This document shows, piece after piece, positions 1 to 60,482 of a DNA stretch of 60,482 nt. Positions within the stretch are counted from its first letter, which is position 1, and every line of letters starts with the position of its first letter. The notes beneath the pieces are model-generated. The model saw only the letters and a program-made list of their open reading frames with translations, had not been told where the DNA came from and searched no databases. The position numbers and the translations under genes are program-made. Origin of the DNA: an uncultured Candidatus Peribacteria bacterium (GTDB lineage: Bacteria; Patescibacteriota; Gracilibacteria; Peribacterales; Peribacteraceae); contig CAYUWH010000003.1 of NCBI GenBank assembly GCA_964448615.1, forward strand, positions 1 to 60,482. Reading direction: 5' to 3'.

Positions 1-102
1 GAGCCAGTAAATGCTGCTCCTACAAGTGTCTAGGCCATCTTCTGTATTAATTGTACGTTCTGCCTTGCATGGGTTTCAGTATAGCAAATTGTAGGAGCCT
101 TG

Positions 103-1008
103 TCATGATCTTTCCCAGGAAAGTATGAATCCTTGTTTAGGATAAAAACAGCCGGGGTATTTCCAAAATATTTTTTCTGGTGCCGGATGTTGCACCACTT
201 GGAATTCGTCACTGCTGAATTCCGAAATTTTCAAAGTCATATTTGCAGGATAATCCAGAACTTTTACGGAGACGTTCGAAGTCGGAGTTAAAAAGAAGTG
301 TTCGAGTGTATCTTTTTTTAAATTCACGTCGTTATAAATCTGACTGAGTGTCATTTTTACAATCAAAGTACTATCTTTCGGAAAGGCAATGTCATGACGA
401 TATTCGTCATGCTTATCTCCAAATTTATCCACAATAGCGGCACTGTTATTCAGGGGAATTTCACGATCCCCATTCCCGTTCTCGCCATCAAAATTGTAGT
501 ACGCCTTTAATTCGGAACGAGTCCATTTTGGATCACGATCAATGCCCCACTTAAATGGATAAATCGTATCGATACCCAATACGTTCTGCATCCAGAATAT
601 CGTGTACATCGTGACCTTTAATTTTCCATCGGGCGTAACAGTGAAATCGTATGTGAGCTTGTATTGGTCACGCATGAATTGCAGGCCGTTAAATACTGTG
701 CGGCGCAGCTCATTAAAAAGAGGTTCAGGAATTTGTCGTGCAAAGACACTCTGAAGAACATCGTTTGCGATTTGCTCTCGATGCTCTTTGAAAGATGCTG
801 CCAGCTCTCGTCGCAAAAAGCGTTCATTGATGTACTTAATGCCCCATGCTACGAAACATGCGATACCGATATCGCGCATGGACTCAGCAAGGAGGGGAGT
901 CGCATGGATAAATTCAAGATGCGACAATACGACGAGCACAGTACCAGCCGTACAAAGGGCAAAATTACTGAATAACTCGTCTCGTTCGTTCTTAATCCAC
1001 TTTCCCAT
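103..1008 (-). CDS. hypothetical membrane-anchored protein, family not recognised
   Basis: 301-aa ORF in the track. Two hydrophobic N-terminal segments (FALCTAGTVLVVLSHLEFI, IGIACFVAWGI) are followed by a ~220-aa soluble region. No catalytic motif recognised. Visibly AT-richer than the flanking genes. Confidence 0.5.
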   Translation of the reverse strand: MGKWIKNERDELFSNFALCTAGTVLVVLSHLEFIHATPLLAESMRDIGIACFVAWGIKYINERFLRRELAASFKEHREQIANDVLQSVFARQIPEPLFNELRRTVFNGLQFMRDQYKLTYDFTVTPDGKLKVTMYTIFWMQNVLGIDTIYPFKWGIDRDPKWTRSELKAYYNFDGENGNGDREIPLNNSAAIVDKFGDKHDEYRHDIAFPKDSTLIVKMTLSQIYNDVNLKKDTLEHFFLTPTSNVSVKVLDYPANMTLKISEFSSDEFQVVQHPAPEKIFWKYPGCFYPKQGFILSWERS

Positions 1009-1045
1009 ATTGTTGCTGAAAATAAGCGATATTCCTCAAATACCT

Positions 1046-1189
1046 TTATTTCTTCTTTTTCTGCACTGTCAGGCGCTTGCGGCCTGTGGATCTCCTGCGT
1101 GCGAGAACCTGGCGACCGTTTTTGGTTGCCATACGGCTCCGGAAACCGTGTTTACGTAGACGCCGACGCCATTTGAGTTTTCCGAGCAC
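1046..1189 (-). CDS. rpmH: 50S ribosomal protein L34
   Basis: Own minus-strand translation: GTG start, then [46 protein letters not shown], then TAA. The core HGFRxRMxTxxGRxVLxRRRxxGRKxLT is the L34 signature. At 47 aa it is below the ORF-track cutoff. Confidence 0.85.
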
Positions 1190-1261
1190 GGGAGAAAAGG
1201 GAAGGAAACTTGGTTGACGGAGAGTACAGAATCGAACGCCGAAGCGTCAAGGGGATTTTAG

Positions 1262-1333
1262 AGCTTATAGCTTATAGGAGTCAGCTTTTAGGCGGTAAAT
1301 TCCTTTTTCTATAAGCTATCAGCTAAAAGCTAG
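1262..1333. repeat. intergenic word-built complementary repeats (AGCTTATAG / AGCTTTTAG words)
   Basis: AGCTTATAG (1262-1270) is the exact reverse complement of CTATAAGCT (1309-1317). AGCTTTTAG (1283-1291) is the exact reverse complement of CTAAAAGCT (1323-1331). The order is interleaved (X Y X' Y'), and the last word overlaps the stop codon of the 1330-1869 gene. Confidence 0.6.
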
Positions 1334-1869
1334 TACTTCACGTTCGTCTCTTCCGCCCCGGCATTGATGTTGGCGGCGCGAGCAAGGAGGAAGAGGAGGT
1401 CACTCAGGCGATTAAGGTAGATCAGTACGTCAGCGTTGATTACTTCCTGTTCGCGCAAGGCAACGCCCCACCGTTCCGCCCGGCGGCATACCGTGCGCGC
1501 GTGATGGAGAAGGCTTCCAAGAGAAGAGCCACTTGGAAGAATGAATGCTGTAAGAGGGGGGAGCGTGCGCTCCAGTTCCTGTATATGTGTTTCCAGCTCC
1601 TGACTTTCTGCAGGCTGGATGCGCTTGGCGTTCGCGGGGCCCGGGAGAGGGGTGGCAAGGTCTGCGCCGACATGAAAGAGTTGATGCTGAATGCGTGTGA
1701 TGAGTGCGCAGAAGGTTTCGTCGGTTGCGGCAGAGAGAATGACACCGAGCAGTGCATTGAGTTCATCGACGGTGCCGATGGCGTGCATCCGAAGATCGCT
1801 TTTGGAAACGCGCGCTCCTCCGTAGAGACCCGTCGTTCCGTTATCGCCGGTTTTGGTGACGATGGACAT
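1330..1869 (-). CDS. ATP:cob(I)alamin adenosyltransferase, PduO/MMAB type
   Basis: 179 aa. The N-terminus MSIVTKTGDNGTTGLYGGARVSKSDLRMHAIGTVDELNALLG is the typical PduO-type signature (TKxGDxGxT...R..K....G..DELN). Confidence 0.85.
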   Translation of the reverse strand: MSIVTKTGDNGTTGLYGGARVSKSDLRMHAIGTVDELNALLGVILSAATDETFCALITRIQHQLFHVGADLATPLPGPANAKRIQPAESQELETHIQELERTLPPLTAFILPSGSSLGSLLHHARTVCRRAERWGVALREQEVINADVLIYLNRLSDLLFLLARAANINAGAEETNVKY

Positions 1870-1878
1870 GGTGCGTCG

Positions 1879-1959
1879 TGTACTGGTTACTGGTTACTCG
1901 TGTACTCGTACATACTCGTCACGAGTTGCGCACGAGTATACCAGTATACGAGTATACGT
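1879..1959. repeat. imperfect inverted repeat built from TACTCGT/TACTGGT words (family copy 1)
   Basis: Left arm GTACTGGTTACTGGTTACTCGTGTACTCGTACATACTCGT, right arm ACGAGTATACCAGTATACGAGTATACG. ATACTCGT/ACGAGTAT pair around a central loop. Shares the 12-mer CGCACGAGTATA (1929-1940) with the copy at 18346-18357. Lies between the pheT stop and the adenosyltransferase start. Confidence 0.7.
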
Positions 1960-1963
1960 ATTC

Positions 1964-4345
1964 TCAATGATTAATATCCGCGAGTAATTTCTCGTGTTCC
2001 TTCTTCGCTTCCTCCTCCGTCAACGTGCGGTCCGCAGCGCGGTAGGTGAAGCGCAGTGTGAGGTTGTACGCGCCGGACGTGTGTTGCTTGCCTTGATACA
2101 GATCCGCGACGCGCACTTCTTCCAGGAGTGCCGATTTCGCTTTCAATGTCTGCAGCAGCGCATTCGCTTCTTTGTCCTGTGACCAGGGCAGTGTGACGTC
2201 GTAGCTGATGGCGGGGAATTGTGGAATCGGCGTGGCGTATTTCTCGTTCGGCTTTTTGGAAAGGACTTGCGAAAGGTTGACGGTTGCGGCCGCCGCACGA
2301 TGCTCAAAACCGAAGCGTTGCCGGATCGAGGGATGCACTTCGAACATGCTGCCGGCAGCCTTTCCATCGACGATAACATCCGCATGGCGCCCTGGATGCA
2401 TGTAGGCGGCATGCTCTTTTGCGGTACGATATTCCGCTTCATAGCCCATTTCTTGTAGCGCTACTGTCAGATCCTGAGAGAGATGTAAAAACGGATCATC
2501 GATAAGCGCAGTCTCTTGTTTGGCGACGTACAGCAGGCCGAGTTCCGTGTGCTCCGGTTTTTTGACATGGAACACGTGGCTGCGATGGAAGGTTTTGAGC
2601 GGACCGTGCGAGAGTAATATATTTTGTTTCGCGTGCACCAACAGCTGCGGTAACGTGGATGTTTGCATCAGCGCGAAATCTTCATTCAATGGATTAGCGA
2701 TGCGCACTGCTTCTTTGGGATCCATGCCGCACTTCGTGAGCAGTTCTGCGCTGACGAGCGAGAGAGGCAGAATTTCCAAATAGCCATCGCCTTTCAGTGC
2801 TCTGCGAAGTTGATGCGTGTGAAGATCGCGAACGGGAATGCGAATGGGGGCCGTGGGCGTCTGTTCCGGAGAACGATCATAGCCATGTACGCGTGCGATT
2901 TCTTCTACAAGATCCGCCGGAATGCGCAGATCACGCAGACGATGGAGCGGAGGAGTGATCACCAGTGTGCGCTTCTTTGCATCGGACTTCACGGTGCACC
3001 CGAGTGATTCCAAAATATCTTTCACTTCTTTGGCGGGAAGTTCCATTCCCAGCATGCCGTTCAAATAGTCCTGTGAAAGCGTGATTGGTTCGGGTTCTCC
3101 ATCGCTGCCCCAGGTGAGCATTTCCGATTCGATGTTTGCACCGGGACAATGTTCGAGAAAGAGTTCGATCGCGCGTTTGAGTGCATGCTCGACCATCACG
3201 GGAGGCACCCCTTTTTCGAAGATCGTCGAGGCATCGGTGCGATGGCCGACCGATTGCATGGCCTTGCGAATGTGGAGAGAGCTAAAGGACGGGGCGTGAA
3301 GGAAAAACGAGCGCGTGGCATCGGTGGTGGCGCTCCGTGCATCACCCATGATGCCGCAGAGATCGAAGATTCCCGCATTGTCTTCAAAAACGATGATGCC
3401 CTCATCAAGCGTGCGCTTCACGCCATCAAGCGTTGTGACTGCTTCTCCCGCATCCGTTTCACGGAACGTGAGTGTCTTGCCTTGCAGCTGATCGCGATCG
3501 AACGCATGCAGCGGGACACCGGTTTCCATCATGACGTAGTTGGTGATATCGACGGGCAGATTGATGGAGCGAATGCCAACCGCCTCAAGGCGTTGCTTCA
3601 TCCAATCTGGTGTTTCGCCATGCTCACGTACTTTCAAGCAGCAGGCGGCATAGCGCGGTACCAATTCCTCACGCGTGCATTTGATGGCGAAGGGAAGGGG
3701 GGCTGACGAGAATGAAACGTTCGGTGTTTTCGGCTGGCCTTTCTTCCAGGTCGCGAGTCCGACCGCCACACATTCACGTGCGAATCCACTGTGCGAAAAA
3801 AGATCGGGACGGTTGGTGATCGCGGTGTTGGAAATGTCGAGTGTCGTATCGGTGAGATCCAGTGCTTTGCGCAGATCTGCTCCAACCTTCATCTTCCCAA
3901 GGTTCACAATCGGGCGTTCGCCATCTTCTTCCGAGGGGGAAAACATTCCTTCCAATCCCAATTCTTCTGCCGCGCAAATCATGCCCTCGCTTTCCTCTCC
4001 GCGAATTTTGACGGGGGCGAGTGTCATCAATTCTCCTCCGTGCCACTTCACGGTCGCACCGATGTGCGCGAACGCGACGAGCATGCCTTCCTTCAGGTTC
4101 GTTCCTCCGCACACCACACGCTTCGTTCCCTTGTCCGTTTCCACGTCAGCCAAGGAAAGCTTGTCGGCATTGGGATGTTTGGTGATCGAGAGAACCTTGC
4201 CGACACAGCAGTGCGCGAGCAGCGCTCCTTTTGTACTCACGTGCTCCACTTCCGCAACACTCAGCGTCAGACGATCGGCGATCGCCTGCGGATCAGTCTC
4301 TTGCCACTCGACGAATTCCGAAAGCCAGTTCAGGGAAATCTTCAT
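1964..4345 (-). CDS. pheT: phenylalanine--tRNA ligase beta subunit
   Basis: The 814-aa ORF contains the canonical PheT N-terminus MKISLNWLSEFVEW at an internal Met (start set to 4345, giving 793 aa). Length and the C-terminal region (YNLTLRFTYRAADRTLTEEE) are typical of bacterial PheT. Confidence 0.9.
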   Translation of the reverse strand: MKISLNWLSEFVEWQETDPQAIADRLTLSVAEVEHVSTKGALLAHCCVGKVLSITKHPNADKLSLADVETDKGTKRVVCGGTNLKEGMLVAFAHIGATVKWHGGELMTLAPVKIRGEESEGMICAAEELGLEGMFSPSEEDGERPIVNLGKMKVGADLRKALDLTDTTLDISNTAITNRPDLFSHSGFARECVAVGLATWKKGQPKTPNVSFSSAPLPFAIKCTREELVPRYAACCLKVREHGETPDWMKQRLEAVGIRSINLPVDITNYVMMETGVPLHAFDRDQLQGKTLTFRETDAGEAVTTLDGVKRTLDEGIIVFEDNAGIFDLCGIMGDARSATTDATRSFFLHAPSFSSLHIRKAMQSVGHRTDASTIFEKGVPPVMVEHALKRAIELFLEHCPGANIESEMLTWGSDGEPEPITLSQDYLNGMLGMELPAKEVKDILESLGCTVKSDAKKRTLVITPPLHRLRDLRIPADLVEEIARVHGYDRSPEQTPTAPIRIPVRDLHTHQLRRALKGDGYLEILPLSLVSAELLTKCGMDPKEAVRIANPLNEDFALMQTSTLPQLLVHAKQNILLSHGPLKTFHRSHVFHVKKPEHTELGLLYVAKQETALIDDPFLHLSQDLTVALQEMGYEAEYRTAKEHAAYMHPGRHADVIVDGKAAGSMFEVHPSIRQRFGFEHRAAAATVNLSQVLSKKPNEKYATPIPQFPAISYDVTLPWSQDKEANALLQTLKAKSALLEEVRVADLYQGKQHTSGAYNLTLRFTYRAADRTLTEEEAKKEHEKLLADINH

Positions 4346-4430
4346 GCCGAGATGGTAGCGGAGCTGCCGGATACATGGTAGATCGCTCGTCAATTGACCC
4401 TCTTGCACTCAGGGTGCAAGATTGCGTCGC

Positions 4431-5075
4431 ATGTTGCAAAGCCCAGCTCGACAGCCCCAATTCGTAGCTGATTGGTTTTCAGTCCATATTCCCTCTTGGG
4501 AACGGCATTTTGCTGTTTTTGCCGGAAAGCCAAATATCCATGCACTGGAGATAGGGAGCTGGGAAGGACGCAGTGCTTGCTGGCTTTTGCAGAATATTCT
4601 TACAGATCCCAGTTCGCGTATTACTTGTGTGGATGCGTTCCCGACGCAGAATGAATATCTGGATGAAATTTCAAAACGTTTCTGTCATCTGCCCGCCGAT
4701 TTTTGTGTTGAAGAATGTTTTGATGCCAACATTGAGGCGGTGGGCGGTGCAAAGAAAACAAGCAAGCGCAAAGGGGAATCATGTCGAGTTTTGCGGACGC
4801 TACCCTTCGATTCGTTTGATTTGATTTACATTGATGGCTCTCACATGGCGTCGAATGTTCTTACCGATGCCGTCCTTTCCTGGGACTTGCTGCATGTACA
4901 TGGTCTACTGGTATTCGATGATTACAATTGGTCCATTGATCGTAATCCCATTCATGCTCCTCGTGCGGCGATCGATGCTTTTCTCAGTGTGTTTGCGGAA
5001 CAGTATGCAGTGCTTGAGCATGGAGCGCAGGTCATTCTCCGCAAGTTGCCGAACCCATCACGGTATCTTCTCTAA
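4431..5075 (+). CDS. class I SAM-dependent methyltransferase (Methyltransf_24-like)
   Basis: Motifs seen: DWFSVHIPSW, the glycine-rich motif I HALEIGSWEGRS, and LIYIDGSH. The first ATG at 4431 was chosen; the track ORF opens at a TTG at 4422. Confidence 0.75.
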   Translation: MLQSPARQPQFVADWFSVHIPSWERHFAVFAGKPNIHALEIGSWEGRSACWLLQNILTDPSSRITCVDAFPTQNEYLDEISKRFCHLPADFCVEECFDANIEAVGGAKKTSKRKGESCRVLRTLPFDSFDLIYIDGSHMASNVLTDAVLSWDLLHVHGLLVFDDYNWSIDRNPIHAPRAAIDAFLSVFAEQYAVLEHGAQVILRKLPNPSRYLL

Positions 5076-5192
5076 AAACAGTGCGGAGCATGTCAACATC
5101 GTTTGACAAACTTGCTCGAACGGGCGTGGCATTCTTGTGAGGAAAAAACGTGAAGAGTATCCTGAGAACCTCTTCCCTTCCTTCCGTTTCGT

Positions 5193-5450
5193 ATGTTTTC
5201 AAAATCCAAAAACGGTCCGTGTCCCACCTGCAAAGTCACGGGTCTTGTTATGATGGTTGTGGGGTATCTCGTTCTTCTCTTGTCGCTGGTCGGTGTCGTC
5301 ATGGCGCATATCGGCACGGAGGATGTGCCTGTCGTCTTCGGCACAATGAGCGGATCCCTCTCACTCTTGGTGTTTGTGGCATCCCTGTTCTTCGTAAAGA
5401 AGATGGGGAGCTGCTGCCCCTGCCAGTGTGAGCTTCCGAAGAAAAAGTAA
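5193..5450 (+). CDS. small hypothetical membrane protein with Cys-rich C-terminus
   Basis: 85 aa. Two hydrophobic helices (LVMMVVGYLVLLLSLVGVVM, LSLLVFVASLFFV) and a CCPCQC tail. No family recognised. Confidence 0.4.
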   Translation: MFSKSKNGPCPTCKVTGLVMMVVGYLVLLLSLVGVVMAHIGTEDVPVVFGTMSGSLSLLVFVASLFFVKKMGSCCPCQCELPKKK

Positions 5451-5529
5451 GCGAATCACGGTTTTAGAAGAAGGGCCGTTTGACATTGAGCAGATGGCCC
5501 TTTGTTGTGTACACTGCTGCCCCAACCAA

Positions 5530-5620
<91 letters not shown>

Positions 5621-5644
5621 GAACCAGACCGGCAATCAAAACAA

Positions 5645-5670
5645 GAGTAATTCAGGAATTGCTCTTTTTT
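5645..5670 (+). terminator. intrinsic terminator after tRNA-Ser
   Basis: Stem GAGTAATT (5645-5652) pairs with AATTGCTC (5657-5664), loop CAGG, followed by T6 (5665-5670). Confidence 0.7.
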
Positions 5671-5746
5671 CATATAACAAGTGCCGGTCGGTTCATGGCG
5701 CGCCCTGTACCCGATCTGCCAAAGGCAGAGAGTGGTACAGGGCCAT

Positions 5747-5775
5747 TTGACATACCCACACCCTTCATCTTGAAT
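5747..5775 (+). promoter_or_regulatory. sigma70-like promoter of ncRNA unit 1
   Basis: TTGACA (5747-5752), 17-nt spacer, TTGAAT (5770-5775). The unit's first G (5782) lies 7 nt downstream. Confidence 0.7.
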
Positions 5776-5781
5776 CGCCCC

Positions 5782-6082
5782 GATCCAATTGCTTAGTTCT
5801 TTCACGAGAACTCACTCTGCGCTCTTGTAGTGCAGGGTTGACCTCCGATAAATACCATCCGGTGTCCGGATGGAGGAGGTATGGACGGTCGTGAGATCGT
5901 TCAGTCTGCCTGGCTCTTTGCACGGCTGCCTTGGTAGCCAGGGCCCGTCGCGTTGCTCCGTGCCGCAGGCCTAACCAGGCAGCCCTGCAACTTCTCGTTG
6001 CAAAGTTTTTTCCAAAACTTCGCAACGACAAGATTCCACGAATTGGATCATTCCGGGGAGATGCTTCTCCCCGGATTTTTTT
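5782..6082 (+). ncRNA. retron-like structured ncRNA, unit 1
   Basis: 5' GATCCAATT (5782-5790) is complementary to 3' AATTGGATC (6041-6049). Conserved scaffold to about 5908, unit-specific arm 5909-6035, CCACG at 6036-6040. Terminator CCGGGGAG/CTCCCCGG plus a T-run at 6053-6082. Confidence 0.75.
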
Positions 6083-6121
6083 AGTTCAACTAGTTGTTGG
6101 CGCATTCTCACGTACTGGTAT

Positions 6122-6150
6122 TTGACATATTCATGCAATCCGCATTCAAT
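6122..6150 (+). promoter_or_regulatory. sigma70-like promoter of ncRNA unit 2
   Basis: TTGACA (6122-6127), 17-nt spacer, TTCAAT (6145-6150). The unit starts at 6157. Confidence 0.7.
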
Positions 6151-6156
6151 ATCGCC

Positions 6157-6450
6157 GATCCAATTGCTTAGTTCTTTCACGAGAACTCACCCTGCACTCT
6201 TGTAGTGCAGGGCTGACCTTCGCCAAAGACCATCCGGCGTCCGGATGGAGGAGGTATGGACGGTCGTGAGACCGTTCAGTCTTGTTGGCATTCGGAAGGC
6301 ATGCGTTATGTCGTTCCGGCCCTTCGCTTCGCTCAGAGCCGCAACTTAATAACGCAGCCATGCCGACCAAATGCATAAAGAAAACTCGTTTTCTTTATGC
6401 ATTCGGATCCACGAATTGGATCACCCCGGGAGGGCTCGCTCTCCCGGATT
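6157..6450 (+). ncRNA. retron-like structured ncRNA, unit 2
   Basis: 5' GATCCAATT (6157-6165) pairs with AATTGGATC (6414-6422). Scaffold to about 6283, specific arm 6284-6408, CCACG at 6409-6413. GC hairpin CCGGGAG/CTCCCGG at 6426-6447 with only a weak T-run (ATTGT). Confidence 0.75.
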
Positions 6451-6496
6451 GTACGTGCCCAACCACTTGTTGTTGGCAGATTCCATTCTTCGATAT

Positions 6497-6525
6497 TTGA
6501 CATGTCATGATAATCCATCTTCAAT
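6497..6525 (+). promoter_or_regulatory. sigma70-like promoter of ncRNA unit 3
   Basis: TTGACA (6497-6502), 17-nt spacer, TTCAAT (6520-6525). The unit starts at 6532. Confidence 0.7.
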
Positions 6526-6531
6526 ACTCTA

Positions 6532-6818
6532 GATCCAATTGCTTAGTTCTTTCACGAGAACTCACCCTGTACCCATCGTGGTACGGGGTTGACCTTCGCC
6601 AAAGATCATCCGGCGTCCGGATGGAGGAGGTATGGATGACCGCGAGGTTATCCGGTCGGACTGGCTAGCAGGGCTTGTCGCACTTGAGGGTGCCCTCGCT
6701 TCGCTCGAGGCATACCCTCTTCGTACGACGACGCCCTGACAGGCACTGACAAAGCGTTGTCAGTGCCTGTGTACCACGAATTGGATCGCCCCGGGGGAGT
6801 TCTCTCTCCCGGATTTTT
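6532..6818 (+). ncRNA. retron-like structured ncRNA, unit 3
   Basis: 5' GATCCAATT (6532-6540) pairs with AATTGGATC (6779-6787). Scaffold to about 6659, specific arm 6660-6773, CCACG at 6774-6778. Terminator hairpin 6791-6812 plus T5 at 6814-6818, which overlaps the next -35. Confidence 0.75.
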
Positions 6819-6845
6819 GACAAGTACAAAAAATCATCTTTACTG
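6817..6845 (+). promoter_or_regulatory. sigma70-like promoter of ncRNA unit 4
   Basis: TTGACA (6817-6822), 17-nt spacer, TTACTG (6840-6845; a weaker -10). The unit starts at 6851. Confidence 0.55.
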
Positions 6846-6850
6846 CTCTA

Positions 6851-7143
6851 GATCCAATTGCTTAGTTCTTTCACGAGAACTCACCCTGTACCCATCGTGG
6901 TACGGGGTTGACCTTCGCCAAAGATCATCCGGCGTCCGGATGGAGGAGGTATGGATGACCGCGAGGTCTCCAGTCTGCTGTGCTTTGACCTTCGAGCGAC
7001 TACTTTGGGTTCAGCCATTCGCTTCGCTTATGGCTGCCCCGGCGTATCGCCCGAAGCTCACGGCGTCACAATCAATGCTACGCATTCATTGTGACCCAGA
7101 CCCACGAATTGGATCACCCCGGGAGGGCTCGCTCTCCCGGATT
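6851..7143 (+). ncRNA. retron-like structured ncRNA, unit 4
   Basis: 5' GATCCAATT (6851-6859) pairs with AATTGGATC (7107-7115). The first 117 nt are identical to unit 3. Specific arm 6978-7101, CCACG at 7102-7106. The 3' hairpin (7119-7140) is identical to that of unit 2. Confidence 0.75.
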
Positions 7144-7189
7144 GTACGTGCCCAACCACTTGTTGTTGGCAGATTCCATTCTTCGATAT

Positions 7190-7218
7190 TTGACATGTCA
7201 TGATAATCCATCTTCAAT
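7190..7218 (+). promoter_or_regulatory. sigma70-like promoter of ncRNA unit 5
   Basis: TTGACA (7190-7195), 17-nt spacer, TTCAAT (7213-7218). Identical to the unit 3 promoter. The unit starts at 7225. Confidence 0.7.
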
Positions 7219-7224
7219 ACTCTA

Positions 7225-7520
7225 GATCCAATTGCTTAGTTCCTTGGAACTCACTCCGCACACGCAAGTGCTGCGGGGCTGACCTCCGCTTCACAATCAT
7301 CCGGTGTCCGGATGGAGGAGGTATGGACAGTCGTGAGGCTGTCCGGTCTGGGTGGTTCTCGATCACTCAGGTTAATCTCGTTTCGGCCTGTCGCATTCGC
7401 TCCAAGCCGCAACTGAGCTAACATGAGTGACCGACCCTTTTTCCCTGAAATGGGATTTCAGCGAAAAAGGGATCCACGAATTGGATCTCCCCGGGGAGAG
7501 GCATCTCTCCGGATTTTTTT
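7225..7520 (+). ncRNA. retron-like structured ncRNA, unit 5
   Basis: 5' GATCCAATT (7225-7233) pairs with AATTGGATC (7479-7487). This is the most divergent scaffold, with compensatory stem changes. Specific arm 7351-7473, CCACG at 7474-7478. Terminator GGAGAG/CTCTCC plus T7 ends at 7520. Confidence 0.75.
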
Positions 7521-7552
7521 CGACTTTTCCAACGTTCTTCCGGCGACGCATT

Positions 7553-9358
7553 ATGAGTCTTAACAGTATGCCCAGCGAGGAAACCCTTGAGTATTGCTCG
7601 CAATTATTGCAACGGCCGTTTACGGCGCCGTGGGAAGCGAGCGGTGTCCTGCTCAGTATTCTCGAGCAGTTGCGCACACGGCCAGGGGCTCTGTATCGCA
7701 CGCAATATATTGAAAAAGGCAACGGCAAAATGCGCCGAATCGATGAGCCCAACAAAATTTTGAAATTCGTGCAGAAGCAAATTTCGTTGGTGCTGAATCA
7801 TGCATGGGTCGCGCCGGGCGTATGCGGCTTCGTGCTGAACAACAGCGCGCAACAAGGATTGCGCGGCATGATCGACACGATGTACGTGGGAACGGAAGAG
7901 CATCCCGCTCGCGGGCCCATCAAGGCGGTGTACCAAGAAGATATTGAAAACCAGTTCGGCTCTATCACGCGCGATCAAGTGGAAGAGGCGCTGCGCGAGC
8001 ATTTCTTCACGCGCATTTTGCACGATTGGGAGAAGGGGCCGAAACTCCCCAACTTGCAAGTCGGCAGAATCGCCGAAGTGATTGCCGAAGTGTGTTGCTA
8101 CGAAGGACATTTGCCGCAGGGTTCTCCCGCGAGCCCCGTCCTCTCCAACATCGTCTGCACGCGTTTCGATTTCGCGTTGAGACGTTTGCTCGGCAAGCAG
8201 GGAGTGTACGGACGCTATGCTGACGACATGGTGGTGCTCGCGTGCGACAAGCTCGATACGAAATTCCGCGGGAAATTCCGCAACATTCTCAATACGTGCG
8301 GATTCAACGTGAATCGTGAAAAAGGAGAATATGAGGAACACCGGCGAAGGAAGACTGAGGAAGAAAGTTCCGGCGATCCGCGCCAACGTTTTCGCATTTG
8401 GGGAATGGATCTCGTGGTTGATGACGATGCGCAGACAGCATGGTTCCGCCTGCCGAGGAACATGGAGCGCCAATGGGTGGAAGATATCTCCGCAATGCTG
8501 GAGGGTGCCGGCGATTTGCCTCGTGACTCAAAAGAATTTATGAGTGACACGCGCGTATTGGAGGTGCTCGGCAGGCTTGCTTATGCGTTCCAGGTAACAC
8601 GTTGGGGGCATCCCGATCACATCAAGGGGCGCGAATTTCCCGGCCGTTCCGACGAGAGACCGGAGATTACCGGCGCGCATGAATTCCTCCCGAAGGATTT
8701 GGCACGAATCTGGCGGGCGTTCCGCGCCGAATTCGGAGGCAGGTTGCCGCAACGTCACCGACGTTGGTTCCACGATACGGCGCCGCTCTATAGCGCCAAC
8801 AGCACGCGGGTTCCCGTTACCTCCGGGGAGTTTGAAGAACGATTGCACGAATTCGGCGTTGAGAGAGGCTTTGATGAAGCGACATTGATCGCGGAGTTGA
8901 ATCACTATCAACAGCATTTTCAAAGCGATTATCCGCTCGTGGATGCCGATGGCGTCCAGTACCGCGCTGCCGGACAGAGCAATGATTACCCCGATGAAGC
9001 ATTGGCGGAAGCGTCTGAACTCTTTGTCCAGCAGAGTCCGAGCGTGAGCGATACGGAGCGTCTTGAATTGCTGCGCAGAACGCTCGCGTGCTTCAGCGGA
9101 TTCGTTCGCTGTTTATTTGCCGGGCAATTGCAAGGATTCAGCATCAGCGAGCAGCACGACTCATTACTGCCGGTGAACGGCCAGCGCCCGTGGCAGCGCT
9201 TGCTGCAAGAGTGTCGTCGCGCGGGCATCTCCACGCCTGAGCTTGTGCGGTTGTTTGATGCAAGCACGTCTCGCACGCAGTACCGCATTCGTCCGAAAAC
9301 CCTCCCCAAAAAAGTGCATCGTGAACATCTGCACTTGTACGGTTTCGATAACGATTGA
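7553..9358 (+). CDS. reverse transcriptase (retron/UG-like, not assignable to a known class by eye) with long C-terminal extension
   Basis: RT motifs in order: KGNGKMRRIDEP (motif 1), YQEDIENQFGSI (motif A), LPQGSPASPVLSN (motif B, ~8111-8150), RYADDMVVL (motif C, ~8212-8235), GFNVNREKGE (motif D). About 280 aa follow with no recognisable domain. Start set at the first ATG after the unit-5 terminator; the track ORF opens at 7427 inside the ncRNA. Confidence 0.9.
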   Translation: MSLNSMPSEETLEYCSQLLQRPFTAPWEASGVLLSILEQLRTRPGALYRTQYIEKGNGKMRRIDEPNKILKFVQKQISLVLNHAWVAPGVCGFVLNNSAQQGLRGMIDTMYVGTEEHPARGPIKAVYQEDIENQFGSITRDQVEEALREHFFTRILHDWEKGPKLPNLQVGRIAEVIAEVCCYEGHLPQGSPASPVLSNIVCTRFDFALRRLLGKQGVYGRYADDMVVLACDKLDTKFRGKFRNILNTCGFNVNREKGEYEEHRRRKTEEESSGDPRQRFRIWGMDLVVDDDAQTAWFRLPRNMERQWVEDISAMLEGAGDLPRDSKEFMSDTRVLEVLGRLAYAFQVTRWGHPDHIKGREFPGRSDERPEITGAHEFLPKDLARIWRAFRAEFGGRLPQRHRRWFHDTAPLYSANSTRVPVTSGEFEERLHEFGVERGFDEATLIAELNHYQQHFQSDYPLVDADGVQYRAAGQSNDYPDEALAEASELFVQQSPSVSDTERLELLRRTLACFSGFVRCLFAGQLQGFSISEQHDSLLPVNGQRPWQRLLQECRRAGISTPELVRLFDASTSRTQYRIRPKTLPKKVHREHLHLYGFDND

Positions 9359-9385
9359 TCTTCTTCATTTTTTTCTCTTTCTCCC

Positions 9386-12300
9386 ATGTCCAAGAAAGCC
9401 TCTGTCGCCGCCGCTCCGACCGTCGTCACCGACGAGTTGTACGCATTGCTCGAGCGGGATCCCACTGCTGCCATCTTGCAGACGAGTCTTGCGGAAGATG
9501 CCGCGGCGCATCTCGACGATACGTCGGAAAAGCGCATGGCCGTCGAGCCGGAAATCGTGGGAATTCTTCTCGCAGGATTCCGTGCATCCGTGGAGCAATA
9601 CATATCCAGCGAACTCCTCGAGGCGCACCCAGATTTGCAGGATATGAAGGAGAGCATTCTGCAGGGGAGGCGAAAAGTGCGCGGCGACATCATGCGATTA
9701 CTGAGAGAGCACGGCGGGCATTTGCGCAGCGCTTCGCGGGAACAGAGTCGCTTCAATCATGAAGTGACGTACGAACCGGGTAAGGATGTGGAGCCGACAC
9801 TCGCGAACTTCCGGCATTTGCGCGGGTTGCACAAAGACATTGAAGCACGCCGCGATGAGATGGCTGCCACGCTCGGCGGAGCGCAGCGGTCGTTGCGCGC
9901 GAATATTCCGGGCATGGCGGCCTTCTCGCGCTTGATCGTGCAAACTGAAGGTGGTTCCGAGGAGCATCGTCTCAAGACATTGATGCGCCAAATGTGGGGT
10001 GACGAGCGCGTGCAGGCGGAGTGGGTGCGTGCGCAACACGTGGCCTATGCGCAGGCGGCCGAGCGCGGAGACAGAATCATCGAAGGTCCTTCGACGGTGG
10101 TATTGCTCAACCGCATTCATCGCGAAATCAACGTGAACAAAATGCGCGGCTCAACAGGTGTGGCGCTCGTTGGTCCTCCGGGCTGGGGAAAGACCGAAAT
10201 CTTGAAGCACTATTTCGCGGAAGTCGGCATCCACTTGGTCACGGCGGACATGTCGCGCATCAGCAATGCCGCCACGCTCATGGCGCGCCCGGCGTTGCAG
10301 GATGAATCGTTCCGGAGTCTTGATGATGTCATCGATGCGATTGAGACGATGACGCATCGCGACTTCCTCCGTTTCTATACGCAACATCCGGAGTTGTGTC
10401 AGCAGGCAGGCATTGATTGGGACCAGATCAAAAATCCGCGCGCAACGCAGCGTCTTGCCAATGCCCGGCAAGCACTGGCGGCGCCGCTTAAAGATGCGCG
10501 CGGGAACCGCATCGCCGAAGCATTGCAGACCCACGTTCGTCAGCGCGGCGTCGTCTTCGGCCTCCTTGCCAAAACCTTGCTGAGACCCAACAGCGCGTTC
10601 GGCTTCGAAGAATTCACGTACCTCGACATTGCCAACGCGCCGTTCGTCAATGGTCTCATGACGACCATTCCCGCAACGGATGAAGAAGCGGGCTTGCCTC
10701 CGGATGAACGCACGACTCCCGGCGATCTGAAGGGGTGGTTCCAGGAACCGATCAGCGGCATCTGGTTCCGCGTACCCAAGACCTTCTCGATCAACGGCAC
10801 GGCGAACGTGGGAGCGGCGTACCGCAACCAGGGAATTTCCGCGGCGTGGGAGAGCCGCTTCGGCGGAGGATTGATCACGATCCCGTTGCGTGATCAGCGC
10901 AAAAAAGAAACAGCGCCGATCGATGACGGCGTCGAATTCCAGGAAACGCCGGAAGGCAATCAATTCAAGGAGTATTTGGAGACCCTCGTCTGGCCGCGCC
11001 TCTCCGATTCTACGACAGGCCGTTTCGAATTGGATGACGACACCGCGTACCGTCTCGACTTCCTCGTCCGCCGCGTGTTGCCGCATATCATCTCCACGCT
11101 GCGCCGTCGCAATCGCAAAATGCCGAACCTCTCGATTCGCACGCTGCAGGATCTTTGCAATCGTTTGCTTCCTCGATCCCAAGACGAAGACTTGAAGGGC
11201 GTGAATTTGGATACCGCGATTTGGGAATCCATCGTTGAACCGCTGGCTGCCGATATCGATCAATACGGGGAAACAGTCGAAGTGGTGCTGGCATGGTTGA
11301 TGGGCTCCGGCGTGCTGCGCAACGTCGGTACGCGCGTGAAGGGGTTGTTGTCGGGTCCGGTGCATCAGCGTTTGCAAAAAACGATCGATCAGCTTCGTAC
11401 TTCCGGCTCGGGGAATACCGAGCAGGCGGCGGAAACATTCGAGCAATTCCAAGATACGCAGTACACCAGGGCCGAAGGAGTGCATGCGGGTTCTTGCCAT
11501 GCGTGCGGCGTGACGGCATGTCCGGTTCACGGCAAAGACACCGAGGAATATCTCCATCAACTCGCGCAACTGGAGCGCGCAGCGGCGATGGGTATGACGC
11601 CGGAGATCGCACGCGCCATCAGCAAGCGTCAGGCTGAATTGTTACGCGCTCAGGAATGGGGAATGCTGCTCGAAGTGTATTTGGAAACGAACGGTGCAAA
11701 GCAGTTGGAGAAAATTCCTGCGGGGCTGGAAGAATATTTGCAGAGCTTGGTGACGGCATGTACCGAAGATCCTGAACAGGCTCCCGAGCACATTCAAATT
11801 TTGCAGCGAGCTTCCGCCAATGCGTTGCCCGTCAAAGTTGATCAGCAGTGGATGTGCACGATGATGGATTACTGGGGTAAGGTGCTCGCAAATACTGAAT
11901 TCGTAGATGTTCACGAGCGTCTTAAGCAGCTGCAAGATGTACCGGGAGCTTCTGCGGAGCAGGACCGTGTGCGCATTGGAAAAGATATGCAACGTATTGT
12001 GCGCGACCGTATCGCGCCGGCCTTGCGTGTCATGAGGACGTTGCAAGAATGGTCCAAGCAAACGCGTGATCTCAACATGGATGAATGTATGGTGTTGACC
12101 GATATGGTCGATTACCTGCCTGCCCAGTCGTTGATGGTGGCTCGCGAGTTGACGGCGGAGGAAGAGCATAAAGATGTGGTGAAAACCGCGGTGGACCGTT
12201 CAGTGAAAAGCCGCAAGAAAGAGCTGCAAGCGGAATTTAAAGCGATGCGCGACAATCTCGGTGGCGGTGCCAATCAAGAGGCGGCGCAAGGGCGCGTCAT

Positions 12301-12616
12301 TGCCCGTCCGCCTGCCGAAATCGCACAGATGCCCCAACTCGTTCAGCAGTATGGCGCCGTGCAGCGTCTGTTGCGCGAAGCGGGGGCACTCGCGAAATTG
12401 CATGCTATTCCCACGGAAGAGCTCACCGAACTCGTATCACTTGCGTCCGGCTTGCTGCGTGAAGGATTCGGGGGCGAAAAAGAATCCGACGTGTGCATTC
12501 CTTTTGTGCGCTGCATGCGCACGATCGCGGATGTTCGCGGCATGAGCGTCAATGATGTGCTGCAATATTTCTTCGAACCCAAAGTGGTGCCGTATCCTCC
12601 CATTCGTCAATTCTAA
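9386..12616 (+). CDS. large P-loop NTPase, AAA+ (MoxR/AAA_5-like) core with long helical extensions
   Basis: 1076 aa. Walker A GVALVGPPGWGKTEILK (~10160-10200). Candidate Walker B AFGFEEF about 130 aa downstream. The rest is not recognisable. Starts 27 nt after the RT stop. Confidence 0.6.
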   Translation: MSKKASVAAAPTVVTDELYALLERDPTAAILQTSLAEDAAAHLDDTSEKRMAVEPEIVGILLAGFRASVEQYISSELLEAHPDLQDMKESILQGRRKVRGDIMRLLREHGGHLRSASREQSRFNHEVTYEPGKDVEPTLANFRHLRGLHKDIEARRDEMAATLGGAQRSLRANIPGMAAFSRLIVQTEGGSEEHRLKTLMRQMWGDERVQAEWVRAQHVAYAQAAERGDRIIEGPSTVVLLNRIHREINVNKMRGSTGVALVGPPGWGKTEILKHYFAEVGIHLVTADMSRISNAATLMARPALQDESFRSLDDVIDAIETMTHRDFLRFYTQHPELCQQAGIDWDQIKNPRATQRLANARQALAAPLKDARGNRIAEALQTHVRQRGVVFGLLAKTLLRPNSAFGFEEFTYLDIANAPFVNGLMTTIPATDEEAGLPPDERTTPGDLKGWFQEPISGIWFRVPKTFSINGTANVGAAYRNQGISAAWESRFGGGLITIPLRDQRKKETAPIDDGVEFQETPEGNQFKEYLETLVWPRLSDSTTGRFELDDDTAYRLDFLVRRVLPHIISTLRRRNRKMPNLSIRTLQDLCNRLLPRSQDEDLKGVNLDTAIWESIVEPLAADIDQYGETVEVVLAWLMGSGVLRNVGTRVKGLLSGPVHQRLQKTIDQLRTSGSGNTEQAAETFEQFQDTQYTRAEGVHAGSCHACGVTACPVHGKDTEEYLHQLAQLERAAAMGMTPEIARAISKRQAELLRAQEWGMLLEVYLETNGAKQLEKIPAGLEEYLQSLVTACTEDPEQAPEHIQILQRASANALPVKVDQQWMCTMMDYWGKVLANTEFVDVHERLKQLQDVPGASAEQDRVRIGKDMQRIVRDRIAPALRVMRTLQEWSKQTRDLNMDECMVLTDMVDYLPAQSLMVARELTAEEEHKDVVKTAVDRSVKSRKKELQAEFKAMRDNLGGGANQEAAQGRVIARPPAEIAQMPQLVQQYGAVQRLLREAGALAKLHAIPTEELTELVSLASGLLREGFGGEKESDVCIPFVRCMRTIADVRGMSVNDVLQYFFEPKVVPYPPIRQF

Positions 12617-12619
12617 ACG

Positions 12620-14572
12620 ATGTCCGAATCCTCTCCTGAACGGCCGCGCAATCCAACCCGTCTCCCGGAGATTCTCAGTGATCTGCATATCGAATTGTTG
12701 CGCCCGATTTGCGAAGGGGTGGACAGTGCGGAATTGCGCCCGTCCGATCCCAATACGGAGAGCAGCGGCTATGCCACGATCATCTCGCAGCCGGACAAAG
12801 ATGCACCGCAGCGGCTCGTCATCTATTACCATCCCGTGACGGTGCACACGATCGGCGAGGCGCGCGTGTTCGCGATCATGCTGCATGAACTGGGGCATCA
12901 TCATCCTGAAGTTGAGCGGTTCCAGCATTCGTGTTTGCGCTTTGCCAAGGCGGCGGAAGGAGAGCAATTTTTACCTCCGAACCTGGCTGACAAAGCGAAG
13001 CTCGTGCATACGTGTTTCAATATCCTCGCAGACGTATTGCTTGAAACCATTTGCTGCCGCAATCTGCCTGCGGAAAAAATGATGCGCAGCGCGCTTTCCT
13101 ATAATCGTGCGCATCTCTTTTTTGAGCACATGGATCCGGACGGGACGCGTTTGCAGGCATACGAAGAGTCGGATCGTCAGCTGTTTCCGTGGTCGGAAGA
13201 GGAATTTCGCAAGATGGAAGCGTGGTCCCAGCTTATGCAGGCATCGCTCGTCGCGCCATTTTTTCAATGGCCGGACGAGGCGTGGATGGCTCCGTCGCTT
13301 GCCAAGCGCATGCCGGAAGTGCGGCAGCTGTTCAGTGAGCTCCGCAGCCCCGCGACCCGCGGCGAGATGAAAGGACATTTGTTCCTCAAATACGTCGGTA
13401 TCGTCGGAGATTTGATTCGAGAGGAGATGCACAAGCTTTCCGCCGCCGGCGGCGATACGACCCAAAAATCGGGCGAACTCAGCGATCGTGTCGGGGATAC
13501 TTGTGATCGCGCGGATCGCATCACCAAGCCCGGAGAGGCGGAAGGACAGCCTTCAACGGAACAGAAAGAGCCTCCGCCCAGAGATCTGACTGAAGATATC
13601 GGTGCACAGCGCAAACGCATGGATGACTTGATGCAAAGCCAGAATGCGGAAGAGGAAGAATATATCAAACAGAAAGCGGCCGAGCTTGGCGTTAACGTAA
13701 AAACGTATCGTCTCTATCTCGATATTTGTAAAGAGTGGGAGGATGTCATCAAAGAGTTCACCAGGGCGCTCTCGCAATTCGTGTTGCGTGATTTTCAAGT
13801 GGAACCGCGTACGGGATTTTCCGAGGGCTACATGATCACGCCGGGCCGGGAATTTGAAACGTACATGCGTATCCGAATGGGGGAGGAAGACCCCGACACG
13901 ATGGAGGGATACCAGACGTTCCGCAATCCGCGCGTGTTGCAGCTTTACCCGTGCATCGACACGTCCGGAAGCATGAAGCACCGTATCGAAGAAACGTTGG
14001 CGTATTACACCGTTATCGCGAAGTCCTGCTTTAATATTCAACAGGAATTGAAGCACAACGCATCGAACTACAACATTCCTTTCAGTTGGCCGCCCCCCCT
14101 TTCGCTCGAAGTCGTGACGTTCTCCGACACGCCCGAAGTGGTCGTGCCGTTTCAAGAAACGATGGACGAGAAGACGCTTCTCAAAGGCTTCGAGAGCATC
14201 ATTCATGAGACGAGCGTGGGGCAAGGCACCAACGACAGCGGAGCGCTGAAATTCGTGTATAAAGAAATGGAAAAGAACGATGTGAACGCGCTCAAAATTC
14301 TCATGATGCTGACGGACGGCGTGGGGAATCACGACCTTCTGGAGCCGATCATCCGGCAAATCGAAGAGGATCCGGGGATTTATTTCCTTGTGTCCGGAGT
14401 GGGCTACGGGTCGGGTGCGGTGCAGAAAGCGTATCAAGATCGCTTCCGACCCACGCAGGATTTTCATGTGTTTGCCATGGAGCATGAAACGGTGAAAGAG
14501 GCGCTGCTCGAGACTCTCGGGCTCATCAAGCAATGGACTGCGGAATTCTACGCCCGCAATACACCGAGCTGA
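12620..14572 (+). CDS. zincin-like (HExxH) + von Willebrand factor A domain protein
   Basis: 650 aa. N-terminal IMLHELGHHH (HExxH, ~12884-12898). C-terminal vWA with MIDAS-like DTSGSM (~13958-13975) and MMLTDGVGN. Starts 3 nt after the NTPase stop. The layout resembles the metallopeptidase-N + VWA-like proteins that partner MoxR ATPases. Confidence 0.65.
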   Translation: MSESSPERPRNPTRLPEILSDLHIELLRPICEGVDSAELRPSDPNTESSGYATIISQPDKDAPQRLVIYYHPVTVHTIGEARVFAIMLHELGHHHPEVERFQHSCLRFAKAAEGEQFLPPNLADKAKLVHTCFNILADVLLETICCRNLPAEKMMRSALSYNRAHLFFEHMDPDGTRLQAYEESDRQLFPWSEEEFRKMEAWSQLMQASLVAPFFQWPDEAWMAPSLAKRMPEVRQLFSELRSPATRGEMKGHLFLKYVGIVGDLIREEMHKLSAAGGDTTQKSGELSDRVGDTCDRADRITKPGEAEGQPSTEQKEPPPRDLTEDIGAQRKRMDDLMQSQNAEEEEYIKQKAAELGVNVKTYRLYLDICKEWEDVIKEFTRALSQFVLRDFQVEPRTGFSEGYMITPGREFETYMRIRMGEEDPDTMEGYQTFRNPRVLQLYPCIDTSGSMKHRIEETLAYYTVIAKSCFNIQQELKHNASNYNIPFSWPPPLSLEVVTFSDTPEVVVPFQETMDEKTLLKGFESIIHETSVGQGTNDSGALKFVYKEMEKNDVNALKILMMLTDGVGNHDLLEPIIRQIEEDPGIYFLVSGVGYGSGAVQKAYQDRFRPTQDFHVFAMEHETVKEALLETLGLIKQWTAEFYARNTPS

Positions 14573-14594
14573 TTGTCTGCGGTATAGTCGGCTC

Positions 14595-14993
14595 ATGCAG
14601 TTTCCTGTCGAGCTCTCTCCGCCGTTACTTGCGTTGGCGATGCAGCTGAATCTTCGTCCCGAGGATATCGAGGAGCAATTCGTGAAGGGGAGCGGAGCCG
14701 GAGGGCAGAAGGTAAACAAAACCAGCAGCGTCGTGCATCTTCGCCATGTGCCCACAGGCATCGAAGTGCGGATGCAGAAGCATCGCGAACAGAGTCGGAA
14801 CAGGGCTTCTGCCTATAAGCTGCTGATTCTCAAGATTGAGGAACACAAAAAGGGAAAAGAGTCGAAGCTCTCGCAGAAAATTTTTAAGTTACGAAAACAA
14901 AAACAGCGTCGTTCGCGACGGGCGAAAGAAAAAATGCTTCAAGAAAAACATCATCGCACGGAGATCAAAGAGGGGAGAAGATCGTTTCTTTAG
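14595..14993 (+). CDS. RF-1-domain GGQ protein (ArfB/ICT1/C12orf65-like peptidyl-tRNA hydrolase)
   Basis: 132 aa. GSGAGGQKVNKTSSVVHLRHVPTGIEVRMQKHREQSRNRASA is a class-I release factor GGQ domain. It is followed by a lysine/arginine-rich tail. Confidence 0.8.
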   Translation: MQFPVELSPPLLALAMQLNLRPEDIEEQFVKGSGAGGQKVNKTSSVVHLRHVPTGIEVRMQKHREQSRNRASAYKLLILKIEEHKKGKESKLSQKIFKLRKQKQRRSRRAKEKMLQEKHHRTEIKEGRRSFL

Positions 14994-14998
14994 TCGGT

Positions 14999-15436
14999 TC
15001 AGCGTAGATGTGCCGCGAGATCCTGTAATGCTGCCTGCATATTCGGGACCAGTGCTTCGAGATTGCGCAGCTCGTCGTGCGTGTACCAGTGGAAACCGCC
15101 GATCTTGTGCGGTTCCAGATCCGGGACCGGGTCATCGCTGCTTGAGCAGAGGTAGGTGTGTACCGTGAACGTGCCTTCAGGGGTGTGGGTCTGATAGATG
15201 CCGAGAAGGGACCCGATCGCAATGTTCATGCCTAGCTCTTCCTGTGTCTCGCGCTTGGCGGCGTCTTCCGGCGTTTCCCCGGGTTCGAGTTTGCCGCCTG
15301 GCGGCTCAATGCGGAGGCCGTGCTTGATGTTGTGAACGAGAAGGACTTTACGGTCGCGTACGACAAGAACCGCGACCAATTGGCGGCGCGGCTGCTCAAT
15401 CTGTTCAGGTTCAGATGAAGGGATATTGACCATCAA
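14999..15436 (-). CDS. NUDIX hydrolase
   Basis: Nudix box GGKLEPGETPEDAAKRETQEELG (Gx5Ex7REUxEExGU). Confidence 0.85.
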   Translation of the reverse strand: MMVNIPSSEPEQIEQPRRQLVAVLVVRDRKVLLVHNIKHGLRIEPPGGKLEPGETPEDAAKRETQEELGMNIAIGSLLGIYQTHTPEGTFTVHTYLCSSSDDPVPDLEPHKIGGFHWYTHDELRNLEALVPNMQAALQDLAAHLR

Positions 15437-15437
15437 C

Positions 15438-15647
15438 TTACACTTTCAGGCCCTTTTGCATTCTTTTGGCCAGCGTGCGGAGATAGCTGGTGGACACCTT
15501 CATGGTCTTGTATTCACCTGTTTTAGGGTCAAAAATGCGCTTCTTTTGGATATTTGCGCGGAAGCTTCTGCGCGTGGAACGCAACGAGTGGCTTCGGGTG
15601 TTACCGAAAGCGGTTCCTTTGCCGGTTTTGACGCATCTACGTGCCAT
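15438..15647 (-). CDS. rpmB: 50S ribosomal protein L28
   Basis: 69 aa. MARRCVKTGKGTAFGNTRSHSLRSTRRSFRANIQKKRI matches the L28 N-terminal signature. Confidence 0.85.
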   Translation of the reverse strand: MARRCVKTGKGTAFGNTRSHSLRSTRRSFRANIQKKRIFDPKTGEYKTMKVSTSYLRTLAKRMQKGLKV

Positions 15648-15706
15648 GGGACGGCAAGATTAGCTGGTAGCAGGATGGGCGTCAACAGCAACTTGCTGGC
15701 TTTGAG

Positions 15707-15769
15707 TGAGTAGTTTGTAGTGGGTAGTGAGTAGTTTTTTTGACATTTCTACCTACTACAAACTACTCA
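15707..15769. repeat. 21-bp word-built hairpin (GAGTAG/GTAGT words) in divergent promoter region
   Basis: TGAGTAGTTTGTAGTGGGTAG (15707-15727) pairs with CTACCTACTACAAACTACTCA (15749-15769) with one G-U. The 21-nt loop contains T7 and TTGACA (15740-15745). Lies between the divergent rpmB and M50 protease genes. Confidence 0.7.
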
Positions 15770-15815
15770 CTACTCACTTCTCAATGAGGCCCTATATTTA
15801 CGCTATACTTGCGCT

Positions 15816-16481
15816 ATGACATTTTTGAATCCCACCTACATCATTGCGATCCTGATCGCCATTTCCCTCCACGAATGGGCACATGCGATTACGGCACATC
15901 GTTTTGGAGATCCGACGCCGGAACGGGAGGGCAGGCTGACCATCAATCCTATCGCACACCTTGATCTCATCGGTGCGCTGATGTTCTTGTTTGTCGGCTT
16001 CGGATGGGCCAAGCCGGTGCCCGTGAATCCCGGCTATTTCCGCAAACCAAAATTGCAGATGGCTCTTGTGGCGCTTGCGGGCCCGGTGATGAATCTCTTG
16101 CTGGCGTTCATCGCGTTTATCGGATTGGTGTTCCTGACCAATACGCAGTCGCTTTCCATCATGGATCTGCTTTCTCCAATGAGTGATTCCTCCCCCGGCG
16201 TGCGCGTGCTCGCGCAAATTCTCGGCAGCTCGCTCTTTGTGAATCTCGGATTGATGGCGTTCAACTTACTCCCGATTCCGCCGCTCGACGGTTCCAATAT
16301 GCTGCGTCTCTTCATTCCGTATCATCTTGAAGATCAGTATGAAACGCTCATGCGCTACGGCCCGTTCATTCTTCTTGCACTTGTGTTCTTGCCCATCCCG
16401 TTTCTCTCGCAGTGGGTACACACGATTATGGGAGCGGTGTTGTGGGCGTTTGAGATGTTGGTGGCTGCAGTAGGGTTGTGA
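15816..16481 (+). CDS. site-2 protease family (peptidase M50) zinc metalloprotease
   Basis: 221 aa, polytopic. HEWAHAITAHRFGD (HExxH inside a TM helix), NLLPIPPLDGS (the second M50 motif). Confidence 0.85.
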   Translation: MTFLNPTYIIAILIAISLHEWAHAITAHRFGDPTPEREGRLTINPIAHLDLIGALMFLFVGFGWAKPVPVNPGYFRKPKLQMALVALAGPVMNLLLAFIAFIGLVFLTNTQSLSIMDLLSPMSDSSPGVRVLAQILGSSLFVNLGLMAFNLLPIPPLDGSNMLRLFIPYHLEDQYETLMRYGPFILLALVFLPIPFLSQWVHTIMGAVLWAFEMLVAAVGL

Positions 16482-16502
16482 AGACGTTGTGGCCCGTATC
16501 TG

Positions 16503-17078
16503 TCAGTGCTTCCGTTGCCAATGCACAAACCGCGTTGCGAGCGATCCTTTGGGATCGAGATGTTGCAGCAGACGCAATCCTGCTTCTCGCACTCTGTCTG
16601 CGGTTGTAATTTCTTCCGGATTTTCCCCAAGGATGTCCGCTGCGGAACGGGGTGTGACATGCAAACCGTAGGCGCGGAAATAGGTAGTCGCCCGCTGCAC
16701 ATTTTTCCGGCCTGCCACCAAAATCAGATGATCAGTCGGGAGATGTTTTTCTCGAAGAAGCGTCACGACATTGCGCACGTTCTCCGCCGTATCGGTCGAT
16801 TCACTTTCAGTGAGAATATGTGCGGCCGGAATATTCCAGGGCGCGCGGCACACATACTCTCTCATCGCCTCCGCTTCGGACGGATACTGGGCGCCCGCGG
16901 TTCTGCCTCCGCTGAAGATGAGCAGAGAATCTTGTTCTTGCTGCCAGAGAGTGGCAGCGGCTGTCGCACGTTTGGCTGTGTGTGAGCCGATCCACTCAAA
17001 TGGTTCTTTGGCATTTGGTCTGTGTTCCAATCCTGCGCCGAAACAAATAATGACGATCATGCATTCTGAGCATAACAT
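16503..17078 (-). CDS. YdcF/DUF218 family protein
   Basis: LLIFSGGRTAGAQYPSEAEAMREY and STDTAENVRNV are typical DUF218 (ElyC/SanA/YdcF) motifs. Confidence 0.7.
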   Translation of the reverse strand: MLCSECMIVIICFGAGLEHRPNAKEPFEWIGSHTAKRATAAATLWQQEQDSLLIFSGGRTAGAQYPSEAEAMREYVCRAPWNIPAAHILTESESTDTAENVRNVVTLLREKHLPTDHLILVAGRKNVQRATTYFRAYGLHVTPRSAADILGENPEEITTADRVREAGLRLLQHLDPKGSLATRFVHWQRKH

Positions 17079-17161
17079 CGATCCTACTTTGCATATACTT
17101 ATAAAATGTTTTACATTACACGTAGAAGACGTTCTTTCGAACCGTTCACGGGGGAGATGAC

Positions 17162-17683
17162 ATGATCGAAGTCCGAAACGGCCGGTCCGTGCCTACGGTC
17201 ATTCAGGCAGGAGACACCATGATCTATTACTGGCGAGATCATCTGGTGAAGTTCTGCCGCGATGGCTGTGCTCTGGAGTACGGCAGCCACGATGACAAGC
17301 ATCCGCTCGAACTCGAGACCATGCAGCAGTTCGTGCAGCTCTGTGCGCTGGTGGCCGGCACGCGCGAGCTGGGATTCGGAGAGATGGATATCAGTCTCTC
17401 GTCGGATCTGTGGCGCTGCACCTTTACGGCGTCCATGCTGAGTCCCGAGGTGCTGGCACTGCAAGTGGGTGACATCATCCGCTTCTCGCCGGGGGGCGTT
17501 ATCGAAGTGTATCGCAGCCCCAAGATCTACACGCTGCGCGTGACGGAAGGCATGCCAGGATCTGCGGAGAACTGTCAGTTTCTCGCGAAGATCCTCGCGG
17601 AGGCCAATCTTCTCGATCTGGGGGATTGTAAGATTTCCCTGGAAGAGAAGTCGTTTTCGTTCGAGTTCCTGCCGCGTCTGTAA
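17162..17683 (+). CDS. hypothetical protein
   Basis: 173-aa ORF preceded by GGGGGAGA 4 nt (TGAC) before the ATG. Followed by an intrinsic terminator. No family recognised. Confidence 0.55.
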   Translation: MIEVRNGRSVPTVIQAGDTMIYYWRDHLVKFCRDGCALEYGSHDDKHPLELETMQQFVQLCALVAGTRELGFGEMDISLSSDLWRCTFTASMLSPEVLALQVGDIIRFSPGGVIEVYRSPKIYTLRVTEGMPGSAENCQFLAKILAEANLLDLGDCKISLEEKSFSFEFLPRL

Positions 17684-17701
17684 GCGGCACACGTCTCATT
17701 A

Positions 17702-17732
17702 TCCTGTCTGCCTTAGGTGGACAGGGTTTTTT
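17702..17732 (+). terminator. intrinsic terminator
   Basis: CCTGTC...GACAGG hairpin followed by T6 (17727-17732). Confidence 0.7.
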
Positions 17733-17741
17733 GCAATCGAA

Positions 17742-17816
17742 TGGAGCCGCCCATGGGAATTGAACCCACGACCCCGTCCTTACCATGGACGTGCTCTACC
17801 ACTGAGCTAGGGCGGC
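17742..17816 (-). tRNA. tRNA-Thr (anticodon GGT), CCA encoded
   Basis: The reverse complement reads GCCGCCCTAGCTCAGTGGTAGAGCACGTCCATGGTAAGGACGGGGTCGTGGGTTCAATTCCCATGGGCGGCTCCA. Anticodon loop ATGGTAA, giving GGT. Confidence 0.9.
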
Positions 17817-17872
17817 ATGTTTCGTTTATGGAAAGGCAGTCTAAATGGGCGATCTTCCGGCTACAAGCCATT

Positions 17873-18289
17873 TTATTCCTCTTCAGCGGATTCCAACGTT
17901 TCTCGCCAAAGTTGTAAAGGCTTGCCTTCTAACGTGCGCAATGCGTTTTTGAGCGTATGAAGCGCGAGCAGAGCGCACTTGATGCGGCGCGGTCCGATGG
18001 GAACGCCGAGCAGCGCAAGGATGTGATCTCGGTCGAGTGCGGCCGCTTGCGCCACGGTCAGGCCCAGCAGTCCTTCCGCGAGCATCGACATTCCGGCTTG
18101 GCTGATGGCACACCCTTCTCCTTCCCAGGCGACTTCCTGGATCACCTCGTTTTCCATGCGCAGAGACAATGCGAGCGCATCGCCGCAGCTCGGATTTTTT
18201 TCGCCGTGCGTCACGGTTGCCTCCGCAATGGTGCCTTTATGGCGCGGAGTGCGATAGTGATCGAGGATGTTCTCGGCGTAGAGATCCAT
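17873..18289 (-). CDS. sufU: Fe-S cluster assembly scaffold SufU/IscU-like
   Basis: ILDHYRTPRHKG, NPSCGD, EGEGCAISQA and the ALLALHTLKNAL motif. Start set at the internal Met (MDLYAENIL), because the upstream extension runs into the word repeat. Confidence 0.85.
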   Translation of the reverse strand: MDLYAENILDHYRTPRHKGTIAEATVTHGEKNPSCGDALALSLRMENEVIQEVAWEGEGCAISQAGMSMLAEGLLGLTVAQAAALDRDHILALLGVPIGPRRIKCALLALHTLKNALRTLEGKPLQLWRETLESAEEE

Positions 18290-18296
18290 ATGGCGT

Positions 18297-18382
18297 GTAC
18301 TGGTATACTCGTTACTCGAATACTCGTGCAAAATTTTACGGGTCACGCACGAGTATACGAGTATACCAGTAACGAGTATACG
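18297..18382. repeat. imperfect inverted repeat built from TACTCGT/TACTGGT words (family copy 2)
   Basis: Left arm GTACTGGTATACTCGTTACTCGAATACTCGTGC, right arm GCACGAGTATACGAGTATACCAGTAACGAGTATAC. ATACTCGTGC/GCACGAGTAT form a perfect 10-bp core. Lies between sufS and sufU. Confidence 0.7.
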
Positions 18383-18386
18383 ACCC

Positions 18387-19610
18387 TTAAATCTTCAGTT
18401 TTTTCTGCACTCCATTCAACACTTCTCCCAACTTCCGAATCTCCTCCTCCGTCGTATACATCCCAAGCGACACGCGCACCGATGCAGGAATGCCGAGTGT
18501 TTGATGCAGAATCTGTGCACAGTGTTGTCCGGCGCGCACGCAAATATTCTGGGATCCGAGTAGCTCGGCGATATCGTGAGGATGCGCCCCTTTCATGGTG
18601 AAGCTGATGCATCCGCGGCGATCCTCAGGGTCTATGTTTCCAAGGATGGTAATGCCGGGAAGCGAGGCAAGTGTTTCATGAAGAACACGCATCAGTTGTT
18701 GTTCATGTGCGAGGCGATCATGCCACGAGTAGTGCGCGGCCCATTCCAGCGCCGCTGCCAGGCCGATGGCTCCGGAGATCGGTTGCGTACCTGCTTCGAA
18801 GCGCTGTGGGGGATCGGCTGGTGCAAATCCATTGATAGTTACATCGCGGATCATGCCGCCTCCGCCCAAAAACGGCGGCATCGCTTCGAGTAATTGACGT
18901 TTGGCATAGAGCACGCCGATGCCGTCTGGCCCGTAGAGTTTGTGTCCGGAGAATGCGAGAAATTCACAGTCGAGATGCGCCACGTTCATTTCGTCGTGTG
19001 CTGCGAGTTGAGACGCATCAATAAGAACGGCTGCTCCTCGGTCATGCGCCTGCATGATCAAATGTTCCAATGGCTGACGGACGCCGATCACATTGCTCAA
19101 GCCCGTGAGCGCGCAAAGTTTGACGGGATGTTCGTGTAGCAATTGTTGTAGATGCGCTTGGGAAATCGTCCCATCGTGGTCCATGCGGATCCATGCGATG
19201 CGTACGTTTTTTTCCTCCGCAAGTTGCAGCCACGGAATGACGTTGCTGTGGTGTTCGAGTTCTGAGAGCAGGACCACGTCGCCTTCGTGCAGCATGCATC
19301 GCCCCCATGCATGGGCGACGAGATTGATCGCTTCGGTGGCGTTTTTCGTAAAGACAATCTCATCCGTGTGCTTCGCATGCAGAAACCTTGCAACGGTTTT
19401 TCGCGCCGCTTCGAAACGCTCCGTCGCTTTTTCCGCGAGCGGGTGCATGGAGCGGTGCGCTCCTCCGACGGATGTTTCGTAAAATTCCCGCATCGCCTCA
19501 AGAACAGCGTCCGGCTTCTGGCTGGTTGCGGCGCTGTCGAGATACGCCAGTTCCGGCTCGCGCCTGAAGAGGGGAAATTGGCCTCGGATGGAGGAGAGAG
19601 GGGTGGTCAT
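18387..19610 (-). CDS. sufS: cysteine desulfurase SufS (class V aminotransferase)
   Basis: 407 aa. FPLFRREPELAYLDSAATSQKP at the N-terminus, FSGHKLYGPDGIGVLY (PLP lysine), RAGQHCAQ (catalytic Cys loop). Confidence 0.9.
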   Translation of the reverse strand: MTTPLSSIRGQFPLFRREPELAYLDSAATSQKPDAVLEAMREFYETSVGGAHRSMHPLAEKATERFEAARKTVARFLHAKHTDEIVFTKNATEAINLVAHAWGRCMLHEGDVVLLSELEHHSNVIPWLQLAEEKNVRIAWIRMDHDGTISQAHLQQLLHEHPVKLCALTGLSNVIGVRQPLEHLIMQAHDRGAAVLIDASQLAAHDEMNVAHLDCEFLAFSGHKLYGPDGIGVLYAKRQLLEAMPPFLGGGGMIRDVTINGFAPADPPQRFEAGTQPISGAIGLAAALEWAAHYSWHDRLAHEQQLMRVLHETLASLPGITILGNIDPEDRRGCISFTMKGAHPHDIAELLGSQNICVRAGQHCAQILHQTLGIPASVRVSLGMYTTEEEIRKLGEVLNGVQKKLKI

Positions 19611-19661
19611 GCGGAGGAATCAGCTTACCCCAACTACGTGCTGCTGGTACACTATGGCATC

Positions 19662-22529
19662 ATGACACCCTCTATTGCGCGTTTTCTCCGTATCGCTTTC
19701 CTGGCTGGCCTGCTGACATGGGGCATTTATGCCACCTTGATCTACTTCGCAATACCCGTGCATCAGACGGTATTGGTGGCCGATTCCCAGCGTACAGGCA
19801 TTGCAGAAGCGTGTGCGCAGTATGGTCTTCTTTGTCAGGGATGGCTTGCATTGATTCCTTCCATAACACATACCATTAGCCGTGCAGGGCCATTTGCGTG
19901 GTATTTGATTCTCTCGCTCTTGGCAGCGGCCACGTATCTCTTCGTGCAGTTCATGAATCGCGGGGATTGGCGCCTGTCTATCCGGCTTACGCCGCTCAAG
20001 CTGATTGGCATCTTTTTTGCATCGATCTGGCTCATGTTTACGGTGCTGACGTTTTCCGGAGGGGATCAGCCCCTCTATCGCATGGTTGAGCCATCTCTCA
20101 CGGTCTATCCCAACATCGGAGAGCAAGCGCTGGCCGGCCTTCAGCAAAATTTTGCCTCATTGCAGAGCAAGAATTGTTTAACCGAAGTCGGCGTGTCGGC
20201 GGCGGGGGGGAAGGTCTTCGACATGAAGATGTCATGTATTCAGGGTGCGTTTTTCCGATTGGGTGTCACGCAATTCCTGTTCATCTTCTTCATCTTGTTT
20301 GATCTGCTGGTGTTCGGGTCATTGCTGCTGAAATTCCTGCGGCGTCCGCAAGTCTCCTTGATGATGGAAGCGATGTTGAGCGTGGGCCTCGGCGCGTGCG
20401 CGATGATCGCGATTCTCTGGGCACTCGCGGCGATGGGGGTGTATACGCAATTGGCAGGCTGGGCGTTGGTGCTGCTGATTCCGGCATTGTGTTACCAACA
20501 GGCATGGTACTGGATTCAGAAAGGACTTCATCATGAATGGACCTTCGAAGATACGCTGTATGGCGGCATGACCGCTATCGCATGGTTGTTGATCAGTTAT
20601 CTTGCACTCAATTTCCTCAGCGTGGTGCGTCCGTTCCCCATCGGATGGGATGATCTTGGCCGTTATTTGAACCAGCCACGCTTGCTCGTGAGCTATGCAG
20701 AGGCGATCCCCACCATGGCGGCGTTCTATTGGGAATACATGACGTCGCTCGGGTTCTTGTTATTCGGGTATGACAGCGTGTTCGGCGCCACCGCTTCAAT
20801 GATGATCAACTGGATGGCGGGCTTGCTCGCGGTGCTTGTGACGTTTGTCTTCGGGCGCACGTACATGGGCAAAGGTGCGGGCATGCTCTCGGCGCTCGTG
20901 TACTACACGCTGCCGATGGTCGGACACTTCTCGTTCGCCGACATGAAGATCGATAACGCGATGTACTTCATGGGAGCGCTGACCATTCTGGCATATTTTG
21001 ATTTCCTGTTTCCACGGATTTCCTCGGAACAGGAAGGGCATGAATTGTCGGAAGCCGCTCCTGCCACATTCCGCGAACGGTTGGGATGGATGATTCTTGC
21101 CGGCGTGTTCGCCAGTTTTGCGTTCGCCCTCAAGCCGACCGCCATCATCGTGATCATGGCGATGCTCGCAGCGCTCTTCGGCGCTTCGGTGCACTGGACC
21201 GCGTTCGTCGGTGCCGCGCTCTTCGCGTGGGGGTACTACACCAAGATCGATCGCTTCAATGTCGCGGAAGTCGGTCGCAGAGTATTTGGCGATGCGCAGA
21301 TATTCGACCGCGTGACGGTCACGGGCATTTTCATGGTGACGGGCTTGGCATTCCTCGGATACGCATTCTGGAAGTATCGTGCAGCATTCATCAAGACGTT
21401 GATCGCCGCCGGATTGTTCATGGCCAGCTTCGCGGTGTGCATGCTGCCATGGATCACCTACAACAACATTTCCTACGGCAACGTCGTTCCAAGTTTGGTC
21501 TTCACTTCCGCCAATCATTACACGCCGAACTTCGTGATGGACGGTTCCGTGACCGTATCCAACGATCCCAAGCTCCGCGTGCTTCCTGAGCATCTCAAGA
21601 TCGATCCGAATGCGGATGTGTGCAAGGGGACCGCCAAAGAAGAAGAGATCGATCGTTACTGGGGTTATGACCATCACGGTTGGAAGCACTATCTCACGCT
21701 GCCCTGGAGAGCGGTGATGAATATTGATGCTGCGGGCTACTACGTCACGCTTGTGCCGGGATTGTTGCTGTTCCCGCTTCTGCTTTTGATGCCGGCGTTT
21801 TGGTCGAGAAGGGGAAGGTGGATGCGATGGCTCTTCGTGGCCACGCTCTTCATGTTGATTCAGTGGGTCTTCTTCGCGAACGGCATCATCTGGTACGGAC
21901 TCGGCATGTTCTTCGGCTTTGCGGTGGCGCTCGAGTTCCTCTTTGCGAAAGATCCGGACCAACACGATTCGGCGAAGGGAGATCAAAAGTTGGGAACGGC
22001 AGCGCGCGTATTGTGCGGTATTCTTATCTTCTGCTCCTTTATAACAGCATTCGGGCATCGTTTCTGGCAGTTTGAGCAACAGCGAAACATGCTGGAATAT
22101 CCGATGGGCAAAATAACCGCCGAAGCCATGCGTCTTCGTACAGTTCCATATTACGACGATATCCGCCAAGTGGTGATGGATCGATTCGCGAATATGCCGG
22201 ACCGTCCGTATGTGTTCCGCATGGGAACATTCATTCCCTACTTCATTCCGCGCAATCTCGAAGTGCTTCCTGTCGCCGATAACCAGCTAACGTTCTTCAA
22301 CTGTCTGAATCAGGGTGATGATCCGGCCGTGATCACGCAGCGCCTGAAAGCGCTCGGCTTCAATAGCATCATTTTCGATACGAACACCGCGACGATCGAG
22401 CAGAATCTGGAGGGAACGTTGCATAAGAAGGTAGAGCGATTCGTCGATTACGTGAACGATCCCCGCAGCGGTTTACAGGTGAAAATCTTCGATCCGGAAG
22501 CCGGTCTTGCGTTCATTATTATTCCATGA
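19662..22529 (+). CDS. large polytopic membrane protein, possible GT-C-fold glycosyltransferase
   Basis: 955 aa from the first ATG that does not overlap sufS. More than 15 hydrophobic segments and a ~150-aa C-terminal soluble domain. The GT-C call rests only on size, topology and genomic context. Confidence 0.4.
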   Translation: MTPSIARFLRIAFLAGLLTWGIYATLIYFAIPVHQTVLVADSQRTGIAEACAQYGLLCQGWLALIPSITHTISRAGPFAWYLILSLLAAATYLFVQFMNRGDWRLSIRLTPLKLIGIFFASIWLMFTVLTFSGGDQPLYRMVEPSLTVYPNIGEQALAGLQQNFASLQSKNCLTEVGVSAAGGKVFDMKMSCIQGAFFRLGVTQFLFIFFILFDLLVFGSLLLKFLRRPQVSLMMEAMLSVGLGACAMIAILWALAAMGVYTQLAGWALVLLIPALCYQQAWYWIQKGLHHEWTFEDTLYGGMTAIAWLLISYLALNFLSVVRPFPIGWDDLGRYLNQPRLLVSYAEAIPTMAAFYWEYMTSLGFLLFGYDSVFGATASMMINWMAGLLAVLVTFVFGRTYMGKGAGMLSALVYYTLPMVGHFSFADMKIDNAMYFMGALTILAYFDFLFPRISSEQEGHELSEAAPATFRERLGWMILAGVFASFAFALKPTAIIVIMAMLAALFGASVHWTAFVGAALFAWGYYTKIDRFNVAEVGRRVFGDAQIFDRVTVTGIFMVTGLAFLGYAFWKYRAAFIKTLIAAGLFMASFAVCMLPWITYNNISYGNVVPSLVFTSANHYTPNFVMDGSVTVSNDPKLRVLPEHLKIDPNADVCKGTAKEEEIDRYWGYDHHGWKHYLTLPWRAVMNIDAAGYYVTLVPGLLLFPLLLLMPAFWSRRGRWMRWLFVATLFMLIQWVFFANGIIWYGLGMFFGFAVALEFLFAKDPDQHDSAKGDQKLGTAARVLCGILIFCSFITAFGHRFWQFEQQRNMLEYPMGKITAEAMRLRTVPYYDDIRQVVMDRFANMPDRPYVFRMGTFIPYFIPRNLEVLPVADNQLTFFNCLNQGDDPAVITQRLKALGFNSIIFDTNTATIEQNLEGTLHKKVERFVDYVNDPRSGLQVKIFDPEAGLAFIIIP

Positions 22530-23299
22530 CGAAGAGTCCGACGATACCGATGAGTCCGACGAGTCCGAGGAATGGCAGCTTATCCTCGGATTCTTCGGCT
22601 TCCTCGGCCTCCTCCGTTATTGCAGTCATTCCTGCGTTTAACGAAGCCACTCGTATCACAGCTGTCGTGCAGGATGCGCTCAAGCATGTCGCAACGGTGA
22701 TCGTCGTCGACGATGGATCAAGTGATGCCACAGGGGATGTCGCAGAGGCTGCCGGTGCGTTCGTGGTGCGTCATCCCAATAACAGCGGGGCCGGAGCAGC
22801 AACCATGACGGGACTCGAAGCAGCGCGTCAGATGGGCGCGAGGGTGGTGGTGACGCTCGATGCCGACGAGCAGCATGATACAAACGACATTCCGGCGCTG
22901 CTTGCGCCGATTCTTGCCGGCGAAGCGGATATCGTATTTGCCAATCGGTTTGCACCCGGAGATAAAACGCATAAGCCGCGCAACAAGATCCCGTTTATTC
23001 GCCGTGTATTCAACGGCATCGGAAATATCGTGACGTTGCTGGCGACCGGGCTTTGGGTGAGCGACAGTCAGTGCGGCTTCAAGGCATTCGGTCCTCAGGC
23101 ACTCAAAGAAATCGATCTCAAAATGAGCGGTTTTGAGTTCTGCACCGAGATCGTGCGCGAAGTAGTTCAACATCGCTGGCGGATGCGCCAAGTGCCCAGC
23201 AAAGTGCGTTATAGCGCCTATACGCTCGCAAAGGGCCAGTCCTTTGCAAACGGCGTACGCACGGCCTTTAAAATTCTGCTACGATCCTTCTTGCGATGA
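22526..23299 (+). CDS. family 2 glycosyltransferase (polyprenol-phosphate sugar synthase-like)
   Basis: VIPAFNEATRI, VVDDGSSDATGD and LDADEQHD are GT2 motifs. The first ~30 codons are low-complexity and encoded by the word repeat, so the true start is uncertain. Confidence 0.8.
   Translation: MTKSPTIPMSPTSPRNGSLSSDSSASSASSVIAVIPAFNEATRITAVVQDALKHVATVIVVDDGSSDATGDVAEAAGAFVVRHPNNSGAGAATMTGLEAARQMGARVVVTLDADEQHDTNDIPALLAPILAGEADIVFANRFAPGDKTHKPRNKIPFIRRVFNGIGNIVTLLATGLWVSDSQCGFKAFGPQALKEIDLKMSGFEFCTEIVREVVQHRWRMRQVPSKVRYSAYTLAKGQSFANGVRTAFKILLRSFLR
22531..22612. repeat. GAGTCCGA-word repeat/hairpin (left copy)
   Basis: GAAGAGTCCGACGATACCGATGAGTCCGACGAGTCCGAGGA (22531-22571) faces TCCTCGGATTCTTCGGCTTCCTCGGCCTCC (22583-22612). 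Starts 2 nt after the stop of the large membrane protein gene. Confidence 0.7.
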
Positions 23300-23703
23300 A
23301 TCTTACGCCCTACCAAATCGTCGTGCCTCTCGTTGCCATTATTGCGGTGCTCTACGCGTGGAGTTTGATGATGCGCAAGAAAAAGACGGTGTGGGAGGTG
23401 ATTTTGTGGACGTTGTTCTGGGGTGTCATTGCGCTTATTGCGTTGCGCCCGGCGTTATTGGCATATCTCACGCTCGTTACCGGTATTAAGAATCAGGAGA
23501 ATGCGGTTCTCTTCACGGGAGTCGGCATTCTGTTTTTCATCGTCTTCTATTTGATCATCCGCATCGAGGAATTACAGCAACGACAAAGCAAAATCGTCCG
23601 GTCGATCGCGTTGCGCGATGCCGGATTGAAAGAGGAGTCTAAAGAAACCGATGAGTCCGAAGAGTCCGAGGAAAGATTGAATACCGATGTCAGATCACAA
23701 TAA
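23296..23703 (+). CDS. DUF2304-like small membrane protein
   Basis: 135 aa with 3-4 TM helices, immediately after a GT2 (ATGA overlap), which is the usual DUF2304 context. The acidic tail is encoded by the word repeat. Confidence 0.6.
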   Translation: MNLTPYQIVVPLVAIIAVLYAWSLMMRKKKTVWEVILWTLFWGVIALIALRPALLAYLTLVTGIKNQENAVLFTGVGILFFIVFYLIIRIEELQQRQSKIVRSIALRDAGLKEESKETDESEESEERLNTDVRSQ

Positions 23704-23758
23704 GTTTTTCTTCGGACTCCTCGGTATCGTCGGACTCTTCGGACTCTTCGGATTCTTC
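23648..23758. repeat. GAGTCCGA-word repeat/hairpin (right copy, inverted)
   Basis: CCGATGAGTCCGAAGAGTCCGAGGA (23648-23672) faces CTTCGGACTCCTCGGTATCGTCGGACTCTTCGGACTCTTCGGATTCTTC (23710-23758). 23712-23740 is the reverse complement of 22531-22559 with 1 mismatch. Confidence 0.7.
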
Positions 23759-23760
23759 TT

Positions 23761-24873
23761 ATGCAAACCATTCTTCTCATTAGTCCGTACTGGAAAGAGC
23801 AGCATCGGTGGATGGTGAGCAGCGTAAAACTCGCAGAGCTGTGGCAACGATTGGGATACCGAGTTGTGGTCGCCTGTATGGGAAACGCGGGCATTGAAGA
23901 AGTTTCTCCGACACTCAAAATTTACCGTAAAAAAGATTGGTTTATCCCGGATCCCTGGAACTACGGGATCGCATTCGGCTTTACGGGTTTCGTGCGTCGC
24001 ATTATCCGGGAAGAAAAGCCTGATCTGATGATCTGCAATAAGGTGCTGTTCTGGACATCGCTGAGCGTGATTCTCTTGAGAATGACAGGCCGCAAAGTCT
24101 TGCTGCTGACAGATGCATTGGTCGGTATTACATGGTGGCCGCGCGGGAAAATTCCACAGATGTGCGCCGCGATCTATGCACGCACGCTCGGATGGCTGGT
24201 GTTGTTGTGTGCGCAGAGAGTTATCTTCTTTCATCCTCAGCCGGAGAACGTGTTGCGTTCGCTGGGCATCGCTGCGAAGTCGCAGGTAATTCCCACGGGT
24301 ATCGATCCCGCGCCATATCTTCTTGAGCGTCCCAATCATCATCCGCAAGTGACGGTGACCTATGTCGGACGATTGGAATCCGTCAAAGGCGTTGATGATT
24401 TCCTGGCCGCGCTTCATCCGCTCTTGCCGCACTATCCGTATCTCAAAGTGCAGGTTGTGGGATGGCATGCTGCAGGACATCCGTTATTGCACGGCTATGC
24501 AGGCATCGAATTCCTCGGTTTGCGCGAGGATATTCCCTCGATTCTGCGCGAAACGGATATCTTCGTCTTGCCAAGCCACAGCGAAGGATTGAGCAATGCC
24601 CTTATGGAAGCGATGTCGAGCGCGTGCGCGTGCATCGCGAGCGATACGGGCGGCAATGCCTTCCTCATTCAAAACGGTGTTTCCGGATTCCTCTTTCCGC
24701 CTGGTGATCGCGAAGCATTACGATCGCATGTTGAACGTTTGTTGAAAGATCCTTCCAAGATGAAGTCTCTCGGGGAAGCGGCGCGACGGAGAATCCAAAC
24801 CGAATTCAGTTGGGAAGTGGTCGGGCAAAAATATCGTCACCTGTTTCAAGAAGCATTCGCGCACGCAGCATGA
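23761..24873 (+). CDS. family 4 (GT-B) glycosyltransferase
   Basis: C-terminal VLPSHSEGLSNALMEAMSSACACIASDTGGNAFLIQNGVSGFL is the GT4 EX7E region. Confidence 0.8.
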   Translation: MQTILLISPYWKEQHRWMVSSVKLAELWQRLGYRVVVACMGNAGIEEVSPTLKIYRKKDWFIPDPWNYGIAFGFTGFVRRIIREEKPDLMICNKVLFWTSLSVILLRMTGRKVLLLTDALVGITWWPRGKIPQMCAAIYARTLGWLVLLCAQRVIFFHPQPENVLRSLGIAAKSQVIPTGIDPAPYLLERPNHHPQVTVTYVGRLESVKGVDDFLAALHPLLPHYPYLKVQVVGWHAAGHPLLHGYAGIEFLGLREDIPSILRETDIFVLPSHSEGLSNALMEAMSSACACIASDTGGNAFLIQNGVSGFLFPPGDREALRSHVERLLKDPSKMKSLGEAARRRIQTEFSWEVVGQKYRHLFQEAFAHAA

Positions 24874-25937
24874 AGCCAACAGTGGTTGTGTTGTCGGCGT
24901 TTACAACTCCCTTCCGCAGCGGGGCGGAAGCATGCGCGGAGGAGGTGAGTGCATTCCTGCAGCATGACTATGACACCACGATCGTCACTGCGCGGTTGAG
25001 ACGCGGTCTTCCTGTTGAGGACCGTCTTGCAAGCGGCGTGCGCGTGGTGCGCGTGGGATTTGGATTCGGGTTTGATAAATGGCTGTTTCCGTTCCTGGGC
25101 GCGTTTGCGGTGCGTAGAATGAAGCCGATGATCGTGCACGCCGTCCTCGAATCATTCGCGGGCATGGCATTGGTGTTGTGTGCGCGTATCGCTCCGAGGA
25201 GTAAGCGCATGCTGACCTGTCAGAGCACGAATACTTCGTTGCTTCTCAAGCCGATGCATCGCTGCGCGGATGTGATTACGGCAATCAGTTCGCCGCTCGT
25301 CGCGCGTGCCGAGGAATTCGGGAGAATGGATGCATGTTTGATTCCGAATGGTGTTCATACAAAGGCGTTTCATGAAGCACGCAAACACATAAAGGCCGTA
25401 CCGGGGCGCATTCTGTTTGTCGGGCGCTTGGAGCCCATGAAAGGCGTGGACACGTTGTTGGGGGCGTTTGCTCTTCTCCAGGATAAAACATTGCATCTGC
25501 GCATTGTCGGTACGGGATCGCAATTTCCGATGTTGGAGCGTCTTGCCAAGAAATTGGGGACCGCCGATCGCGTGACGTTTGCGGGCAGGGTTCCTCCAGA
25601 GAAGATTGCGGAAGAATATGCCGCCGCGGAACTATTCTGTGCCTTGTCGCGCAGCGAAGCACTGGGCAATGTCTTCCTTGAAGCGCAGGCTGCCGGATGT
25701 GCAGTGGTCGGCACGGGCATCGGCGGAATTCCCGATGTGGTGAAGAACGGTGAGACGGGCTTGCTAGTCCGTTGTGACGATCCCGCGGGAGCTGCTGATG
25801 CAATCATGCGCATTCGTTCTGACAGCAAGCATACGGCGTACATGAGAGAAAAGGCGATGAAATTCGCGGAATCTTTCGAATGGTCCGCGATTGCGAAACG
25901 GTATGGCGAATTGTATGCGGGGTTACTGGGTTATTGA
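24870..25937 (+). CDS. family 4 (GT-B) glycosyltransferase
   Basis: SRSEALGNVFLEAQAAGCAVVGTGIGGIPDVVKNGETGLLV. Start MKPTVVVL with an ATGA overlap onto the upstream stop. Confidence 0.8.
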   Translation: MKPTVVVLSAFTTPFRSGAEACAEEVSAFLQHDYDTTIVTARLRRGLPVEDRLASGVRVVRVGFGFGFDKWLFPFLGAFAVRRMKPMIVHAVLESFAGMALVLCARIAPRSKRMLTCQSTNTSLLLKPMHRCADVITAISSPLVARAEEFGRMDACLIPNGVHTKAFHEARKHIKAVPGRILFVGRLEPMKGVDTLLGAFALLQDKTLHLRIVGTGSQFPMLERLAKKLGTADRVTFAGRVPPEKIAEEYAAAELFCALSRSEALGNVFLEAQAAGCAVVGTGIGGIPDVVKNGETGLLVRCDDPAGAADAIMRIRSDSKHTAYMREKAMKFAESFEWSAIAKRYGELYAGLLGY

Positions 25938-26641
25938 ATTTTTTGTGCCCGTACCAATTCCGCAGCGCGGAACAATGATTCGAATGTTCCCGCATCGATC
26001 CATTCTTCCTGCAGCGTGGTCGCGGTGAGTTCGCCGCGGCGCAGATATTCCTTGCTGACATCGGTGATTTCTAGCTCGCCGCGCGCAGAGGGTTTCAGAT
26101 TTCTGATGATTTCGAAACACGTGTGGTCGTACAAATAACATCCGGTGACCGCGAGGTTGCTCTTGGGTTGCTTGGGTTTTTCTTCGATCGAGATCACTGC
26201 ATAATCCTTGACCTCCGCGATGCCGAAACGTTCAGGATCCTCCACCCCTTTCAGAAACACGTGTCCGCCTTTCGTGAATGATTGAATCGCGGGTGTCAGG
26301 TCATCAAAAAATACATTATCCCCGAGCATTGCGCAGACCGCTTCCCCATCGCAAAAATCTTCCGCGAGTCCGAGAGCCTGAGCGATGCCGCCCGGCTTCT
26401 CCTGCACCTTGAATGCAAACTCGCATCCGAACCGTGAGCCCGATCCCAAAAATGCGGCGATTTGATCGACATGTTCGGTACCCGTAACCACGGCTACTTC
26501 CTGAATCCCAGCCTTCAGCAACACCGAAAGCGGATACAAAATCAAAGGCTTGTCGTAGACCGGCAAAAGACTCTTATTCGTCACCTCGGTTAAGGGACGC
26601 AGCCGGCTGCCGGTTCCGCCGCAGATGAGGACACCTTTCAT
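25931..26641 (-). CDS. sugar-1-phosphate nucleotidylyltransferase (RmlA-like, short form)
   Basis: MKGVLICGGTGSRLRPLT (GGxGxRLxPLT signature). Start set at the second Met; the alternative start is at 26665. Confidence 0.8.
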   Translation of the reverse strand: MKGVLICGGTGSRLRPLTEVTNKSLLPVYDKPLILYPLSVLLKAGIQEVAVVTGTEHVDQIAAFLGSGSRFGCEFAFKVQEKPGGIAQALGLAEDFCDGEAVCAMLGDNVFFDDLTPAIQSFTKGGHVFLKGVEDPERFGIAEVKDYAVISIEEKPKQPKSNLAVTGCYLYDHTCFEIIRNLKPSARGELEITDVSKEYLRRGELTATTLQEEWIDAGTFESLFRAAELVRAQKIQ

Positions 26642-26690
26642 ACCTTTTACCTTATCGAAGTTCATGGTTTTTTGCTACTATTCACAGGCT

Positions 26691-27632
26691 ATGAATCTCC
26701 TCGTTACGGGCGGTGCCGGCTTCATCGGTTCGCACTTCGTTCTCAATCATTGCGCCAAGTTTCCGGACGATACCGTCATCGTCTTGGACAAGCTGACGTA
26801 TGCCGGAAAAAAAGAGTTTTTGAACCCGGTCATTCAGCGCATTCGTTTCATAGAGGGGGACATCGTCGATGCGCCGTTGGTGGCGGAAATGATCAAGCGC
26901 TACGGCATCGAGACGATCGTGAACTTCGCGGCGGAGACGCACGTCGATCGTAGCATCGGAAACGCGACGCCGTTTCTGTATTCCAACGTGCTGGGCGTGC
27001 AGAGCTTGATCGAGGTGACGAGAGCGCATCCGGAGCTGTTGTTGTTCCATATTTCAACAGATGAAGTGTATGGAGATTTGAAAGATGAAGATGCTCCGAA
27101 GAAAGAAATCGACACGCTCCGTCCGAGCTCCCCCTACGCCGCCAGCAAGGCCGCTGCGGAAATGTTGCTCTTAGCCGCGGCGAGAACGTACGGCATGCGC
27201 ATGCGCATCTCGCGGTGTTCCAATAACTACGGACCGCACCAAGCCGATGAAAAATTTATCCCGACCGTGATCCGCTCGGTGCTTGAAGGCAAAAAAATTC
27301 CGCTCTACGGCAAGGGGGAAAATCGCCGCGACTGGCTCTATGTTCTTGATCACTGCGATGCGATCGAAGCGATCATTCAGCGAGGGGAGGACGGGGAAAT
27401 CTACAACATTACCGCCGATGACGAGCGCCGGAACATCGATGTCGCAAAGGCGATTCTGAAGATCCTTGGCAAAGGAGAGGAGTTGATTTCCTTCGTGCCC
27501 GATCGCCCCGGGCATGACTGGCGCTATGCGATCGATGCCTCTAAGCTCGCCGCTCTCGACTGGAAGCCAAGCGTCGGTTTCGAAGAAGGCATGAAACGAA
27601 CGGTCGAATGGTACCGGCGGAAATCCGCATAA
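26691..27632 (+). CDS. rfbB: dTDP-glucose 4,6-dehydratase
   Basis: MNLLVTGGAGFIGSHF, HISTDEVYGD and PSSPYAASKAAAEML (the YxxxK) are typical of RmlB. Sits divergent to the nucleotidylyltransferase gene. Confidence 0.85.
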   Translation: MNLLVTGGAGFIGSHFVLNHCAKFPDDTVIVLDKLTYAGKKEFLNPVIQRIRFIEGDIVDAPLVAEMIKRYGIETIVNFAAETHVDRSIGNATPFLYSNVLGVQSLIEVTRAHPELLLFHISTDEVYGDLKDEDAPKKEIDTLRPSSPYAASKAAAEMLLLAAARTYGMRMRISRCSNNYGPHQADEKFIPTVIRSVLEGKKIPLYGKGENRRDWLYVLDHCDAIEAIIQRGEDGEIYNITADDERRNIDVAKAILKILGKGEELISFVPDRPGHDWRYAIDASKLAALDWKPSVGFEEGMKRTVEWYRRKSA

Positions 27633-27645
27633 CTGTTCTTCCTCC

Positions 27646-28734
27646 ATGCGTATCGTCCTTGCCACCGGCATTTTTCCGCCCGATATCGGCGGGCCTGCGA
27701 CATACGTGTCCAACCTGGCGCGGGAGCTTTCCAAAAAAGGTCTGCACGTGACCATTGTCACGTACGGCCAGGAAGCCGGAACCGAAACGTTGATGGGGGA
27801 GACGAAGCTGATACGCGTCGGCAAGCAGGGCGGGCCACTGCTGCGATGGAATCGGTATGCACAGGTCTTGCGAGAAGTCGGGAGTGAGGCCGATATCATC
27901 TATGCATTTTCGTCCGTCAGCTGCGGCGTGCCGTTGGTACTGGCGCGCTTGAAGCAGCCTCGAAAAGTGTTGCGTCTCGGCGGGGATTTTCTCTGGGAGC
28001 GTTACACGGACGGAGGCGGCGAGTTAGGCTTGCGCAAATGGTACGAGGGCGGCGCGAAGCTTCGCAACTCGATGAATGGCCTTCTTCGTACATTCGATCA
28101 TATTATCTTTTCCACTGAGTTTCAGGAGCGTTTATACGAACAGTTCTACGTGAGACTTCCGATCCATTCCGTTATCGAAAACGCATTGCCGTCCGGTGAT
28201 CCGCGGTTGCACAACGTGCACTACCCGTTTCGTCTGTTGTTTCTTGGACGGTTTGTGGGCTTCAAAAACCTGGGGTCTCTGTTGGAGGCGGTCAAGGAAT
28301 TGCCCGATGTCACGCTCTCGCTGATCGGCGATGGTCCGCTCAAACAGTTCCTTGCCGATCGCGTGCAGGAGTTACAGATTGCCGACCGCGTGACGTTCCG
28401 TAGCCCCTTACACGGAGAAGAGAAGCAGGCGGCACTGCAAGAACATGATCTGCTCGTGCTGCCATCTCACACCGAAATCAGTCCGAATGCCGCACTCGAA
28501 GCGCGGGCCGCGGGCTTGCCCGTGTTGCTGACGGAGGAGACCGGATTGAGCCATTCCCTGATGGAAGGCATCACGGTGCGTACACTCAAAACTCCGCGCG
28601 ACATTACGCAGGCGATAGAAGAAGTAAAAGAGCAGTATCCGATTTTTGCCGACAAAGCCGCGATGCCGCTTCCGCAGCGTGGATGGAGCGAAGTGTGCGA
28701 TGAACATATTTCCCTGTTCCGGAGTCTCCTATGA
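27646..28734 (+). CDS. family 4 (GT-B) glycosyltransferase
   Basis: MRIVLATGIFPPDIGGPATY at the N-terminus. VLPSHTEISPNAALEARAAGLPVLLTEETG. Confidence 0.8.
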   Translation: MRIVLATGIFPPDIGGPATYVSNLARELSKKGLHVTIVTYGQEAGTETLMGETKLIRVGKQGGPLLRWNRYAQVLREVGSEADIIYAFSSVSCGVPLVLARLKQPRKVLRLGGDFLWERYTDGGGELGLRKWYEGGAKLRNSMNGLLRTFDHIIFSTEFQERLYEQFYVRLPIHSVIENALPSGDPRLHNVHYPFRLLFLGRFVGFKNLGSLLEAVKELPDVTLSLIGDGPLKQFLADRVQELQIADRVTFRSPLHGEEKQAALQEHDLLVLPSHTEISPNAALEARAAGLPVLLTEETGLSHSLMEGITVRTLKTPRDITQAIEEVKEQYPIFADKAAMPLPQRGWSEVCDEHISLFRSLL

Positions 28735-29825
28735 ACTTGCTTATGATCAGCGGCGATCGTTCCTTGCTCCAGGGAAAGCAGGGCGCGTTTTGGTATACGC
28801 TGCAGGAATTATCGAAACACTGGGGACGGATCGATATTCTCTGCCCGCATGCAGAGCAGTCGTCTTTGGTGTTGTTTGGGAATGTCTATCTGCATGCATC
28901 ACCGTGGGGGTTGCTGCAGCAGCCAAAATGGATTTTCCAAAAGGGAAAAGAACTGATCGCGCTGCACAGGCATTCTGTCATGACGGTTCATGAATATCCG
29001 CCGTTCTATAATGGGATTGGGGCGAAGCAGTTACATGTGGCAACCGGCATTCCCTATGCGCTGGAGATCCATCATGTCGTCGGACATCCGCGTGCGGCAT
29101 CGATGCTCGAGTGGATCGGGAAAGTGCTCTCGTGGATCTATCTGCGATTCGATACGAAGGCTGCCAAAGGCGTCCGCACCGTGAGCAAAGGCACTGCGAC
29201 AACGCTGATGCGCTGGGGCATTGAGAAACAGAAAATCTCAGTGGTTCCGTCCTTTTATCTCGATCGCGCATTGCTCGCCGGTTCTGACGATATCCCAAAG
29301 CCGTACGATGCCGTGTTCTGTGGACGACTTGTGGCGAATAAAGGTTTGCTGGAAACCATTCGTGCCATTCATGTCTTGGAACAGGCAAATTTGCTTATTA
29401 TCGGAGACGGTCCGCTGCGTAATAAAGCCGAAGTGCTGGTGAAAGAATTGAAGATTGCGCATCGCATAGAATTCCGCGGCTGGCTGGGCACGCAGGAGGA
29501 AGTGGTGAAAGCGCTGAGATCCGGGAAAGTCTTCATCATGAATTCCAAGAGTGAAGGCGGTCCGCGCGTTGCGCTGGAAGCGATGGCGTGCGGCCTGCCC
29601 GTGATCGCGACCAAGGTCGGCGTCATGCCGGACGTGATCGAAGATGGCATCAATGGTGTTTTCACCGATGGCACGCCGAGAGATCTTGCGGAAAAACTCT
29701 CGCAGCTGCTCGCGGATCCCGATCGACGCAGTCGTATTGGCATGGCTGCTCGCGGTATTCTCGATCGCTTTGAGCGCCAACATTTGATTGCCGCGTATGC
29801 TCGTTACCTTCAATCGCTCGTATGA
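28731..29825 (+). CDS. family 4 (GT-B) glycosyltransferase
   Basis: IMNSKSEGGPRVALEAMACGLPVIATKVGVMPDVIEDGINGVF. ATGA overlap with the upstream gene. Confidence 0.8.
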   Translation: MNLLMISGDRSLLQGKQGAFWYTLQELSKHWGRIDILCPHAEQSSLVLFGNVYLHASPWGLLQQPKWIFQKGKELIALHRHSVMTVHEYPPFYNGIGAKQLHVATGIPYALEIHHVVGHPRAASMLEWIGKVLSWIYLRFDTKAAKGVRTVSKGTATTLMRWGIEKQKISVVPSFYLDRALLAGSDDIPKPYDAVFCGRLVANKGLLETIRAIHVLEQANLLIIGDGPLRNKAEVLVKELKIAHRIEFRGWLGTQEEVVKALRSGKVFIMNSKSEGGPRVALEAMACGLPVIATKVGVMPDVIEDGINGVFTDGTPRDLAEKLSQLLADPDRRSRIGMAARGILDRFERQHLIAAYARYLQSLV

Positions 29826-30844
29826 AGCTGCTCTTCATTACGCAGAAATTGCATGGGCAGGATGCATTCGGCGCACTCTGGATTCAGGCTCTGCGTGACC
29901 GTGGGTACGATGTGACGGTGATTTGCTTGGAATGGAATGAAGAAGGGATGAAGACGGCGCTCAGCTTCACTCGTGAAGTTTCAAAATTTGAAGTGCATTC
30001 ATTGGGAAAAGAACATGGTCATGGAAAAATCTGGCAGATTCTGAGGTTTTGGTGGCTCATCGCGACACTGAAATATGATCGTGTCTTCATTCATATGACG
30101 CCCGTCTGGGGATTGATCGGTGCATGGAGATGGGTATGGGGCATGCCGGTCTATCTTTGGTACACGCATTACAAAATGCAGCCGGGGCTCTGGATGCTCG
30201 GGTTGTACGCGAAGCGTCTCTTCTGTGCGACGCCACAGAGCCTTCCGCAGTATCAGAAATCTCCGAAAAAGGTGGTGGTCGGGCACGGAATTGATTTAGT
30301 GTATTGGGGTAAATGCGAAAATATTTGCAAGGATCCTAAGCGTTTACTTGCGGTGCATCGTCTGTCTCGTTCGAAGCGCCTGGAGCTCGTTTTGCATGCG
30401 ATGGCGTTGCTTCCGGACTATTCGCTGGATATTTACGGCATTGAAGCGGAGAAAGACTATGCAGAAGAAATGAAGAAGCTAACACAGGAGCTTGGTCTTT
30501 CTGATCGTGTGAGATTCCATGGCTCCATCCTGATGGAAGAGCTTTGTGAGATCTACGCTGCTCATCGTCTGATTCTCAATATGGCCTCCGAAACAATCGA
30601 CAAGACTATGCTCGAAGCGATGACCTGTGGTTGTTATCCCGTCACGACCAAAGCAAATGCGATAGCCATCGGTATTCCCGAAGCGCCACAGGAAGATTCG
30701 CCGGAGGCCATTGCCGCATTCGTGCAGCGTTATGCCAATCATGCACCACTCTCTCCAGATGCGATGTACAACGTCGTGAAAGAGAGACACAGCTTGAGTG
30801 CTCTTGTTGAAAAGATGGATTTCTTCATGCATTCCGGATCATGA
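29822..30844 (+). CDS. GT-B glycosyltransferase (GT1/GT4-like)
   Basis: C-terminal LNMASETIDKTMLEAMTCGCYPVTT and an upstream Rossmann-like half. Weaker match than its neighbours. Confidence 0.6.
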   Translation: MKLLFITQKLHGQDAFGALWIQALRDRGYDVTVICLEWNEEGMKTALSFTREVSKFEVHSLGKEHGHGKIWQILRFWWLIATLKYDRVFIHMTPVWGLIGAWRWVWGMPVYLWYTHYKMQPGLWMLGLYAKRLFCATPQSLPQYQKSPKKVVVGHGIDLVYWGKCENICKDPKRLLAVHRLSRSKRLELVLHAMALLPDYSLDIYGIEAEKDYAEEMKKLTQELGLSDRVRFHGSILMEELCEIYAAHRLILNMASETIDKTMLEAMTCGCYPVTTKANAIAIGIPEAPQEDSPEAIAAFVQRYANHAPLSPDAMYNVVKERHSLSALVEKMDFFMHSGS

Positions 30845-31683
30845 CCAAAACCATTCCCTGCACCGTGCAAATCCTCACGCGCAATAGCGCGAAGAATCTT
30901 GAGCGATGCCTGAAGATGCTTGCGCCATTCGGGGAAGTAATCATCCACGATGGCAATTCCACGGATGGCACGCGGGAGATCGCGAAGACGTTTCCGAACG
31001 TGCGCCTGATGGATCAGAATCCTTCATTGCTGACACCGGAAGGCCGCATCAAAAATTTCTCGGCGATGCGCAACGAGAGCATTTTTGGAGCCAAATATGA
31101 TTGGATCTTCATCATCGATGCCGATGAAGAAATTCCCCAATGCCTGATCGATGAAGTGGGGGAAGTGGTAAACAGAGGCATACCCGAAGTGTACGAAGTC
31201 TTCCGTCGTTTCTACGTGAACGGCGAAGCGATCATGTTTTGTTCCGGGTATCCTGCGCCGCACATCCGCCTGTTTCATCGCTCCTGCACCACGATCGGCT
31301 ATGCGAAAGCCGTGCATGAACGTCTCATGCTTCAGGATGGCGTACAGGTGAAGATGTTAAGGACCGAGCTCCCAGTTCCGTTCCTTCCTGCCAAAGAATT
31401 GAAACCGAAATACGACCGCTACGTGGCGATGGAGGTGAAGCGGGTCGGCGTCATGCCGATGGGGAAGTGGTTCCGCTGGGTGTTTCTTCGTAATATCAAA
31501 ACCTGTATAGGCATTACGGTCCGTGTGTTGCAGCATCGTCTCAGTCTCAAACGCGGCAAACGCATGCCGCTTGTGTACGAATGGCAAGGGATCGAACATT
31601 CATTGCGCACGCTAGTTCGTACTTTTCCTCCGTTGGCGAAGCGGGAACTGGAACGAGACAAGGTTAAGAATGCAGCCGCATGA
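30841..31683 (+). CDS. family 2 glycosyltransferase
   Basis: VQILTRNSAKNLERCL, IIHDGNSTDGTREIA, IIDADEE. Confidence 0.75.
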   Translation: MTKTIPCTVQILTRNSAKNLERCLKMLAPFGEVIIHDGNSTDGTREIAKTFPNVRLMDQNPSLLTPEGRIKNFSAMRNESIFGAKYDWIFIIDADEEIPQCLIDEVGEVVNRGIPEVYEVFRRFYVNGEAIMFCSGYPAPHIRLFHRSCTTIGYAKAVHERLMLQDGVQVKMLRTELPVPFLPAKELKPKYDRYVAMEVKRVGVMPMGKWFRWVFLRNIKTCIGITVRVLQHRLSLKRGKRMPLVYEWQGIEHSLRTLVRTFPPLAKRELERDKVKNAAA

Positions 31684-32293
31684 CATTTGGGAAATCGGCG
31701 ACTGAAGCGATCAAATGATCCGGGGAAAGTTCCTCCAGTAATGCACGTGTCCGGATGCCGCTCAGCACACCGCAGGTGATGAGACCCAATTGCTTTCCTG
31801 CAAGAATATCGGCTTCCGTATCGCCGATGATCCAGTCACCGATTTCAGCATGCGGTTTCATCAATGCTGCTTTTGTTTCCCAGTGAAGGGTATGCGACGG
31901 CGAGGAAAGAACATGTGTGAAGTACGAATCAATCTCTAATGCGCGCAGTTGCTCCGCCAGAACGTCAGGGTGTTTGCGCAGTGTGACGATGATCAGGGGA
32001 TACAACGAGGAGAGTTTTTTGAGCAGATCTTTCACGCCGGGTAGCAGTGTATCGGCTGCGACGAAGTCGGCTTCTTCCAGCGTGGGATGGCGCAGTGTTT
32101 CGTAACGATCGGCGTCGACTGAAGGATAATGGCGTGCGAGGATTTCCTTTTCCGGCGTTTTATTTTGTTTCAATTCCCAATATTCCTCTTTCGTTAAAAT
32201 AGGCTTCACCGATTCCAGGCCGGCGAGATGTGAGCGAAAATATCGTTCACGTACATCGAGAAGGGTGCCGTCTACATCGAAGAAGATGGTCAT
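31664..32293 (-). CDS. HAD-superfamily hydrolase (phosphatase)
   Basis: MTIFFDVDGTLLDV (DxDxT motif I), IVTLRK, GDTEADILAG (motif IV). Start set at the internal Met, with an ATGA overlap onto the upstream gene's stop. Confidence 0.8.
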   Translation of the reverse strand: MTIFFDVDGTLLDVRERYFRSHLAGLESVKPILTKEEYWELKQNKTPEKEILARHYPSVDADRYETLRHPTLEEADFVAADTLLPGVKDLLKKLSSLYPLIIVTLRKHPDVLAEQLRALEIDSYFTHVLSSPSHTLHWETKAALMKPHAEIGDWIIGDTEADILAGKQLGLITCGVLSGIRTRALLEELSPDHLIASVADFPNVMRLHS

Positions 32294-33168
32294 AGGGAAT
32301 CCGTTCGTAGCGAATGATAGGTGATGCGCAGCCCGTCTTCGAGAGAGGTCGTGGGTTCCCAATGCAGGAGTTCGCGCATGCGGGATATGTCGAAGACGAA
32401 GTCGATTTTCGGTTTTGTGCGATCCTTCATAATGATGTCTTGCGTGGATCCAGAGATTTCTCTGAGCAAGGAAAATACCTTTCCGATCAGCACGCTCTTG
32501 CCCGATGCAATATCGATGATGCCCTCGGCTCGTTGTTCCACGGCTTTCACGATCGCTTCGGTCGCATCATCTCTGTACACGTAATCCCGCTTGTCGCTCC
32601 CGTCACCCATCAAGGTCATCGGCCGCTTCGCGAGCAGATCGTGGATCACCATCGGAATGAGTTTGAGGGGAGGATCCCCCGGACCGTAGAGCTGGGTGAA
32701 GCGAAGAATAGACCAGGGGATTCCGTGTGCATCACAGTGGGATTGGACCAATGCCTCTGCTTCCACTTTCGCTTTTGCGTAAGCCGTCAGCGGGCGCAAC
32801 GGGCACGATTCCGTGATCGGGGATTGTTCCGGGATGCCGTATACGTCGAGCGTGCTTGCAAAAAGAACATATCGCGTCACAGGACCGAGACTCTGAAGCA
32901 AGTGTTTGGTTGCATCCACATTCGCGCGTCGCATAGCGTCTTCTGTTTGCGAGGCGGGATCTTTCCCTGGAATGGCGGCGGCAAGATGGATGACTACTTC
33001 TGTCTCTTGGAGTAACGAAGTGAGCTTCGGAATGGAATCTTTCTCGCTTAAATCGATGGCATGTTCGCCATGTCGGGAAATACCGATCACGTCATTGCCC
33101 TGTTCCTTCAAGAGTGGCACGAGCGCTGCGCCGAGGAATCCGGTGCTTCCGGTGACGGCAATCTTCAT
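32290..33168 (-). CDS. NAD-dependent epimerase/dehydratase (extended SDR)
   Basis: MKIAVTGSTGFLGAAL and YAKAKVEAE (YxxxK). Confidence 0.8.
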   Translation of the reverse strand: MKIAVTGSTGFLGAALVPLLKEQGNDVIGISRHGEHAIDLSEKDSIPKLTSLLQETEVVIHLAAAIPGKDPASQTEDAMRRANVDATKHLLQSLGPVTRYVLFASTLDVYGIPEQSPITESCPLRPLTAYAKAKVEAEALVQSHCDAHGIPWSILRFTQLYGPGDPPLKLIPMVIHDLLAKRPMTLMGDGSDKRDYVYRDDATEAIVKAVEQRAEGIIDIASGKSVLIGKVFSLLREISGSTQDIIMKDRTKPKIDFVFDISRMRELLHWEPTTSLEDGLRITYHSLRTDSL

Positions 33169-34244
33169 GAGGTATGCAAAGAGGATCTGCGTTGCTGTAA
33201 TTCCTGTGCCGCAGCTTCCACGGATTGCATCGTTGTCAGTACCGGCTCGCGATCCATGCCGCGGATCCAGGCCAGATCGATCGGGAGCGGATTGATCTTC
33301 TGGGGCAGATCGGGGAGCGGTTCGCCGTACGCAAGCTTCACGAAGATATGTGGCATATTCAGTCCTGCCGCGGAGAAGAAGAGATGCGTCGTGAAGAAGC
33401 GGCCGATGTTGATCTCGGTCGGGTTCGGGGTGCCGCGCACGTCGTAGGTCATATCCACACTGAAGATGCCGTGTGGTTTTTGATCGATGGCGAAGATCGT
33501 CTGCTGCGCCAATTCATCAAGCTCCGGATCTTTGATCGTCACACCGGTGCCGGTGATTCCCGTAATCCCCGAGGGCGCGCGGTTCGCGAATTCCCAGTAC
33601 AAACGCTTGCGTCCTTGTGCCACCACCAGCTCTCCGTTATTCCAGATCGATTGCCAGGTAATCGATTCCGGGCGAAGGCATACCGCCGCCGAGAAGGATC
33701 CCCAGCCTTTTTGGAAATCGAGCCACGCCTTGGCTTGATCGTAATCGTCCGTCGGGAGCGAACCCTTCCCGAAAGCGCCCTTCACCGCGCGGATCCAAAT
33801 CTTCGGGCCGAACTTCTCGAAGGCGGCACGCAGGTCATCCTCCGTACTGATCATCATCGTGTCAGGCACGGTCATGCCTGCTTCTTTCCATTTCTCAAAG
33901 GACAGGAATTTATCCTGACAAATCCGCACGGTTTCCTTCGCAGGCAGGCACACGCGGCAGCCCAGTTCTTCACGGTGCTCGGAGATGTATTCGATCTCGG
34001 CATCAGGCTGGGCGAAGATCAGGCCTACGTCTTTCTCTTTGATGACTTGCTTCAGCAATGGCAAATAGTCTGGGTCGCTGCAATTCGGCAACAACAATTT
34101 TTCATCCGTCTCCGCGCGCTGCAGGTAATATTTATCGGCGTCCGTCCCGATCACGTGGAACTGTTCATCGTTCACCAATCGCAACGATCGGACGAAGTTC
34201 GTGGCCGGGGCGCCGCCCGCTCCTGTGACAAGAATGCGCTTCAT
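33165..34244 (-). CDS. ATP-grasp domain protein
   Basis: 359 aa. MKRILVTGAGGAPATNFVRSL at the N-terminus. Length and overall pattern resemble the carbamoyl-phosphate-synthase-like ATP-grasp enzymes found in sugar-modification clusters. Called by resemblance only. Confidence 0.5.
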   Translation of the reverse strand: MKRILVTGAGGAPATNFVRSLRLVNDEQFHVIGTDADKYYLQRAETDEKLLLPNCSDPDYLPLLKQVIKEKDVGLIFAQPDAEIEYISEHREELGCRVCLPAKETVRICQDKFLSFEKWKEAGMTVPDTMMISTEDDLRAAFEKFGPKIWIRAVKGAFGKGSLPTDDYDQAKAWLDFQKGWGSFSAAVCLRPESITWQSIWNNGELVVAQGRKRLYWEFANRAPSGITGITGTGVTIKDPELDELAQQTIFAIDQKPHGIFSVDMTYDVRGTPNPTEINIGRFFTTHLFFSAAGLNMPHIFVKLAYGEPLPDLPQKINPLPIDLAWIRGMDREPVLTTMQSVEAAAQELQQRRSSLHTS

Positions 34245-34253
34245 ACAGAGAGA

Positions 34254-35351
34254 TTAGGAGAAAAAATTCCGAATGTTTTCGCAGACATAGCGAACCTGTT
34301 CTTCTGTGAGTTCGGCGGACATCGGCAGCGAGAGAATCCGCTTTGCATGTTCTTCCGCAATTGGGAAATCTCCCTGTTTCCATCCGCGATCGGCGTAAGC
34401 GTTTTGCAGATGAATGGGGATCGGATAGTGGATCGCCGTTTGAATGCCCTGCGCCGTGAGATGTTCTTGGAGGGCGTCACGTTCGTGCGTTTTGATGACA
34501 AAGAGGTGATGACAGGACGTGCGGTCCGGACGTTCCGTCATGCACGTCACTTGTTCCGGCAACAGTGAGCGATAGAGTGCCGCGTGCTGCGCGCGCTTTG
34601 CGTTCCAGGTATCGAGATAGTTCAACTTCACGCCGAGGACCGCACCCTGAATGCCATCCATGCGTTCGTTCCATCCCACAAGATCGTGATGGTAGCGCTG
34701 CGGCATTCCATGCTCGCGGAGCATTTTCAACTTCTTCGCGATCTCCGGGTTGTTCAGTGTCACGGCGCCGGCTTCGCCATACGCTCCGAGATTTTTTCCA
34801 GGATAAAAACTGAAGGCCGCACCGTCCGCGAGTGAGCCCGCCTTCCTTCCTTTGTACATCGAACCGTGCGCTTGGCACGCATCCTCAAAAACAAGGAGTC
34901 CGTGCTTTTTGGCGATCGCAACGATTTCATCCATATCCGCGACCTGACCGTAGAGGTGAACGGGGATGATTGCTTTGGTCTTGGAGGTAATCGCTGCTTC
35001 GATCTTCGTGACATCAATCAACGCAGTATCTCGCTCACAATCGACCAACACGGGAATCGCACCCACTTCCGAAATCGCTTCCGCGGAGGCAAAGAAGCTG
35101 CTCGTGACCGTGATCACTTCATCTCCCGGTCCGATGGTATGAGCCTGAAGAAGAAGGGCGATCGCGGCGGTTCCGGAGTTCATCCCGATGCAATAATCCG
35201 TGCCGCAATACGCTGCAAACTCTTTCTCAAATGCTTCCACGCTCGGACCGAGAATATAGGCGGAAGTATCCAGTACTTGTTGCATCGCCAGGTCGATCTC
35301 CGGTCGGAGACTGCGGTACTGCGCCGGCAGATCGAGAAAAGGGACTTTCAT
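34254..35351 (-). CDS. DegT/DnrJ/EryC1/StrS sugar aminotransferase
   Basis: MKVPFLDLPAQYRSLRPEID at the N-terminus. FSFYPGKNLGAYGEAG carries the PLP lysine. Confidence 0.85.
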   Translation of the reverse strand: MKVPFLDLPAQYRSLRPEIDLAMQQVLDTSAYILGPSVEAFEKEFAAYCGTDYCIGMNSGTAAIALLLQAHTIGPGDEVITVTSSFFASAEAISEVGAIPVLVDCERDTALIDVTKIEAAITSKTKAIIPVHLYGQVADMDEIVAIAKKHGLLVFEDACQAHGSMYKGRKAGSLADGAAFSFYPGKNLGAYGEAGAVTLNNPEIAKKLKMLREHGMPQRYHHDLVGWNERMDGIQGAVLGVKLNYLDTWNAKRAQHAALYRSLLPEQVTCMTERPDRTSCHHLFVIKTHERDALQEHLTAQGIQTAIHYPIPIHLQNAYADRGWKQGDFPIAEEHAKRILSLPMSAELTEEQVRYVCENIRNFFS

Positions 35352-35353
35352 GA

Positions 35354-36445
35354 TTATTGTGCGACTGATTGTTCAGCGACACTCACGCGCCGCACGGAAC
35401 GGATATTGCTTCCTTCCGTGAGCGAGAGAATGGTTTTCGAGCGCAAGGCTTCCGTCGCGAGTTGCACGATGGTGAGGATTTTGGTGCCGACTTTCCCGGA
35501 TACGACGGGCTGTTCTTCTCCGCGTACACAGCGCAAAACGTGCCGTGCTTCCAATGAGAGCGGTTCGAGGTTGGGGAGCGAAGGAATGACGATGTCGCCC
35601 GAGCGGTATTTGGGGAAGAACGGGTCGGGCTTCGTATCGTCATGATCCACTCCGCGATCGTAGATGCGGATTTTTTCGCTGGGATGCGTGTCATCGTAGA
35701 GCGCCATCGATTTCGTGCCTGCCAGAATCGTCTGGCGGATCTTCACCGGTGAGAGCCAGCTGACGTGAATGTGCGCCTGGAATCCCGAGGAAAATGTCAG
35801 ATGCAGGTGTGCGTCCTCTTCCTGTGTGCCAAAATGCGCGCCGCCGTATGCCGCGATTTCCGTTACCGTCTCAAGATCAACAATCGTATTGAGAATGCTG
35901 AGATCATGAATGGCGAGATCGAGCAGGACATTCGCATCCTTCTGAATCAGTCCGAGGTTTAAGCGGGACGAATCAAAGTAAAGGAGTTTCCCAAGCGCAT
36001 TACTTTGCGCGAGTTCTGCGAGCTTGGTCACGGCGGGCGCAAAGACGAACGTGTGATCCACAAACAAACAGCGTCCTTTCTGAGTCGCAAGATCGGTGAG
36101 CTCCTGTGCTTCGGTCACGCTCGAGGTAATCGGTTTTTCGATGAACACGTGCTTTCCGGCTTCGAGTGCTGCTTTTGCAAGGGGATAGTGAGAGCTGGTG
36201 GGGGTGGCGATCAGGATTAATTCGACCGATGCATCTTCGAGAAGATCTTCATAACGCTTGGTGCAGGCGATCGTAGGGTATTGCTTGCGGATATTCTGGA
36301 GCTTCGTTTCATCCATATCGCACGCATACGTCATCGCGCAGCCTTCCTGTGCCGCGAAGTTGCGCAGCACATTCGGTCCCCAATACCCAAGGCCGACGAT
36401 GCCAGTTCGGACGGGCAGCATAAATACGAGGCTTACTGTAGCCAT
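35354..36445 (-). CDS. Gfo/Idh/MocA family oxidoreductase
   Basis: VRTGIVGLGYWGPNVLRNF (Rossmann fold) and FIEKPIT. The start could instead be the Met at 36421. Confidence 0.8.
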   Translation of the reverse strand: MATVSLVFMLPVRTGIVGLGYWGPNVLRNFAAQEGCAMTYACDMDETKLQNIRKQYPTIACTKRYEDLLEDASVELILIATPTSSHYPLAKAALEAGKHVFIEKPITSSVTEAQELTDLATQKGRCLFVDHTFVFAPAVTKLAELAQSNALGKLLYFDSSRLNLGLIQKDANVLLDLAIHDLSILNTIVDLETVTEIAAYGGAHFGTQEEDAHLHLTFSSGFQAHIHVSWLSPVKIRQTILAGTKSMALYDDTHPSEKIRIYDRGVDHDDTKPDPFFPKYRSGDIVIPSLPNLEPLSLEARHVLRCVRGEEQPVVSGKVGTKILTIVQLATEALRSKTILSLTEGSNIRSVRRVSVAEQSVAQ

Positions 36446-36506
36446 TCAAAGCCTTTTTGTCATCGGGGAATGGCAATAGGCGCAAGATCCGCTCTGCTAT
36501 ACTTCG

Positions 36507-37670
36507 ATGGTGCGTATTGCCTACGTTACCAACGTCCGTTTGCCCAGCGAACGGGCTCATGGCCATCAAATCGCCCAAGTCTGCGATGCGCTTTCTCGAT
36601 TAGGCCACTCAGTGGAGATTTTCGCGCCATTTCGCAAAAACATCGTCCGGGAGGATTTTTGGACGTATTATGGTGTCAGCAACAAGATAAAAGTTCATCA
36701 TCTGGGTACGTTTGATCCCATCGCTAGCGTTTTACCAGGCGTGACCAAGCTCTGGACGCTCAATACGATGCTGAATCGAAGTCTTAAGCAGGCACTGGCG
36801 GGACAAGCCTTCGATCTGCTTTACACGCGCTCTCCTGCTCTGCTTCGCGTCTTGGTGGAAACGGGAAAGCCCGTTGTCTTGGAGCTGCACCAACTGCCGC
36901 GATTCGGACGCCGTGCGTTCGCGCGAAGATGCAATCGCTGTGCATTGGTGGCCTGCCTCACCTCCGCCATGCGCGATGAATTGAAAACATGGGGAGTGCA
37001 TGCGTCGAAGATGTTGGTCGCCGGGGATGCTGTCGATCTCCGCCGCTTCGCGGATGTTCCTTCCAAAGAGGCGGCAAGAAAAAAGAACAACATCACGACC
37101 AAGCGCCTGGTGGTCGGTTACGTGGGGCGACTGAAGACATTGGGAATGGAAAAAGGCGTTGGCACGTTATTGGAAGCACTCGCCACGCTGAAGTCGGAAA
37201 AGAAGTTTTTCGGGCTCATCGTCGGTGGGCCGGAGGGGGATCGCAAAGAATATGAAGCAAAGGCGATGTCTCTCGGACTCTCCACTGAAGACGTGCGCTT
37301 CACGGGCGAGGTGGATGCCAAACATGTTCCGGAAATGCTCAGCGCGTGCGACATTCTGGCAATGCCGTTTCCCGATCTCCCACATTATCGCAGCAACATG
37401 TCTCCGCTGAAAATGTTCGAGTACATGGCTGCCAACCGGATCATCATCACCTCCGATTTGCCCACGATTCGCGATGTTCTTTCTGAGGAAACTGCCGTGT
37501 TCGTCGCGCCCGGAAATCCGCAGAGCCTGGCCGATAGGCTGCAGTGGATCACGACGCATCCCGAAAAGGCATTGATGCGCACGCAGCAAGCGCATCAGCT
37601 GGTTCAGAGCCATACGTGGGAAGAGAGGATGCGTAACATCCTCAATGCCGCTATGCTCTCGCGCCTATGA
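36507..37670 (+). CDS. family 4 (GT-B) glycosyltransferase
   Basis: MVRIAYVTNVRLPSERAHGHQI at the N-terminus and SPLKMFEYMAANRIIITSDLPTIRDV. Confidence 0.75.
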   Translation: MVRIAYVTNVRLPSERAHGHQIAQVCDALSRLGHSVEIFAPFRKNIVREDFWTYYGVSNKIKVHHLGTFDPIASVLPGVTKLWTLNTMLNRSLKQALAGQAFDLLYTRSPALLRVLVETGKPVVLELHQLPRFGRRAFARRCNRCALVACLTSAMRDELKTWGVHASKMLVAGDAVDLRRFADVPSKEAARKKNNITTKRLVVGYVGRLKTLGMEKGVGTLLEALATLKSEKKFFGLIVGGPEGDRKEYEAKAMSLGLSTEDVRFTGEVDAKHVPEMLSACDILAMPFPDLPHYRSNMSPLKMFEYMAANRIIITSDLPTIRDVLSEETAVFVAPGNPQSLADRLQWITTHPEKALMRTQQAHQLVQSHTWEERMRNILNAAMLSRL

Positions 37671-38746
37671 GAATTGTCAGCGTGTGTTCGGCCAGGCCAA
37701 ACTTCGTGAAACTCGCGGCGGTCCACCATGCCATCGCGGCAGTCGGCGAGGGGGTGGAGCACGTGATCGTCCACACCGGACAGCACTACGATCCGCTGTT
37801 TTCCGATGTCTTCTTCGAGCAACTCCAAATCCCGGCTCCCCAATACAATCTTGGTGTCCACGGCGGCACCCGGGATGAAGTTATTACCAGAACTCAAGAA
37901 GCATTTGCGCAGATTCTGCCTCTCCTCAAGCCCGATGTTGTGCTCGTCTATGGCGATGTGAACGGAGCGGTCGGTGCGGCGCAGGCGGCAAAAGCTGCAG
38001 GAATCAAGATCGCACACGTCGAGGCGGGATTGCGATCGTTCGATCTCTCCATGCCCGAAGAACACAATCGTATTGCCATCGATCAGATCGCGGATTTATT
38101 GCTGTGTTCCGAGCAATCGGGGCTCGATAACTTGCAGCGCGAGGGAGTGGAAGGATTTTTGCATCTCGTCGGCAACACGATGATTGATACGCTCATCCGC
38201 ATGATGCCGTTCATCAAGAGTGAATCTTTGCCCATCGCTCTTGCGGGGCCGTTTGCCGTCGCGACGCTGCATCGCCCGAGCAATGTGGATTCTCCGGAGG
38301 ATCTGAAGCGTAACTTGGAATTCCTCGCCGAGATTTCGGCCCATTGTCCCGTGATACTGCCGGTGCATCACCGCCTGAAGGCGGCGATCGAACAGTTTGA
38401 ACTTCATTCATGTGTGCCATCTGGCGTGCATCTGCTTGAGCCATTGGGCTACATTCCATTCTTGCGACTGGTGCAGGATGCGGCCTTCATCCTTACAGAT
38501 TCCGGCGGTATTCAGGAAGAGGCGACGTTCCTCCGCAAGCGCTGCTTTACGCTGCGTACCAATACCGAGCGGCCGTCGACGATCGAGAGTGGCAGCAACG
38601 TGCTGATTGATGTGAAAGAACCCGAACAACGCGCGCTTGTTCTCAGTTTTGCCCAGCAGCCCACTGCTTCTGAAATCCAGGTTCCGGCATTGTGGGATGG
38701 AGAAGCGGGAAAGAGGATCGTATCGGTGTTGATGTCTGGGGTATAA
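37667..38746 (+). CDS. wecB: UDP-N-acetylglucosamine 2-epimerase (non-hydrolysing)
   Basis: RPNFVKLA, HTGQHYD, HVEAGLRSFDLSMPEEHNR and TDSGGIQEEA are canonical WecB motifs. Confidence 0.9.
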   Translation: MRIVSVCSARPNFVKLAAVHHAIAAVGEGVEHVIVHTGQHYDPLFSDVFFEQLQIPAPQYNLGVHGGTRDEVITRTQEAFAQILPLLKPDVVLVYGDVNGAVGAAQAAKAAGIKIAHVEAGLRSFDLSMPEEHNRIAIDQIADLLLCSEQSGLDNLQREGVEGFLHLVGNTMIDTLIRMMPFIKSESLPIALAGPFAVATLHRPSNVDSPEDLKRNLEFLAEISAHCPVILPVHHRLKAAIEQFELHSCVPSGVHLLEPLGYIPFLRLVQDAAFILTDSGGIQEEATFLRKRCFTLRTNTERPSTIESGSNVLIDVKEPEQRALVLSFAQQPTASEIQVPALWDGEAGKRIVSVLMSGV

Positions 38747-38860
38747 TGGCCAAGGCCTCGCTCTGTGGCCTTCGCTTGGACTCTGGCTATTTGCTCTACT
38801 AATGGTTGGCCTCGCAGAGTCCTGCGCTCAGGCCCCATAGCTCGGCTATTCCGTTCTAGT

Positions 38861-40039
38861 ATGAATATTCTGATGATCACCGACAGCTTCTATCCCGAAG
38901 TAGGCGGAAGCGAGACGGCAATCTGGAAACTCGGCGAGGCGCTCGTCGATATGGGTCATACCGTCGGCGTGGCGGTGATTGCGAAAGCGAATGCGGCGAA
39001 CCCTTCCCAGAAGCTTAAGTTTTGGAACGTCGGATCGAAGATGTGGGGGATGGATCTCAAGTTCATCGGACGCATTCACAATATGCGTTCGGTTATCCGT
39101 GAGTTCAAACCCGATGTGATTAACGTGCACTTCATGCTGGAATCCGGCTACGTAGGCGTAAAAGCCGGACATGCGGAAGGCGTGCCGGTCGTGCTGAGCA
39201 ACCGTGGGAAAGGGTTGTATAACAAAGCGACCAACATGCTGGAGGCGACGATGTATCCGTTCTGGAATCGCGGAGCGTTGAAGGCCGATCGTTTTATCGC
39301 CACGAGTCAGGAGATGGTGGATATTGGGAAGGAGCGCTATGGCATCGAGTCGCTGGCAATCTCGAATGGTGTCGATACCGAAAACTTTCATCCATCCAAA
39401 GATGGCAGTGCGATTCGCAAAGAACATGGCGTGAAGGACGGACAACGCGTCTTGCTCTGCGCTCGCAGGCTCGTCCCTAAAAACGGCATCGAGTACATCG
39501 TCCGCGCGCTGCCGATGATTCGCCAAAAATTCGATGCGGTATTGTGGCTTGCTTCTCCTCTGATCCGTGAATACGAAAAACTGAAGGCGATTGCGGCGGA
39601 ATTGGGGGCTGAACCGTACGTGAAGTTTTTGGGATCCGTCGATCACACGAAGCTGCCATATTATTTCTCCGCGGCAGACGTGGTGGTGCAGCCTTCCATC
39701 GCGGAGGCCAGGAGTCTTGCTTGTCTCGAAGCGATGGCGAGCGGAAGCGCAGTGGTGGCGACCGATACGGGCGGCCTGAAGGAATTGATCACGCACAAAG
39801 AGAACGGTTACCTGATTCCTTCGTTTGAAGAGAGCAGTTATCAGGTGGAAACCATGATCAACGAAGCGGGGGTGCGGCGTTTGGCGGATGCGGTCGTGTC
39901 GGTGTTGGGCGATGATGCGCTGCGCGCGAATCTCAAGAAGAATGCGAGAACATTTGCGGAAACCTGCAGCTGGCCGTCCATTGCGCGGCAAAGTCTCGCC
40001 GTGTATGAAGAAGCCATCAGATCCTATCGCCGCTCATGA
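38861..40039 (+). CDS. family 4 (GT-B) glycosyltransferase
   Basis: [18 protein letters not shown] at the N-terminus. [43 protein letters not shown]. Confidence 0.8.
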
Positions 40040-40392
40040 CCCTCGCTACGCCCGATCACAACAAAGAGATCTACGGAACGTTGCATGATCAAATCATTGT
40101 GAAGCGCTTTATGCGCCTTCTCCTATTCGCCGCGCCGCGCATCATGGATGTGCAGTCGCATCCGGTCGATATGGTGCCGCGCCGCGGTATGCCGGAAGGT
40201 CCGCCCAATCCTGTGGTCATTGAAGATGATGCCTGGCTTGGTGCGGAAGTGTTCGTGATACCCGGTGTCACGATCGGTCGTGGCTCGGTGATTGCCGCGC
40301 GCAGTGTTGTGACATCCGACATCCCGCCGATGGTCTTGGCGGCCGGTGTTCCGGCGAAGGTGGTGAGGGAGTTGCGAGTGGAGAAATCTTGA
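40036..40392 (+). CDS. left-handed beta-helix acetyltransferase, C-terminal half only (possibly truncated or pseudogene)
   Basis: 118 aa. [17 protein letters not shown]...[54 protein letters not shown] aligns to the C-terminal ~100 aa of the 221-aa paralogue at 44187-44852. The N-terminal hexapeptide repeats are missing. Confidence 0.45.
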
Positions 40393-40430
40393 CCCTGCGA
40401 AGCGGAGCCGAGACGCCGTCGTCTCGGTGT

Positions 40431-42251
40431 TTATGCGGCGTCATACACCGTATCAAACCACGCAGCGAGCTGCAGGAGCGAGGAGAGGATATGCAGGTGA
40501 TAGGCCTTCTTGGTTTTGTGTTCTTCAAACAATCTTCGCAGATGATCGACATCGAAGAGTTCTGCGATACGCGGATGTTCCAGCATGCGTTCAATCAATG
40601 GACTTGCTTCGCGGCGGATCCACTTCGCGAGCGGGGGATAGAAGCTTGCTTTGGGCAGTGTAAACAGATGATCCGGCAGAATGCCGCGATACGTATCTTT
40701 CAAGAGTGCCTTCGTGCGGCGTGGCCCGACGTGCCAGTGTGCATTCGTTCCCTGCGACGCTGCGATAATACGTGGATCGAGGAAAGGAAGACGGCCTTCG
40801 ACGCCGTGGCCCATGGTTGTTGCATCGGTAAGGCGCAATGATTCATCCACCAGCCAAAGTCCGCGATCGAAATCCATGAAGGCGCGAAGCGGATCATTAC
40901 TCTTGAGTGCTGCGAAGCGTTCTTCAAACAGTGTGGTCGTCGCATCAGATTCAAACCACTCTCCGCGCGCGGCAGAAGTAATTTCTTCCGCAGGGCGTGC
41001 GAGCAGGCGTTCTGCGAGTGCAGGTCCGGGTTGCATGCCTAGCACATCAGACGGATAGCCGAAGGCCGAGGCGGCGAGAGAGCGCACGGCCGCCGGCGCA
41101 AACCGCAGCATCTCCAAAATTCGTGCGATGCGATAGCGCGGATACCCGCCGAACAGTTCATCACCACCCGCTCCGGTCAGCACCACATCCGCGCGTTTTT
41201 TCGCGACACTGGAGAGCAAGAACTGCGCCGTCGAGACGGCGTCGGCATTCGGCTGATCCAATGCACGGGCAGTATCCCAGTACAGATTTTTACAATCCTC
41301 CGCGGTCAGCATGACTTCCGTGTGATCGGTGCCATAGTGCTTCGCGGTCATCTTCGCCAAATCGGCATCAGTATTGAAACGCTTCGCACCCTCCTCTTCT
41401 GTTGCTTCAAAGCGCACCGTGAATGTCTTCACGGGTGGCTGCGCGTGCGTGACCATGTGATGCAGCACGATCGACGAATCCATCCCGCCGCTGAGATAAA
41501 TGCCAACTGGTTTATCTGAAACCAAATGATCGCGAACGGCGATATCCATCATCGCGGGGAAGCGTTCTTTAAAGTCTTGCTTGGAAGAAAACTTCACGGC
41601 TTCTACGTCCGTCACAAAGGTTTCGCGCGTTTCCTTCCCTTCTTTCCAGGTAAGCAATGTCCCCGGTGCCAGCGATTCGATTCCTTCGCAGAGCGTGTGC
41701 GGCCCCGGCACGTACTGCAAGCGCAAATACTGCGAGAGTGCCTTCATGTTGAGCGCAGGCTTTTTCGGAAGAAATCGCATCAGTGAGCGCATTTCAGAGG
41801 CAAAGTGCAGCTTGCCGTTGGGGTAACTGAGGAAAAACGGCTTGATGCCATTCGTATCGCGCGCGATGGTCCAGGTTTTTGTGTTCAGATCAAAGAGCGC
41901 AAAGGCGAACATGCCGATCAAATGTTTTACAAAGTGTTTGCCGTGTAATGCATAGAGCTTCAGCAACACTTCCGTATCGGTTCCTGTTTTGCACTGCAGC
42001 CTGAAACGTTCTTTGAGTTCGCGATAGTTGAAGATCTCGCCGTTATAGACAATCACGGCGCTGCGATCGTCATTCCACATCGGCTGATCGCCTTCGGGGC
42101 GCGGATCGAGAATCGCAAGGCGCGCATGTCCGAGTGAAATCCCGTTCCCCACGAAAATCGCGTTTCCATCCGGACCGCGGTGAACGAGCGCATTCGTCAT
42201 GCGCTCCATCATCTCCTTGTTTTCGCCTGCGAATCCCGCGATACCGCACAT
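40431..42251 (-). CDS. asnB: asparagine synthase (glutamine-hydrolysing)
   Basis: MCGIAGF N-terminal nucleophile (start set there, 606 aa). GIYLSGGMDSS is the PP-loop. Confidence 0.9.
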   Translation of the reverse strand: MCGIAGFAGENKEMMERMTNALVHRGPDGNAIFVGNGISLGHARLAILDPRPEGDQPMWNDDRSAVIVYNGEIFNYRELKERFRLQCKTGTDTEVLLKLYALHGKHFVKHLIGMFAFALFDLNTKTWTIARDTNGIKPFFLSYPNGKLHFASEMRSLMRFLPKKPALNMKALSQYLRLQYVPGPHTLCEGIESLAPGTLLTWKEGKETRETFVTDVEAVKFSSKQDFKERFPAMMDIAVRDHLVSDKPVGIYLSGGMDSSIVLHHMVTHAQPPVKTFTVRFEATEEEGAKRFNTDADLAKMTAKHYGTDHTEVMLTAEDCKNLYWDTARALDQPNADAVSTAQFLLSSVAKKRADVVLTGAGGDELFGGYPRYRIARILEMLRFAPAAVRSLAASAFGYPSDVLGMQPGPALAERLLARPAEEITSAARGEWFESDATTTLFEERFAALKSNDPLRAFMDFDRGLWLVDESLRLTDATTMGHGVEGRLPFLDPRIIAASQGTNAHWHVGPRRTKALLKDTYRGILPDHLFTLPKASFYPPLAKWIRREASPLIERMLEHPRIAELFDVDHLRRLFEEHKTKKAYHLHILSSLLQLAAWFDTVYDAA

Positions 42252-42294
42252 GTCTGTAGTATAACCATTCTCCACGAAGGAGACACTGCATGAC

Positions 42295-44136
42295 TCACAA
42301 GAATTTCTGATCCTCCCAGAGTCGGAAAAATGCCTGTTTTCTCTCAAGAAGTTCCTGCAATGTTCCCTCTTCAATGATGCGTCCCTGTTCCAGGACCACG
42401 ATTTTATCCGCGTGACGGATGGTCGAGAGACGATGAGCGATGACAATGGAAGTACGGTCGCGTATTGCGCAATCGATCGCTTCCTGGATCATTTTCTCAG
42501 TGTGGCTGTCGAGCGCGCTCGTTGCCTCATCTAAGATGAGGATATCTGCTTGCTTCAAGAGCGCCCGCGCGATGCTCACACGCTGCTTCTCCCCTCCTGA
42601 AAGCTTGATGCCGCGATCGCCGATCAGAGTATCAACCCCCTGCGGAAGTTGAGCCACAAAATCCGTTAGTCGTGCCTGTTCAATCGCTCTATTCAGGGCT
42701 TCTTCCGATACCTGGTCGAGGCCATAGGTGATGTTGTATCTCAGGGTGTCATGCAAAAGTAATGTTTCCTGGCTTACTAATGCCATATGTGCATGCAGTG
42801 AAGAGAAAGTGAAAGACCGAATGTCTGTTCCATCGAGAAAGAGCGTCCCAGGAGAGCAATCGTAAAACCGCATGATCAGATGTATGAGGGTTGACTTGCC
42901 CGATCCCGTAGGGCCGACGATTGCAACCATCTTCCCCTGGGGAATAGTGAAGGAGATGTCCGTCAACACTTCCCCTCGATTCGGATAGTGAAAGGAAAGG
43001 TGACGCAATTCAATGCCTTGCTTCAGTTGATGGAACGTGCGTTTCCCCTCAGGGAAAAAAAACTTATCGTCATCGCGGAAGACGTTGATAAGCTCGTCTA
43101 CCGGCCCGGTGGCATTCGCGAGCGTGCCGCGGAAATTCATGAGACTTCCAAATTTATTGGAGGTGTTAAGGACAAGATAGAAGTAGACCAGAAACGACAA
43201 TGAAGAAGATGTTTTCTCGTGGACGGAGAAGTAAAACATGCCCAAAAACAGTATAATCACCGCCAAGAGCGTTATCATCTCATTGAATGGAGGGACGATT
43301 TCCCGCAAGCGCGATGCGCGAAAATCCAGTTGAGACTTGTTATCGCTGATGCGTGAGAAGCGAGCCACCTCCTGATGTTCGGCGCTGTATGCTTTGACGA
43401 GCGGAATCGTAGAGAGAATTTCGACAGTCTTCTTACCCAGTGCGCTGCCTTGCGTAGTGATTGCCTTTGAAATGCGACCGATCTCACGGATCACATGCCG
43501 CACGGAGAAGTGTAGAATCGCAAACATTGGCAGCGCGAAGGCCGTAAGTTTCCAAGAAATGATAGACATGATAATCAAATAGACGATCAGAGAGAGAATA
43601 TTGTTGACGAATACACTCACTGTCTGCAGAGGCCAGAGCGCCATTTCCGGAAACTGCATGAGCACCGTGGAATTATGGCCGACGTTCGTGCTGTCGAAGT
43701 ACAGCTTTCCGAAGCGCAAGTATCGGGAGAAAATGGTCTTGCGCAGATAATGGAGTGTCCGGGAATTGAAGTAGGCAGTACTTACGATCGAGAGATAGCG
43801 CAGTACATTCTTCAGGAGCACCGCTGTTACGAAAATCGAGAGTAGAATGCCGAAGAGCATCCTGTCGTCTTGCAGTATCTGAGGCGGCAATAAGGCAATG
43901 ACATACTTCAGGCCAGGGATGAGGGTGATAAAACTAAAATCGTGATTGAGAAATCCTTGTAGAATCGGAATAAGTAAGCCCAAACTCATTCCCTCGAACA
44001 TGGCAGACAAGAGTGATAGGAAGAGTGGGATGGCAAGATAAATCGGCGGAATATTAATTCCTTTGAGCAAAGAGAGAATTTTGCCGAGAACAGGGACATA
44101 CCGAAATGGATTCTTCACAGCGATAGTATAGAGCAT
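42295..44136 (-). CDS. ABC exporter, fused permease + ATPase (MsbA-like)
   Basis: 613 aa with six N-terminal TM helices. Walker A GPTGSGKST, signature LSGGEKQR, Walker B ILILDEATSALD. Confidence 0.9.
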   Translation of the reverse strand: MLYTIAVKNPFRYVPVLGKILSLLKGINIPPIYLAIPLFLSLLSAMFEGMSLGLLIPILQGFLNHDFSFITLIPGLKYVIALLPPQILQDDRMLFGILLSIFVTAVLLKNVLRYLSIVSTAYFNSRTLHYLRKTIFSRYLRFGKLYFDSTNVGHNSTVLMQFPEMALWPLQTVSVFVNNILSLIVYLIIMSIISWKLTAFALPMFAILHFSVRHVIREIGRISKAITTQGSALGKKTVEILSTIPLVKAYSAEHQEVARFSRISDNKSQLDFRASRLREIVPPFNEMITLLAVIILFLGMFYFSVHEKTSSSLSFLVYFYLVLNTSNKFGSLMNFRGTLANATGPVDELINVFRDDDKFFFPEGKRTFHQLKQGIELRHLSFHYPNRGEVLTDISFTIPQGKMVAIVGPTGSGKSTLIHLIMRFYDCSPGTLFLDGTDIRSFTFSSLHAHMALVSQETLLLHDTLRYNITYGLDQVSEEALNRAIEQARLTDFVAQLPQGVDTLIGDRGIKLSGGEKQRVSIARALLKQADILILDEATSALDSHTEKMIQEAIDCAIRDRTSIVIAHRLSTIRHADKIVVLEQGRIIEEGTLQELLERKQAFFRLWEDQKFL

Positions 44137-44186
44137 ATTAACGCAGAATCGAAAAATATCTCATCTGGATAGGAATATTTGCGCGA

Positions 44187-44852
44187 TCATATTGCTTCCG
44201 CCAGAAGGCGTTCTCCCGTGGGTGGGAGCTCGCGGATGACGCGCGCAGGAATGCCAGCAGCTATGACCATAGAAGGAATTGATTTCGTAACGACGCTCTT
44301 TGCGCCAATGACCGAGCCATGCCCAATCGTGACGCCCGGCATCACGATCGCATCGACGCCAATCCACACGTCATCTTCTATGAGAATAGGGGAGGGAGGA
44401 TCATCCGGGCTGAAACGTCGCGGCACTACCTCGACGGGGTGTTGGTGCGTATCCATAATCCTTGTGCCGGCGCCGATCATCACGCGCTTCCCGATGTCGA
44501 TACGTTCGGTGGCGAACATCGCTGTGCCGTTGATAGCACAATCATCTCCAATGGTGATAATGCCCTTCTTTGTTGTTCCGAGGATGCAGCGGAATGGTTG
44601 TCCCATACGGTAAAAATTGGCGAGAGAATTCATCATGACGCGTTCGCCCAACCGAACTGTTCCTTCCAATTTCCAAAGAGATGGCAAGCCAAAAATCAAA
44701 CAGGAAGAAGGGACGGTGCAGCCAAAGAGACGCATCCAGGTCCGCGCCGGTCCGCACCAGAAGCGCGTACGACGAACGAATACCCACCGCTTAGCCCAGC
44801 GCTGGAAGAAGGTCATGACTAGCAGTGTATCAGCGCCTTTGTGGCCATACAA
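44187..44852 (-). CDS. left-handed beta-helix (hexapeptide) acetyltransferase
   Basis: IGDDCAINGTAMF, IGKRVMIGAGTRI and IEDDVWIGVDAIVMPGVTIGHGSVIGAKSVV are hexapeptide repeats. Confidence 0.8.
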   Translation of the reverse strand: MYGHKGADTLLVMTFFQRWAKRWVFVRRTRFWCGPARTWMRLFGCTVPSSCLIFGLPSLWKLEGTVRLGERVMMNSLANFYRMGQPFRCILGTTKKGIITIGDDCAINGTAMFATERIDIGKRVMIGAGTRIMDTHQHPVEVVPRRFSPDDPPSPILIEDDVWIGVDAIVMPGVTIGHGSVIGAKSVVTKSIPSMVIAAGIPARVIRELPPTGERLLAEAI

Positions 44853-44884
44853 TTTGAAAACTATACGGGATTCGCTATACTTTT

Positions 44885-46057
44885 TTGGTGCGCTTTCTGT
44901 TTCTCTATGACAATTTTGGTGGCAGAAGTTGGGTGGCGCGACTCATTGCGGACGTTGCGGTGGCATTAGTGGAGCGGGGTCATGATGTCACAATCCTGAC
45001 GGCGATGGGGGATCAGGATTATCTTAAACCATTGGGTGTTCGTGTGGTGAGCCTTTTTCCGCGTACGATGCGCTGGGCGCATTATCGCAGCGTATTCTCT
45101 CGATCCCGTGCTCGTGAAGTGTTGGGAGTGATCAATAGGATTCAACCGGATGTGATCCATGGACATCTTCTTTCGTGGCAACTTGGATTTCTCTGGATCC
45201 ACGAGGCCGTTCGACGCGGCATTCCCGTTTTTTTCACATGTCACTCTTCTATTCTCATTGCTTATGGCAAAGTCATGGGAACAGAGCGATCATTGATGTG
45301 GCGGGATCTATGGCGCATGCGATGGCAGTGGAATCCGCTACGCAATATCTTGATTCGTCGCGCGCTCCGCAAAACGCACATACTCTACGTCAGCAGTGCG
45401 CTCCAATCTTTTTTCATGATGCATGGATACCCGGAGGGCACTGTGCTGCACAATGGGATCGACGTGCAGTTCTGGAAGCCAGGTGATAAAGCTTCCGCTC
45501 GTTCGCAGCGGAATTTGCCAACGGATGTGCCGCTCTTTCTCTTTGCGGGGCGCTTAGGGGCCGATAAGGGCATGGATTTTCTTTGGAAGGTATGGCAGCA
45601 ATTACGAGGAGATCCTCACCTCCTTCTTGCAGGTGTCCTATCCATTTCGGTACCGGCACATCTTCAAGAAAAGGTGCATCTTTTTCCCGACCAATCACGA
45701 GAGGACTTGCGTGCACTCTACAGGGCGGCCGACGCAATACTGGTTCCTTCCCAGTATCTCGATCCGTTTCCGACTGTTTGCCTTGAATCTCTTTCATGCG
45801 GCCGGCCGGTCCTGGCTACTTCTCTCGGCGGAGTGCAAGAAGCAATAGCGGACGGGGTAGGCTGGATACTGGATGTGACGAATGCTGAGGTATGGCGTGA
45901 GCGTATCCAATGGTGCATCGATCACCGCGCTGCATTACAGGGCATGGGGACGAATGCGCGAGGCCATGCCGAAGCACGTTTTTCGCTGGAATTACATGTC
46001 GATATCTTGCTGACGTTTTACAGAAACGCGCTGTCGCAATGCTCGTATCGAGCGTGA
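44885..46057 (+). CDS. family 4 (GT-B) glycosyltransferase
   Basis: TTG/GTG start. VPSQYLDPFPTVCLESLSCGRPVLATSLGGVQEAIADGVGWIL. Confidence 0.75.
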   Translation: MVRFLFLYDNFGGRSWVARLIADVAVALVERGHDVTILTAMGDQDYLKPLGVRVVSLFPRTMRWAHYRSVFSRSRAREVLGVINRIQPDVIHGHLLSWQLGFLWIHEAVRRGIPVFFTCHSSILIAYGKVMGTERSLMWRDLWRMRWQWNPLRNILIRRALRKTHILYVSSALQSFFMMHGYPEGTVLHNGIDVQFWKPGDKASARSQRNLPTDVPLFLFAGRLGADKGMDFLWKVWQQLRGDPHLLLAGVLSISVPAHLQEKVHLFPDQSREDLRALYRAADAILVPSQYLDPFPTVCLESLSCGRPVLATSLGGVQEAIADGVGWILDVTNAEVWRERIQWCIDHRAALQGMGTNARGHAEARFSLELHVDILLTFYRNALSQCSYRA

Positions 46058-46096
46058 TCTCTGCAAAAGCATTTTTGATTCTATGCTACACTTCGC

Positions 46097-46957
46097 ATGG
46101 TTCCCCGCAGATTATCTCATCTTATATATACATTCCAAAATCTTCATCGGGTCAGCGCCGATGCTTGGCGTTATCTGCGGAAGCAGGGAGCTGCAAAATT
46201 CTTGCTGCGAGTACTAAGCGCATTGTTCTTCTCTGTGCGACAGGGGTGGCAGCATGTGGTTGGACGTCTTGTGGAACTCCGAGGTAATCAATGCATGATT
46301 GACGGCCTTCATTTCTCGGTCGATAACCCGGCGATTGCAGCTCGGCTCAAGAGTCATTTTTTCTGGAAGACCTACGAGCTTTCCGAGCGAAAACTTGTAA
46401 AAAGACATATTCCTCAGAACATACCGATCATCGAAGGTGGTGCTTCTATCGGTGTTATTGCTTGCATCACGAACATTCTGCTACAAGAACCCGAAAAACA
46501 TCTTGTCATAGAAGCGAATCCTCAACTCCTGCCACTCCTTACTGAGAACCGCGATCGTAATGGTTGCCGCTTTCAAATCCTCCATGCTGCCCTCGCTGAG
46601 TCGGGCTCTACCGTATCCTTCTATCTTAGCGAAAAATTCGTGAGTGGAAGCGTGCAACGACCCACAGGCAAGATGATAACGGTGAGAGCGGTTACGCTCC
46701 GAGAATTACTCGCGCGGACAGGATGGAACATATTCTCTCTGATTCTCGATATCGAGGGGGGAGAGCTCGATATCATATTCCATGAAGGGGATATCCTTCA
46801 GAAGCATGTAGCAGTTCTCATCATGGAAATGCATCCCGTGATCTCCAAGCCACCGGAGATCGAGTTCGCCCTGCGGACGCTCGAGCAACTTGGCTTTGTC
46901 TTACAGGAGCGTCAACTCGATGTTTATGTCTACAAAAACTCCCATCTACCATCCTAA
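46097..46957 (+). CDS. FkbM family methyltransferase
   Basis: IIEGGASIGVIA (glycine-rich SAM motif) and LILDIEGGELDI are typical FkbM patterns. Confidence 0.7.
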   Translation: MVPRRLSHLIYTFQNLHRVSADAWRYLRKQGAAKFLLRVLSALFFSVRQGWQHVVGRLVELRGNQCMIDGLHFSVDNPAIAARLKSHFFWKTYELSERKLVKRHIPQNIPIIEGGASIGVIACITNILLQEPEKHLVIEANPQLLPLLTENRDRNGCRFQILHAALAESGSTVSFYLSEKFVSGSVQRPTGKMITVRAVTLRELLARTGWNIFSLILDIEGGELDIIFHEGDILQKHVAVLIMEMHPVISKPPEIEFALRTLEQLGFVLQERQLDVYVYKNSHLPS

Positions 46958-48178
46958 TGGAGGCGCTCCTTGTTGGAGTACCTGCTTGACAGCATCCCCC
47001 ACAATCTTCTTCACCGTCTCTTCCTCAAACAACGCCTTGGCTTTGGTGTATGCAGCATCCGCTTGAGTCTGTCGTTTCTGCACATCTTGCAGCAGTAACA
47101 GATAATTCACATATTCATCCGGCGTCTTTGCCAAGAGCACTTCTTTTCCTGGCACAAAGTCGTAGCCGTTCGTTTTGGTGGTGATGAGTGGCAGGCTACG
47201 GCACAGTGGCTCAAAGACTTTTTGCTGCATGCCATGTCCGGAAATCCAGGGACATACGGCGATATCCATCGTTGCCAAGAATGCTCCAATATCCGGCACA
47301 AATCCGGTTACATGTACATCATCGCCAAGTTTGGCGCGCTCTTTCTCCGGGAATTTACTGCCCGTGAGATGAAAGCGGAACTTTCCCGGCGCGCGTTTGC
47401 GAACGCAGGGGATAATTTCGTTGAGCAAGAAACGCAGAGCATCGCGATTATGTCCCATGTTGTAGTTTGAGCTTAGGAACACCACATCGAGTACGTCTTT
47501 CGCTTCATGCTTCTTTTGCGCAAAGCAGCGCGAGAGTCCGCGTAACGGGAGCGTGCCTGCCTGCTTCGCGCCAAAGCTGCGATACCACCGCTCCTCTACT
47601 GGCGTGATCCCGAAGATAAAATTGCTTTCTCTCGCAGCGATTCGTTCCCCCGGATATTTAGGGAGAGATTTAAGAATTGAGATCAAGCTCCAGCCATTTT
47701 CATCGCGACAGTTCGCAGGTTCATTCAGCGAAGACTTCATGATCGTTTGGATCCCGAACGGTTTGAGCAAGCGAAGAAGTGGCCAGAGTGGCGTGTACTC
47801 GATCCACGCGAGGTCAGGCTTAAACGAAGTCACGAGATCGCAAACGATCTGTTCGTATTGAGGTTCGGTGTATTCCAGTGCAGCACCATCGAGCAGGGCA
47901 GGCGTGCGCAAAATTCGTGATAAGCGTTTCAACAAGAGCGATTTCATGCTCGTCGCATACGGCACGAGCGTGAGAGGAATCCCTTCTTTTGCATACACAT
48001 CTTCAATCTCCTGGCGTGGTTGCCATGCATGAATTTTTGCCACCACGTGAATGTCATACCCGAGCGCTTGTATTTGTTTAAGCCCATAAAACCGATCCTG
48101 CTGGCACGCGCCCGTGATGGGATACGGCACCCAAGGAGTTAGGACGAGAATGCGCGGGGCTGACATGAGTTCAAGCAT
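46946..48178 (-). CDS. GT-B glycosyltransferase (GT1/GT4-like)
   Basis: 410 aa in two Rossmann-like halves. HVTGFVPDIGAFLATMDIAVCPWISGHGMQQKVFEPLCRSLPLITT. Confidence 0.6.
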   Translation of the reverse strand: MLELMSAPRILVLTPWVPYPITGACQQDRFYGLKQIQALGYDIHVVAKIHAWQPRQEIEDVYAKEGIPLTLVPYATSMKSLLLKRLSRILRTPALLDGAALEYTEPQYEQIVCDLVTSFKPDLAWIEYTPLWPLLRLLKPFGIQTIMKSSLNEPANCRDENGWSLISILKSLPKYPGERIAARESNFIFGITPVEERWYRSFGAKQAGTLPLRGLSRCFAQKKHEAKDVLDVVFLSSNYNMGHNRDALRFLLNEIIPCVRKRAPGKFRFHLTGSKFPEKERAKLGDDVHVTGFVPDIGAFLATMDIAVCPWISGHGMQQKVFEPLCRSLPLITTKTNGYDFVPGKEVLLAKTPDEYVNYLLLLQDVQKRQTQADAAYTKAKALFEEETVKKIVGDAVKQVLQQGAPPLGW

Positions 48179-48309
48179 AGCAGGAGTTTCATAGGCTCCG
48201 CGATGTAAATAGGTTATTCTGCTGAGGCATGTTCTGAATTATGCTCTCAATCTCTAGGTTTGTGTTTCATATTTCTCCCCTTACCCGGAGTCCGCTCAAT
48301 ACGCATACT

Positions 48310-49257
48310 ATGAATACCCTCGTTCCATTGCCACTCGTAACATTAGGAGTCGCAGTCTACAACGAGGCTGAATTTTTAGCGGAGTGTTTAGAGAATCTTC
48401 TGAAGCAGTCCTATCCCCATCTTGAAATTCTGATCGCGGATAACGGCAGCACTGATGGCACCTCGGAAATCTGCGCGGCGTTTGCAGCCAAACATCCAAG
48501 CATCAAGCATGTCCGTCATCCAGAGAACTTGGGCCAACAGCAGAATTTTAACTTCTTGCCGCGCCATGCGACGGGCACGTACTTCTGCTGGGTTTCGGGG
48601 CATGATTTGCTTGATGAGCATTTTGTGAAGAATAGCGTTGAGGTGCTGGAGAGTGATCCTGGAATCGTGCTTGCCTATCCGAGAACGATTTATATGACGA
48701 AAGAGGGAAGAATCGTAGGCGAGAAAGCGCGCATGCCCTTCGACATTCGCACACTGTCCTCTGCAAAGCGGTTCCGGGAGACGATGTGGCGCGTCGATTG
48801 CAACTACACCTACGGCATGTTCCGCCTGAAGCCGATGCTCGAGAGCCATCTCTTCCAGCCATTCCCCGCTGCTGACCGTGTATTCCTCGCAGAAATAGCT
48901 GTGAAGGGTGTGTTTGCACCTTCAGGTGCTTGGAAATACTATCGTGATAATCGTGGCATGCGACAGACCGAGATTGAGAAACGACACCGCCTCATGCGGT
49001 ATATTGATCCCAAGCGTACGTATACCGATGCTGAACTGAGTGGGAATTCGTTCTATGCGCCGACCATCGCGGGATTCCGACGAATTGTGAAAGAGGGACC
49101 GTTTCAGGGATGGACGCGCCTTTCTCTGTTGTGGTCGGTTTGGCTGTGCGGGGTGATCAAATGTCATCTGTTCCCGGGTGCGGATCTTGCGAGCGCCATT
49201 GTCAAAAAATTGCTTCCAGCTCATGCATTGCGCTGGGTGATGCAGCGGATTCAGTAG
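48310..49257 (+). CDS. family 2 glycosyltransferase
   Basis: VTLGVAVYNEAEFLAECLENLLKQSY and ILIADNGSTDGTSEI. Start set at the Met of MNTLVPL; the track ORF opens at 48241. Confidence 0.8.
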   Translation: MNTLVPLPLVTLGVAVYNEAEFLAECLENLLKQSYPHLEILIADNGSTDGTSEICAAFAAKHPSIKHVRHPENLGQQQNFNFLPRHATGTYFCWVSGHDLLDEHFVKNSVEVLESDPGIVLAYPRTIYMTKEGRIVGEKARMPFDIRTLSSAKRFRETMWRVDCNYTYGMFRLKPMLESHLFQPFPAADRVFLAEIAVKGVFAPSGAWKYYRDNRGMRQTEIEKRHRLMRYIDPKRTYTDAELSGNSFYAPTIAGFRRIVKEGPFQGWTRLSLLWSVWLCGVIKCHLFPGADLASAIVKKLLPAHALRWVMQRIQ

Positions 49258-49335
49258 TATTTCGTATATGGTATTTAGGGTTACATTGTGACCTATACAA
49301 AATACTAAATACTAGATACTCAGTACTCATCCAGG
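49252..49335. repeat. word-built imperfect inverted repeat (GTAT/TATTTAG words)
   Basis: AGTATTTCGTATATGGTATTTAGG faces CCTATACAAAATACTAAATACTAGATACTCAGTACTCA. GTATTTAG/CTAAATAC and TATAGG/CCTATA are exact complements. Confidence 0.55.
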
Positions 49336-49347
49336 TACCATGCAGCC

Positions 49348-50526
49348 ATGCGCAAAAGCCGTATTCCGCTCATGAGCTCGACGTTTTTTGATGAGGAACG
49401 CACGCGTGAACAACTCGCGGAATTCGTCAAAAAAACATCACGATTGAGTTTGAGCGAACATTGCGCGAAATTTGAGCAGGAGTTTGCGGTCTATCAGCAG
49501 CGCAACTATGCAGTGTTAGTGGGAAACGGAAGTTTGGCGAATCTCGGACTCATTCAAGCGTTGATCAATTTGGGAACACTCAAAAAAGGGGATCGCGTGG
49601 GAGTCTCGGCCGTGACGTGGGCCACGAACGTCATGCCGCTCCTGCAGCTCGGTTTGGTGCCGGTTGCGATCGATTGTGAGATTGAGCATCTCAACGTCTC
49701 TGCCGCAACACTCGAGCAACACATTGAAGAGCTTGATGGTTTTTTCCTGACCAACGCGCTCGGGTTCTGCGGCGACATCGATGCGATTCGTGATCTGTGT
49801 GCGAAGCATGATGTGGTCTTCATCGAAGATAACTGTGAATCGTTGGGAAGCCGCTATAAAGGTACGCTTCTCGGGAATTTTGGCCTTGCATCGACGTTCT
49901 CGTTCTTCGTCGGGCATCATCTTTCCACCATCGAAGGCGGCATGATTTGCACGGATGACGAAGAGCTGTACCACATGTTGCTCATGGTCCGATCACACGG
50001 GTGGGATCGTAATCTTCCCGCTGCTACACAGCAAACACTCCGTGCGGCACACGGGATCGATGACTTCCATGCGAAGTACATGTTCTACCAATCCGCGTAC
50101 AATATTCGCCCCACTGAGATCACCGGCTTCCTTGGTTCGCTCCAGCTTCCGTTGCTTGAAGACACGATCAAGAGGCGCGAAAAGAACTTCGAGAAATTCC
50201 ACGCATCCCTCCGCAAGCGTCCTGATCTGTATTACCAGATGAAGATCGATCACATCGAACGGATTTCAAATTTCGCAATGCCGATCGTCACCAAATCCGC
50301 CGAGATTCTGCAAGAGGCGATCAAGCGCTATGACGCGGAAGGCGTGGAAATTCGCCCTGTCATTGCGGGAGACATCACCGCGCATCCGTTCTGGAAGAAG
50401 GAGTTGCCCGCGGCGCGATGCGAGAATGCCGCGCTGATTCATTCACAGGGATTCTATTTCCCGAACAATTCGGATCTCACAACCGAAGACATTGATCTCC
50501 TGTGTCGTTTGCTCGAGGCTGCTTAA
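49348..50526 (+). CDS. DegT-family PLP enzyme with His in place of the catalytic Lys (ColD/E1-like sugar 3-dehydratase candidate)
   Basis: 392 aa. FSFFVGHHLSTIEGG aligns to FSFYPGKNLGAYGEAG (34254-35351) and FSFYANKIISTGEGG (52717-53838), so the Schiff-base Lys is replaced by His. Confidence 0.6.
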   Translation: MRKSRIPLMSSTFFDEERTREQLAEFVKKTSRLSLSEHCAKFEQEFAVYQQRNYAVLVGNGSLANLGLIQALINLGTLKKGDRVGVSAVTWATNVMPLLQLGLVPVAIDCEIEHLNVSAATLEQHIEELDGFFLTNALGFCGDIDAIRDLCAKHDVVFIEDNCESLGSRYKGTLLGNFGLASTFSFFVGHHLSTIEGGMICTDDEELYHMLLMVRSHGWDRNLPAATQQTLRAAHGIDDFHAKYMFYQSAYNIRPTEITGFLGSLQLPLLEDTIKRREKNFEKFHASLRKRPDLYYQMKIDHIERISNFAMPIVTKSAEILQEAIKRYDAEGVEIRPVIAGDITAHPFWKKELPAARCENAALIHSQGFYFPNNSDLTTEDIDLLCRLLEAA

Positions 50527-50540
50527 TTTTTTTCGCGTGT

Positions 50541-51482
50541 ATGCCCATATCCTGGACCAACCGTCGTGTACTTGTGACTGGCGGGACAGGATTTATCGGC
50601 AGTTTCTTGGTGGAATATTTGTTGCAGAAAGGGGCTAAAATTCGCGTGCCGGTTCGTGATGGGAATCCGAAGTTTCTTGCGCCATATCAAAATGCGATTG
50701 AATGGATGGAGGGCGATCTTCGTGATGGCGCGTTTTGCACGACGCTCGTTGAAGGCATCGATGAAGTGTTTCACCTCGCGAGTCATCGGCGCAATGTGGC
50801 GCACCATCACGCGCATCCCAGTGACGTTGCGAACGACAATATACGGATGACATTGGTATTGCTCGAAGGGTTGAAAGCGCAAGAACGAACGGTGCGCGTC
50901 ACGTTCTTCAGCACGGGGAACATTCCGCCCTCGCTCGATCCCACCGCCTTTGCGCAATCCGAGAAGCTCGACGGCTATATCCTCGGGAAGTCATTGTGCG
51001 AAACGCTTTGGTTGGCCGCCTCCAAACAGCGGGGTTTTCCGTTGCTGATTTTGCGCCCGGTCGGTGTGTACGGTCCGCGTGATACGTTCACAGTAGAGAG
51101 CAATGTGATCCCGGCGCTCATAGTGAGGAATCAGGAAGCAGAGAAAGAACTCTCAGTATGGGGCGACGGTGCACAGCAGCGTGCGTTTTTGTATGTCGAA
51201 GATCTCATCAAGGCAACGATGAAGCTGCATGATGCCGAGGTTGTAGGCATCCATTACGTCACGCCCGGTACGATGGTGACCGTGCGAGAGCTTGCGGAAA
51301 CGATCCGTGATCTCGTGAAGCCCGGTTTGCCGATCGTGTTTGATGCGAGCAAAACAACTGGCACGCATGCGCCACCACCATTACCCATCCATCCGCTCTT
51401 GAGCTCAATGAAGTGGACTCCACTGGCGGAGGGGCTAGAGTGTGCATACCGGTGGTGGAACGAGACCCGTCGTGGGTCGTAA
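50541..51482 (+). CDS. NAD(P)-dependent epimerase/dehydratase (extended SDR)
   Basis: RRVLVTGGTGFIGSFLV. Start set at the internal Met (MPISWTN). Confidence 0.8.
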   Translation: MPISWTNRRVLVTGGTGFIGSFLVEYLLQKGAKIRVPVRDGNPKFLAPYQNAIEWMEGDLRDGAFCTTLVEGIDEVFHLASHRRNVAHHHAHPSDVANDNIRMTLVLLEGLKAQERTVRVTFFSTGNIPPSLDPTAFAQSEKLDGYILGKSLCETLWLAASKQRGFPLLILRPVGVYGPRDTFTVESNVIPALIVRNQEAEKELSVWGDGAQQRAFLYVEDLIKATMKLHDAEVVGIHYVTPGTMVTVRELAETIRDLVKPGLPIVFDASKTTGTHAPPPLPIHPLLSSMKWTPLAEGLECAYRWWNETRRGS

Positions 51483-51509
51483 GATTTCCCGTTATTCTGT
51501 ACTCCGCGC

Positions 51510-52259
51510 ATGCCGAAAATTCTCATCATCGTGCCGTGCTACAACGAACGCGAAAACATCGCGCAGCTCATTGAGGCTGTGCTCGCGCAATCGCCGGATA
51601 TCGATGTGCTGATCGTTGATGATCAATCCCCGGATGGCACGTCGCCGTTGGTGGAGAGTTTGATTCCACAATACGCCGGGCGCTTGATGTTGTTTTCTCG
51701 TAGCGGCAAAGGAGGAAGAGGCTCTGCAGTCCTGGCAGGTTTTCGTTTTGCGCTTCAAAGAAAGTACGAGTTGGTCTTTGAGATGGATGCAGACTTTTCC
51801 CATGAGCCCACCGAAATTCCGCGCTTCCTGGAAAAAATCAAAGATGTGGATTTTGTCATCGGATCGCGCTATTTGCCGGGCAGCGAAATCCGGGAGTGGA
51901 GTCGGAAGCGTACGTTCTTCAGTTTCTGGGCGAATCATTATGCGCGGTTGGTCCTGAGGATTCCACTTTCCGATTACACCAACGGCTATCGTTGTTACCG
52001 CAGAAAGGCGCTGGAAGCATTGGAAATGGAGAAGATCGATGCGAAAGGGTATGTCGTCTTATCCGAAGTCGCGTATCAGCTCTACAAAAAAGGATTCACG
52101 ATCGGTGAGGTGCCGACCGTCTTCGTCAATCGCCGCCGGGGGATTTCCAATCTCTCCGGCAAAGAGATCAAAGAGGCGTTTTTTTCCGTTCTGCGCATTC
52201 GCTGGAATTACTCCCGTTTCGGCAAGGGGCTCGATCGTGCAAAGCGCAAAAAGGCGTAA
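51510..52259 (+). CDS. polyprenol-phosphate mannose/glucose synthase-like GT2
   Basis: ILIIVPCYNERENI, LIVDDQSPDGT and MDADFSHEP are Dpm1/Ppm1-like GT2 motifs. Confidence 0.8.
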   Translation: MPKILIIVPCYNERENIAQLIEAVLAQSPDIDVLIVDDQSPDGTSPLVESLIPQYAGRLMLFSRSGKGGRGSAVLAGFRFALQRKYELVFEMDADFSHEPTEIPRFLEKIKDVDFVIGSRYLPGSEIREWSRKRTFFSFWANHYARLVLRIPLSDYTNGYRCYRRKALEALEMEKIDAKGYVVLSEVAYQLYKKGFTIGEVPTVFVNRRRGISNLSGKEIKEAFFSVLRIRWNYSRFGKGLDRAKRKKA

Positions 52260-52303
52260 TCGTCGCATTGCTAAGCGAGAATGGCACTAGTACCATTCTG
52301 GCC

Positions 52304-52720
52304 ATGGATGAAAAGATCGTGACCATCGAAAAAGGCGGCATTACCTATGCAGTCTTTTACCACAGCATTTCCGCTGAAGGAGGTGCGCGTTTCTTGACAG
52401 ACCCGAAGGAAGAATTCCAAGCAGGCGTGATGGAACGCGCGAAAGGGTATGTTGTGCAGCCGCATGCGCATCCGCGTGGCGAGCGTGGCGTACAGGGTTT
52501 CAGTGAATTCCTCTACATTGAGAAAGGTTCGATCCGCGTGACGGTCTATGATGAAGAGTGGAATATCCTTGGTGTGCATGTGCTTGGTCCGAGTGATTTT
52601 CTGCTCTTCCATCGTGGAGGACATAGCGTGGAAGTGATCGAAGATTGCCGTATGGTCGAGGTGAAGCAAGGGCCGTATCTCGGCAATGCAACGCGCAAGA
52701 ATTTTCAGCCTCCGCTATGA
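52304..52720 (+). CDS. cupin-fold protein (WxcM/FdtA-like sugar isomerase candidate)
   Basis: GYVVQPHAHPRGERGVQGFSEFLYIEKGSIRV...GGHSVEV is a cupin two-His pattern. The start is uncertain (a TTG at 52268 is the alternative). Confidence 0.5.
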   Translation: MDEKIVTIEKGGITYAVFYHSISAEGGARFLTDPKEEFQAGVMERAKGYVVQPHAHPRGERGVQGFSEFLYIEKGSIRVTVYDEEWNILGVHVLGPSDFLLFHRGGHSVEVIEDCRMVEVKQGPYLGNATRKNFQPPL

Positions 52721-53838
52721 AAGTCCCCGTCAACGAACCCGTCATTGCGCCCGAAGCGCGGCAATACGTGATCGATGCGCTCGATACCGGGTGGATTTCG
52801 TCTGCCGGTCCCATGATCACGCGGTTCGAACAGGAGTTTGCGGCGTACCTCGGCATGCAGCATGGCATTGCGGTGATGAATGGAACGGCTGCACTGCACC
52901 TGGCATTACTCTGTCTTGATATCGGTCCCGGCGATGAGGTGATTGTCCCGGATTCCACCATGATCGCGACCGTCACGGCCGTGATGTACACGGGCGCCAT
53001 GCCGGTGTTCGTGGATATCGAGCGAGAAACGTTTGCGATCGATCCCGCGAAGATCGAAGCGGCCATCACGCCCAAAACCAAAGCCATCATGCCCGTGCAT
53101 TTGTTCGGGCATAGCGCGGATATGGATCCGATTCTGGCAATCGCGGAGAAGCACAAGCTCTTTGTGGTGGAAGATGCCGCAGAAGTGCATGGCGCCACCT
53201 ACAAGGGCCGCAAGTGTGGTTCGATGGGAGTCATCAATTGTTTTAGCTTCTATGCGAACAAGATCATCTCCACCGGTGAAGGCGGTATGCTCGTGACCAA
53301 CGATGCCACGCTTGCAGAGCGCGCGAAGCGCCTGAGAGATTTGGCACACAGTGCGCAGAAGCGCTTTGTGCACACAGAACTCGGCTACAACTATCGCATG
53401 ACGAATCTCCAGGCGGCGCTCGGTGTCGGGAATCTTGCGCACATCGGAGAGTATCTTGAGAAGAAGCAGTGGATGGGCAAACGGTACGCGGAGGAATTGT
53501 CGGGCATTGCCGGTTTGCGCTTGCCCATCACGAAAGACTACGCGACGAATGTGTACTGGATGTATGCGGTCTTGGTTGAAGATGCGTTCGGGATGACGAA
53601 AGATGCGCTGCGTGCGAAGTTGCTCGAGAAGGGAATCGATACGCGCGATTTCTTTTATCCGTGTCACAGCCAGCCATTTCTGAAGGATCATCCGCAGGCG
53701 GGGAACTCATTTCCTGTCAGCGAAGAGGTTGCGCAGCGCGGCTTTTATCTTCCGTCGGGCATGGCGCTTGCGGAAGAGCAGTTGCGCTATGTATGCGAGA
53801 TGATTCGTCAGATTGCTCGGTCAGTGGACCTTACGTAA
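52717..53838 (+). CDS. DegT/DnrJ/EryC1/StrS sugar aminotransferase
   Basis: MKVPVNEPVIAPEARQYV at the N-terminus. FSFYANKIISTGEGGML carries the PLP lysine. ATGA overlap with the upstream gene. Confidence 0.85.
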   Translation: MKVPVNEPVIAPEARQYVIDALDTGWISSAGPMITRFEQEFAAYLGMQHGIAVMNGTAALHLALLCLDIGPGDEVIVPDSTMIATVTAVMYTGAMPVFVDIERETFAIDPAKIEAAITPKTKAIMPVHLFGHSADMDPILAIAEKHKLFVVEDAAEVHGATYKGRKCGSMGVINCFSFYANKIISTGEGGMLVTNDATLAERAKRLRDLAHSAQKRFVHTELGYNYRMTNLQAALGVGNLAHIGEYLEKKQWMGKRYAEELSGIAGLRLPITKDYATNVYWMYAVLVEDAFGMTKDALRAKLLEKGIDTRDFFYPCHSQPFLKDHPQAGNSFPVSEEVAQRGFYLPSGMALAEEQLRYVCEMIRQIARSVDLT

Positions 53839-53885
53839 GGTCCACTGCTTCGCTAGACTGGAATTCTCGCTTTCCCGTGTTTTTC

Positions 53886-54602
53886 ATGCACCTCAAGCCC
53901 GCTAGCATTTCGGTGGTGATGCCTTCGTACAATGAGAAAGATAATATCGTCGAAGCGATCACGCGCATCGAGCAGTCGTTGGGTGAAGCATTGCTCGAAA
54001 TCGTCATTGTCGATGACAACAGTCCGGACCTCACGTGGAAGATCGTGGAAGATCTTCGCAATCCCAAGTGTCGTCTTATTCGGCGCATGGACAAGCGTGG
54101 GCTCGCATCTGCGCTTGCCGATGGCACCAAAGCCGCGAAGGGGGAATACGTGGTGTGGCTCGATTGCGATTTGGGAATCCCTCCCGAAGACATTCAAAAA
54201 CTCGTCGAGCAACTCGATCAGTATGATATTGCGATTGGTTCGCGCTATATGCCCGGCGGCATGGATACGCGTCCGAAGTTCCGCGCGTTTTTGAGTTTGG
54301 TCTTCAATACGTACGCTCGCATCATTCTCGGCTATAAGTTCTGGGATTGGACCTCCGGCTTTGCCGCCGCGCGGAAAACGGCGTTGGATCTCGCGCCGCT
54401 TTCCGAGAACGGATTCGGCGAATACTTCATCGAATGGGTGTATGACGCGTTTGGGAAAAAGCTGCGCATCGTGGAAGTGCCGTATCGGTACGGATTGCGG
54501 AAGGCGGGCGTTTCGAAGACGGATGGCAATATCCGGGTCTTTTTGAAGCTCGGTTTCAACTATGCATCGAGAGTGTTAGCCATTAGGATGGGACGGAAAT
54601 GA
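53886..54602 (+). CDS. polyprenol-phosphate sugar synthase-like GT2
   Basis: SVVMPSYNEKDNI, VIVDDNSPDLT and LDCDLGIPPED. Start set at MHLKPAS. Confidence 0.8.
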   Translation: MHLKPASISVVMPSYNEKDNIVEAITRIEQSLGEALLEIVIVDDNSPDLTWKIVEDLRNPKCRLIRRMDKRGLASALADGTKAAKGEYVVWLDCDLGIPPEDIQKLVEQLDQYDIAIGSRYMPGGMDTRPKFRAFLSLVFNTYARIILGYKFWDWTSGFAAARKTALDLAPLSENGFGEYFIEWVYDAFGKKLRIVEVPYRYGLRKAGVSKTDGNIRVFLKLGFNYASRVLAIRMGRK

Positions 54603-55861
54603 GTACTTCTTCCGCGATTCCCCCAACAACGAGCATTACGCGCTGTCGTGAATGCGGCAGTGAAAACATCACGGATCTCTATTCGATCGGGAATTTGTAC
54701 GTGTCCGATTTCGTCCCGGCCGATAAAGTCCACGCCGGCATCAAGGCGCCGCTGGAGATGGTGATGTGCGAACAGTGTTCATTGGTGCAGCTGCGTCACA
54801 CCGCGCCGCAGGAAATTCTCTATAGTAGATTTTATTGGTATCGCTCCGGCGTGACGGACACCATGAAAAAGGCGCTGAGGAATATCACGAGCGACATCGA
54901 GAAGCGCATTCCACTGAAGGCTGGAGATATCGTTCTGGATATTGGCTCCAATGACGGGACCATGTTGCGGACCTACGAAGTGCCCGGACTCGTGAAGGTT
55001 GGTGTAGAGCCAGCGTCGAACTTGGCAGTAGAAGGCGCGAGAGGGCTTGATGAGTTCATCAATGATTTCTGGATCTATGAGAACTATCAAAAGGTGGTGC
55101 CCAAGAAGGCGAAAGTAATCACGGCAATCGGGATGTTTTACGATATGGAAGATCCCAACCAATTTATTCGGGATGCGGCGTATGCGCTTGAGGATGACGG
55201 CGTGTTCATCGCGCAGCTGATGTGTCTGAAAAACATGTTGGATACCAACGACGTGGGGAATATCTGCCACGAACATTTGGAATTCTATTCGCTCTCGGCG
55301 CTCGAATATTTGTTTGAGAAAAATGGCTTCACACTGATCGATATTGAGCACAACAATGTGAATAACGGGAGCTACCGCGTGTATGCCGGCTTGAAAAATG
55401 GCAATCCGCCGAAGATGCCTGAGGGTGCTGCGGAGAGACTCAAGAAATATCGCGATGACGAACAATCGCTGACGGACAAGAAGGTACATGCGGATTTCTT
55501 CGCGAGAATCGAAGCGCAGAAAAAGGCCTGCGTCGATTTCGTGAAAGCCGAAGTTGCAAAGGGAAAGCGTGTATGGATCTACGGAGCTTCCACGAAGGGA
55601 AACACGATCCTCCAGTATTACGGCTTGGATCACACCTTGATCGAAGGCGCCTCCGAGCGCAGTCCGGAGAAGTGGGGGAAAGTGACGGTTGGCACCGGTA
55701 TTCCCATTTTCTCGGAAGAAGACGCGCGCAAAGCGAATCCCGATTACTTCCTCGTATTGCCGTACACCTTCTTTGATGAGTTCTACCGCCGCGAGGAAGC
55801 CTGGCGAAATGGCGGCGGGAAGTTTATCGTACCTCTCCCTGAGTTCCGGGTTGTTGCATAA
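54599..55861 (+). CDS. sugar C-methyltransferase (Zn-ribbon + class I SAM MTase + C-terminal domain)
   Basis: CRECGS...CEQCSLVQL is an N-terminal Cys4 ribbon. VLDIGSNDGT is the SAM motif I. At 420 aa it matches the TylC3/NovU-type architecture. Confidence 0.7.
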   Translation: MSTSSAIPPTTSITRCRECGSENITDLYSIGNLYVSDFVPADKVHAGIKAPLEMVMCEQCSLVQLRHTAPQEILYSRFYWYRSGVTDTMKKALRNITSDIEKRIPLKAGDIVLDIGSNDGTMLRTYEVPGLVKVGVEPASNLAVEGARGLDEFINDFWIYENYQKVVPKKAKVITAIGMFYDMEDPNQFIRDAAYALEDDGVFIAQLMCLKNMLDTNDVGNICHEHLEFYSLSALEYLFEKNGFTLIDIEHNNVNNGSYRVYAGLKNGNPPKMPEGAAERLKKYRDDEQSLTDKKVHADFFARIEAQKKACVDFVKAEVAKGKRVWIYGASTKGNTILQYYGLDHTLIEGASERSPEKWGKVTVGTGIPIFSEEDARKANPDYFLVLPYTFFDEFYRREEAWRNGGGKFIVPLPEFRVVA

Positions 55862-55863
55862 CT

Positions 55864-56838
55864 ATGGCCAAAAAAGCTCTCATTACAGGCATTACCGGCC
55901 AAGACGGCAGTCATCTTGCGGAGTTGTTGCTGAGCAAGGGTTACGAAGTGCACGGCCTGTATCGCCATACGGCGACCGGGAATTTGCGCAATATCGAACA
56001 TCTTTTGGAGAAGATCACGCTCCATCGCGGCGATCTCGGAGACGTGCCGTCGCTCTATCGCATCATCCAATCGGTTCGTCCTCAGGAAATTTATAACGAA
56101 GGCGATCAGGATCATGCAGGCTGGAGTTACGATCTCACGGATTATGCTGCGGATATCACGGGCTCCGCGCCGGGCCGTATTTTGGAAATCATCCGCCAGA
56201 CCGATCCGACGATTCGCTTCTTCCAGCCGTTGACCTCGAACATGTTTGGGAAGACGGATTATGAGAAGCAGAATGAAGAAACGCCGTTGATGCCGCAGAG
56301 TCCGTATGCGTGTGCAAAGGCGTATGCGTGGATGGTGACGAAGTATTATCGCCAGGTTCATAAAATCTTCGCCTCGACCGCGATCTTCTTCAATCATGAA
56401 TCCACGCGCCGCACGGAGGCATATGTGTCTCGCAAAATCACGAAAGCCGTCGCGCGGATTTCATTGGGATTGCAGAAGAAATTGTATTTGGGAGACATGG
56501 ATGCGAAGTTGGATTTTGGGTTTGCAGGGGAGTACATGGAAGCGGCATGGAATATTCTGCAATTGGATACGCCGGATGATTTCGTGATTGGAACCGGCGA
56601 AGCACACTCGGTGCGAGAGTTTGTGGAAGAAGCGTTCCGTCTTGTTGGATTGAATTCCGCGGAGTACGTCGAAGTGGATCCGAAATTATTGCGTCCAGGA
56701 AAGACCAGCACGCTCATTGCGGATTATGCCAAAGCCAATAAAGCCTTCGGCTTCGAGCCGAAAGTGAAATACAAAGAGCTCGTGAAACTCATGCTGGAGC
56801 ATGATGTGGAGGTGGAGAAGAGGAATGCAGGGAAGTGA
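55864..56838 (+). CDS. gmd: GDP-mannose 4,6-dehydratase
   Basis: MAKKALITGITGQDGSHLAELLLSKGYEVHG, SPYACAKAYAW (YxxxK), FNHESTRR. Confidence 0.9.
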   Translation: MAKKALITGITGQDGSHLAELLLSKGYEVHGLYRHTATGNLRNIEHLLEKITLHRGDLGDVPSLYRIIQSVRPQEIYNEGDQDHAGWSYDLTDYAADITGSAPGRILEIIRQTDPTIRFFQPLTSNMFGKTDYEKQNEETPLMPQSPYACAKAYAWMVTKYYRQVHKIFASTAIFFNHESTRRTEAYVSRKITKAVARISLGLQKKLYLGDMDAKLDFGFAGEYMEAAWNILQLDTPDDFVIGTGEAHSVREFVEEAFRLVGLNSAEYVEVDPKLLRPGKTSTLIADYAKANKAFGFEPKVKYKELVKLMLEHDVEVEKRNAGK

Positions 56839-56842
56839 GGAT

Positions 56843-57106
56843 TTATAATTGGTATGCATCCTTGCGATGTTTTACTGCAAGGACAAACAGGATCGAGATG
56901 CGATCATTTTTCACATCGACGAGAATACGATAGTCACCCACACGAAAACGATGACTGCCGAAATCGGAATTTTTCAGGGGTTTTGCAAAGGAAAGAGGAT
57001 CTTCTTGGGCTACAAACCATTGCATTTTCTCAACGATTCTACGAGCAAGCTTTGGTGGAAGCTTCGTTAAGCTTTTTACGGCAGGCTCGGCAAATACCAA
57101 TTTCAT
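56843..57106 (-). CDS. type II toxin, RelE/ParE family
   Basis: 87 aa. FRVGDYRILVDVKNDRISILFVLAVKHRKDAY is the typical RelE/ParE C-terminal pattern. Overlaps the upstream antitoxin by 4 nt. Confidence 0.75.
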   Translation of the reverse strand: MKLVFAEPAVKSLTKLPPKLARRIVEKMQWFVAQEDPLSFAKPLKNSDFGSHRFRVGDYRILVDVKNDRISILFVLAVKHRKDAYQL

Positions 57107-57348
57107 TGTTTAATCATATCAAGCACTTCCTCGGGCGAATAGACTTTTCCTGCTTTGATCGCTTTGCGAGCCTCGGCAACTTCTTTTGCCAAGGATTCCA
57201 GAGAATCTCCATTCGTGACTGGTGTCACATGAGCCACGGGTTCGGAATGTCTCATAATCACAAAATGCACATTCTTTTCCTGCGCCTCTTTCAGGAATTT
57301 AGTCATGTTTTCACGGAATGCGCGGATGCTGACGGTTTTGGTGGTCAT
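57103..57348 (-). CDS. type II antitoxin (Phd/YefM-like)
   Basis: MTTKTVSIRAFRENMTKFLKEAQEKNVHFVIMRHSEPVAHVTPV is a Phd/YefM-type N-terminus. Start set at the internal Met. Confidence 0.65.
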   Translation of the reverse strand: MTTKTVSIRAFRENMTKFLKEAQEKNVHFVIMRHSEPVAHVTPVTNGDSLESLAKEVAEARKAIKAGKVYSPEEVLDMIKQ

Positions 57349-57450
57349 GGCAAAAAGAAAGAATGCATAAATAGTGTACACAAATGTGATCACAAATGCA
57401 ATAGATTGATTTGGAGGGGGAGAAGAGGAATGTGAGACAGTAATTTGAGT

Positions 57451-58101
57451 TTATAACTTAATAGTCCGAAGGTGAGGTATTTTTACCGTACCGCCATGAC
57501 TTTGTTTTCCATTGTTATGCGAAAAAGAGAACATGCCATTTTTTGTTTTATTGCTCTTTGCACAGCGAAAACGAGCTGGTTGCTGACAGCGAGGACATAG
57601 GAAGGCGACACCTAAACGATCTGCAATTTCACTGATGAGAGCAGTGAGATTTTTATTCTCTTCCAATGATCCATAATCGTTACCCTCTATTGTTCTTAAC
57701 AATTCGGCGAATGCCTCTTTGGATGGTTCGAGTACCTGTTCAACCGAAATAAGAAATTCTTGTAATTGTTCAAAGTGCGATGCCATCACTTTTTCTCGTT
57801 GAGTCTTGCCCGTCAATAACTCCTCAATCGACAACGAAAGTGCTTTGGCCAAAGCGAGTAGGGTGGAGAGACGAGGGTCTTCATCGAGGCTTTCAGCCAA
57901 AATGCGACTGACTGCCGATCTTGCATCGTTTATGGCAAAACCCATACGCACGCCAATTTCTTCCAGGGAGAGCCCCGAATATTCCACGGCCTCGCGGAGA
58001 TGGGTTTTGATTGCCCTAAAATTGGAGGATTCTGATTGGTCTACTACCTGTGATGGATCTTCTGGGTTGGACATCGCCTCCACTATATGTGAATTTGACA
58101 T
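57451..58101 (-). CDS. XRE-family HTH protein with C-terminal Cys-containing domain
   Basis: LSLEEIGVRMGFAINDARSAVSRILA...LSTLLALAKALSLSIEELL is an HTH_XRE pattern. CPRCQ...RFRC lies near the C-terminus. AT-rich. Confidence 0.6.
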   Translation of the reverse strand: MSNSHIVEAMSNPEDPSQVVDQSESSNFRAIKTHLREAVEYSGLSLEEIGVRMGFAINDARSAVSRILAESLDEDPRLSTLLALAKALSLSIEELLTGKTQREKVMASHFEQLQEFLISVEQVLEPSKEAFAELLRTIEGNDYGSLEENKNLTALISEIADRLGVAFLCPRCQQPARFRCAKSNKTKNGMFSFSHNNGKQSHGGTVKIPHLRTIKL

Positions 58102-58188
58102 AATTGCAATTTATATTAATATGTTTTATGTCGAGCCCATTGCTCGATGACTCAATAGTTCGTTCACACGAAGAGAAAAGGAGCAGTC

Positions 58189-58989
58189 ATGCGTATCTGG
58201 GAACGGTTCCCCGAAGTCGCGGCGCGGGTTCGCAAGTCGCACGAAGACGTCGGCCTCGTCGGGCATCATGACTGGGTCCACGCGTTTCGCGTGGCTGAGG
58301 TCGCGTATCAGTGCGCTCTCGAGGAGTGGCCCGACGATCCGCATACTGCGGAACTCGCGGGCCTCGCTGGCCTGTGCCACAACGCGGATCGGATCTTGCA
58401 GGAGCAGAGAAGCATCCGTCATCGGCAGGGACTGCTGGCGGCGGTGACGCCCGCCCTTCAGGGCATTCTCAACGAGGTGGACCTGAAGGCGATCACCACG
58501 GCTGTGCAGAAGATCAGCGTGAGTCGCCGCGATGTGCCGAGCCAGGACACGGCTGTACTTGTGACCATCTGGCTCAACGACGCACTGAATGCGGATGAGG
58601 CCGCAACGGTCATCGATGCGGTACTGAAGCATGACGGTCGCAACGGTGCCGGCGACTCGCGTGTCCTCATCGCCCTCCAAGACGGCGACCGCATCGTCAA
58701 CCTCGATACCGACCTGTTCGTTCGTTCCGGACAGTTCTACCACGAACTGCCGGTCTGGGACTACCGGTACGGTCTCAACGATCCCGAGGCGACCTACCGC
58801 AACCCGAAGACGGTCGCGCGCGACATCGATTACGCGCGTGAGTGGACGGATCCCGCGACTGCCGTCTGCGTGCGTACCCGCAAGGCCAAGGAGATGGCTG
58901 TCGAGCGTGTGAAGCTCTTCAACACCTTCTTCGATGCCCTGAAGGGTCAGCTGACCGAGGAAGGGATCATGCCCTATCCCTTCGCGTAA
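58189..58989 (+). CDS. hypothetical protein, possible HD-domain phosphohydrolase
   Basis: 266 aa. AAAAGGAGCAGTC precedes the ATG. GLVGHHDWVHAFRV is a possible H..HD motif. Markedly GC-rich, and a 299-aa antisense shadow ORF is present. Confidence 0.4.
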   Translation: MRIWERFPEVAARVRKSHEDVGLVGHHDWVHAFRVAEVAYQCALEEWPDDPHTAELAGLAGLCHNADRILQEQRSIRHRQGLLAAVTPALQGILNEVDLKAITTAVQKISVSRRDVPSQDTAVLVTIWLNDALNADEAATVIDAVLKHDGRNGAGDSRVLIALQDGDRIVNLDTDLFVRSGQFYHELPVWDYRYGLNDPEATYRNPKTVARDIDYAREWTDPATAVCVRTRKAKEMAVERVKLFNTFFDALKGQLTEEGIMPYPFA

Positions 58990-59095
58990 ACAACACAGCC
59001 ACGTCGCTCGCGAGCGACGTGGCATTTTATCGTGTCATAACTCATAGACATGCTCTTCTGTGTGCCATAAACTTGGCATACTCTTCCCTATTGCC

Positions 59096-59959
59096 ATGTC
59101 CAAAGGAACCTCCGCCTTCGTGAAACTCCGCAGAGCGCTTGCGCCATCGCTGCGTACTTTGCTGGAACACAGCGCGATTTTGCGGTACCTCGGCGTAAAG
59201 GCGATGTCGTCGTATCTCAAGCCGACGGTGCAGTGGGACGGACATACGGTCTCGGTTGATCCGACGGATTTCGGTGTGTCGTTTGAGTTGGAATCCACCG
59301 GTGAATACGAGGCGAAGTCGATGGAGTACTGCAAGAGTTTCCTCAAGCCTGGCATGACGTTCGTGGATGTCGGCGCCAACGTGGGACTCTTCACACTGAC
59401 GGCTGCGCGCCAAGTGGGACCAACGGGAAAAGTGTTCTCGTTCGAACCCGATGGCGGTAACTGCGGATTACTCAAGAAAAATATTGGACAGAACCACTAC
59501 GCCAATGTCACCGCAGTGCAGAAAGCCGTTACGGATCGCAGCGGCCAGTGCACGCTGTTTCAATCCGGCTTCAACACCGGTGACCACCGCACGTATCATG
59601 TTTCCGACGATCGCAAGCAAGTGACGATCGAATGCGTATCGCTCGACGACTATTTCCCGGCTGGTACCAAGATTGACATGATCAAGATGGATATCGAGGG
59701 GTCGGAAGAGACGGCGCTCAAAGGCATGGAGCGCATCATCAACGAACAGCGCCCTCAGCTGATTATCGAGTGTTGGCCGTCCATGCTGAAGAAAGCGGGT
59801 ACGAATCCACACCAGATGTTTAAATCGATCGAAGACCGTGGCTATGCGCTTTCCCTCATCGATGATGCATCCAATACCATCACGTCGCTCTCTGCGGAGA
59901 AGGCGGTGGATGAATGCATCGCCAAGGAAGTCGCGAATATTCTCTGTGTGCCACGCTGA
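59096..59959 (+). CDS. FkbM family methyltransferase
   Basis: FVDVGANVGLFTL, FSFEPDGGN and MIKMDIEGSEETAL. Start set at MSKGTSA. Confidence 0.8.
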   Translation: MSKGTSAFVKLRRALAPSLRTLLEHSAILRYLGVKAMSSYLKPTVQWDGHTVSVDPTDFGVSFELESTGEYEAKSMEYCKSFLKPGMTFVDVGANVGLFTLTAARQVGPTGKVFSFEPDGGNCGLLKKNIGQNHYANVTAVQKAVTDRSGQCTLFQSGFNTGDHRTYHVSDDRKQVTIECVSLDDYFPAGTKIDMIKMDIEGSEETALKGMERIINEQRPQLIIECWPSMLKKAGTNPHQMFKSIEDRGYALSLIDDASNTITSLSAEKAVDECIAKEVANILCVPR

Positions 59960-60342
59960 TGATTACCATTCGCTCACTGCTCGCGCAATTTGTTGCGTAC
60001 CTCGCGAGCGGCGGAGCGGCGGCGATCTTGGCTCTCGCGTTTTATGCGGTGCTCGTGCAGGCGAATGTGTGGTACGTGGCGGCGTCCGTTCTCTCTGATG
60101 CGCTCGGGCTCTTGCTCGTGTTCGTGTTCAACAAATATCTCGTTTTCCAAAAGAAGGAAAAGACCATTCCCCATGTGGTGCGGTATGCCATCGTGCAAGT
60201 GGCGAATACCGTCATCCAGGCGGCGATTCTCTATGTGCTCGTCCAATTCGCCGGTATGGATAAAATTCTGGCGAGAATCATCAGTATCGGACTCTGTGTT
60301 CCGATGAATTTCCTACTGTATAAGTATTTCGTCTACATTTGA
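59959..60342 (+). CDS. GtrA-family membrane protein
   Basis: 127 aa with four TM helices and NKYLVFQKK, typical of GtrA. The start overlaps the upstream stop (TGATG). Confidence 0.75.
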   Translation: MITIRSLLAQFVAYLASGGAAAILALAFYAVLVQANVWYVAASVLSDALGLLLVFVFNKYLVFQKKEKTIPHVVRYAIVQVANTVIQAAILYVLVQFAGMDKILARIISIGLCVPMNFLLYKYFVYI

Positions 60343-60427
60343 TCCGTCTTCGCCTGCGGGCTACGACGAGATCACGCCATTGTTATGTTGCCTTGTCATC
60401 TAATCTCACGTACTCTACCCACCTTTC

Positions 60428-60482
60428 TATGACCAAGCGCGCTCTTATTACAGGCATTACCGGCCAGGACGGTTCCTATTTG
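60428..60482 (+). CDS. gmd: GDP-mannose 4,6-dehydratase, second copy (5' fragment at window edge)
   Basis: MTKRALITGITGQDGSYL matches the N-terminus of the gmd at 55864. Confidence 0.7.

Follow-up and report, generated by a model that had tools for sequence, protein, structure and literature searches.

The 60,482-nt window analysed here, the whole stretch of DNA taken from a contig of an uncultured Candidatus Peribacteria bacterium, encodes a reverse transcriptase (RT) that, judging from its sequence, most likely represents a clade closest to retron RTs and outside retron types I–XIII. This RT belongs to a small, discrete, and rare family, which is found only in CPR bacteria. Its gene is preceded by an array of ncRNA units, a trait of the family, and followed by two partner genes, with which the distal part of the C-terminal tail of the RT strictly co-occurs. 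Taken as a whole, we consider it rather probable, with some reservation, that the RT serves as polymerase in a multiplexed retron-like system and that its tail couples it to an AAA/vWA module.

The reverse transcriptase and its relation to retrons

The following features of the RT gene were recognized:

7553..9358, + strand: RT gene, 601 aa from ATG 7553 (open reading frame and translation)
ATG 7568, + strand: alternative start of the RT gene, 596 aa, identical to the public gene call P0001
7709..8329, + strand: RT fingers/palm, residues 53–259 (Pfam span, alignment with typed retron RTs, family conservation)
8387..8608, + strand: RT7/thumb, residues ~279–352 (the alignment with typed retrons ends here)

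The open reading frame around the RT gene spans 7427..9358 on the + strand, and either ATG 7553 or ATG 7568 may serve as the start codon. GTG 7427 was rejected, because a gene starting there would overlap with the a2 arm and the terminator of ncRNA unit 5 (7479–7520). All motifs quoted in the original prediction, i.e., LPQGSPASPVLSN, RYADDMVV, CGFVLNNSAQQGL, RIWGMDLVV, and EDISAMLEGAG, are present in the 601-aa translation.

The fingers/palm region contains motif A (EDIENQFGSI), motif B (LPQGSPASPVLSN), and motif C (RYADD) as well as two family-specific insertions, one located before motif A and the other, RILHxWxKGPxL, between motifs A and B. The RT7/thumb region includes RIWGMDLVV, with IWG for VTG, FRLP, and helices up to LGRLAYAFQVTRWG; the thumb helices display pLDDT values of >90 in the AlphaFold model of the C-terminal region. 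The sole Pfam match of the protein is RVT_1 (residues 53–259; 46 bits, cut-off 29.6). The catalytic residues D130, Y222, A223, and D224 are invariant in 16 family members, and D225 is nearly so. Since the catalytic and template-binding positions (D130, F135, S137, Q189, G190, P192, S194, P195, Y222, A223, D224, and K257) are all invariant or nearly invariant in these 16 members, the RT is apparently catalytically intact.

Retron RT models fill the best 25 of 73 matches obtained with PADLOC. The top type model is that of type IX (109 bits), and six types lie within 10 bits of one another. With NCBIfam, the retron_St85 model scored 104 bits vs 51 for group II, 45 for Drt2, and 35 for Drt3a. The PDB profile search gave 88 bits for Ec86, 82 for Ec67, and 78 for Kva2 vs 47 for group II and 32 for DRT2. 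The RT family does not reach an own-type-level score on any of the models for retron types I–XIII (Mestre 2020/PADLOC). Typed models score it at ~80–115 bits, whereas genuine typed retron RTs obtain 170–330 bits on the models of other types and 256–460 bits on that of their own type. The protein had initially been characterized as, at best, a divergent relative of retrons, which is borne out: retron models match best in PADLOC, NCBIfam, and PDB, yet at only ~100 bits vs the 170–330 bits seen between typed retrons. The full-length profile of the family retrieves its members with 656–732 bits and anything else with ≤153 bits. In a neighbour-joining tree the family forms a clade of its own (50/50 bootstraps), on a stem of 0.45, longer than any other internal branch (median 0.06). 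This tree took in only retron RTs and the family and does not separate a position as sister to retrons from one elsewhere. Nesting of the RT in a characterized clade with the same domain layout and a single ncRNA was not seen in this retron-only tree.

Two hallmarks are used to recognize retron RTs, namely NAXXH between RT2 and RT3, in which H is most conserved, and VTG in RT7, in which G is most conserved (Mestre et al., 2020, PMC7736814). Both had been reported as lacking in this protein, and alignment with typed retrons agrees. The typed retrons carry [N/A]AxxH after the GF motif, with H in all six sequences aligned, and V[T/H]G or LTG in RT7. The family displays G[LV]Rx[M] at the former position (region X; GLRxM in the RT studied here) and [IV]WG at the latter (VLG in one short form). 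Just the G is kept: G284 corresponds to a position invariant in the typed-retron alignment and is nearly invariant in the 16 family members. The NAXXH motif has been linked in the literature to retron initiation or catalysis; in an RT devoid of it, priming could therefore differ.

Motifs B and C had also been described as retron/group-II/UG-like and not of the DGR type. Assignment of the protein to DGRs, to group II introns, or to group-II-like maturases is extremely improbable, as is the view that it is an inactive relic with an artefactual long reading frame. The group II option can draw on a weak RT/maturase match (TIGR04416, 51 bits; cut-off 300). It was rejected, as Rfam at the gathering threshold recognized two tRNAs only, and no intron or further RNA family, in the whole window, and the protein has no X, maturase, or endonuclease domain. 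As to a DGR, the variable parts of the five ncRNA units show only chance 10–14-nt matches elsewhere in the 60-kb window; without any near-identical repeat of these parts, there is no TR/VR pair. A relic is at odds with the invariance of the catalytic residues in the family. The idea of an annotation or fusion artefact was discarded because 14 independent clusters, drawn from different assemblies, share the 569–630-aa fused architecture.

The C-terminal extension and the partner genes

The extension of the RT and the genes located downstream are arranged as follows:

8609..8782, + strand: proximal extension, residues ~353–410, LPxxLxxxWxxFxxxFxxxLPxxHxxWF, common to short-form relatives
8783..9355, + strand: distal extension, residues ~411–601 (AlphaFold2 model, pLDDT 86.4)
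9386..12616, + strand: partner gene 1, divergent AAA+-like P-loop protein of 1076 aa, immediately 3' of the RT gene
12620..14572, + strand: partner gene 2, zincin-like and vWA protein of 650 aa (Pfam VWA_2, VWA)

The original prediction assigned ~280 aa without any nameable motif to the region after residue 330. That no known domain is present there was upheld, while the length has to be corrected to ~250 aa (353–601), with residues ~296–352 still being part of the RT thumb in the typed-retron alignment. The C-terminal region produced no match in Pfam and no nameable domain by PDB sequence profile, and Foldseek comparison of its model (pLDDT 86) with PDB and BFVD returned no fold match. As had been supposed, none of these three approaches revealed a maturase X/endonuclease or other known signature in the C-terminal half. 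The AlphaFold2 model of this region was built from 16 sequences (pLDDT 86.4). In it, the distal part comprises a beta-hairpin and approximately six helices with an acidic loop and a basic linker; it ends in a conserved tail, Lx[LF]PG[FY], which reads LHLYGF in this RT. The full-length RT model, made from 5 sequences, reached a pLDDT of 51 and was unusable; its Foldseek matches are meaningless. Given the pLDDT of 86.4 and the invariant positions along the whole length of the region in the family alignments, the extension is, as modelled, a real, well-folded, mostly helical domain without known relatives. Protein priming from the conserved C-terminal tail was considered but not retained, as the aromatic residue conserved there is mostly Phe and thus lacks a hydroxyl group.

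The search with the C-terminal profile in 1.84 billion representative proteins yielded 18 proteins (clusters). Homologs of the distal tail occur only inside RTs of 569–630 aa. The hosts at the seven placeable genome loci are Peribacteria, Peregrinibacteria, Gracilibacteria, or an unclassified Patescibacteria MAG, and no others. Scanning of metagenomes added a single member (L051). Just generic RT-domain matches, and no family member, were found in IMG/VR and GenBank phages.

Partner 1 possesses, in an alignment of seven members, a GPPGWGKT Walker A motif, hhhh[N/D/E]EF, TGN, an invariant CxxCx4CPxHG, and a C-terminal PLPPxRx[YF]. Its match to Pfam AAA is weak and below the cut-off (E 8.6e-4), and its PDB profile matches are limited to P-loops of dynein AAA/Msp1 (E ~0.01–0.1). 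Partner 2 combines an N-terminal zincin-like region, HELGHH...NxxxDxxLE, with a C-terminal vWA domain containing a DxSxS MIDAS motif (VWA_2, 36.1 bits, cut-off 27; VWA, 34.8 bits, cut-off 23.8). Invariant residues are H89, E90, G92, H93, H94, N134, D138, E142, D447, S449, and S451. The N-terminal part has no match in Pfam and, by its motif, is weakly assignable as a putative zincin. PDB sequence and profile searches of both partners gave P-loop-level and integrin vWA matches only.

MoxR–vWA couples are regarded as thresholding modules, some of which are tied to RT-dependent diversity generators (Kaur, Burroughs, Iyer & Aravind 2020, PMC7159879). Similar to these conflict pairs, adjacent genes for a P-loop AAA-like protein and a vWA protein with MIDAS are located here beside an RT-based element. 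The vWA domain passes the Pfam cut-offs, whereas the match of the ATPase is that of a P-loop-level AAA protein below the cut-off; with its 1076 aa, the latter is too divergent to show MoxR membership. Other differences are the RT partner, which is a DGR there and a retron-like RT here, and the N-terminal HExxH region of the vWA protein. The AAA/HExxH–vWA partners are also unlike any effector of the 13 retron types, the listed effectors of which include no AAA/vWA/zincin protein. In searches of the literature on retrons with vWA or MoxR partners or in CPR bacteria, no description of this RT–AAA/vWA system was found.

The AAA gene follows the RT gene directly in all seven complete long-form loci (7/7) and in 3 partial loci; the vWA gene is also present in 7/7 complete loci. 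Homologs of partner 1 in the long-form loci are ~1050 aa in length and those of the vWA protein ~650 aa. Three short-form RTs (L013, L043, and L044) lack the distal tail and have neither the AAA nor the vWA gene. The short forms P0132–P0135 match positions ~2–100 only of the C-terminal profile. In the neighbour-joining tree, short forms are scattered among long ones, which suggests repeated joint loss of the tail and the partner genes.

Because long forms carry the AAA/vWA genes while short forms lose the tail and both genes, we infer that the distal part of the tail is most likely an adaptor physically coupled to the partners. It could instead bind nucleic acid or drive oligomerization, and we think it rather unlikely that the extension is a module of this kind, handling several msr–msd RNAs, with the AAA/vWA genes linked only indirectly. 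Lysine-rich linkers and tails in the extensions of many homologs would suit such a module, and the C-terminal region Y of known retron RTs is used for msr recognition (PMC7736814). Also, the proximal LPxxLxxxWxxF...WF part is kept in the partner-less short forms, so at least this part serves the RT itself. The distal ~190 aa, however, are missing in exactly those three relatives that are devoid of the AAA/vWA genes, and this part has acidic loops besides basic ones.

The upstream ncRNA array

The region upstream of the RT gene contains the following elements:

5748..7520, + strand: array of five tandem ~370-nt ncRNA units (repeats, alignment, consensus structure)
5783–6050, 6158–6423, 6533–6788, 6852–7116, and 7226–7488, + strand: a1-to-a2 spans of the five ncRNA units
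6052–6075, 6791–6812, and 7491–7512: terminator-like sites in the array

Each unit has an invariant TTTGACA promoter-like box, an a1 arm (AUCCAAUU), hairpins P1–P4, a variable middle part, and an a2 arm (AAUUGGAU), immediately 5' of which lies a unit-specific hairpin of 13–19 bp. A GC hairpin is present at the end; in units 1, 3, and 5, a T-run comes after it. The 5' hairpins P1–P4 are conserved, and P2 and P4 covary.

The consensus structure contains an 8-bp a1/a2 stem in all five units of the window (5/5). Among 12 units from 5 loci, compensatory changes occur at six of the eight a1/a2 pairs and none is broken; as a pairing filter was applied in choosing these units, the figure of 100% pairing is partly by construction. 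The a1/a2 covariation score is 0.81 vs 0.27 in shuffles and collapses in slid registers. Per array, 5, 6, and 2 anchored a1/a2 pairs were counted, where chance would give ~0.15–0.2. Both UUGCU, which follows a1, and ACGAA, which precedes a2, are invariant in 12/12 units, so that two Gs, one on each strand, face each other directly above the stem; the conserved G by a1 is a candidate branch point. The cDNA hairpins predicted from the unit-specific stems have z-scores of −4.4 to −6.7, with 0 of 200 shuffles folding equally well.

Tandem arrays were also identified at other loci, with 3 units in L007, 6 in L008, 4 in L009, 2 in L012, and at least 3 in L011. The L007 array differs in sequence, and a search for its a1/a2 arms identified none with confidence. 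No repeats were found at the short-form locus L013; the other two short-form contigs begin at the RT.

The units thus resemble retron ncRNAs in being encoded on the RT strand and in having terminal a1/a2 inverted repeats that pair, two facing Gs at the top of this stem, and conserved 5' msr-like hairpins followed by a stable msd-like stem-loop beside a2. Together with an RT domain that matches retron RTs best and accessory genes co-transcribed with it, this corresponds to the tripartite logic of retrons. The family differs from retrons in the features of its RT described above, including the ~250-aa novel C-terminal domain, in its CPR hosts, and in having 2–6 tandem ncRNA units with differing msd-like hairpins vs a single ncRNA.

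On our best reading, the closest analogue of the ncRNA arrays is that of UG27, a phage-encoded RT of class 2 UG/Abi from gut phages (bioRxiv 10.64898/2026.09.22.753630, PMC9226505). In UG27, deletion of either accessory ORF abolishes cDNA (bioRxiv 10.64898/2026.09.22.753630). A UG27-like (class 2 UG/DRT-type) function, in which retron-type branched priming would not take place and synthesis itself would depend on the AAA and vWA proteins, which would then not be effectors, appears unlikely for the locus studied here. Its appeal lies in the matching layout, in which an RT is accompanied by two accessory proteins and by a variable tandem ncRNA array templating cDNA hairpins of 50–100 nt (bioRxiv 10.64898/2026.09.22.753630). 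Both arrays are conserved in structure, diverse in sequence, and varying in copy number, and the hairpin of each ncRNA gives rise to a short cDNA hairpin (UG27) or is proposed to do so (this locus). The lack of the retron NAXXH also fits. The RT lineage, by contrast, differs by HMM scores, the retron models exceeding the DRT models shown above more than two-fold in bits, with UG27 RT itself compared by its published description only. The active site is YADD here vs YSDD reported for UG27. The units are 180–270 nt long and closed by a terminal a1/a2 stem with opposed Gs vs ~150 nt with the internal-loop motif AUCN7UANAG/UUYA in UG27; a search for AUCN7UANAG in our array showed it to be absent. 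The partners have a clear vWA domain and a P-loop, whereas the accessory proteins of UG27 display no detectable domains. Finally, the system is chromosomal in CPR bacteria vs encoded in gut phages; no family member was found in IMG/VR and GenBank phages.

Proposed mode of action and its implications

In the multiplexed retron-like system that we favour, each of the five ncRNA units would be transcribed from its own promoter and would fold with its ends paired as the a1/a2 stem. With regard to cDNA synthesis and its priming mode, we infer that the RT would start at the conserved G above this stem, as in retron-type 2'-OH priming, and copy the unit-specific hairpin beside a2. The predicted outcome is a small repertoire of differing hairpin msDNAs, each beginning with 5'-CGTGG. 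The distal ~190 aa of the tail most likely act as an adaptor connecting the RT–RNA–DNA complex to the two co-transcribed partners. By analogy with characterized retrons, phage infection might disturb the msDNA complexes, and the AAA/vWA module would then be released or activated.

This putative role in defence can be set against a non-antiviral, vertically inherited cellular function, such as msDNA-decoy regulation or AAA/vWA-driven assembly in episymbiotic bacteria, which we hold to be improbable. MoxR-type AAA/vWA pairs are often assembly chaperones, which speaks for such a function. The genes adjacent to the locus are of housekeeping type (pheT, tRNA-Ser, an RF-1-like gene, and NUDIX), without an obvious defence island. 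An integrated island at tRNA-Ser was considered and rejected, as no duplicated tRNA 3' end (att-like) was found. This absence of att-like duplications, as well as the confinement of the family to one related group of CPR lineages, would also agree with a cellular role. However, characterized retron systems all act in phage defence, and AAA/vWA pairs recur in conflict systems too (PMC7159879). Furthermore, the family is rare and patchy (18 clusters among 1.84 billion representative proteins), repeated losses have affected the tail and the partner genes, and cassette turnover is visible in the window array; these traits are typical of accessory, conflict-driven genes.

A more specific form of the favoured explanation is a natural "retron array", in which one RT would serve tandem, independently promoted msr–msd cassettes, and the resulting panel of msDNA sensors or decoys would be read via the tail by an AAA+/vWA/zincin machine. 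The msd hairpins would differ from one another, and their turnover would come about as cassettes are duplicated, lost, and recombined. We regard this as possible, while leaning slightly against it. If true, it would be a defence architecture that has arisen independently of the phage UG27 arrays and the first report of a retron-type system from CPR bacteria.

A retron is usually taken to consist of one RT, one ncRNA, and one effector, and multiplexed "retron arrays" have so far, to our knowledge, been engineered constructs. The existence of msDNA repertoires in nature would be demonstrated by a family in which each RT has 2–6 different template cassettes; alongside UG27, the family points to ncRNA arrays as a solution adopted repeatedly by defence-type RTs. 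RT-based immunity would be extended to ultra-small CPR bacteria, in which characterized defence systems are few. The tail domain of the RT is new, and the AAA-like and zincin/vWA effector module is not listed in the known retron types. The family also shows the NAXXH and VTG hallmarks to be dispensable for the pairing of an RT with a retron-shaped ncRNA. Additionally, multiplex production of ssDNA could make use of the array units as compact, orthogonal template scaffolds.

A divergent, retron-like reverse transcriptase

The ORF encoding the reverse transcriptase (RT) spans 7427..9358 (+). Its translation from ATG 7553 comprises 601 aa and contains all motif strings quoted in the original prediction: LPQGSPASPVLSN, RYADDMVV, CGFVLNNSAQQGL, RIWGMDLVV, and EDISAMLEGAG. 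The public gene call (P0001, 596 aa) starts at ATG 7568. GTG 7427 cannot be the RT start, since a gene beginning there would overlap the final ncRNA unit together with its terminator hairpin (7479-7520). The features of the locus and its products are as follows:

5530-5619: tRNA-Ser(GGA), directly upstream of the ncRNA array
Between tRNA-Ser and RT: ncRNA array of five ~370-nt tandem units
7553-9358 (+): RT
RT residues 53-259: RVT_1 (Pfam), 46 bits against a cut-off of 29.6
RT fingers/palm, before motif A: first family insertion, seen in alignment with typed retron RTs
RT fingers/palm, between motifs A and B: second family insertion, RILHxWxKGPxL, seen in the same alignment
RT residues ~279-352: thumb, part of the RT
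RT residues ~353-410: proximal extension, LPxxLxxxWxxFxxxFxxxLPxxHxxWF, common to long and short forms
RT residues ~411-601: distal part (tail), exclusive to long forms
9386..12616 (+): partner 1, AAA-like; GPPGWGKT Walker A, hhhh[N/D/E]EF, TGN, an invariant zinc-knuckle-like CxxCx4CPxHG, and C-terminal PLPPxRx[YF]
12620..14572 (+): partner 2; N-terminal ~430 aa (12620-13900) with invariant HELGHH...NxxxDxxLE, zincin-like; C-terminal vWA domain with DxSxS MIDAS motif, above Pfam cut-offs

The top-scoring models were those of retrons in each library searched. Among the best 25 of 73 PADLOC matches, types IX, III-A, XI, XII, II-A, and I-C scored about 97-109 bits, with no type standing out. In NCBIfam, retron_St85 (104 bits; cut-off 235) and Ec67 (89) exceeded group II (51), Drt2 (45), and Drt3a (35); in the PDB profile search, where matches were confined to profile positions 39-277, Ec86 (88 bits), Ec67 (82), and Kva2 (78) exceeded group II (47) and DRT2 (32). 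Yet four members of the family formed by this RT and its relatives reached only 92-116 bits on their best PADLOC model, whereas seven typical retron-type RTs recovered in the same search, used for calibration, scored 256-460 bits on their own type and 170-330 bits on other types. A 16-member family profile gave 656-732 bits for members and at most 153 bits for everything else. A neighbor-joining tree was built from the RT domains of 20 family members and 70 further retron-type RTs; 50 of 50 bootstraps recovered the family as monophyletic, and its stem (0.45) was the longest internal branch (median 0.06). The description of this RT as at best a divergent retron relative thus holds. In the tree, the family forms its own clade apart from the other retron-type RTs; this shows separation and not rooting, since the tree has no non-retron outgroup.

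Retron RTs are defined by NAXXH in region X and VTG in region Y, with H and G being the most conserved residues (Mestre et al. 2020; PMC7736814). When six typed retron RTs were aligned with the family, [N/A]AxxH in the retrons corresponded to G[LV]Rx[M] in the family, and V[T/H]G or LTG to [IV]WG; the family has therefore lost the H and retains only the G, in line with the predicted lack of clear retron hallmarks. The catalytic residues vary little or not at all among 16 family members, so the RT is presumably active.

The C-terminal region and the partner genes

Pfam revealed nothing beyond RVT_1, leaving the second half of the RT protein unmatched. Among 1.84 billion representative proteins, 18 matched a profile of residues 296-601, and none of these was a stand-alone homologue. 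Fourteen were RT fusions matching over essentially the full length: 13 of 569-630 aa and P0122, a 474-aa protein without the RT N-terminus. The other four (209-416 aa) covered the first ~100 profile positions alone, which is the basis for dividing the region into thumb, proximal extension, and distal part. Of the predicted extra region of ~280 aa after residue ~330, residues up to ~352 still belong to the thumb, which leaves an extension of about 250 aa (353-601).

AlphaFold2 modelled the C-terminal region confidently from a 16-sequence alignment (mean pLDDT 86.4) as thumb helices, a beta-hairpin, and about six more helices; a window-specific insertion (358-368) and the tail ending in conserved Lx[LF]PG[FY] were disordered. 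An earlier full-length model from 5 sequences (pLDDT 51) was too poor for use. The original prediction found no nameable motif here; likewise, Foldseek obtained no match, its best E-values being 0.5 for PDB and 0.28 for BFVD, and Pfam returned nothing consistent in any of 16 family tails.

Wherever downstream sequence was available, long-form RTs were followed by two same-strand genes, coding for partner 1 (1006-1076 aa) and partner 2 (645-666 aa). The full gene order occurs in the window and loci L001, L003, L007, L009, L011, and L012, and a partial order in L004, L008, and the contig of protein P0002. Partner 1 resembles AAA+ proteins only weakly: its Pfam AAA match was below cut-off (E 8.6e-4), and dynein AAA and Msp1 appeared in the PDB profile search at E ~0.01-0.1. 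The N-terminal ~430 aa of partner 2 matched no Pfam family and, judged by its motif, could be a protease effector. Both the RT (Lx[LF]PG[FY] behind a basic linker) and the AAA-like protein (9386-12616; PLPPxRx[YF]-COOH) end in a short conserved aromatic-containing tail with the look of a docking peptide.

The link between distal tail and partner genes is strict. Three short-form RTs (L013, L043, and L044) have no partner genes. These RTs are dispersed among long forms in the tree, so tail and partners appear to have been lost jointly more than once. This pattern is the main evidence from which we infer that the tail serves the partner proteins.

Tandem ncRNA arrays

The five units of the window share an invariant TTTGACA box, and terminator-like hairpins close units 1, 3, and 5. 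In the consensus fold, the unit ends are paired (AUCCAAUU with AAUUGGAU; arms a1 and a2). They enclose four 5' hairpins, all conserved, of which P2 and P4 show compensatory changes, as well as a variable middle and a unit-specific 13-19 bp hairpin immediately 5' of a2. The predicted cDNAs all start with 5'-CGTGG and form distinct stable hairpins (z-scores -4.4 to -6.7). No Rfam family was recognized in the array, and the variable parts had no match in the rest of the window. No second copy of the tRNA-Ser 3' end was found in the window; there is thus no sign of an integrated island.

Non-adjacent units are 98-99% identical over 6406-6552 versus 7099-7245 and 6516-6648 versus 6835-6967, while their 3' hairpin parts are different, a pattern suggesting that cassettes were recently duplicated or recombined within the array. 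The 1-kb bins 1-1000 and 57001-58000 have G+C contents of 0.42 and 0.44, clearly below the remainder of the window (about 0.50-0.60).

The same end-pairing, with different sequences, was found in L008, L009, L012, and L004. Across 12 units, picked with a pairing filter, the a1/a2 stem had both-sided changes at six of eight pairs and no broken pairs; the covariation score was 0.81 versus 0.27 in shuffles, and slid registers paired at most at 58%. Anchored a1/a2 pairs numbered 5, 6, and 2 per array, compared to 0.15-0.2 in shuffles. Invariant sequences adjoin both arms: UUGCU follows a1, and ACGAA precedes a2. Two Gs therefore face each other at the stem top, as in canonical msr-msd RNAs.

Tandem arrays were also present in L007 (3 units), L008 (6), L009 (4), and L012 (2). 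The L007 array (8900-9965; Peribacteria) is GC-rich and unlike the others in sequence; its a1/a2 equivalent may be the candidate pair GAACGAAG/CTTCGTTC. The L007 RT (P0124) clusters with the window RT and P0002 in the tree. The array of L011 (Patescibacteria UBA4473; 16977-17900, at least 3 copies, period 266-275 nt) lies downstream of the vWA gene instead of upstream of the RT, which is 84 nt from the preceding gene. Six contigs (L001, L002, L003, L006, L043, and L044) have only 50-270 nt of sequence ahead of the RT, and the L008 array contains an N run (8992-9050). Breaks in short-read assemblies seem to fall in the tandem array, and public MAGs therefore probably understate its size.

Comparison with known systems, proposed mechanism, and distribution

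None of the 13 retron types has AAA-like/vWA partners or such an RT tail. As regards the array, the nearest analogue is the class 2 UG RT UG27. It is encoded by phages together with two accessory proteins, and its ncRNAs, ~150 nt each and arranged in variable arrays, serve as templates for short cDNA hairpins (bioRxiv 10.64898/2026.09.22.753630; PMC9226505). UG27 differs in its active site (YSDD versus YADD), RT affinity, unit architecture, partner domains, and host, and its loop motif is absent from the window array. MoxR/vWA couples tied to RT systems have been described for diversity-generating retroelements only (PMC7159879), and searches of the literature on retrons with vWA, MoxR, or CPR gave no account of the present system. 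The system is retron-like; its RT clade is divergent, its C-terminal domain and partner proteins are new, and its ncRNA arrays are natural and multi-cassette.

The locus combines an RT with conserved catalytic residues, a multi-copy retron-shaped RNA with differing 3' hairpins, a conserved three-gene operon, and the tail-partner link. Each unit would be transcribed, self-primed at the conserved G, and copied to give an msDNA hairpin of its own. The distal tail may couple msDNA complexes to the AAA-like and zincin/vWA proteins, which would act as read-out or effector once phage factors disturb the msDNA. We rate this scheme, taken whole, as slightly better than evenly balanced; retron-like cDNA synthesis from the units is its more secure part, and the adaptor role of the tail and the defence role are less secure.

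Among GTDB contigs (one genome per species), the family was found in Candidatus Peribacteria (L007, L008, and L012), Peregrinibacteria (L009), Gracilibacteria (L010 and L013), one unclassified Patescibacteria MAG (L011), and no other lineage. No members were found in IMG/VR or GenBank phages; a further locus, L051, originates from a marine metagenome. The short-form RT of L013 (452 aa) is intact only under genetic code 25. Another short form, P0134 (416 aa), has W at invariant G positions of the family (YWRYADD, AQWAPTSP); its probable source is a code 25 genome (UGA=Gly) that was translated with another code.

Follow-up and report, generated by a model that had tools for sequence, protein, structure and literature searches.

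The window, i.e., the whole stretch of 60,482 nucleotides that was analyzed, contains a cassette composed of retron-like ncRNA units, a reverse transcriptase (RT), an ATPase (gene 2), and a vWA protein (gene 3). This four-part cassette matches no described RT-based system. Comparison with related loci showed that genes 2 and 3 form an ancient module of two genes, and that in one of its clades a retron-like RT and structured ncRNA units always precede the pair. We see about an even chance that the four parts together constitute a new defence cassette of the retron type whose output is a putative metalloprotease gated by ATP. The preliminary description had not recognized the pair as a familiar effector of RT systems, and indeed neither protein matches any PADLOC model, and a literature search revealed no link of retrons with either MoxR or vWA proteins.

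The three protein genes follow one another on the forward strand: the RT (7553 to 9358), gene 2 (9386 to 12616, 1076 aa), and gene 3 (12620 to 14572, 650 aa). The distance between the RT stop at 9358 and the ATG of gene 2 is 27 nt, and only 3 nt separate the stop of gene 2 from the ATG of gene 3 (TAA ACG ATG). Genes 2 and 3 were confirmed at exactly these coordinates, both with an ATG start, and all quoted motifs were found, i.e., GPPGWGKT (residues 263-270) and FGFEEF (405-410) in gene 2 and HELGHHH (89-95), DTSGSM (447-452), and MMLTDG (562-567) in gene 3. Judged by sequence comparison, both are real genes and not chance ORFs, because full-length homologues exist (E = 0 to 1e-55 for gene 2, one at E = 4e-101 for gene 3) and the motifs are kept in sequences that are only 20-40% identical. 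The cassette is bordered by housekeeping genes, and around it the window contains neither further defence genes nor an integrase or att repeat.

The linkage of the parts was analyzed next to homologous loci. A retron-like RT was present directly upstream of the long-form ATPase in 12 of 12 loci, and thus the RT adjacency is not confined to this genome, as had been considered in the preliminary description. A homologue of gene 3 directly followed the ATPase in all 10 loci that extend far enough. The intergenic gaps across the RT-linked loci range from -23 to +61 nt, the protein identity is 20-42%, and the neighbouring genes are unlike in every locus. All named hosts are CPR bacteria, and the family, with about 24 clusters in 1.84 billion representatives, is rare. 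The possibility that the homologues stand mostly without an RT and in housekeeping contexts had also been raised. It turned out to be partly true: shorter relatives of both genes form pairs of ATPase and vWA gene without an RT, but their contexts are not housekeeping; these pairs sit among arrays of paralogues of about 290 aa.

Gene 2 was shown by homologue and motif comparison to be an AAA+ ATPase of the MoxR/AAA_5 clade, as had been proposed. This assignment is based on relatives of 700-940 aa (E = 1e-25 to 1e-52), 9 of 10 of which scored above the AAA_5 cut-off when scanned, and not on Pfam matches of gene 2 itself, which stayed below threshold in the direct scan (AAA 20.2 bits versus a cut-off of 21.2; AAA_5 E = 0.14). 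Eight of the 10 scanned relatives also weakly resemble GvpN, and midasin is the only PDB sequence that aligns over the whole core. The protein consists of an N-terminal helical region, the AAA+ core (about residues 236-600), and about 450 C-terminal residues that are specific to the RT-linked clade. In an alignment of 54 ATPases (21 long-form, i.e., RT-linked, and 33 short-form), G263, G266, G268, and K269 of the Walker A motif (10172 to 10195, forward strand, as all features described here) are invariant. The same is true for E409 of the Walker B variant FGFEEF (10598 to 10615), which had thus been guessed correctly. N474 (10805-10807), R491 (10856-10858), and R585 (11138-11140) are also invariant in all 54 sequences; they were assigned as probable sensor 1, arginine finger, and sensor 2, respectively, on the basis of the order of the motifs and their surroundings (FTGNxG, ALxSR, SxRTI) rather than of a structure.

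The RT-linked ATPases show an adaptation of their own. A putative zinc knuckle, C704-x2-C707-x4-C712-x2-H715 (11495 to 11530), is present in 21 of 21 long forms and in none of the 33 short forms, which have a gap at this site. In addition, the acidic pair of the Walker B motif is NE or EE in 18 of 21 long forms and DE in 30 of 33 short forms. The position of the Asp is occupied by Asn in 17, Asp in three, and Glu in one of the long forms, the latter being gene 2 itself. Loss of the Asp could result in weak or no hydrolysis, and its replacement by Asn or Glu suggests that the ATPase might act as a slow switch rather than as a processive unfoldase.

In the proposed mechanism, which like the preliminary description assumes an effector/sensor role of the pair and gating by an RT product, genes 2 and 3 would be the protein-output module of the retron-type cassette. 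The RT would prime on the conserved G adjoining the closing stem of each ncRNA and copy the variable 3' halves, yielding several distinct msDNA species. The RT-msDNA complexes would bind to those regions of the ATPase that are peculiar to this clade, i.e., the zinc knuckle and the terminal helical regions, and keep the complex of ATPase and vWA-HExxH protein inactive at rest. A phage that perturbs the msDNA would trigger nucleotide-dependent remodelling by the ATPase, during which the vWA MIDAS might clamp an acidic ligand, and the putative metallopeptidase domain would be activated. Proteolysis of host or phage proteins would then abort the infection.

Classically, MoxR-vWA pairs are maturation chaperones and not toxins. 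The pair could therefore be an assembly or remodelling chaperone for RT-ncRNA/msDNA particles, which might load or exchange different ncRNAs on the RT, and the output would be the RT product itself. Those MoxR-vWA pairs that have been characterized act in maturation or remodelling (reviewed in PMC7159879), and the zinc knuckle of the RT-linked clade could bind nucleic acid. Furthermore, pairs without RT stand beside diversified paralogue arrays and RT-linked pairs beside diversified ncRNA arrays, a parallel that suggests a logic of many clients and one remodeller. Because of the paralogue arrays around the RT-less relatives, the ancestral role of the pair may have been client remodelling rather than killing. 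For the cassette, however, a pure chaperone role seems rather unlikely, because it leaves the invariance of the HExxH motif in 12 of 12 partners unexplained, the compared loci contain no other conserved candidate effector, and retrons are not known to require a chaperone for the production of msDNA.

Gene 3 was shown by profiles and homologue alignments to be the vWA/MIDAS partner of gene 2 that carries this invariant motif. The N-terminal HExxH domain covers about residues 1-260 and is joined by an acidic/helical linker to the C-terminal vWA domain (about residues 440-625; 13937 to 14494). The vWA assignment of the preliminary description was upheld by the Pfam profiles VWA_2 (1.1e-8) and VWA (2.4e-8), which both exceed the cut-off, by Foldseek, for which all top matches were vWA or integrin I domains, and by the complete MIDAS, i.e., D447-x-S449-x-S451 (13958-13972), T537 (14228-14230), and D566 (14315-14317). 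The DxSxS motif is present in 12 of 12 homologues. The putative N-terminal zincin was based on two conserved motifs. The candidate zinc-binding and catalytic motif HELGHH (residues 89-94; 12884 to 12901) is found as HExxH in 12 of 12 homologues, including two partners from loci without RT, and it is followed by a helix with N134-x3-D138-x3-E142 (13019 to 13045), which is invariant in nine sequences and may provide the third metal ligand. In contrast, the N-terminal half matched none of the Pfam peptidase profiles or PDB sequences, and the family had no match to DUF2201_N or DUF2201 even at E <= 10.

This missing match is compatible with a defence system in which HExxH is a structural or regulatory metal site and not a protease, and in which the output would be of another kind, e.g., a target bound by the MIDAS might be sequestered or taken apart at the expense of ATP. 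Moreover, HExxH is expected by chance in about 2% of proteins of this length, as estimated from residue frequencies. Nevertheless, we regard this explanation as unlikely, because HE-x-G-H, N134, D138, and E142 do not vary among sequences of 21-35% identity, and the clade without RT is no exception. The order of a strand, the HExxH helix, and a second helix would also fit the minimal zincin layout, albeit in a low-confidence model: the AF2 models were poor (pLDDT 48.7 and 50.4), and the HExxH region of gene 3 was unusable.

The RT (601 aa) was identified by RVT_1 (E = 7.6e-12) and by the family alignment. It contains a YADD box (8216-8227), which is followed by a conserved C-terminal extension of about 290 aa. 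Translation most likely starts at ATG 7553 rather than at GTG 7427, because the additional codons behind the GTG would overlap both the final ncRNA unit and the terminator of this unit, and because the alignment with homologues begins only near residue 43. Retron RT models were the top matches in PADLOC and NCBIfam, yet the score was beneath every cut-off of the curated retron models. In the family alignment the canonical retron motif NAxxH is absent and xWG replaces VTG.

Five retron-like ncRNA units precede the RT (5782 to 7487; individually 5782-6049, 6157-6422, 6532-6787, 6851-7115, and 7225-7487). A separate TTGACA-type promoter is present for each unit. At the start of each unit stands the 5' inverted repeat GATCCAATT, after which comes the G of TTGCT. 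The 5' half is conserved and contains hairpins and the motif GGAGGAGG, and the 3' half is variable, with a perfect, unit-specific hairpin of 13-15 bp, followed by ACG and AATTGGATC. Terminator-type hairpins follow the units; the scan called three of five in the window. One unit folds with z = -8.25, and the closing stem and one internal hairpin covary between lineages. Similar units were found upstream of the RT in loci L001, L003, L010, L011, L013, and L022, and the number per RT locus ranges from one (L003) to five (the window). A strict scan detected 21 units, every one directly upstream of an RT, and none elsewhere or in loci without RT.

The presence of several units in a locus, whose 3' halves differ from unit to unit, together with a zinc knuckle of nucleic-acid type on the RT-linked ATPase, could also mean that the msDNAs are sequence-specific guides or decoys, and that the ATPase recognizes a matching invader nucleic acid and licenses the protease, as a retron-made analogue of CRISPR-guided proteases. 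This is quite improbable, as each variable segment is a perfect self-complementary hairpin and thus a poor guide, the segments match the rest of the window at chance level only, the single hairpin that was checked had no exact match in viral contigs, and L003 contains only one unit. MoxR-vWA pairs often serve in cofactor insertion, and housekeeping genes flank the cassette in the window, but a housekeeping maturation pair with incidental RT adjacency is close to refuted by the RT link in 12 of 12 loci with near-zero spacing at 20-42% identity and with different neighbours each time, by the sequence signatures of the RT-linked clade, and by the extreme rarity of the family.

Several known systems resemble the proposed defence cassette in part. 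Retron type I-A consists of RT-msDNA, an ATPase, and an HNH nuclease as second effector (Mestre et al. 2020, PMC7736814). The order of ncRNA, RT, ATPase, and second effector protein is the same, terminal inverted repeats also close the ncRNA, where a G adjoins the stem, and the RT is nearest to retron RTs. In contrast to type I-A, the ATPase is of the AAA_5/MoxR type and not a type I ATPase, the second protein carries vWA and HExxH instead of HNH, the RT has the deviating motifs and the extension described above, and one to five ncRNA genes are present per locus instead of one. MoxR-vWA ternary conflict systems (with VMAP, iSTAND, FtsH, or beta-propeller), for which the pair was proposed to act as a threshold switch that depends on NTP and sets effectors free (Kaur, Burroughs, Iyer, Aravind 2020, PMC7159879), share the MoxR-clade AAA+ protein, the vWA protein, and a third partner. 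However, the third partner of the cassette is an RT with ncRNAs and not VMAP or iSTAND; the only RTs in PMC7159879 are DGRs, and no N-terminal motifs of VMAP type (WxhapG, PsWRxa) can be seen in gene 2. Furthermore, the cassette occurs in CPR bacteria, and those systems in multicellular actinobacteria or cyanobacteria.

As in the classical MoxR/AAA_5 systems CbbQ-CbbO, NorQ-NorD, GvpN, and RavA-ViaA, the vWA gene directly follows the ATPase gene and the MIDAS is intact, and the GvpN model gives weak matches to short-form relatives of gene 2 over both halves of the AAA+ core. Gene 2 is, however, three to four times longer than these ATPases, with large N- and C-terminal helical regions, the zinc knuckle, and the replaced Walker B Asp, and its partner bears HExxH and is linked to an RT and not to a metalloenzyme client. 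Proteins with DUF2201_N (putative metallopeptidase) and DUF2201 (VWA-like) also combine an N-terminal HExxH domain with a C-terminal vWA-like domain beside a MoxR-type ATPase; they would represent no more than an analogous or very distantly related family, because the gene 3 family matches neither model. Lastly, retron types VIII and XI are associated with a protease or esterase (Mestre et al. 2020, PMC7736814) and thus are RT-based and share a proposed proteolytic output. In these types a serine esterase or trypsin-like domain is fused to the RT and recognizable ncRNA modules are absent, whereas the cassette has clear ncRNAs and a putative metallopeptidase on a separate vWA protein, which would be controlled by an AAA+ ATPase.

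The cassette appears to be a retron-type system in which the effector module is new and the RNAs are, unusually, present in several copies; it is rare and has so far been found only in bacteria of the candidate phyla radiation (CPR). Its domain identities, its strict synteny, its clade-specific features and its structured ncRNAs were shown by the analysis. Gene 2, the gene of an AAA+ ATPase, occupies positions 9386-12616 of the plus strand (1076 aa), and gene 3, which encodes a vWA-HExxH protein, positions 12620-14572 of the same strand (650 aa). The stop codon of the upstream reverse transcriptase (RT) gene lies at 9358, 27 nt before the ATG of gene 2, and the stop codon of gene 2 is separated from the ATG of gene 3 by 3 nt. 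The ORF positions of genes 2 and 3 are exactly those in the preliminary description, and all motifs that it had named were recovered, i.e., GPPGWGKT and FGFEEF in gene 2, and HELGHHH (residues 89-95), DTSGSM (447-452) and MMLTDG (562-567) in gene 3. Its interpretation was largely right on protein identity and on the linkage to an RT.

The ORF upstream of gene 2 was identified as a reverse transcriptase (RVT_1, E = 7.6e-12). The best matches were retron RT models, e.g., PADLOC RT_IX at 7.5e-32, with about 100-109 bits for RT_IX, III-A, XI, XII and others, and 104 bits for NCBIfam St85 at a cut-off of 235; every retron RT score from PADLOC and NCBIfam was below its cut-off, many types scored alike, and none stood out. 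Hallmarks of retron RTs are the NAxxH motif in region X and the VTG triplet in RT7 (Mestre et al., PMC7736814). In the alignment of the RT family (S/D)A(Y/Q)xG(L/I) replaces NAxxH and (I/V)WG replaces VTG, which leaves no more than the Ala and the Gly in common. The RT carries a C-terminal extension of about 290 aa (8480-9358, RT residues about 310-601 counted from the ATG at 7553), which roughly doubles its size compared with a typical retron RT. The extension has no Pfam match; it is conserved in the family and has invariant residues of its own, e.g., W, P, F, R and an SxLP motif. The first 42 codons of the ORF, which opens with a GTG (7427-7552), overlap the fifth ncRNA unit and its terminator and are absent from the homologues. 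Judged from these sequences, the real start is probably the ATG at 7553 (MSLNSMPSEE...).

Relatives of gene 2 were retrieved by an exhaustive HMM search of 1.84 billion representatives, which revealed 93 proteins in two tiers. The first tier contains about 24 full-length proteins of 950-1078 aa, and the second tier proteins of 700-940 aa that align with profile positions of about 190-650 only (E = 1e-25 to 1e-52). Counted as clusters, the long form has about 24 and the short form about 40. In an alignment of 54 sequences the family motifs GxPGxGKT, hhhh(D/N)E, FTGNxG, ALxSR and SxRTI occur in this order. In the Walker A motif GPPGWGKT (residues 263-270) the residues G263, G266, G268 and K269 are invariant. 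FGFEEF (residues 405-410, positions 10598-10615) had been picked as Walker B, rightly, as its glutamate E409 is invariant in the 54 sequences. N474, R491 and R585 are also invariant, and their order and context fit sensor 1, the arginine finger and sensor 2, respectively, to which they were assigned by alignment.

The preliminary description had called gene 2 MoxR/AAA_5-like, and this was supported via the second-tier homologues. The direct profile matches of gene 2 were confined to the P-loop and stayed below the cut-offs, with 20.2 bits for Pfam AAA (cut-off 21.2) and 12.6 bits for AAA_5 (gathering cut-off 22; E = 0.14). Among six close relatives AAA_5 was matched in only one, and the recurring matches were AAA_16 and AAA_22, both below the threshold. 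A profile search of the PDB with the close family gave a match at Walker A only. The AAA_5 cut-off was passed by nine of ten second-tier proteins, and eight of the ten weakly matched the GvpN model over both halves of the core; GvpN belongs to the CbbQ/NorQ/GvpN branch of the MoxR ATPases. When the profile was deepened, it matched numerous AAA+ entries of the PDB, of which only midasin, an AAA_5 protein, covered the whole core. Because gene 2 itself scores below the cut-off and the intermediates pass AAA_5, its membership in this clade rests on the latter, and homology to them indicates indirectly that gene 2 encodes an AAA+ ATPase of the AAA_5/MoxR clade. An AF2 model of gene 2, based on a four-sequence alignment, had a pLDDT of 50.4 overall and below 50 across the AAA+ core, which made the core unusable.

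The long-form ATPases, which are linked to an RT, differ from the short-form relatives of RT-less loci in several features. They have extra N- and C-terminal helical regions. Residues 704-715 of gene 2 (11495-11530) form a putative zinc knuckle, C-x2-C-x4-C-x2-H, which is present in 21 of 21 long forms versus 0 of 33 short forms. Through this knuckle the ATPase may touch the RT or its nucleic acid. The position of the Walker B aspartate is occupied by Glu in gene 2 of the window, by Asn in 17 of 21 RT-linked ATPases and by Asp in 30 of 33 short forms. This change suggests that nucleotide hydrolysis could be altered or slowed in the RT-linked clade.

Gene 3 encodes a vWA/MIDAS protein, the MIDAS being the metal site of the vWA domain. 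The vWA fold had been proposed before; the vWA models were matched above their cut-offs (VWA_2, 36.1 bits, cut-off 27; VWA, 34.8 bits, cut-off 23.8) and the MIDAS residues D447, S449, S451, T537 and D566 are invariant in nine sequences. Four of five family members matched the vWA Pfam models, all 12 homologues have DxSxS, and Foldseek with a weak model of gene 3 returned only vWA, integrin I and midasin MIDAS domains and thus recovered the vWA half alone. The N-terminal half had been described as a zincin. The part of this claim that stood is the motif itself: all 12 homologues, at 21-36% identity, carry HE[LIV]GH, and the invariant residues N134, D138 and E142, on a predicted helix 45-53 residues past the first His, are candidates for the third zinc ligand. 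The profile searches did not back it. No Pfam peptidase family recurred in nine members, among which the stray matches were one Reprolysin_4 (E = 0.13) and one M50B (E = 0.35), and a sequence search of the PDB with the N-terminal half gave no match. A match of the DUF2201 type, which had been foreseen, was absent from all members at E <= 10 for both DUF2201_N and DUF2201 (PF13203 / PF09967), the only point on which the preliminary description was wrong. The zincin assignment is motif-based, because no peptidase profile, DUF2201 model or PDB sequence matches, and the N-terminal half is thus a putative, unproven metallopeptidase. In an AF2 model based on a two-sequence alignment the pLDDT was 48.7, and about 30-40 in the HExxH region, which was unusable.

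The co-occurrence of the three genes was checked at 12 long-form loci with genomic context, namely the window, a JGI contig, L001 (= L002, L009), L003 (= L004-L007), L008, L010, L011, L013, L014 (= L015), L021, L022 and L023. An RT gene was found directly upstream on the same strand in all 12, and a gene 3 homologue directly downstream of the ATPase gene in all ten loci that extend far enough. The gap between the RT gene and gene 2 ranged from -23 to +31 nt, and that between genes 2 and 3 from -11 to +61 nt. The proteins of these loci are 20-42% identical, and the neighbouring genes differ at every locus. All named hosts are CPR bacteria, i.e., Peregrinibacteria, Peribacteria or Gracilibacteria, and the cassette seems to be confined to this group. 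No relatives of gene 2 or gene 3 were found in viral contigs, phage records or plasmid records. One scan of metagenome contigs found nothing; the other yielded L018, which was rejected as a false relative since it is a trypsin-STAND protein that has only the P-loop in common. A concatenated alignment of genes 2 and 3, used as a word-index query, returned relatives of gene 2 alone.

The ATPase/vWA pair is an old module, of which one clade is strictly RT-linked. At L017 and L012 a short-form AAA_5 gene is directly followed by the gene of a vWA protein of about 700 aa, which is homologous to gene 3 over its full length and has both HExxH and MIDAS. L017 is clearly without an RT, and L012 has none in the sequence at hand, which begins 442 nt upstream, so that an RT is possible beyond. 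At L019 the short-form ATPase gene has no vWA partner and lies inside a tandem array of paralogues of about 290 aa. Arrays of ORFs of about 280-320 aa surround the RT-less AAA_5 genes, with at least 17 ORFs at L019 (1-18820) and seven at L017 (5141-7913 and 12926-16575). They form one diversified paralogous family with 19-65% identity and have neither a Pfam match nor similarity to proteins of the window. By analogy, one remodeller beside an array of diversified partners would parallel the ncRNA arrays of the RT-linked clade.

Five tandem non-coding units are located between tRNA-Ser and the RT gene in the window (5782-7487, plus strand). Each has a TTGACA-type promoter of its own. The 5' end of the unit carries the GATCCAATT repeat, and the G that comes next belongs to an invariant TTGCT; the 5' half is conserved, with hairpins and a GGAGGAGG motif. 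The 3' half is variable and closes with a unit-specific perfect hairpin of 13-15 bp, and ACG plus AATTGGATC at the 3' end repeats the 5' end in inverted form. Behind each unit lies a terminator-type hairpin, which the scan called in three of the five cases. The fold of one unit has an energy of -131 kcal/mol (z = -8.25), its closing stem being formed by the terminal repeats. As in retrons, the ncRNA is adjacent, closed by terminal inverted repeats, and has a conserved G beside the stem. It has the msr-msd layout of retrons, but is multi-copy with diversified msd-like halves.

A strict scan for units (eight of eight pairs plus TGCT...CGAA, 120-330 nt apart, both strands) was applied to 11 sources, i.e., eight RT-linked sequences and three RT-less controls. 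It revealed 21 units in seven lineages, all of them intergenic and directly upstream of the RT, and none elsewhere. Five were found in the window and five in L010, three each in L013 and L022, two each in L001 and L011 (about four by eye in the latter), one in L003 and none in L023 or in the RT-less L012, L017 and L019; the copy number of related loci with units was thus 1-5. A looser scan found no units in L008, L014 and L021, contigs that end within about 250 nt of the RT. The three units of L022 (4106-5037, minus strand) lie upstream of the RT on the opposite strand, and therefore their transcription would be divergent from that of the RT.

The closing stem varies in sequence by lineage yet always pairs, i.e., it shows covariation, and TTGCT is invariant. 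The hairpin that precedes the GGAGG motif was registered by hand over the seven lineages and is 97% paired; six of six pairs are changed on both sides, and none of 500 shuffles reached the covariation score. RNAalifold found no structure in a MAFFT alignment of the 5' halves, because the hairpins are out of register in it. No Rfam family matched the array, even with permissive thresholds. In each unit of the window GGAGGAGGT-ATG could open an MD(G/D/S)RE ORF of 18-47 aa (5882-5938, 6256-6378, 6632-6740, 6951-7094 and 7323-7421). These small ORFs were judged non-coding, because L001 and L011 lack the ATG and compensatory RNA changes are seen in the stem behind it. A DGR-like reading was also rejected, as the variable parts match the rest of the window only by chance, over 10-14 nt.

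To our knowledge, the effectors known from retrons and DRTs comprise nucleases, enzymes that target NAD or nucleotides, membrane proteins and RT-fused proteases. Retron ncRNAs that are both multi-copy and diversified have not, as far as we know, been reported, and few defences are known in CPR bacteria. As in classical MoxR systems, the vWA gene is located directly beside the ATPase gene, in all ten RT-linked loci that reach far enough and in L012 and L017. The ternary VMAP/iSTAND MoxR-vWA systems have VMAP or an inactive STAND as third component, whereas here the RT is the only conserved third gene, and the WxhapG / PsWRxa motifs of the corresponding MoxR N-termini were not seen in gene 2 when it was read by eye. 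The PADLOC-DB v2 defence models gave no match for gene 2 and only ZorA for gene 3 (E = 0.073). In the literature searched, retrons together with MoxR or vWA were found only in Kaur et al. 2020 (PMC7159879), where the RTs are DGRs. A vWA or AAA+ partner is mentioned neither among the 13 retron types of Mestre et al. (PMC7736814) nor in the 2021 review of prokaryotic RTs, and the former, the retron classification paper, does not mention multi-copy retron ncRNAs.

The most likely mechanism, to which we give an even chance as a whole, is a defence by an msDNA-controlled ATPase/vWA-HExxH protease. The RT would prime on the G next to the closing stem and convert the variable half of each ncRNA into msDNA. 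The RT-msDNA complexes would dock on the knuckle-bearing regions of the ATPase and hold the ATPase/vWA-HExxH complex off. Upon disturbance of the msDNA by a phage, nucleotide-dependent remodelling would switch on the metallopeptidase domain, while the MIDAS grips an acidic ligand, and proteolysis would bring either the cell or the phage to a halt. With several msDNAs the system would respond to more kinds of trigger, and the change in the Walker B motif suggests a slow switch. Alternatively, the ATPase/vWA pair could be a chaperone for RT-RNA/DNA particles, which we consider unlikely. Next in rank is the rather improbable case of a defensive system in which HExxH is non-catalytic; the failure to match any peptidase profile would fit it, and the invariance of the motif speaks against it. 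The variable 3' halves might suggest that the msDNAs are guides or decoys, but the unit 3 hairpin (unit 3, 6532-6787) has no exact match in viral contigs, and we give this reading little credence.

Under the msDNA-controlled protease mechanism, the coupling of a MoxR-type AAA+ switch to a vWA-metallopeptidase would give RT-based immunity an output logic of a new kind, and the cassette would link the idea of MoxR-vWA systems as a "threshold switch", which comes from comparative genomics, to three tractable genes. The variable multi-copy ncRNAs pose the question whether several sensor DNAs can be made by a single RT. What the RT-linked clade has gained, i.e., the zinc knuckle, the terminal domains and a changed Walker B motif, can naturally be studied by comparison with the RT-less sister modules. 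We tentatively propose, as a possibility below even chance, an undescribed class of retrons, in which a CPR-restricted RT and one to five diversified ncRNAs yield a panel of msDNA sensors that jointly control an AAA+/vWA-gated metalloprotease. If true, no earlier RT-based immune system would have had an ATP-gated protease as output, nor several templates per RT.

The genes that flank the cassette in the window are housekeeping genes, encoding PheT, a cobalamin adenosyltransferase, an RF-1-domain protein, an M50 peptidase, DUF218 and a cysteine desulfurase; that genes 2 and 3 are an incidental housekeeping pair is nevertheless highly improbable, given the RT at every long-form locus. A tRNA-Ser(GGA) gene (5530-5619, plus strand) precedes the first ncRNA unit by about 160 nt, and a tRNA-Thr(GGT) gene (17742-17816, minus strand) lies 3.2 kb past gene 3. 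An integrated island was considered and rejected, as the tRNA-Ser end is not directly repeated on the far side of gene 3 and neither an att-like repeat nor an integrase is present around the cassette in the window. An ORF of 1080 aa at 19287-22529 (plus strand) has no Pfam match at E <= 0.001; the cysteine desulfurase gene, which lies on the other strand, overlaps with it at its own 5' end. At the metagenomic locus L003 a HicA-toxin gene pair (451-862) is located just upstream of the cassette, and about 1 kb downstream of it (9811-11493) a Ro60/TROVE-vWA protein is encoded, an RNA-binding quality-control factor.
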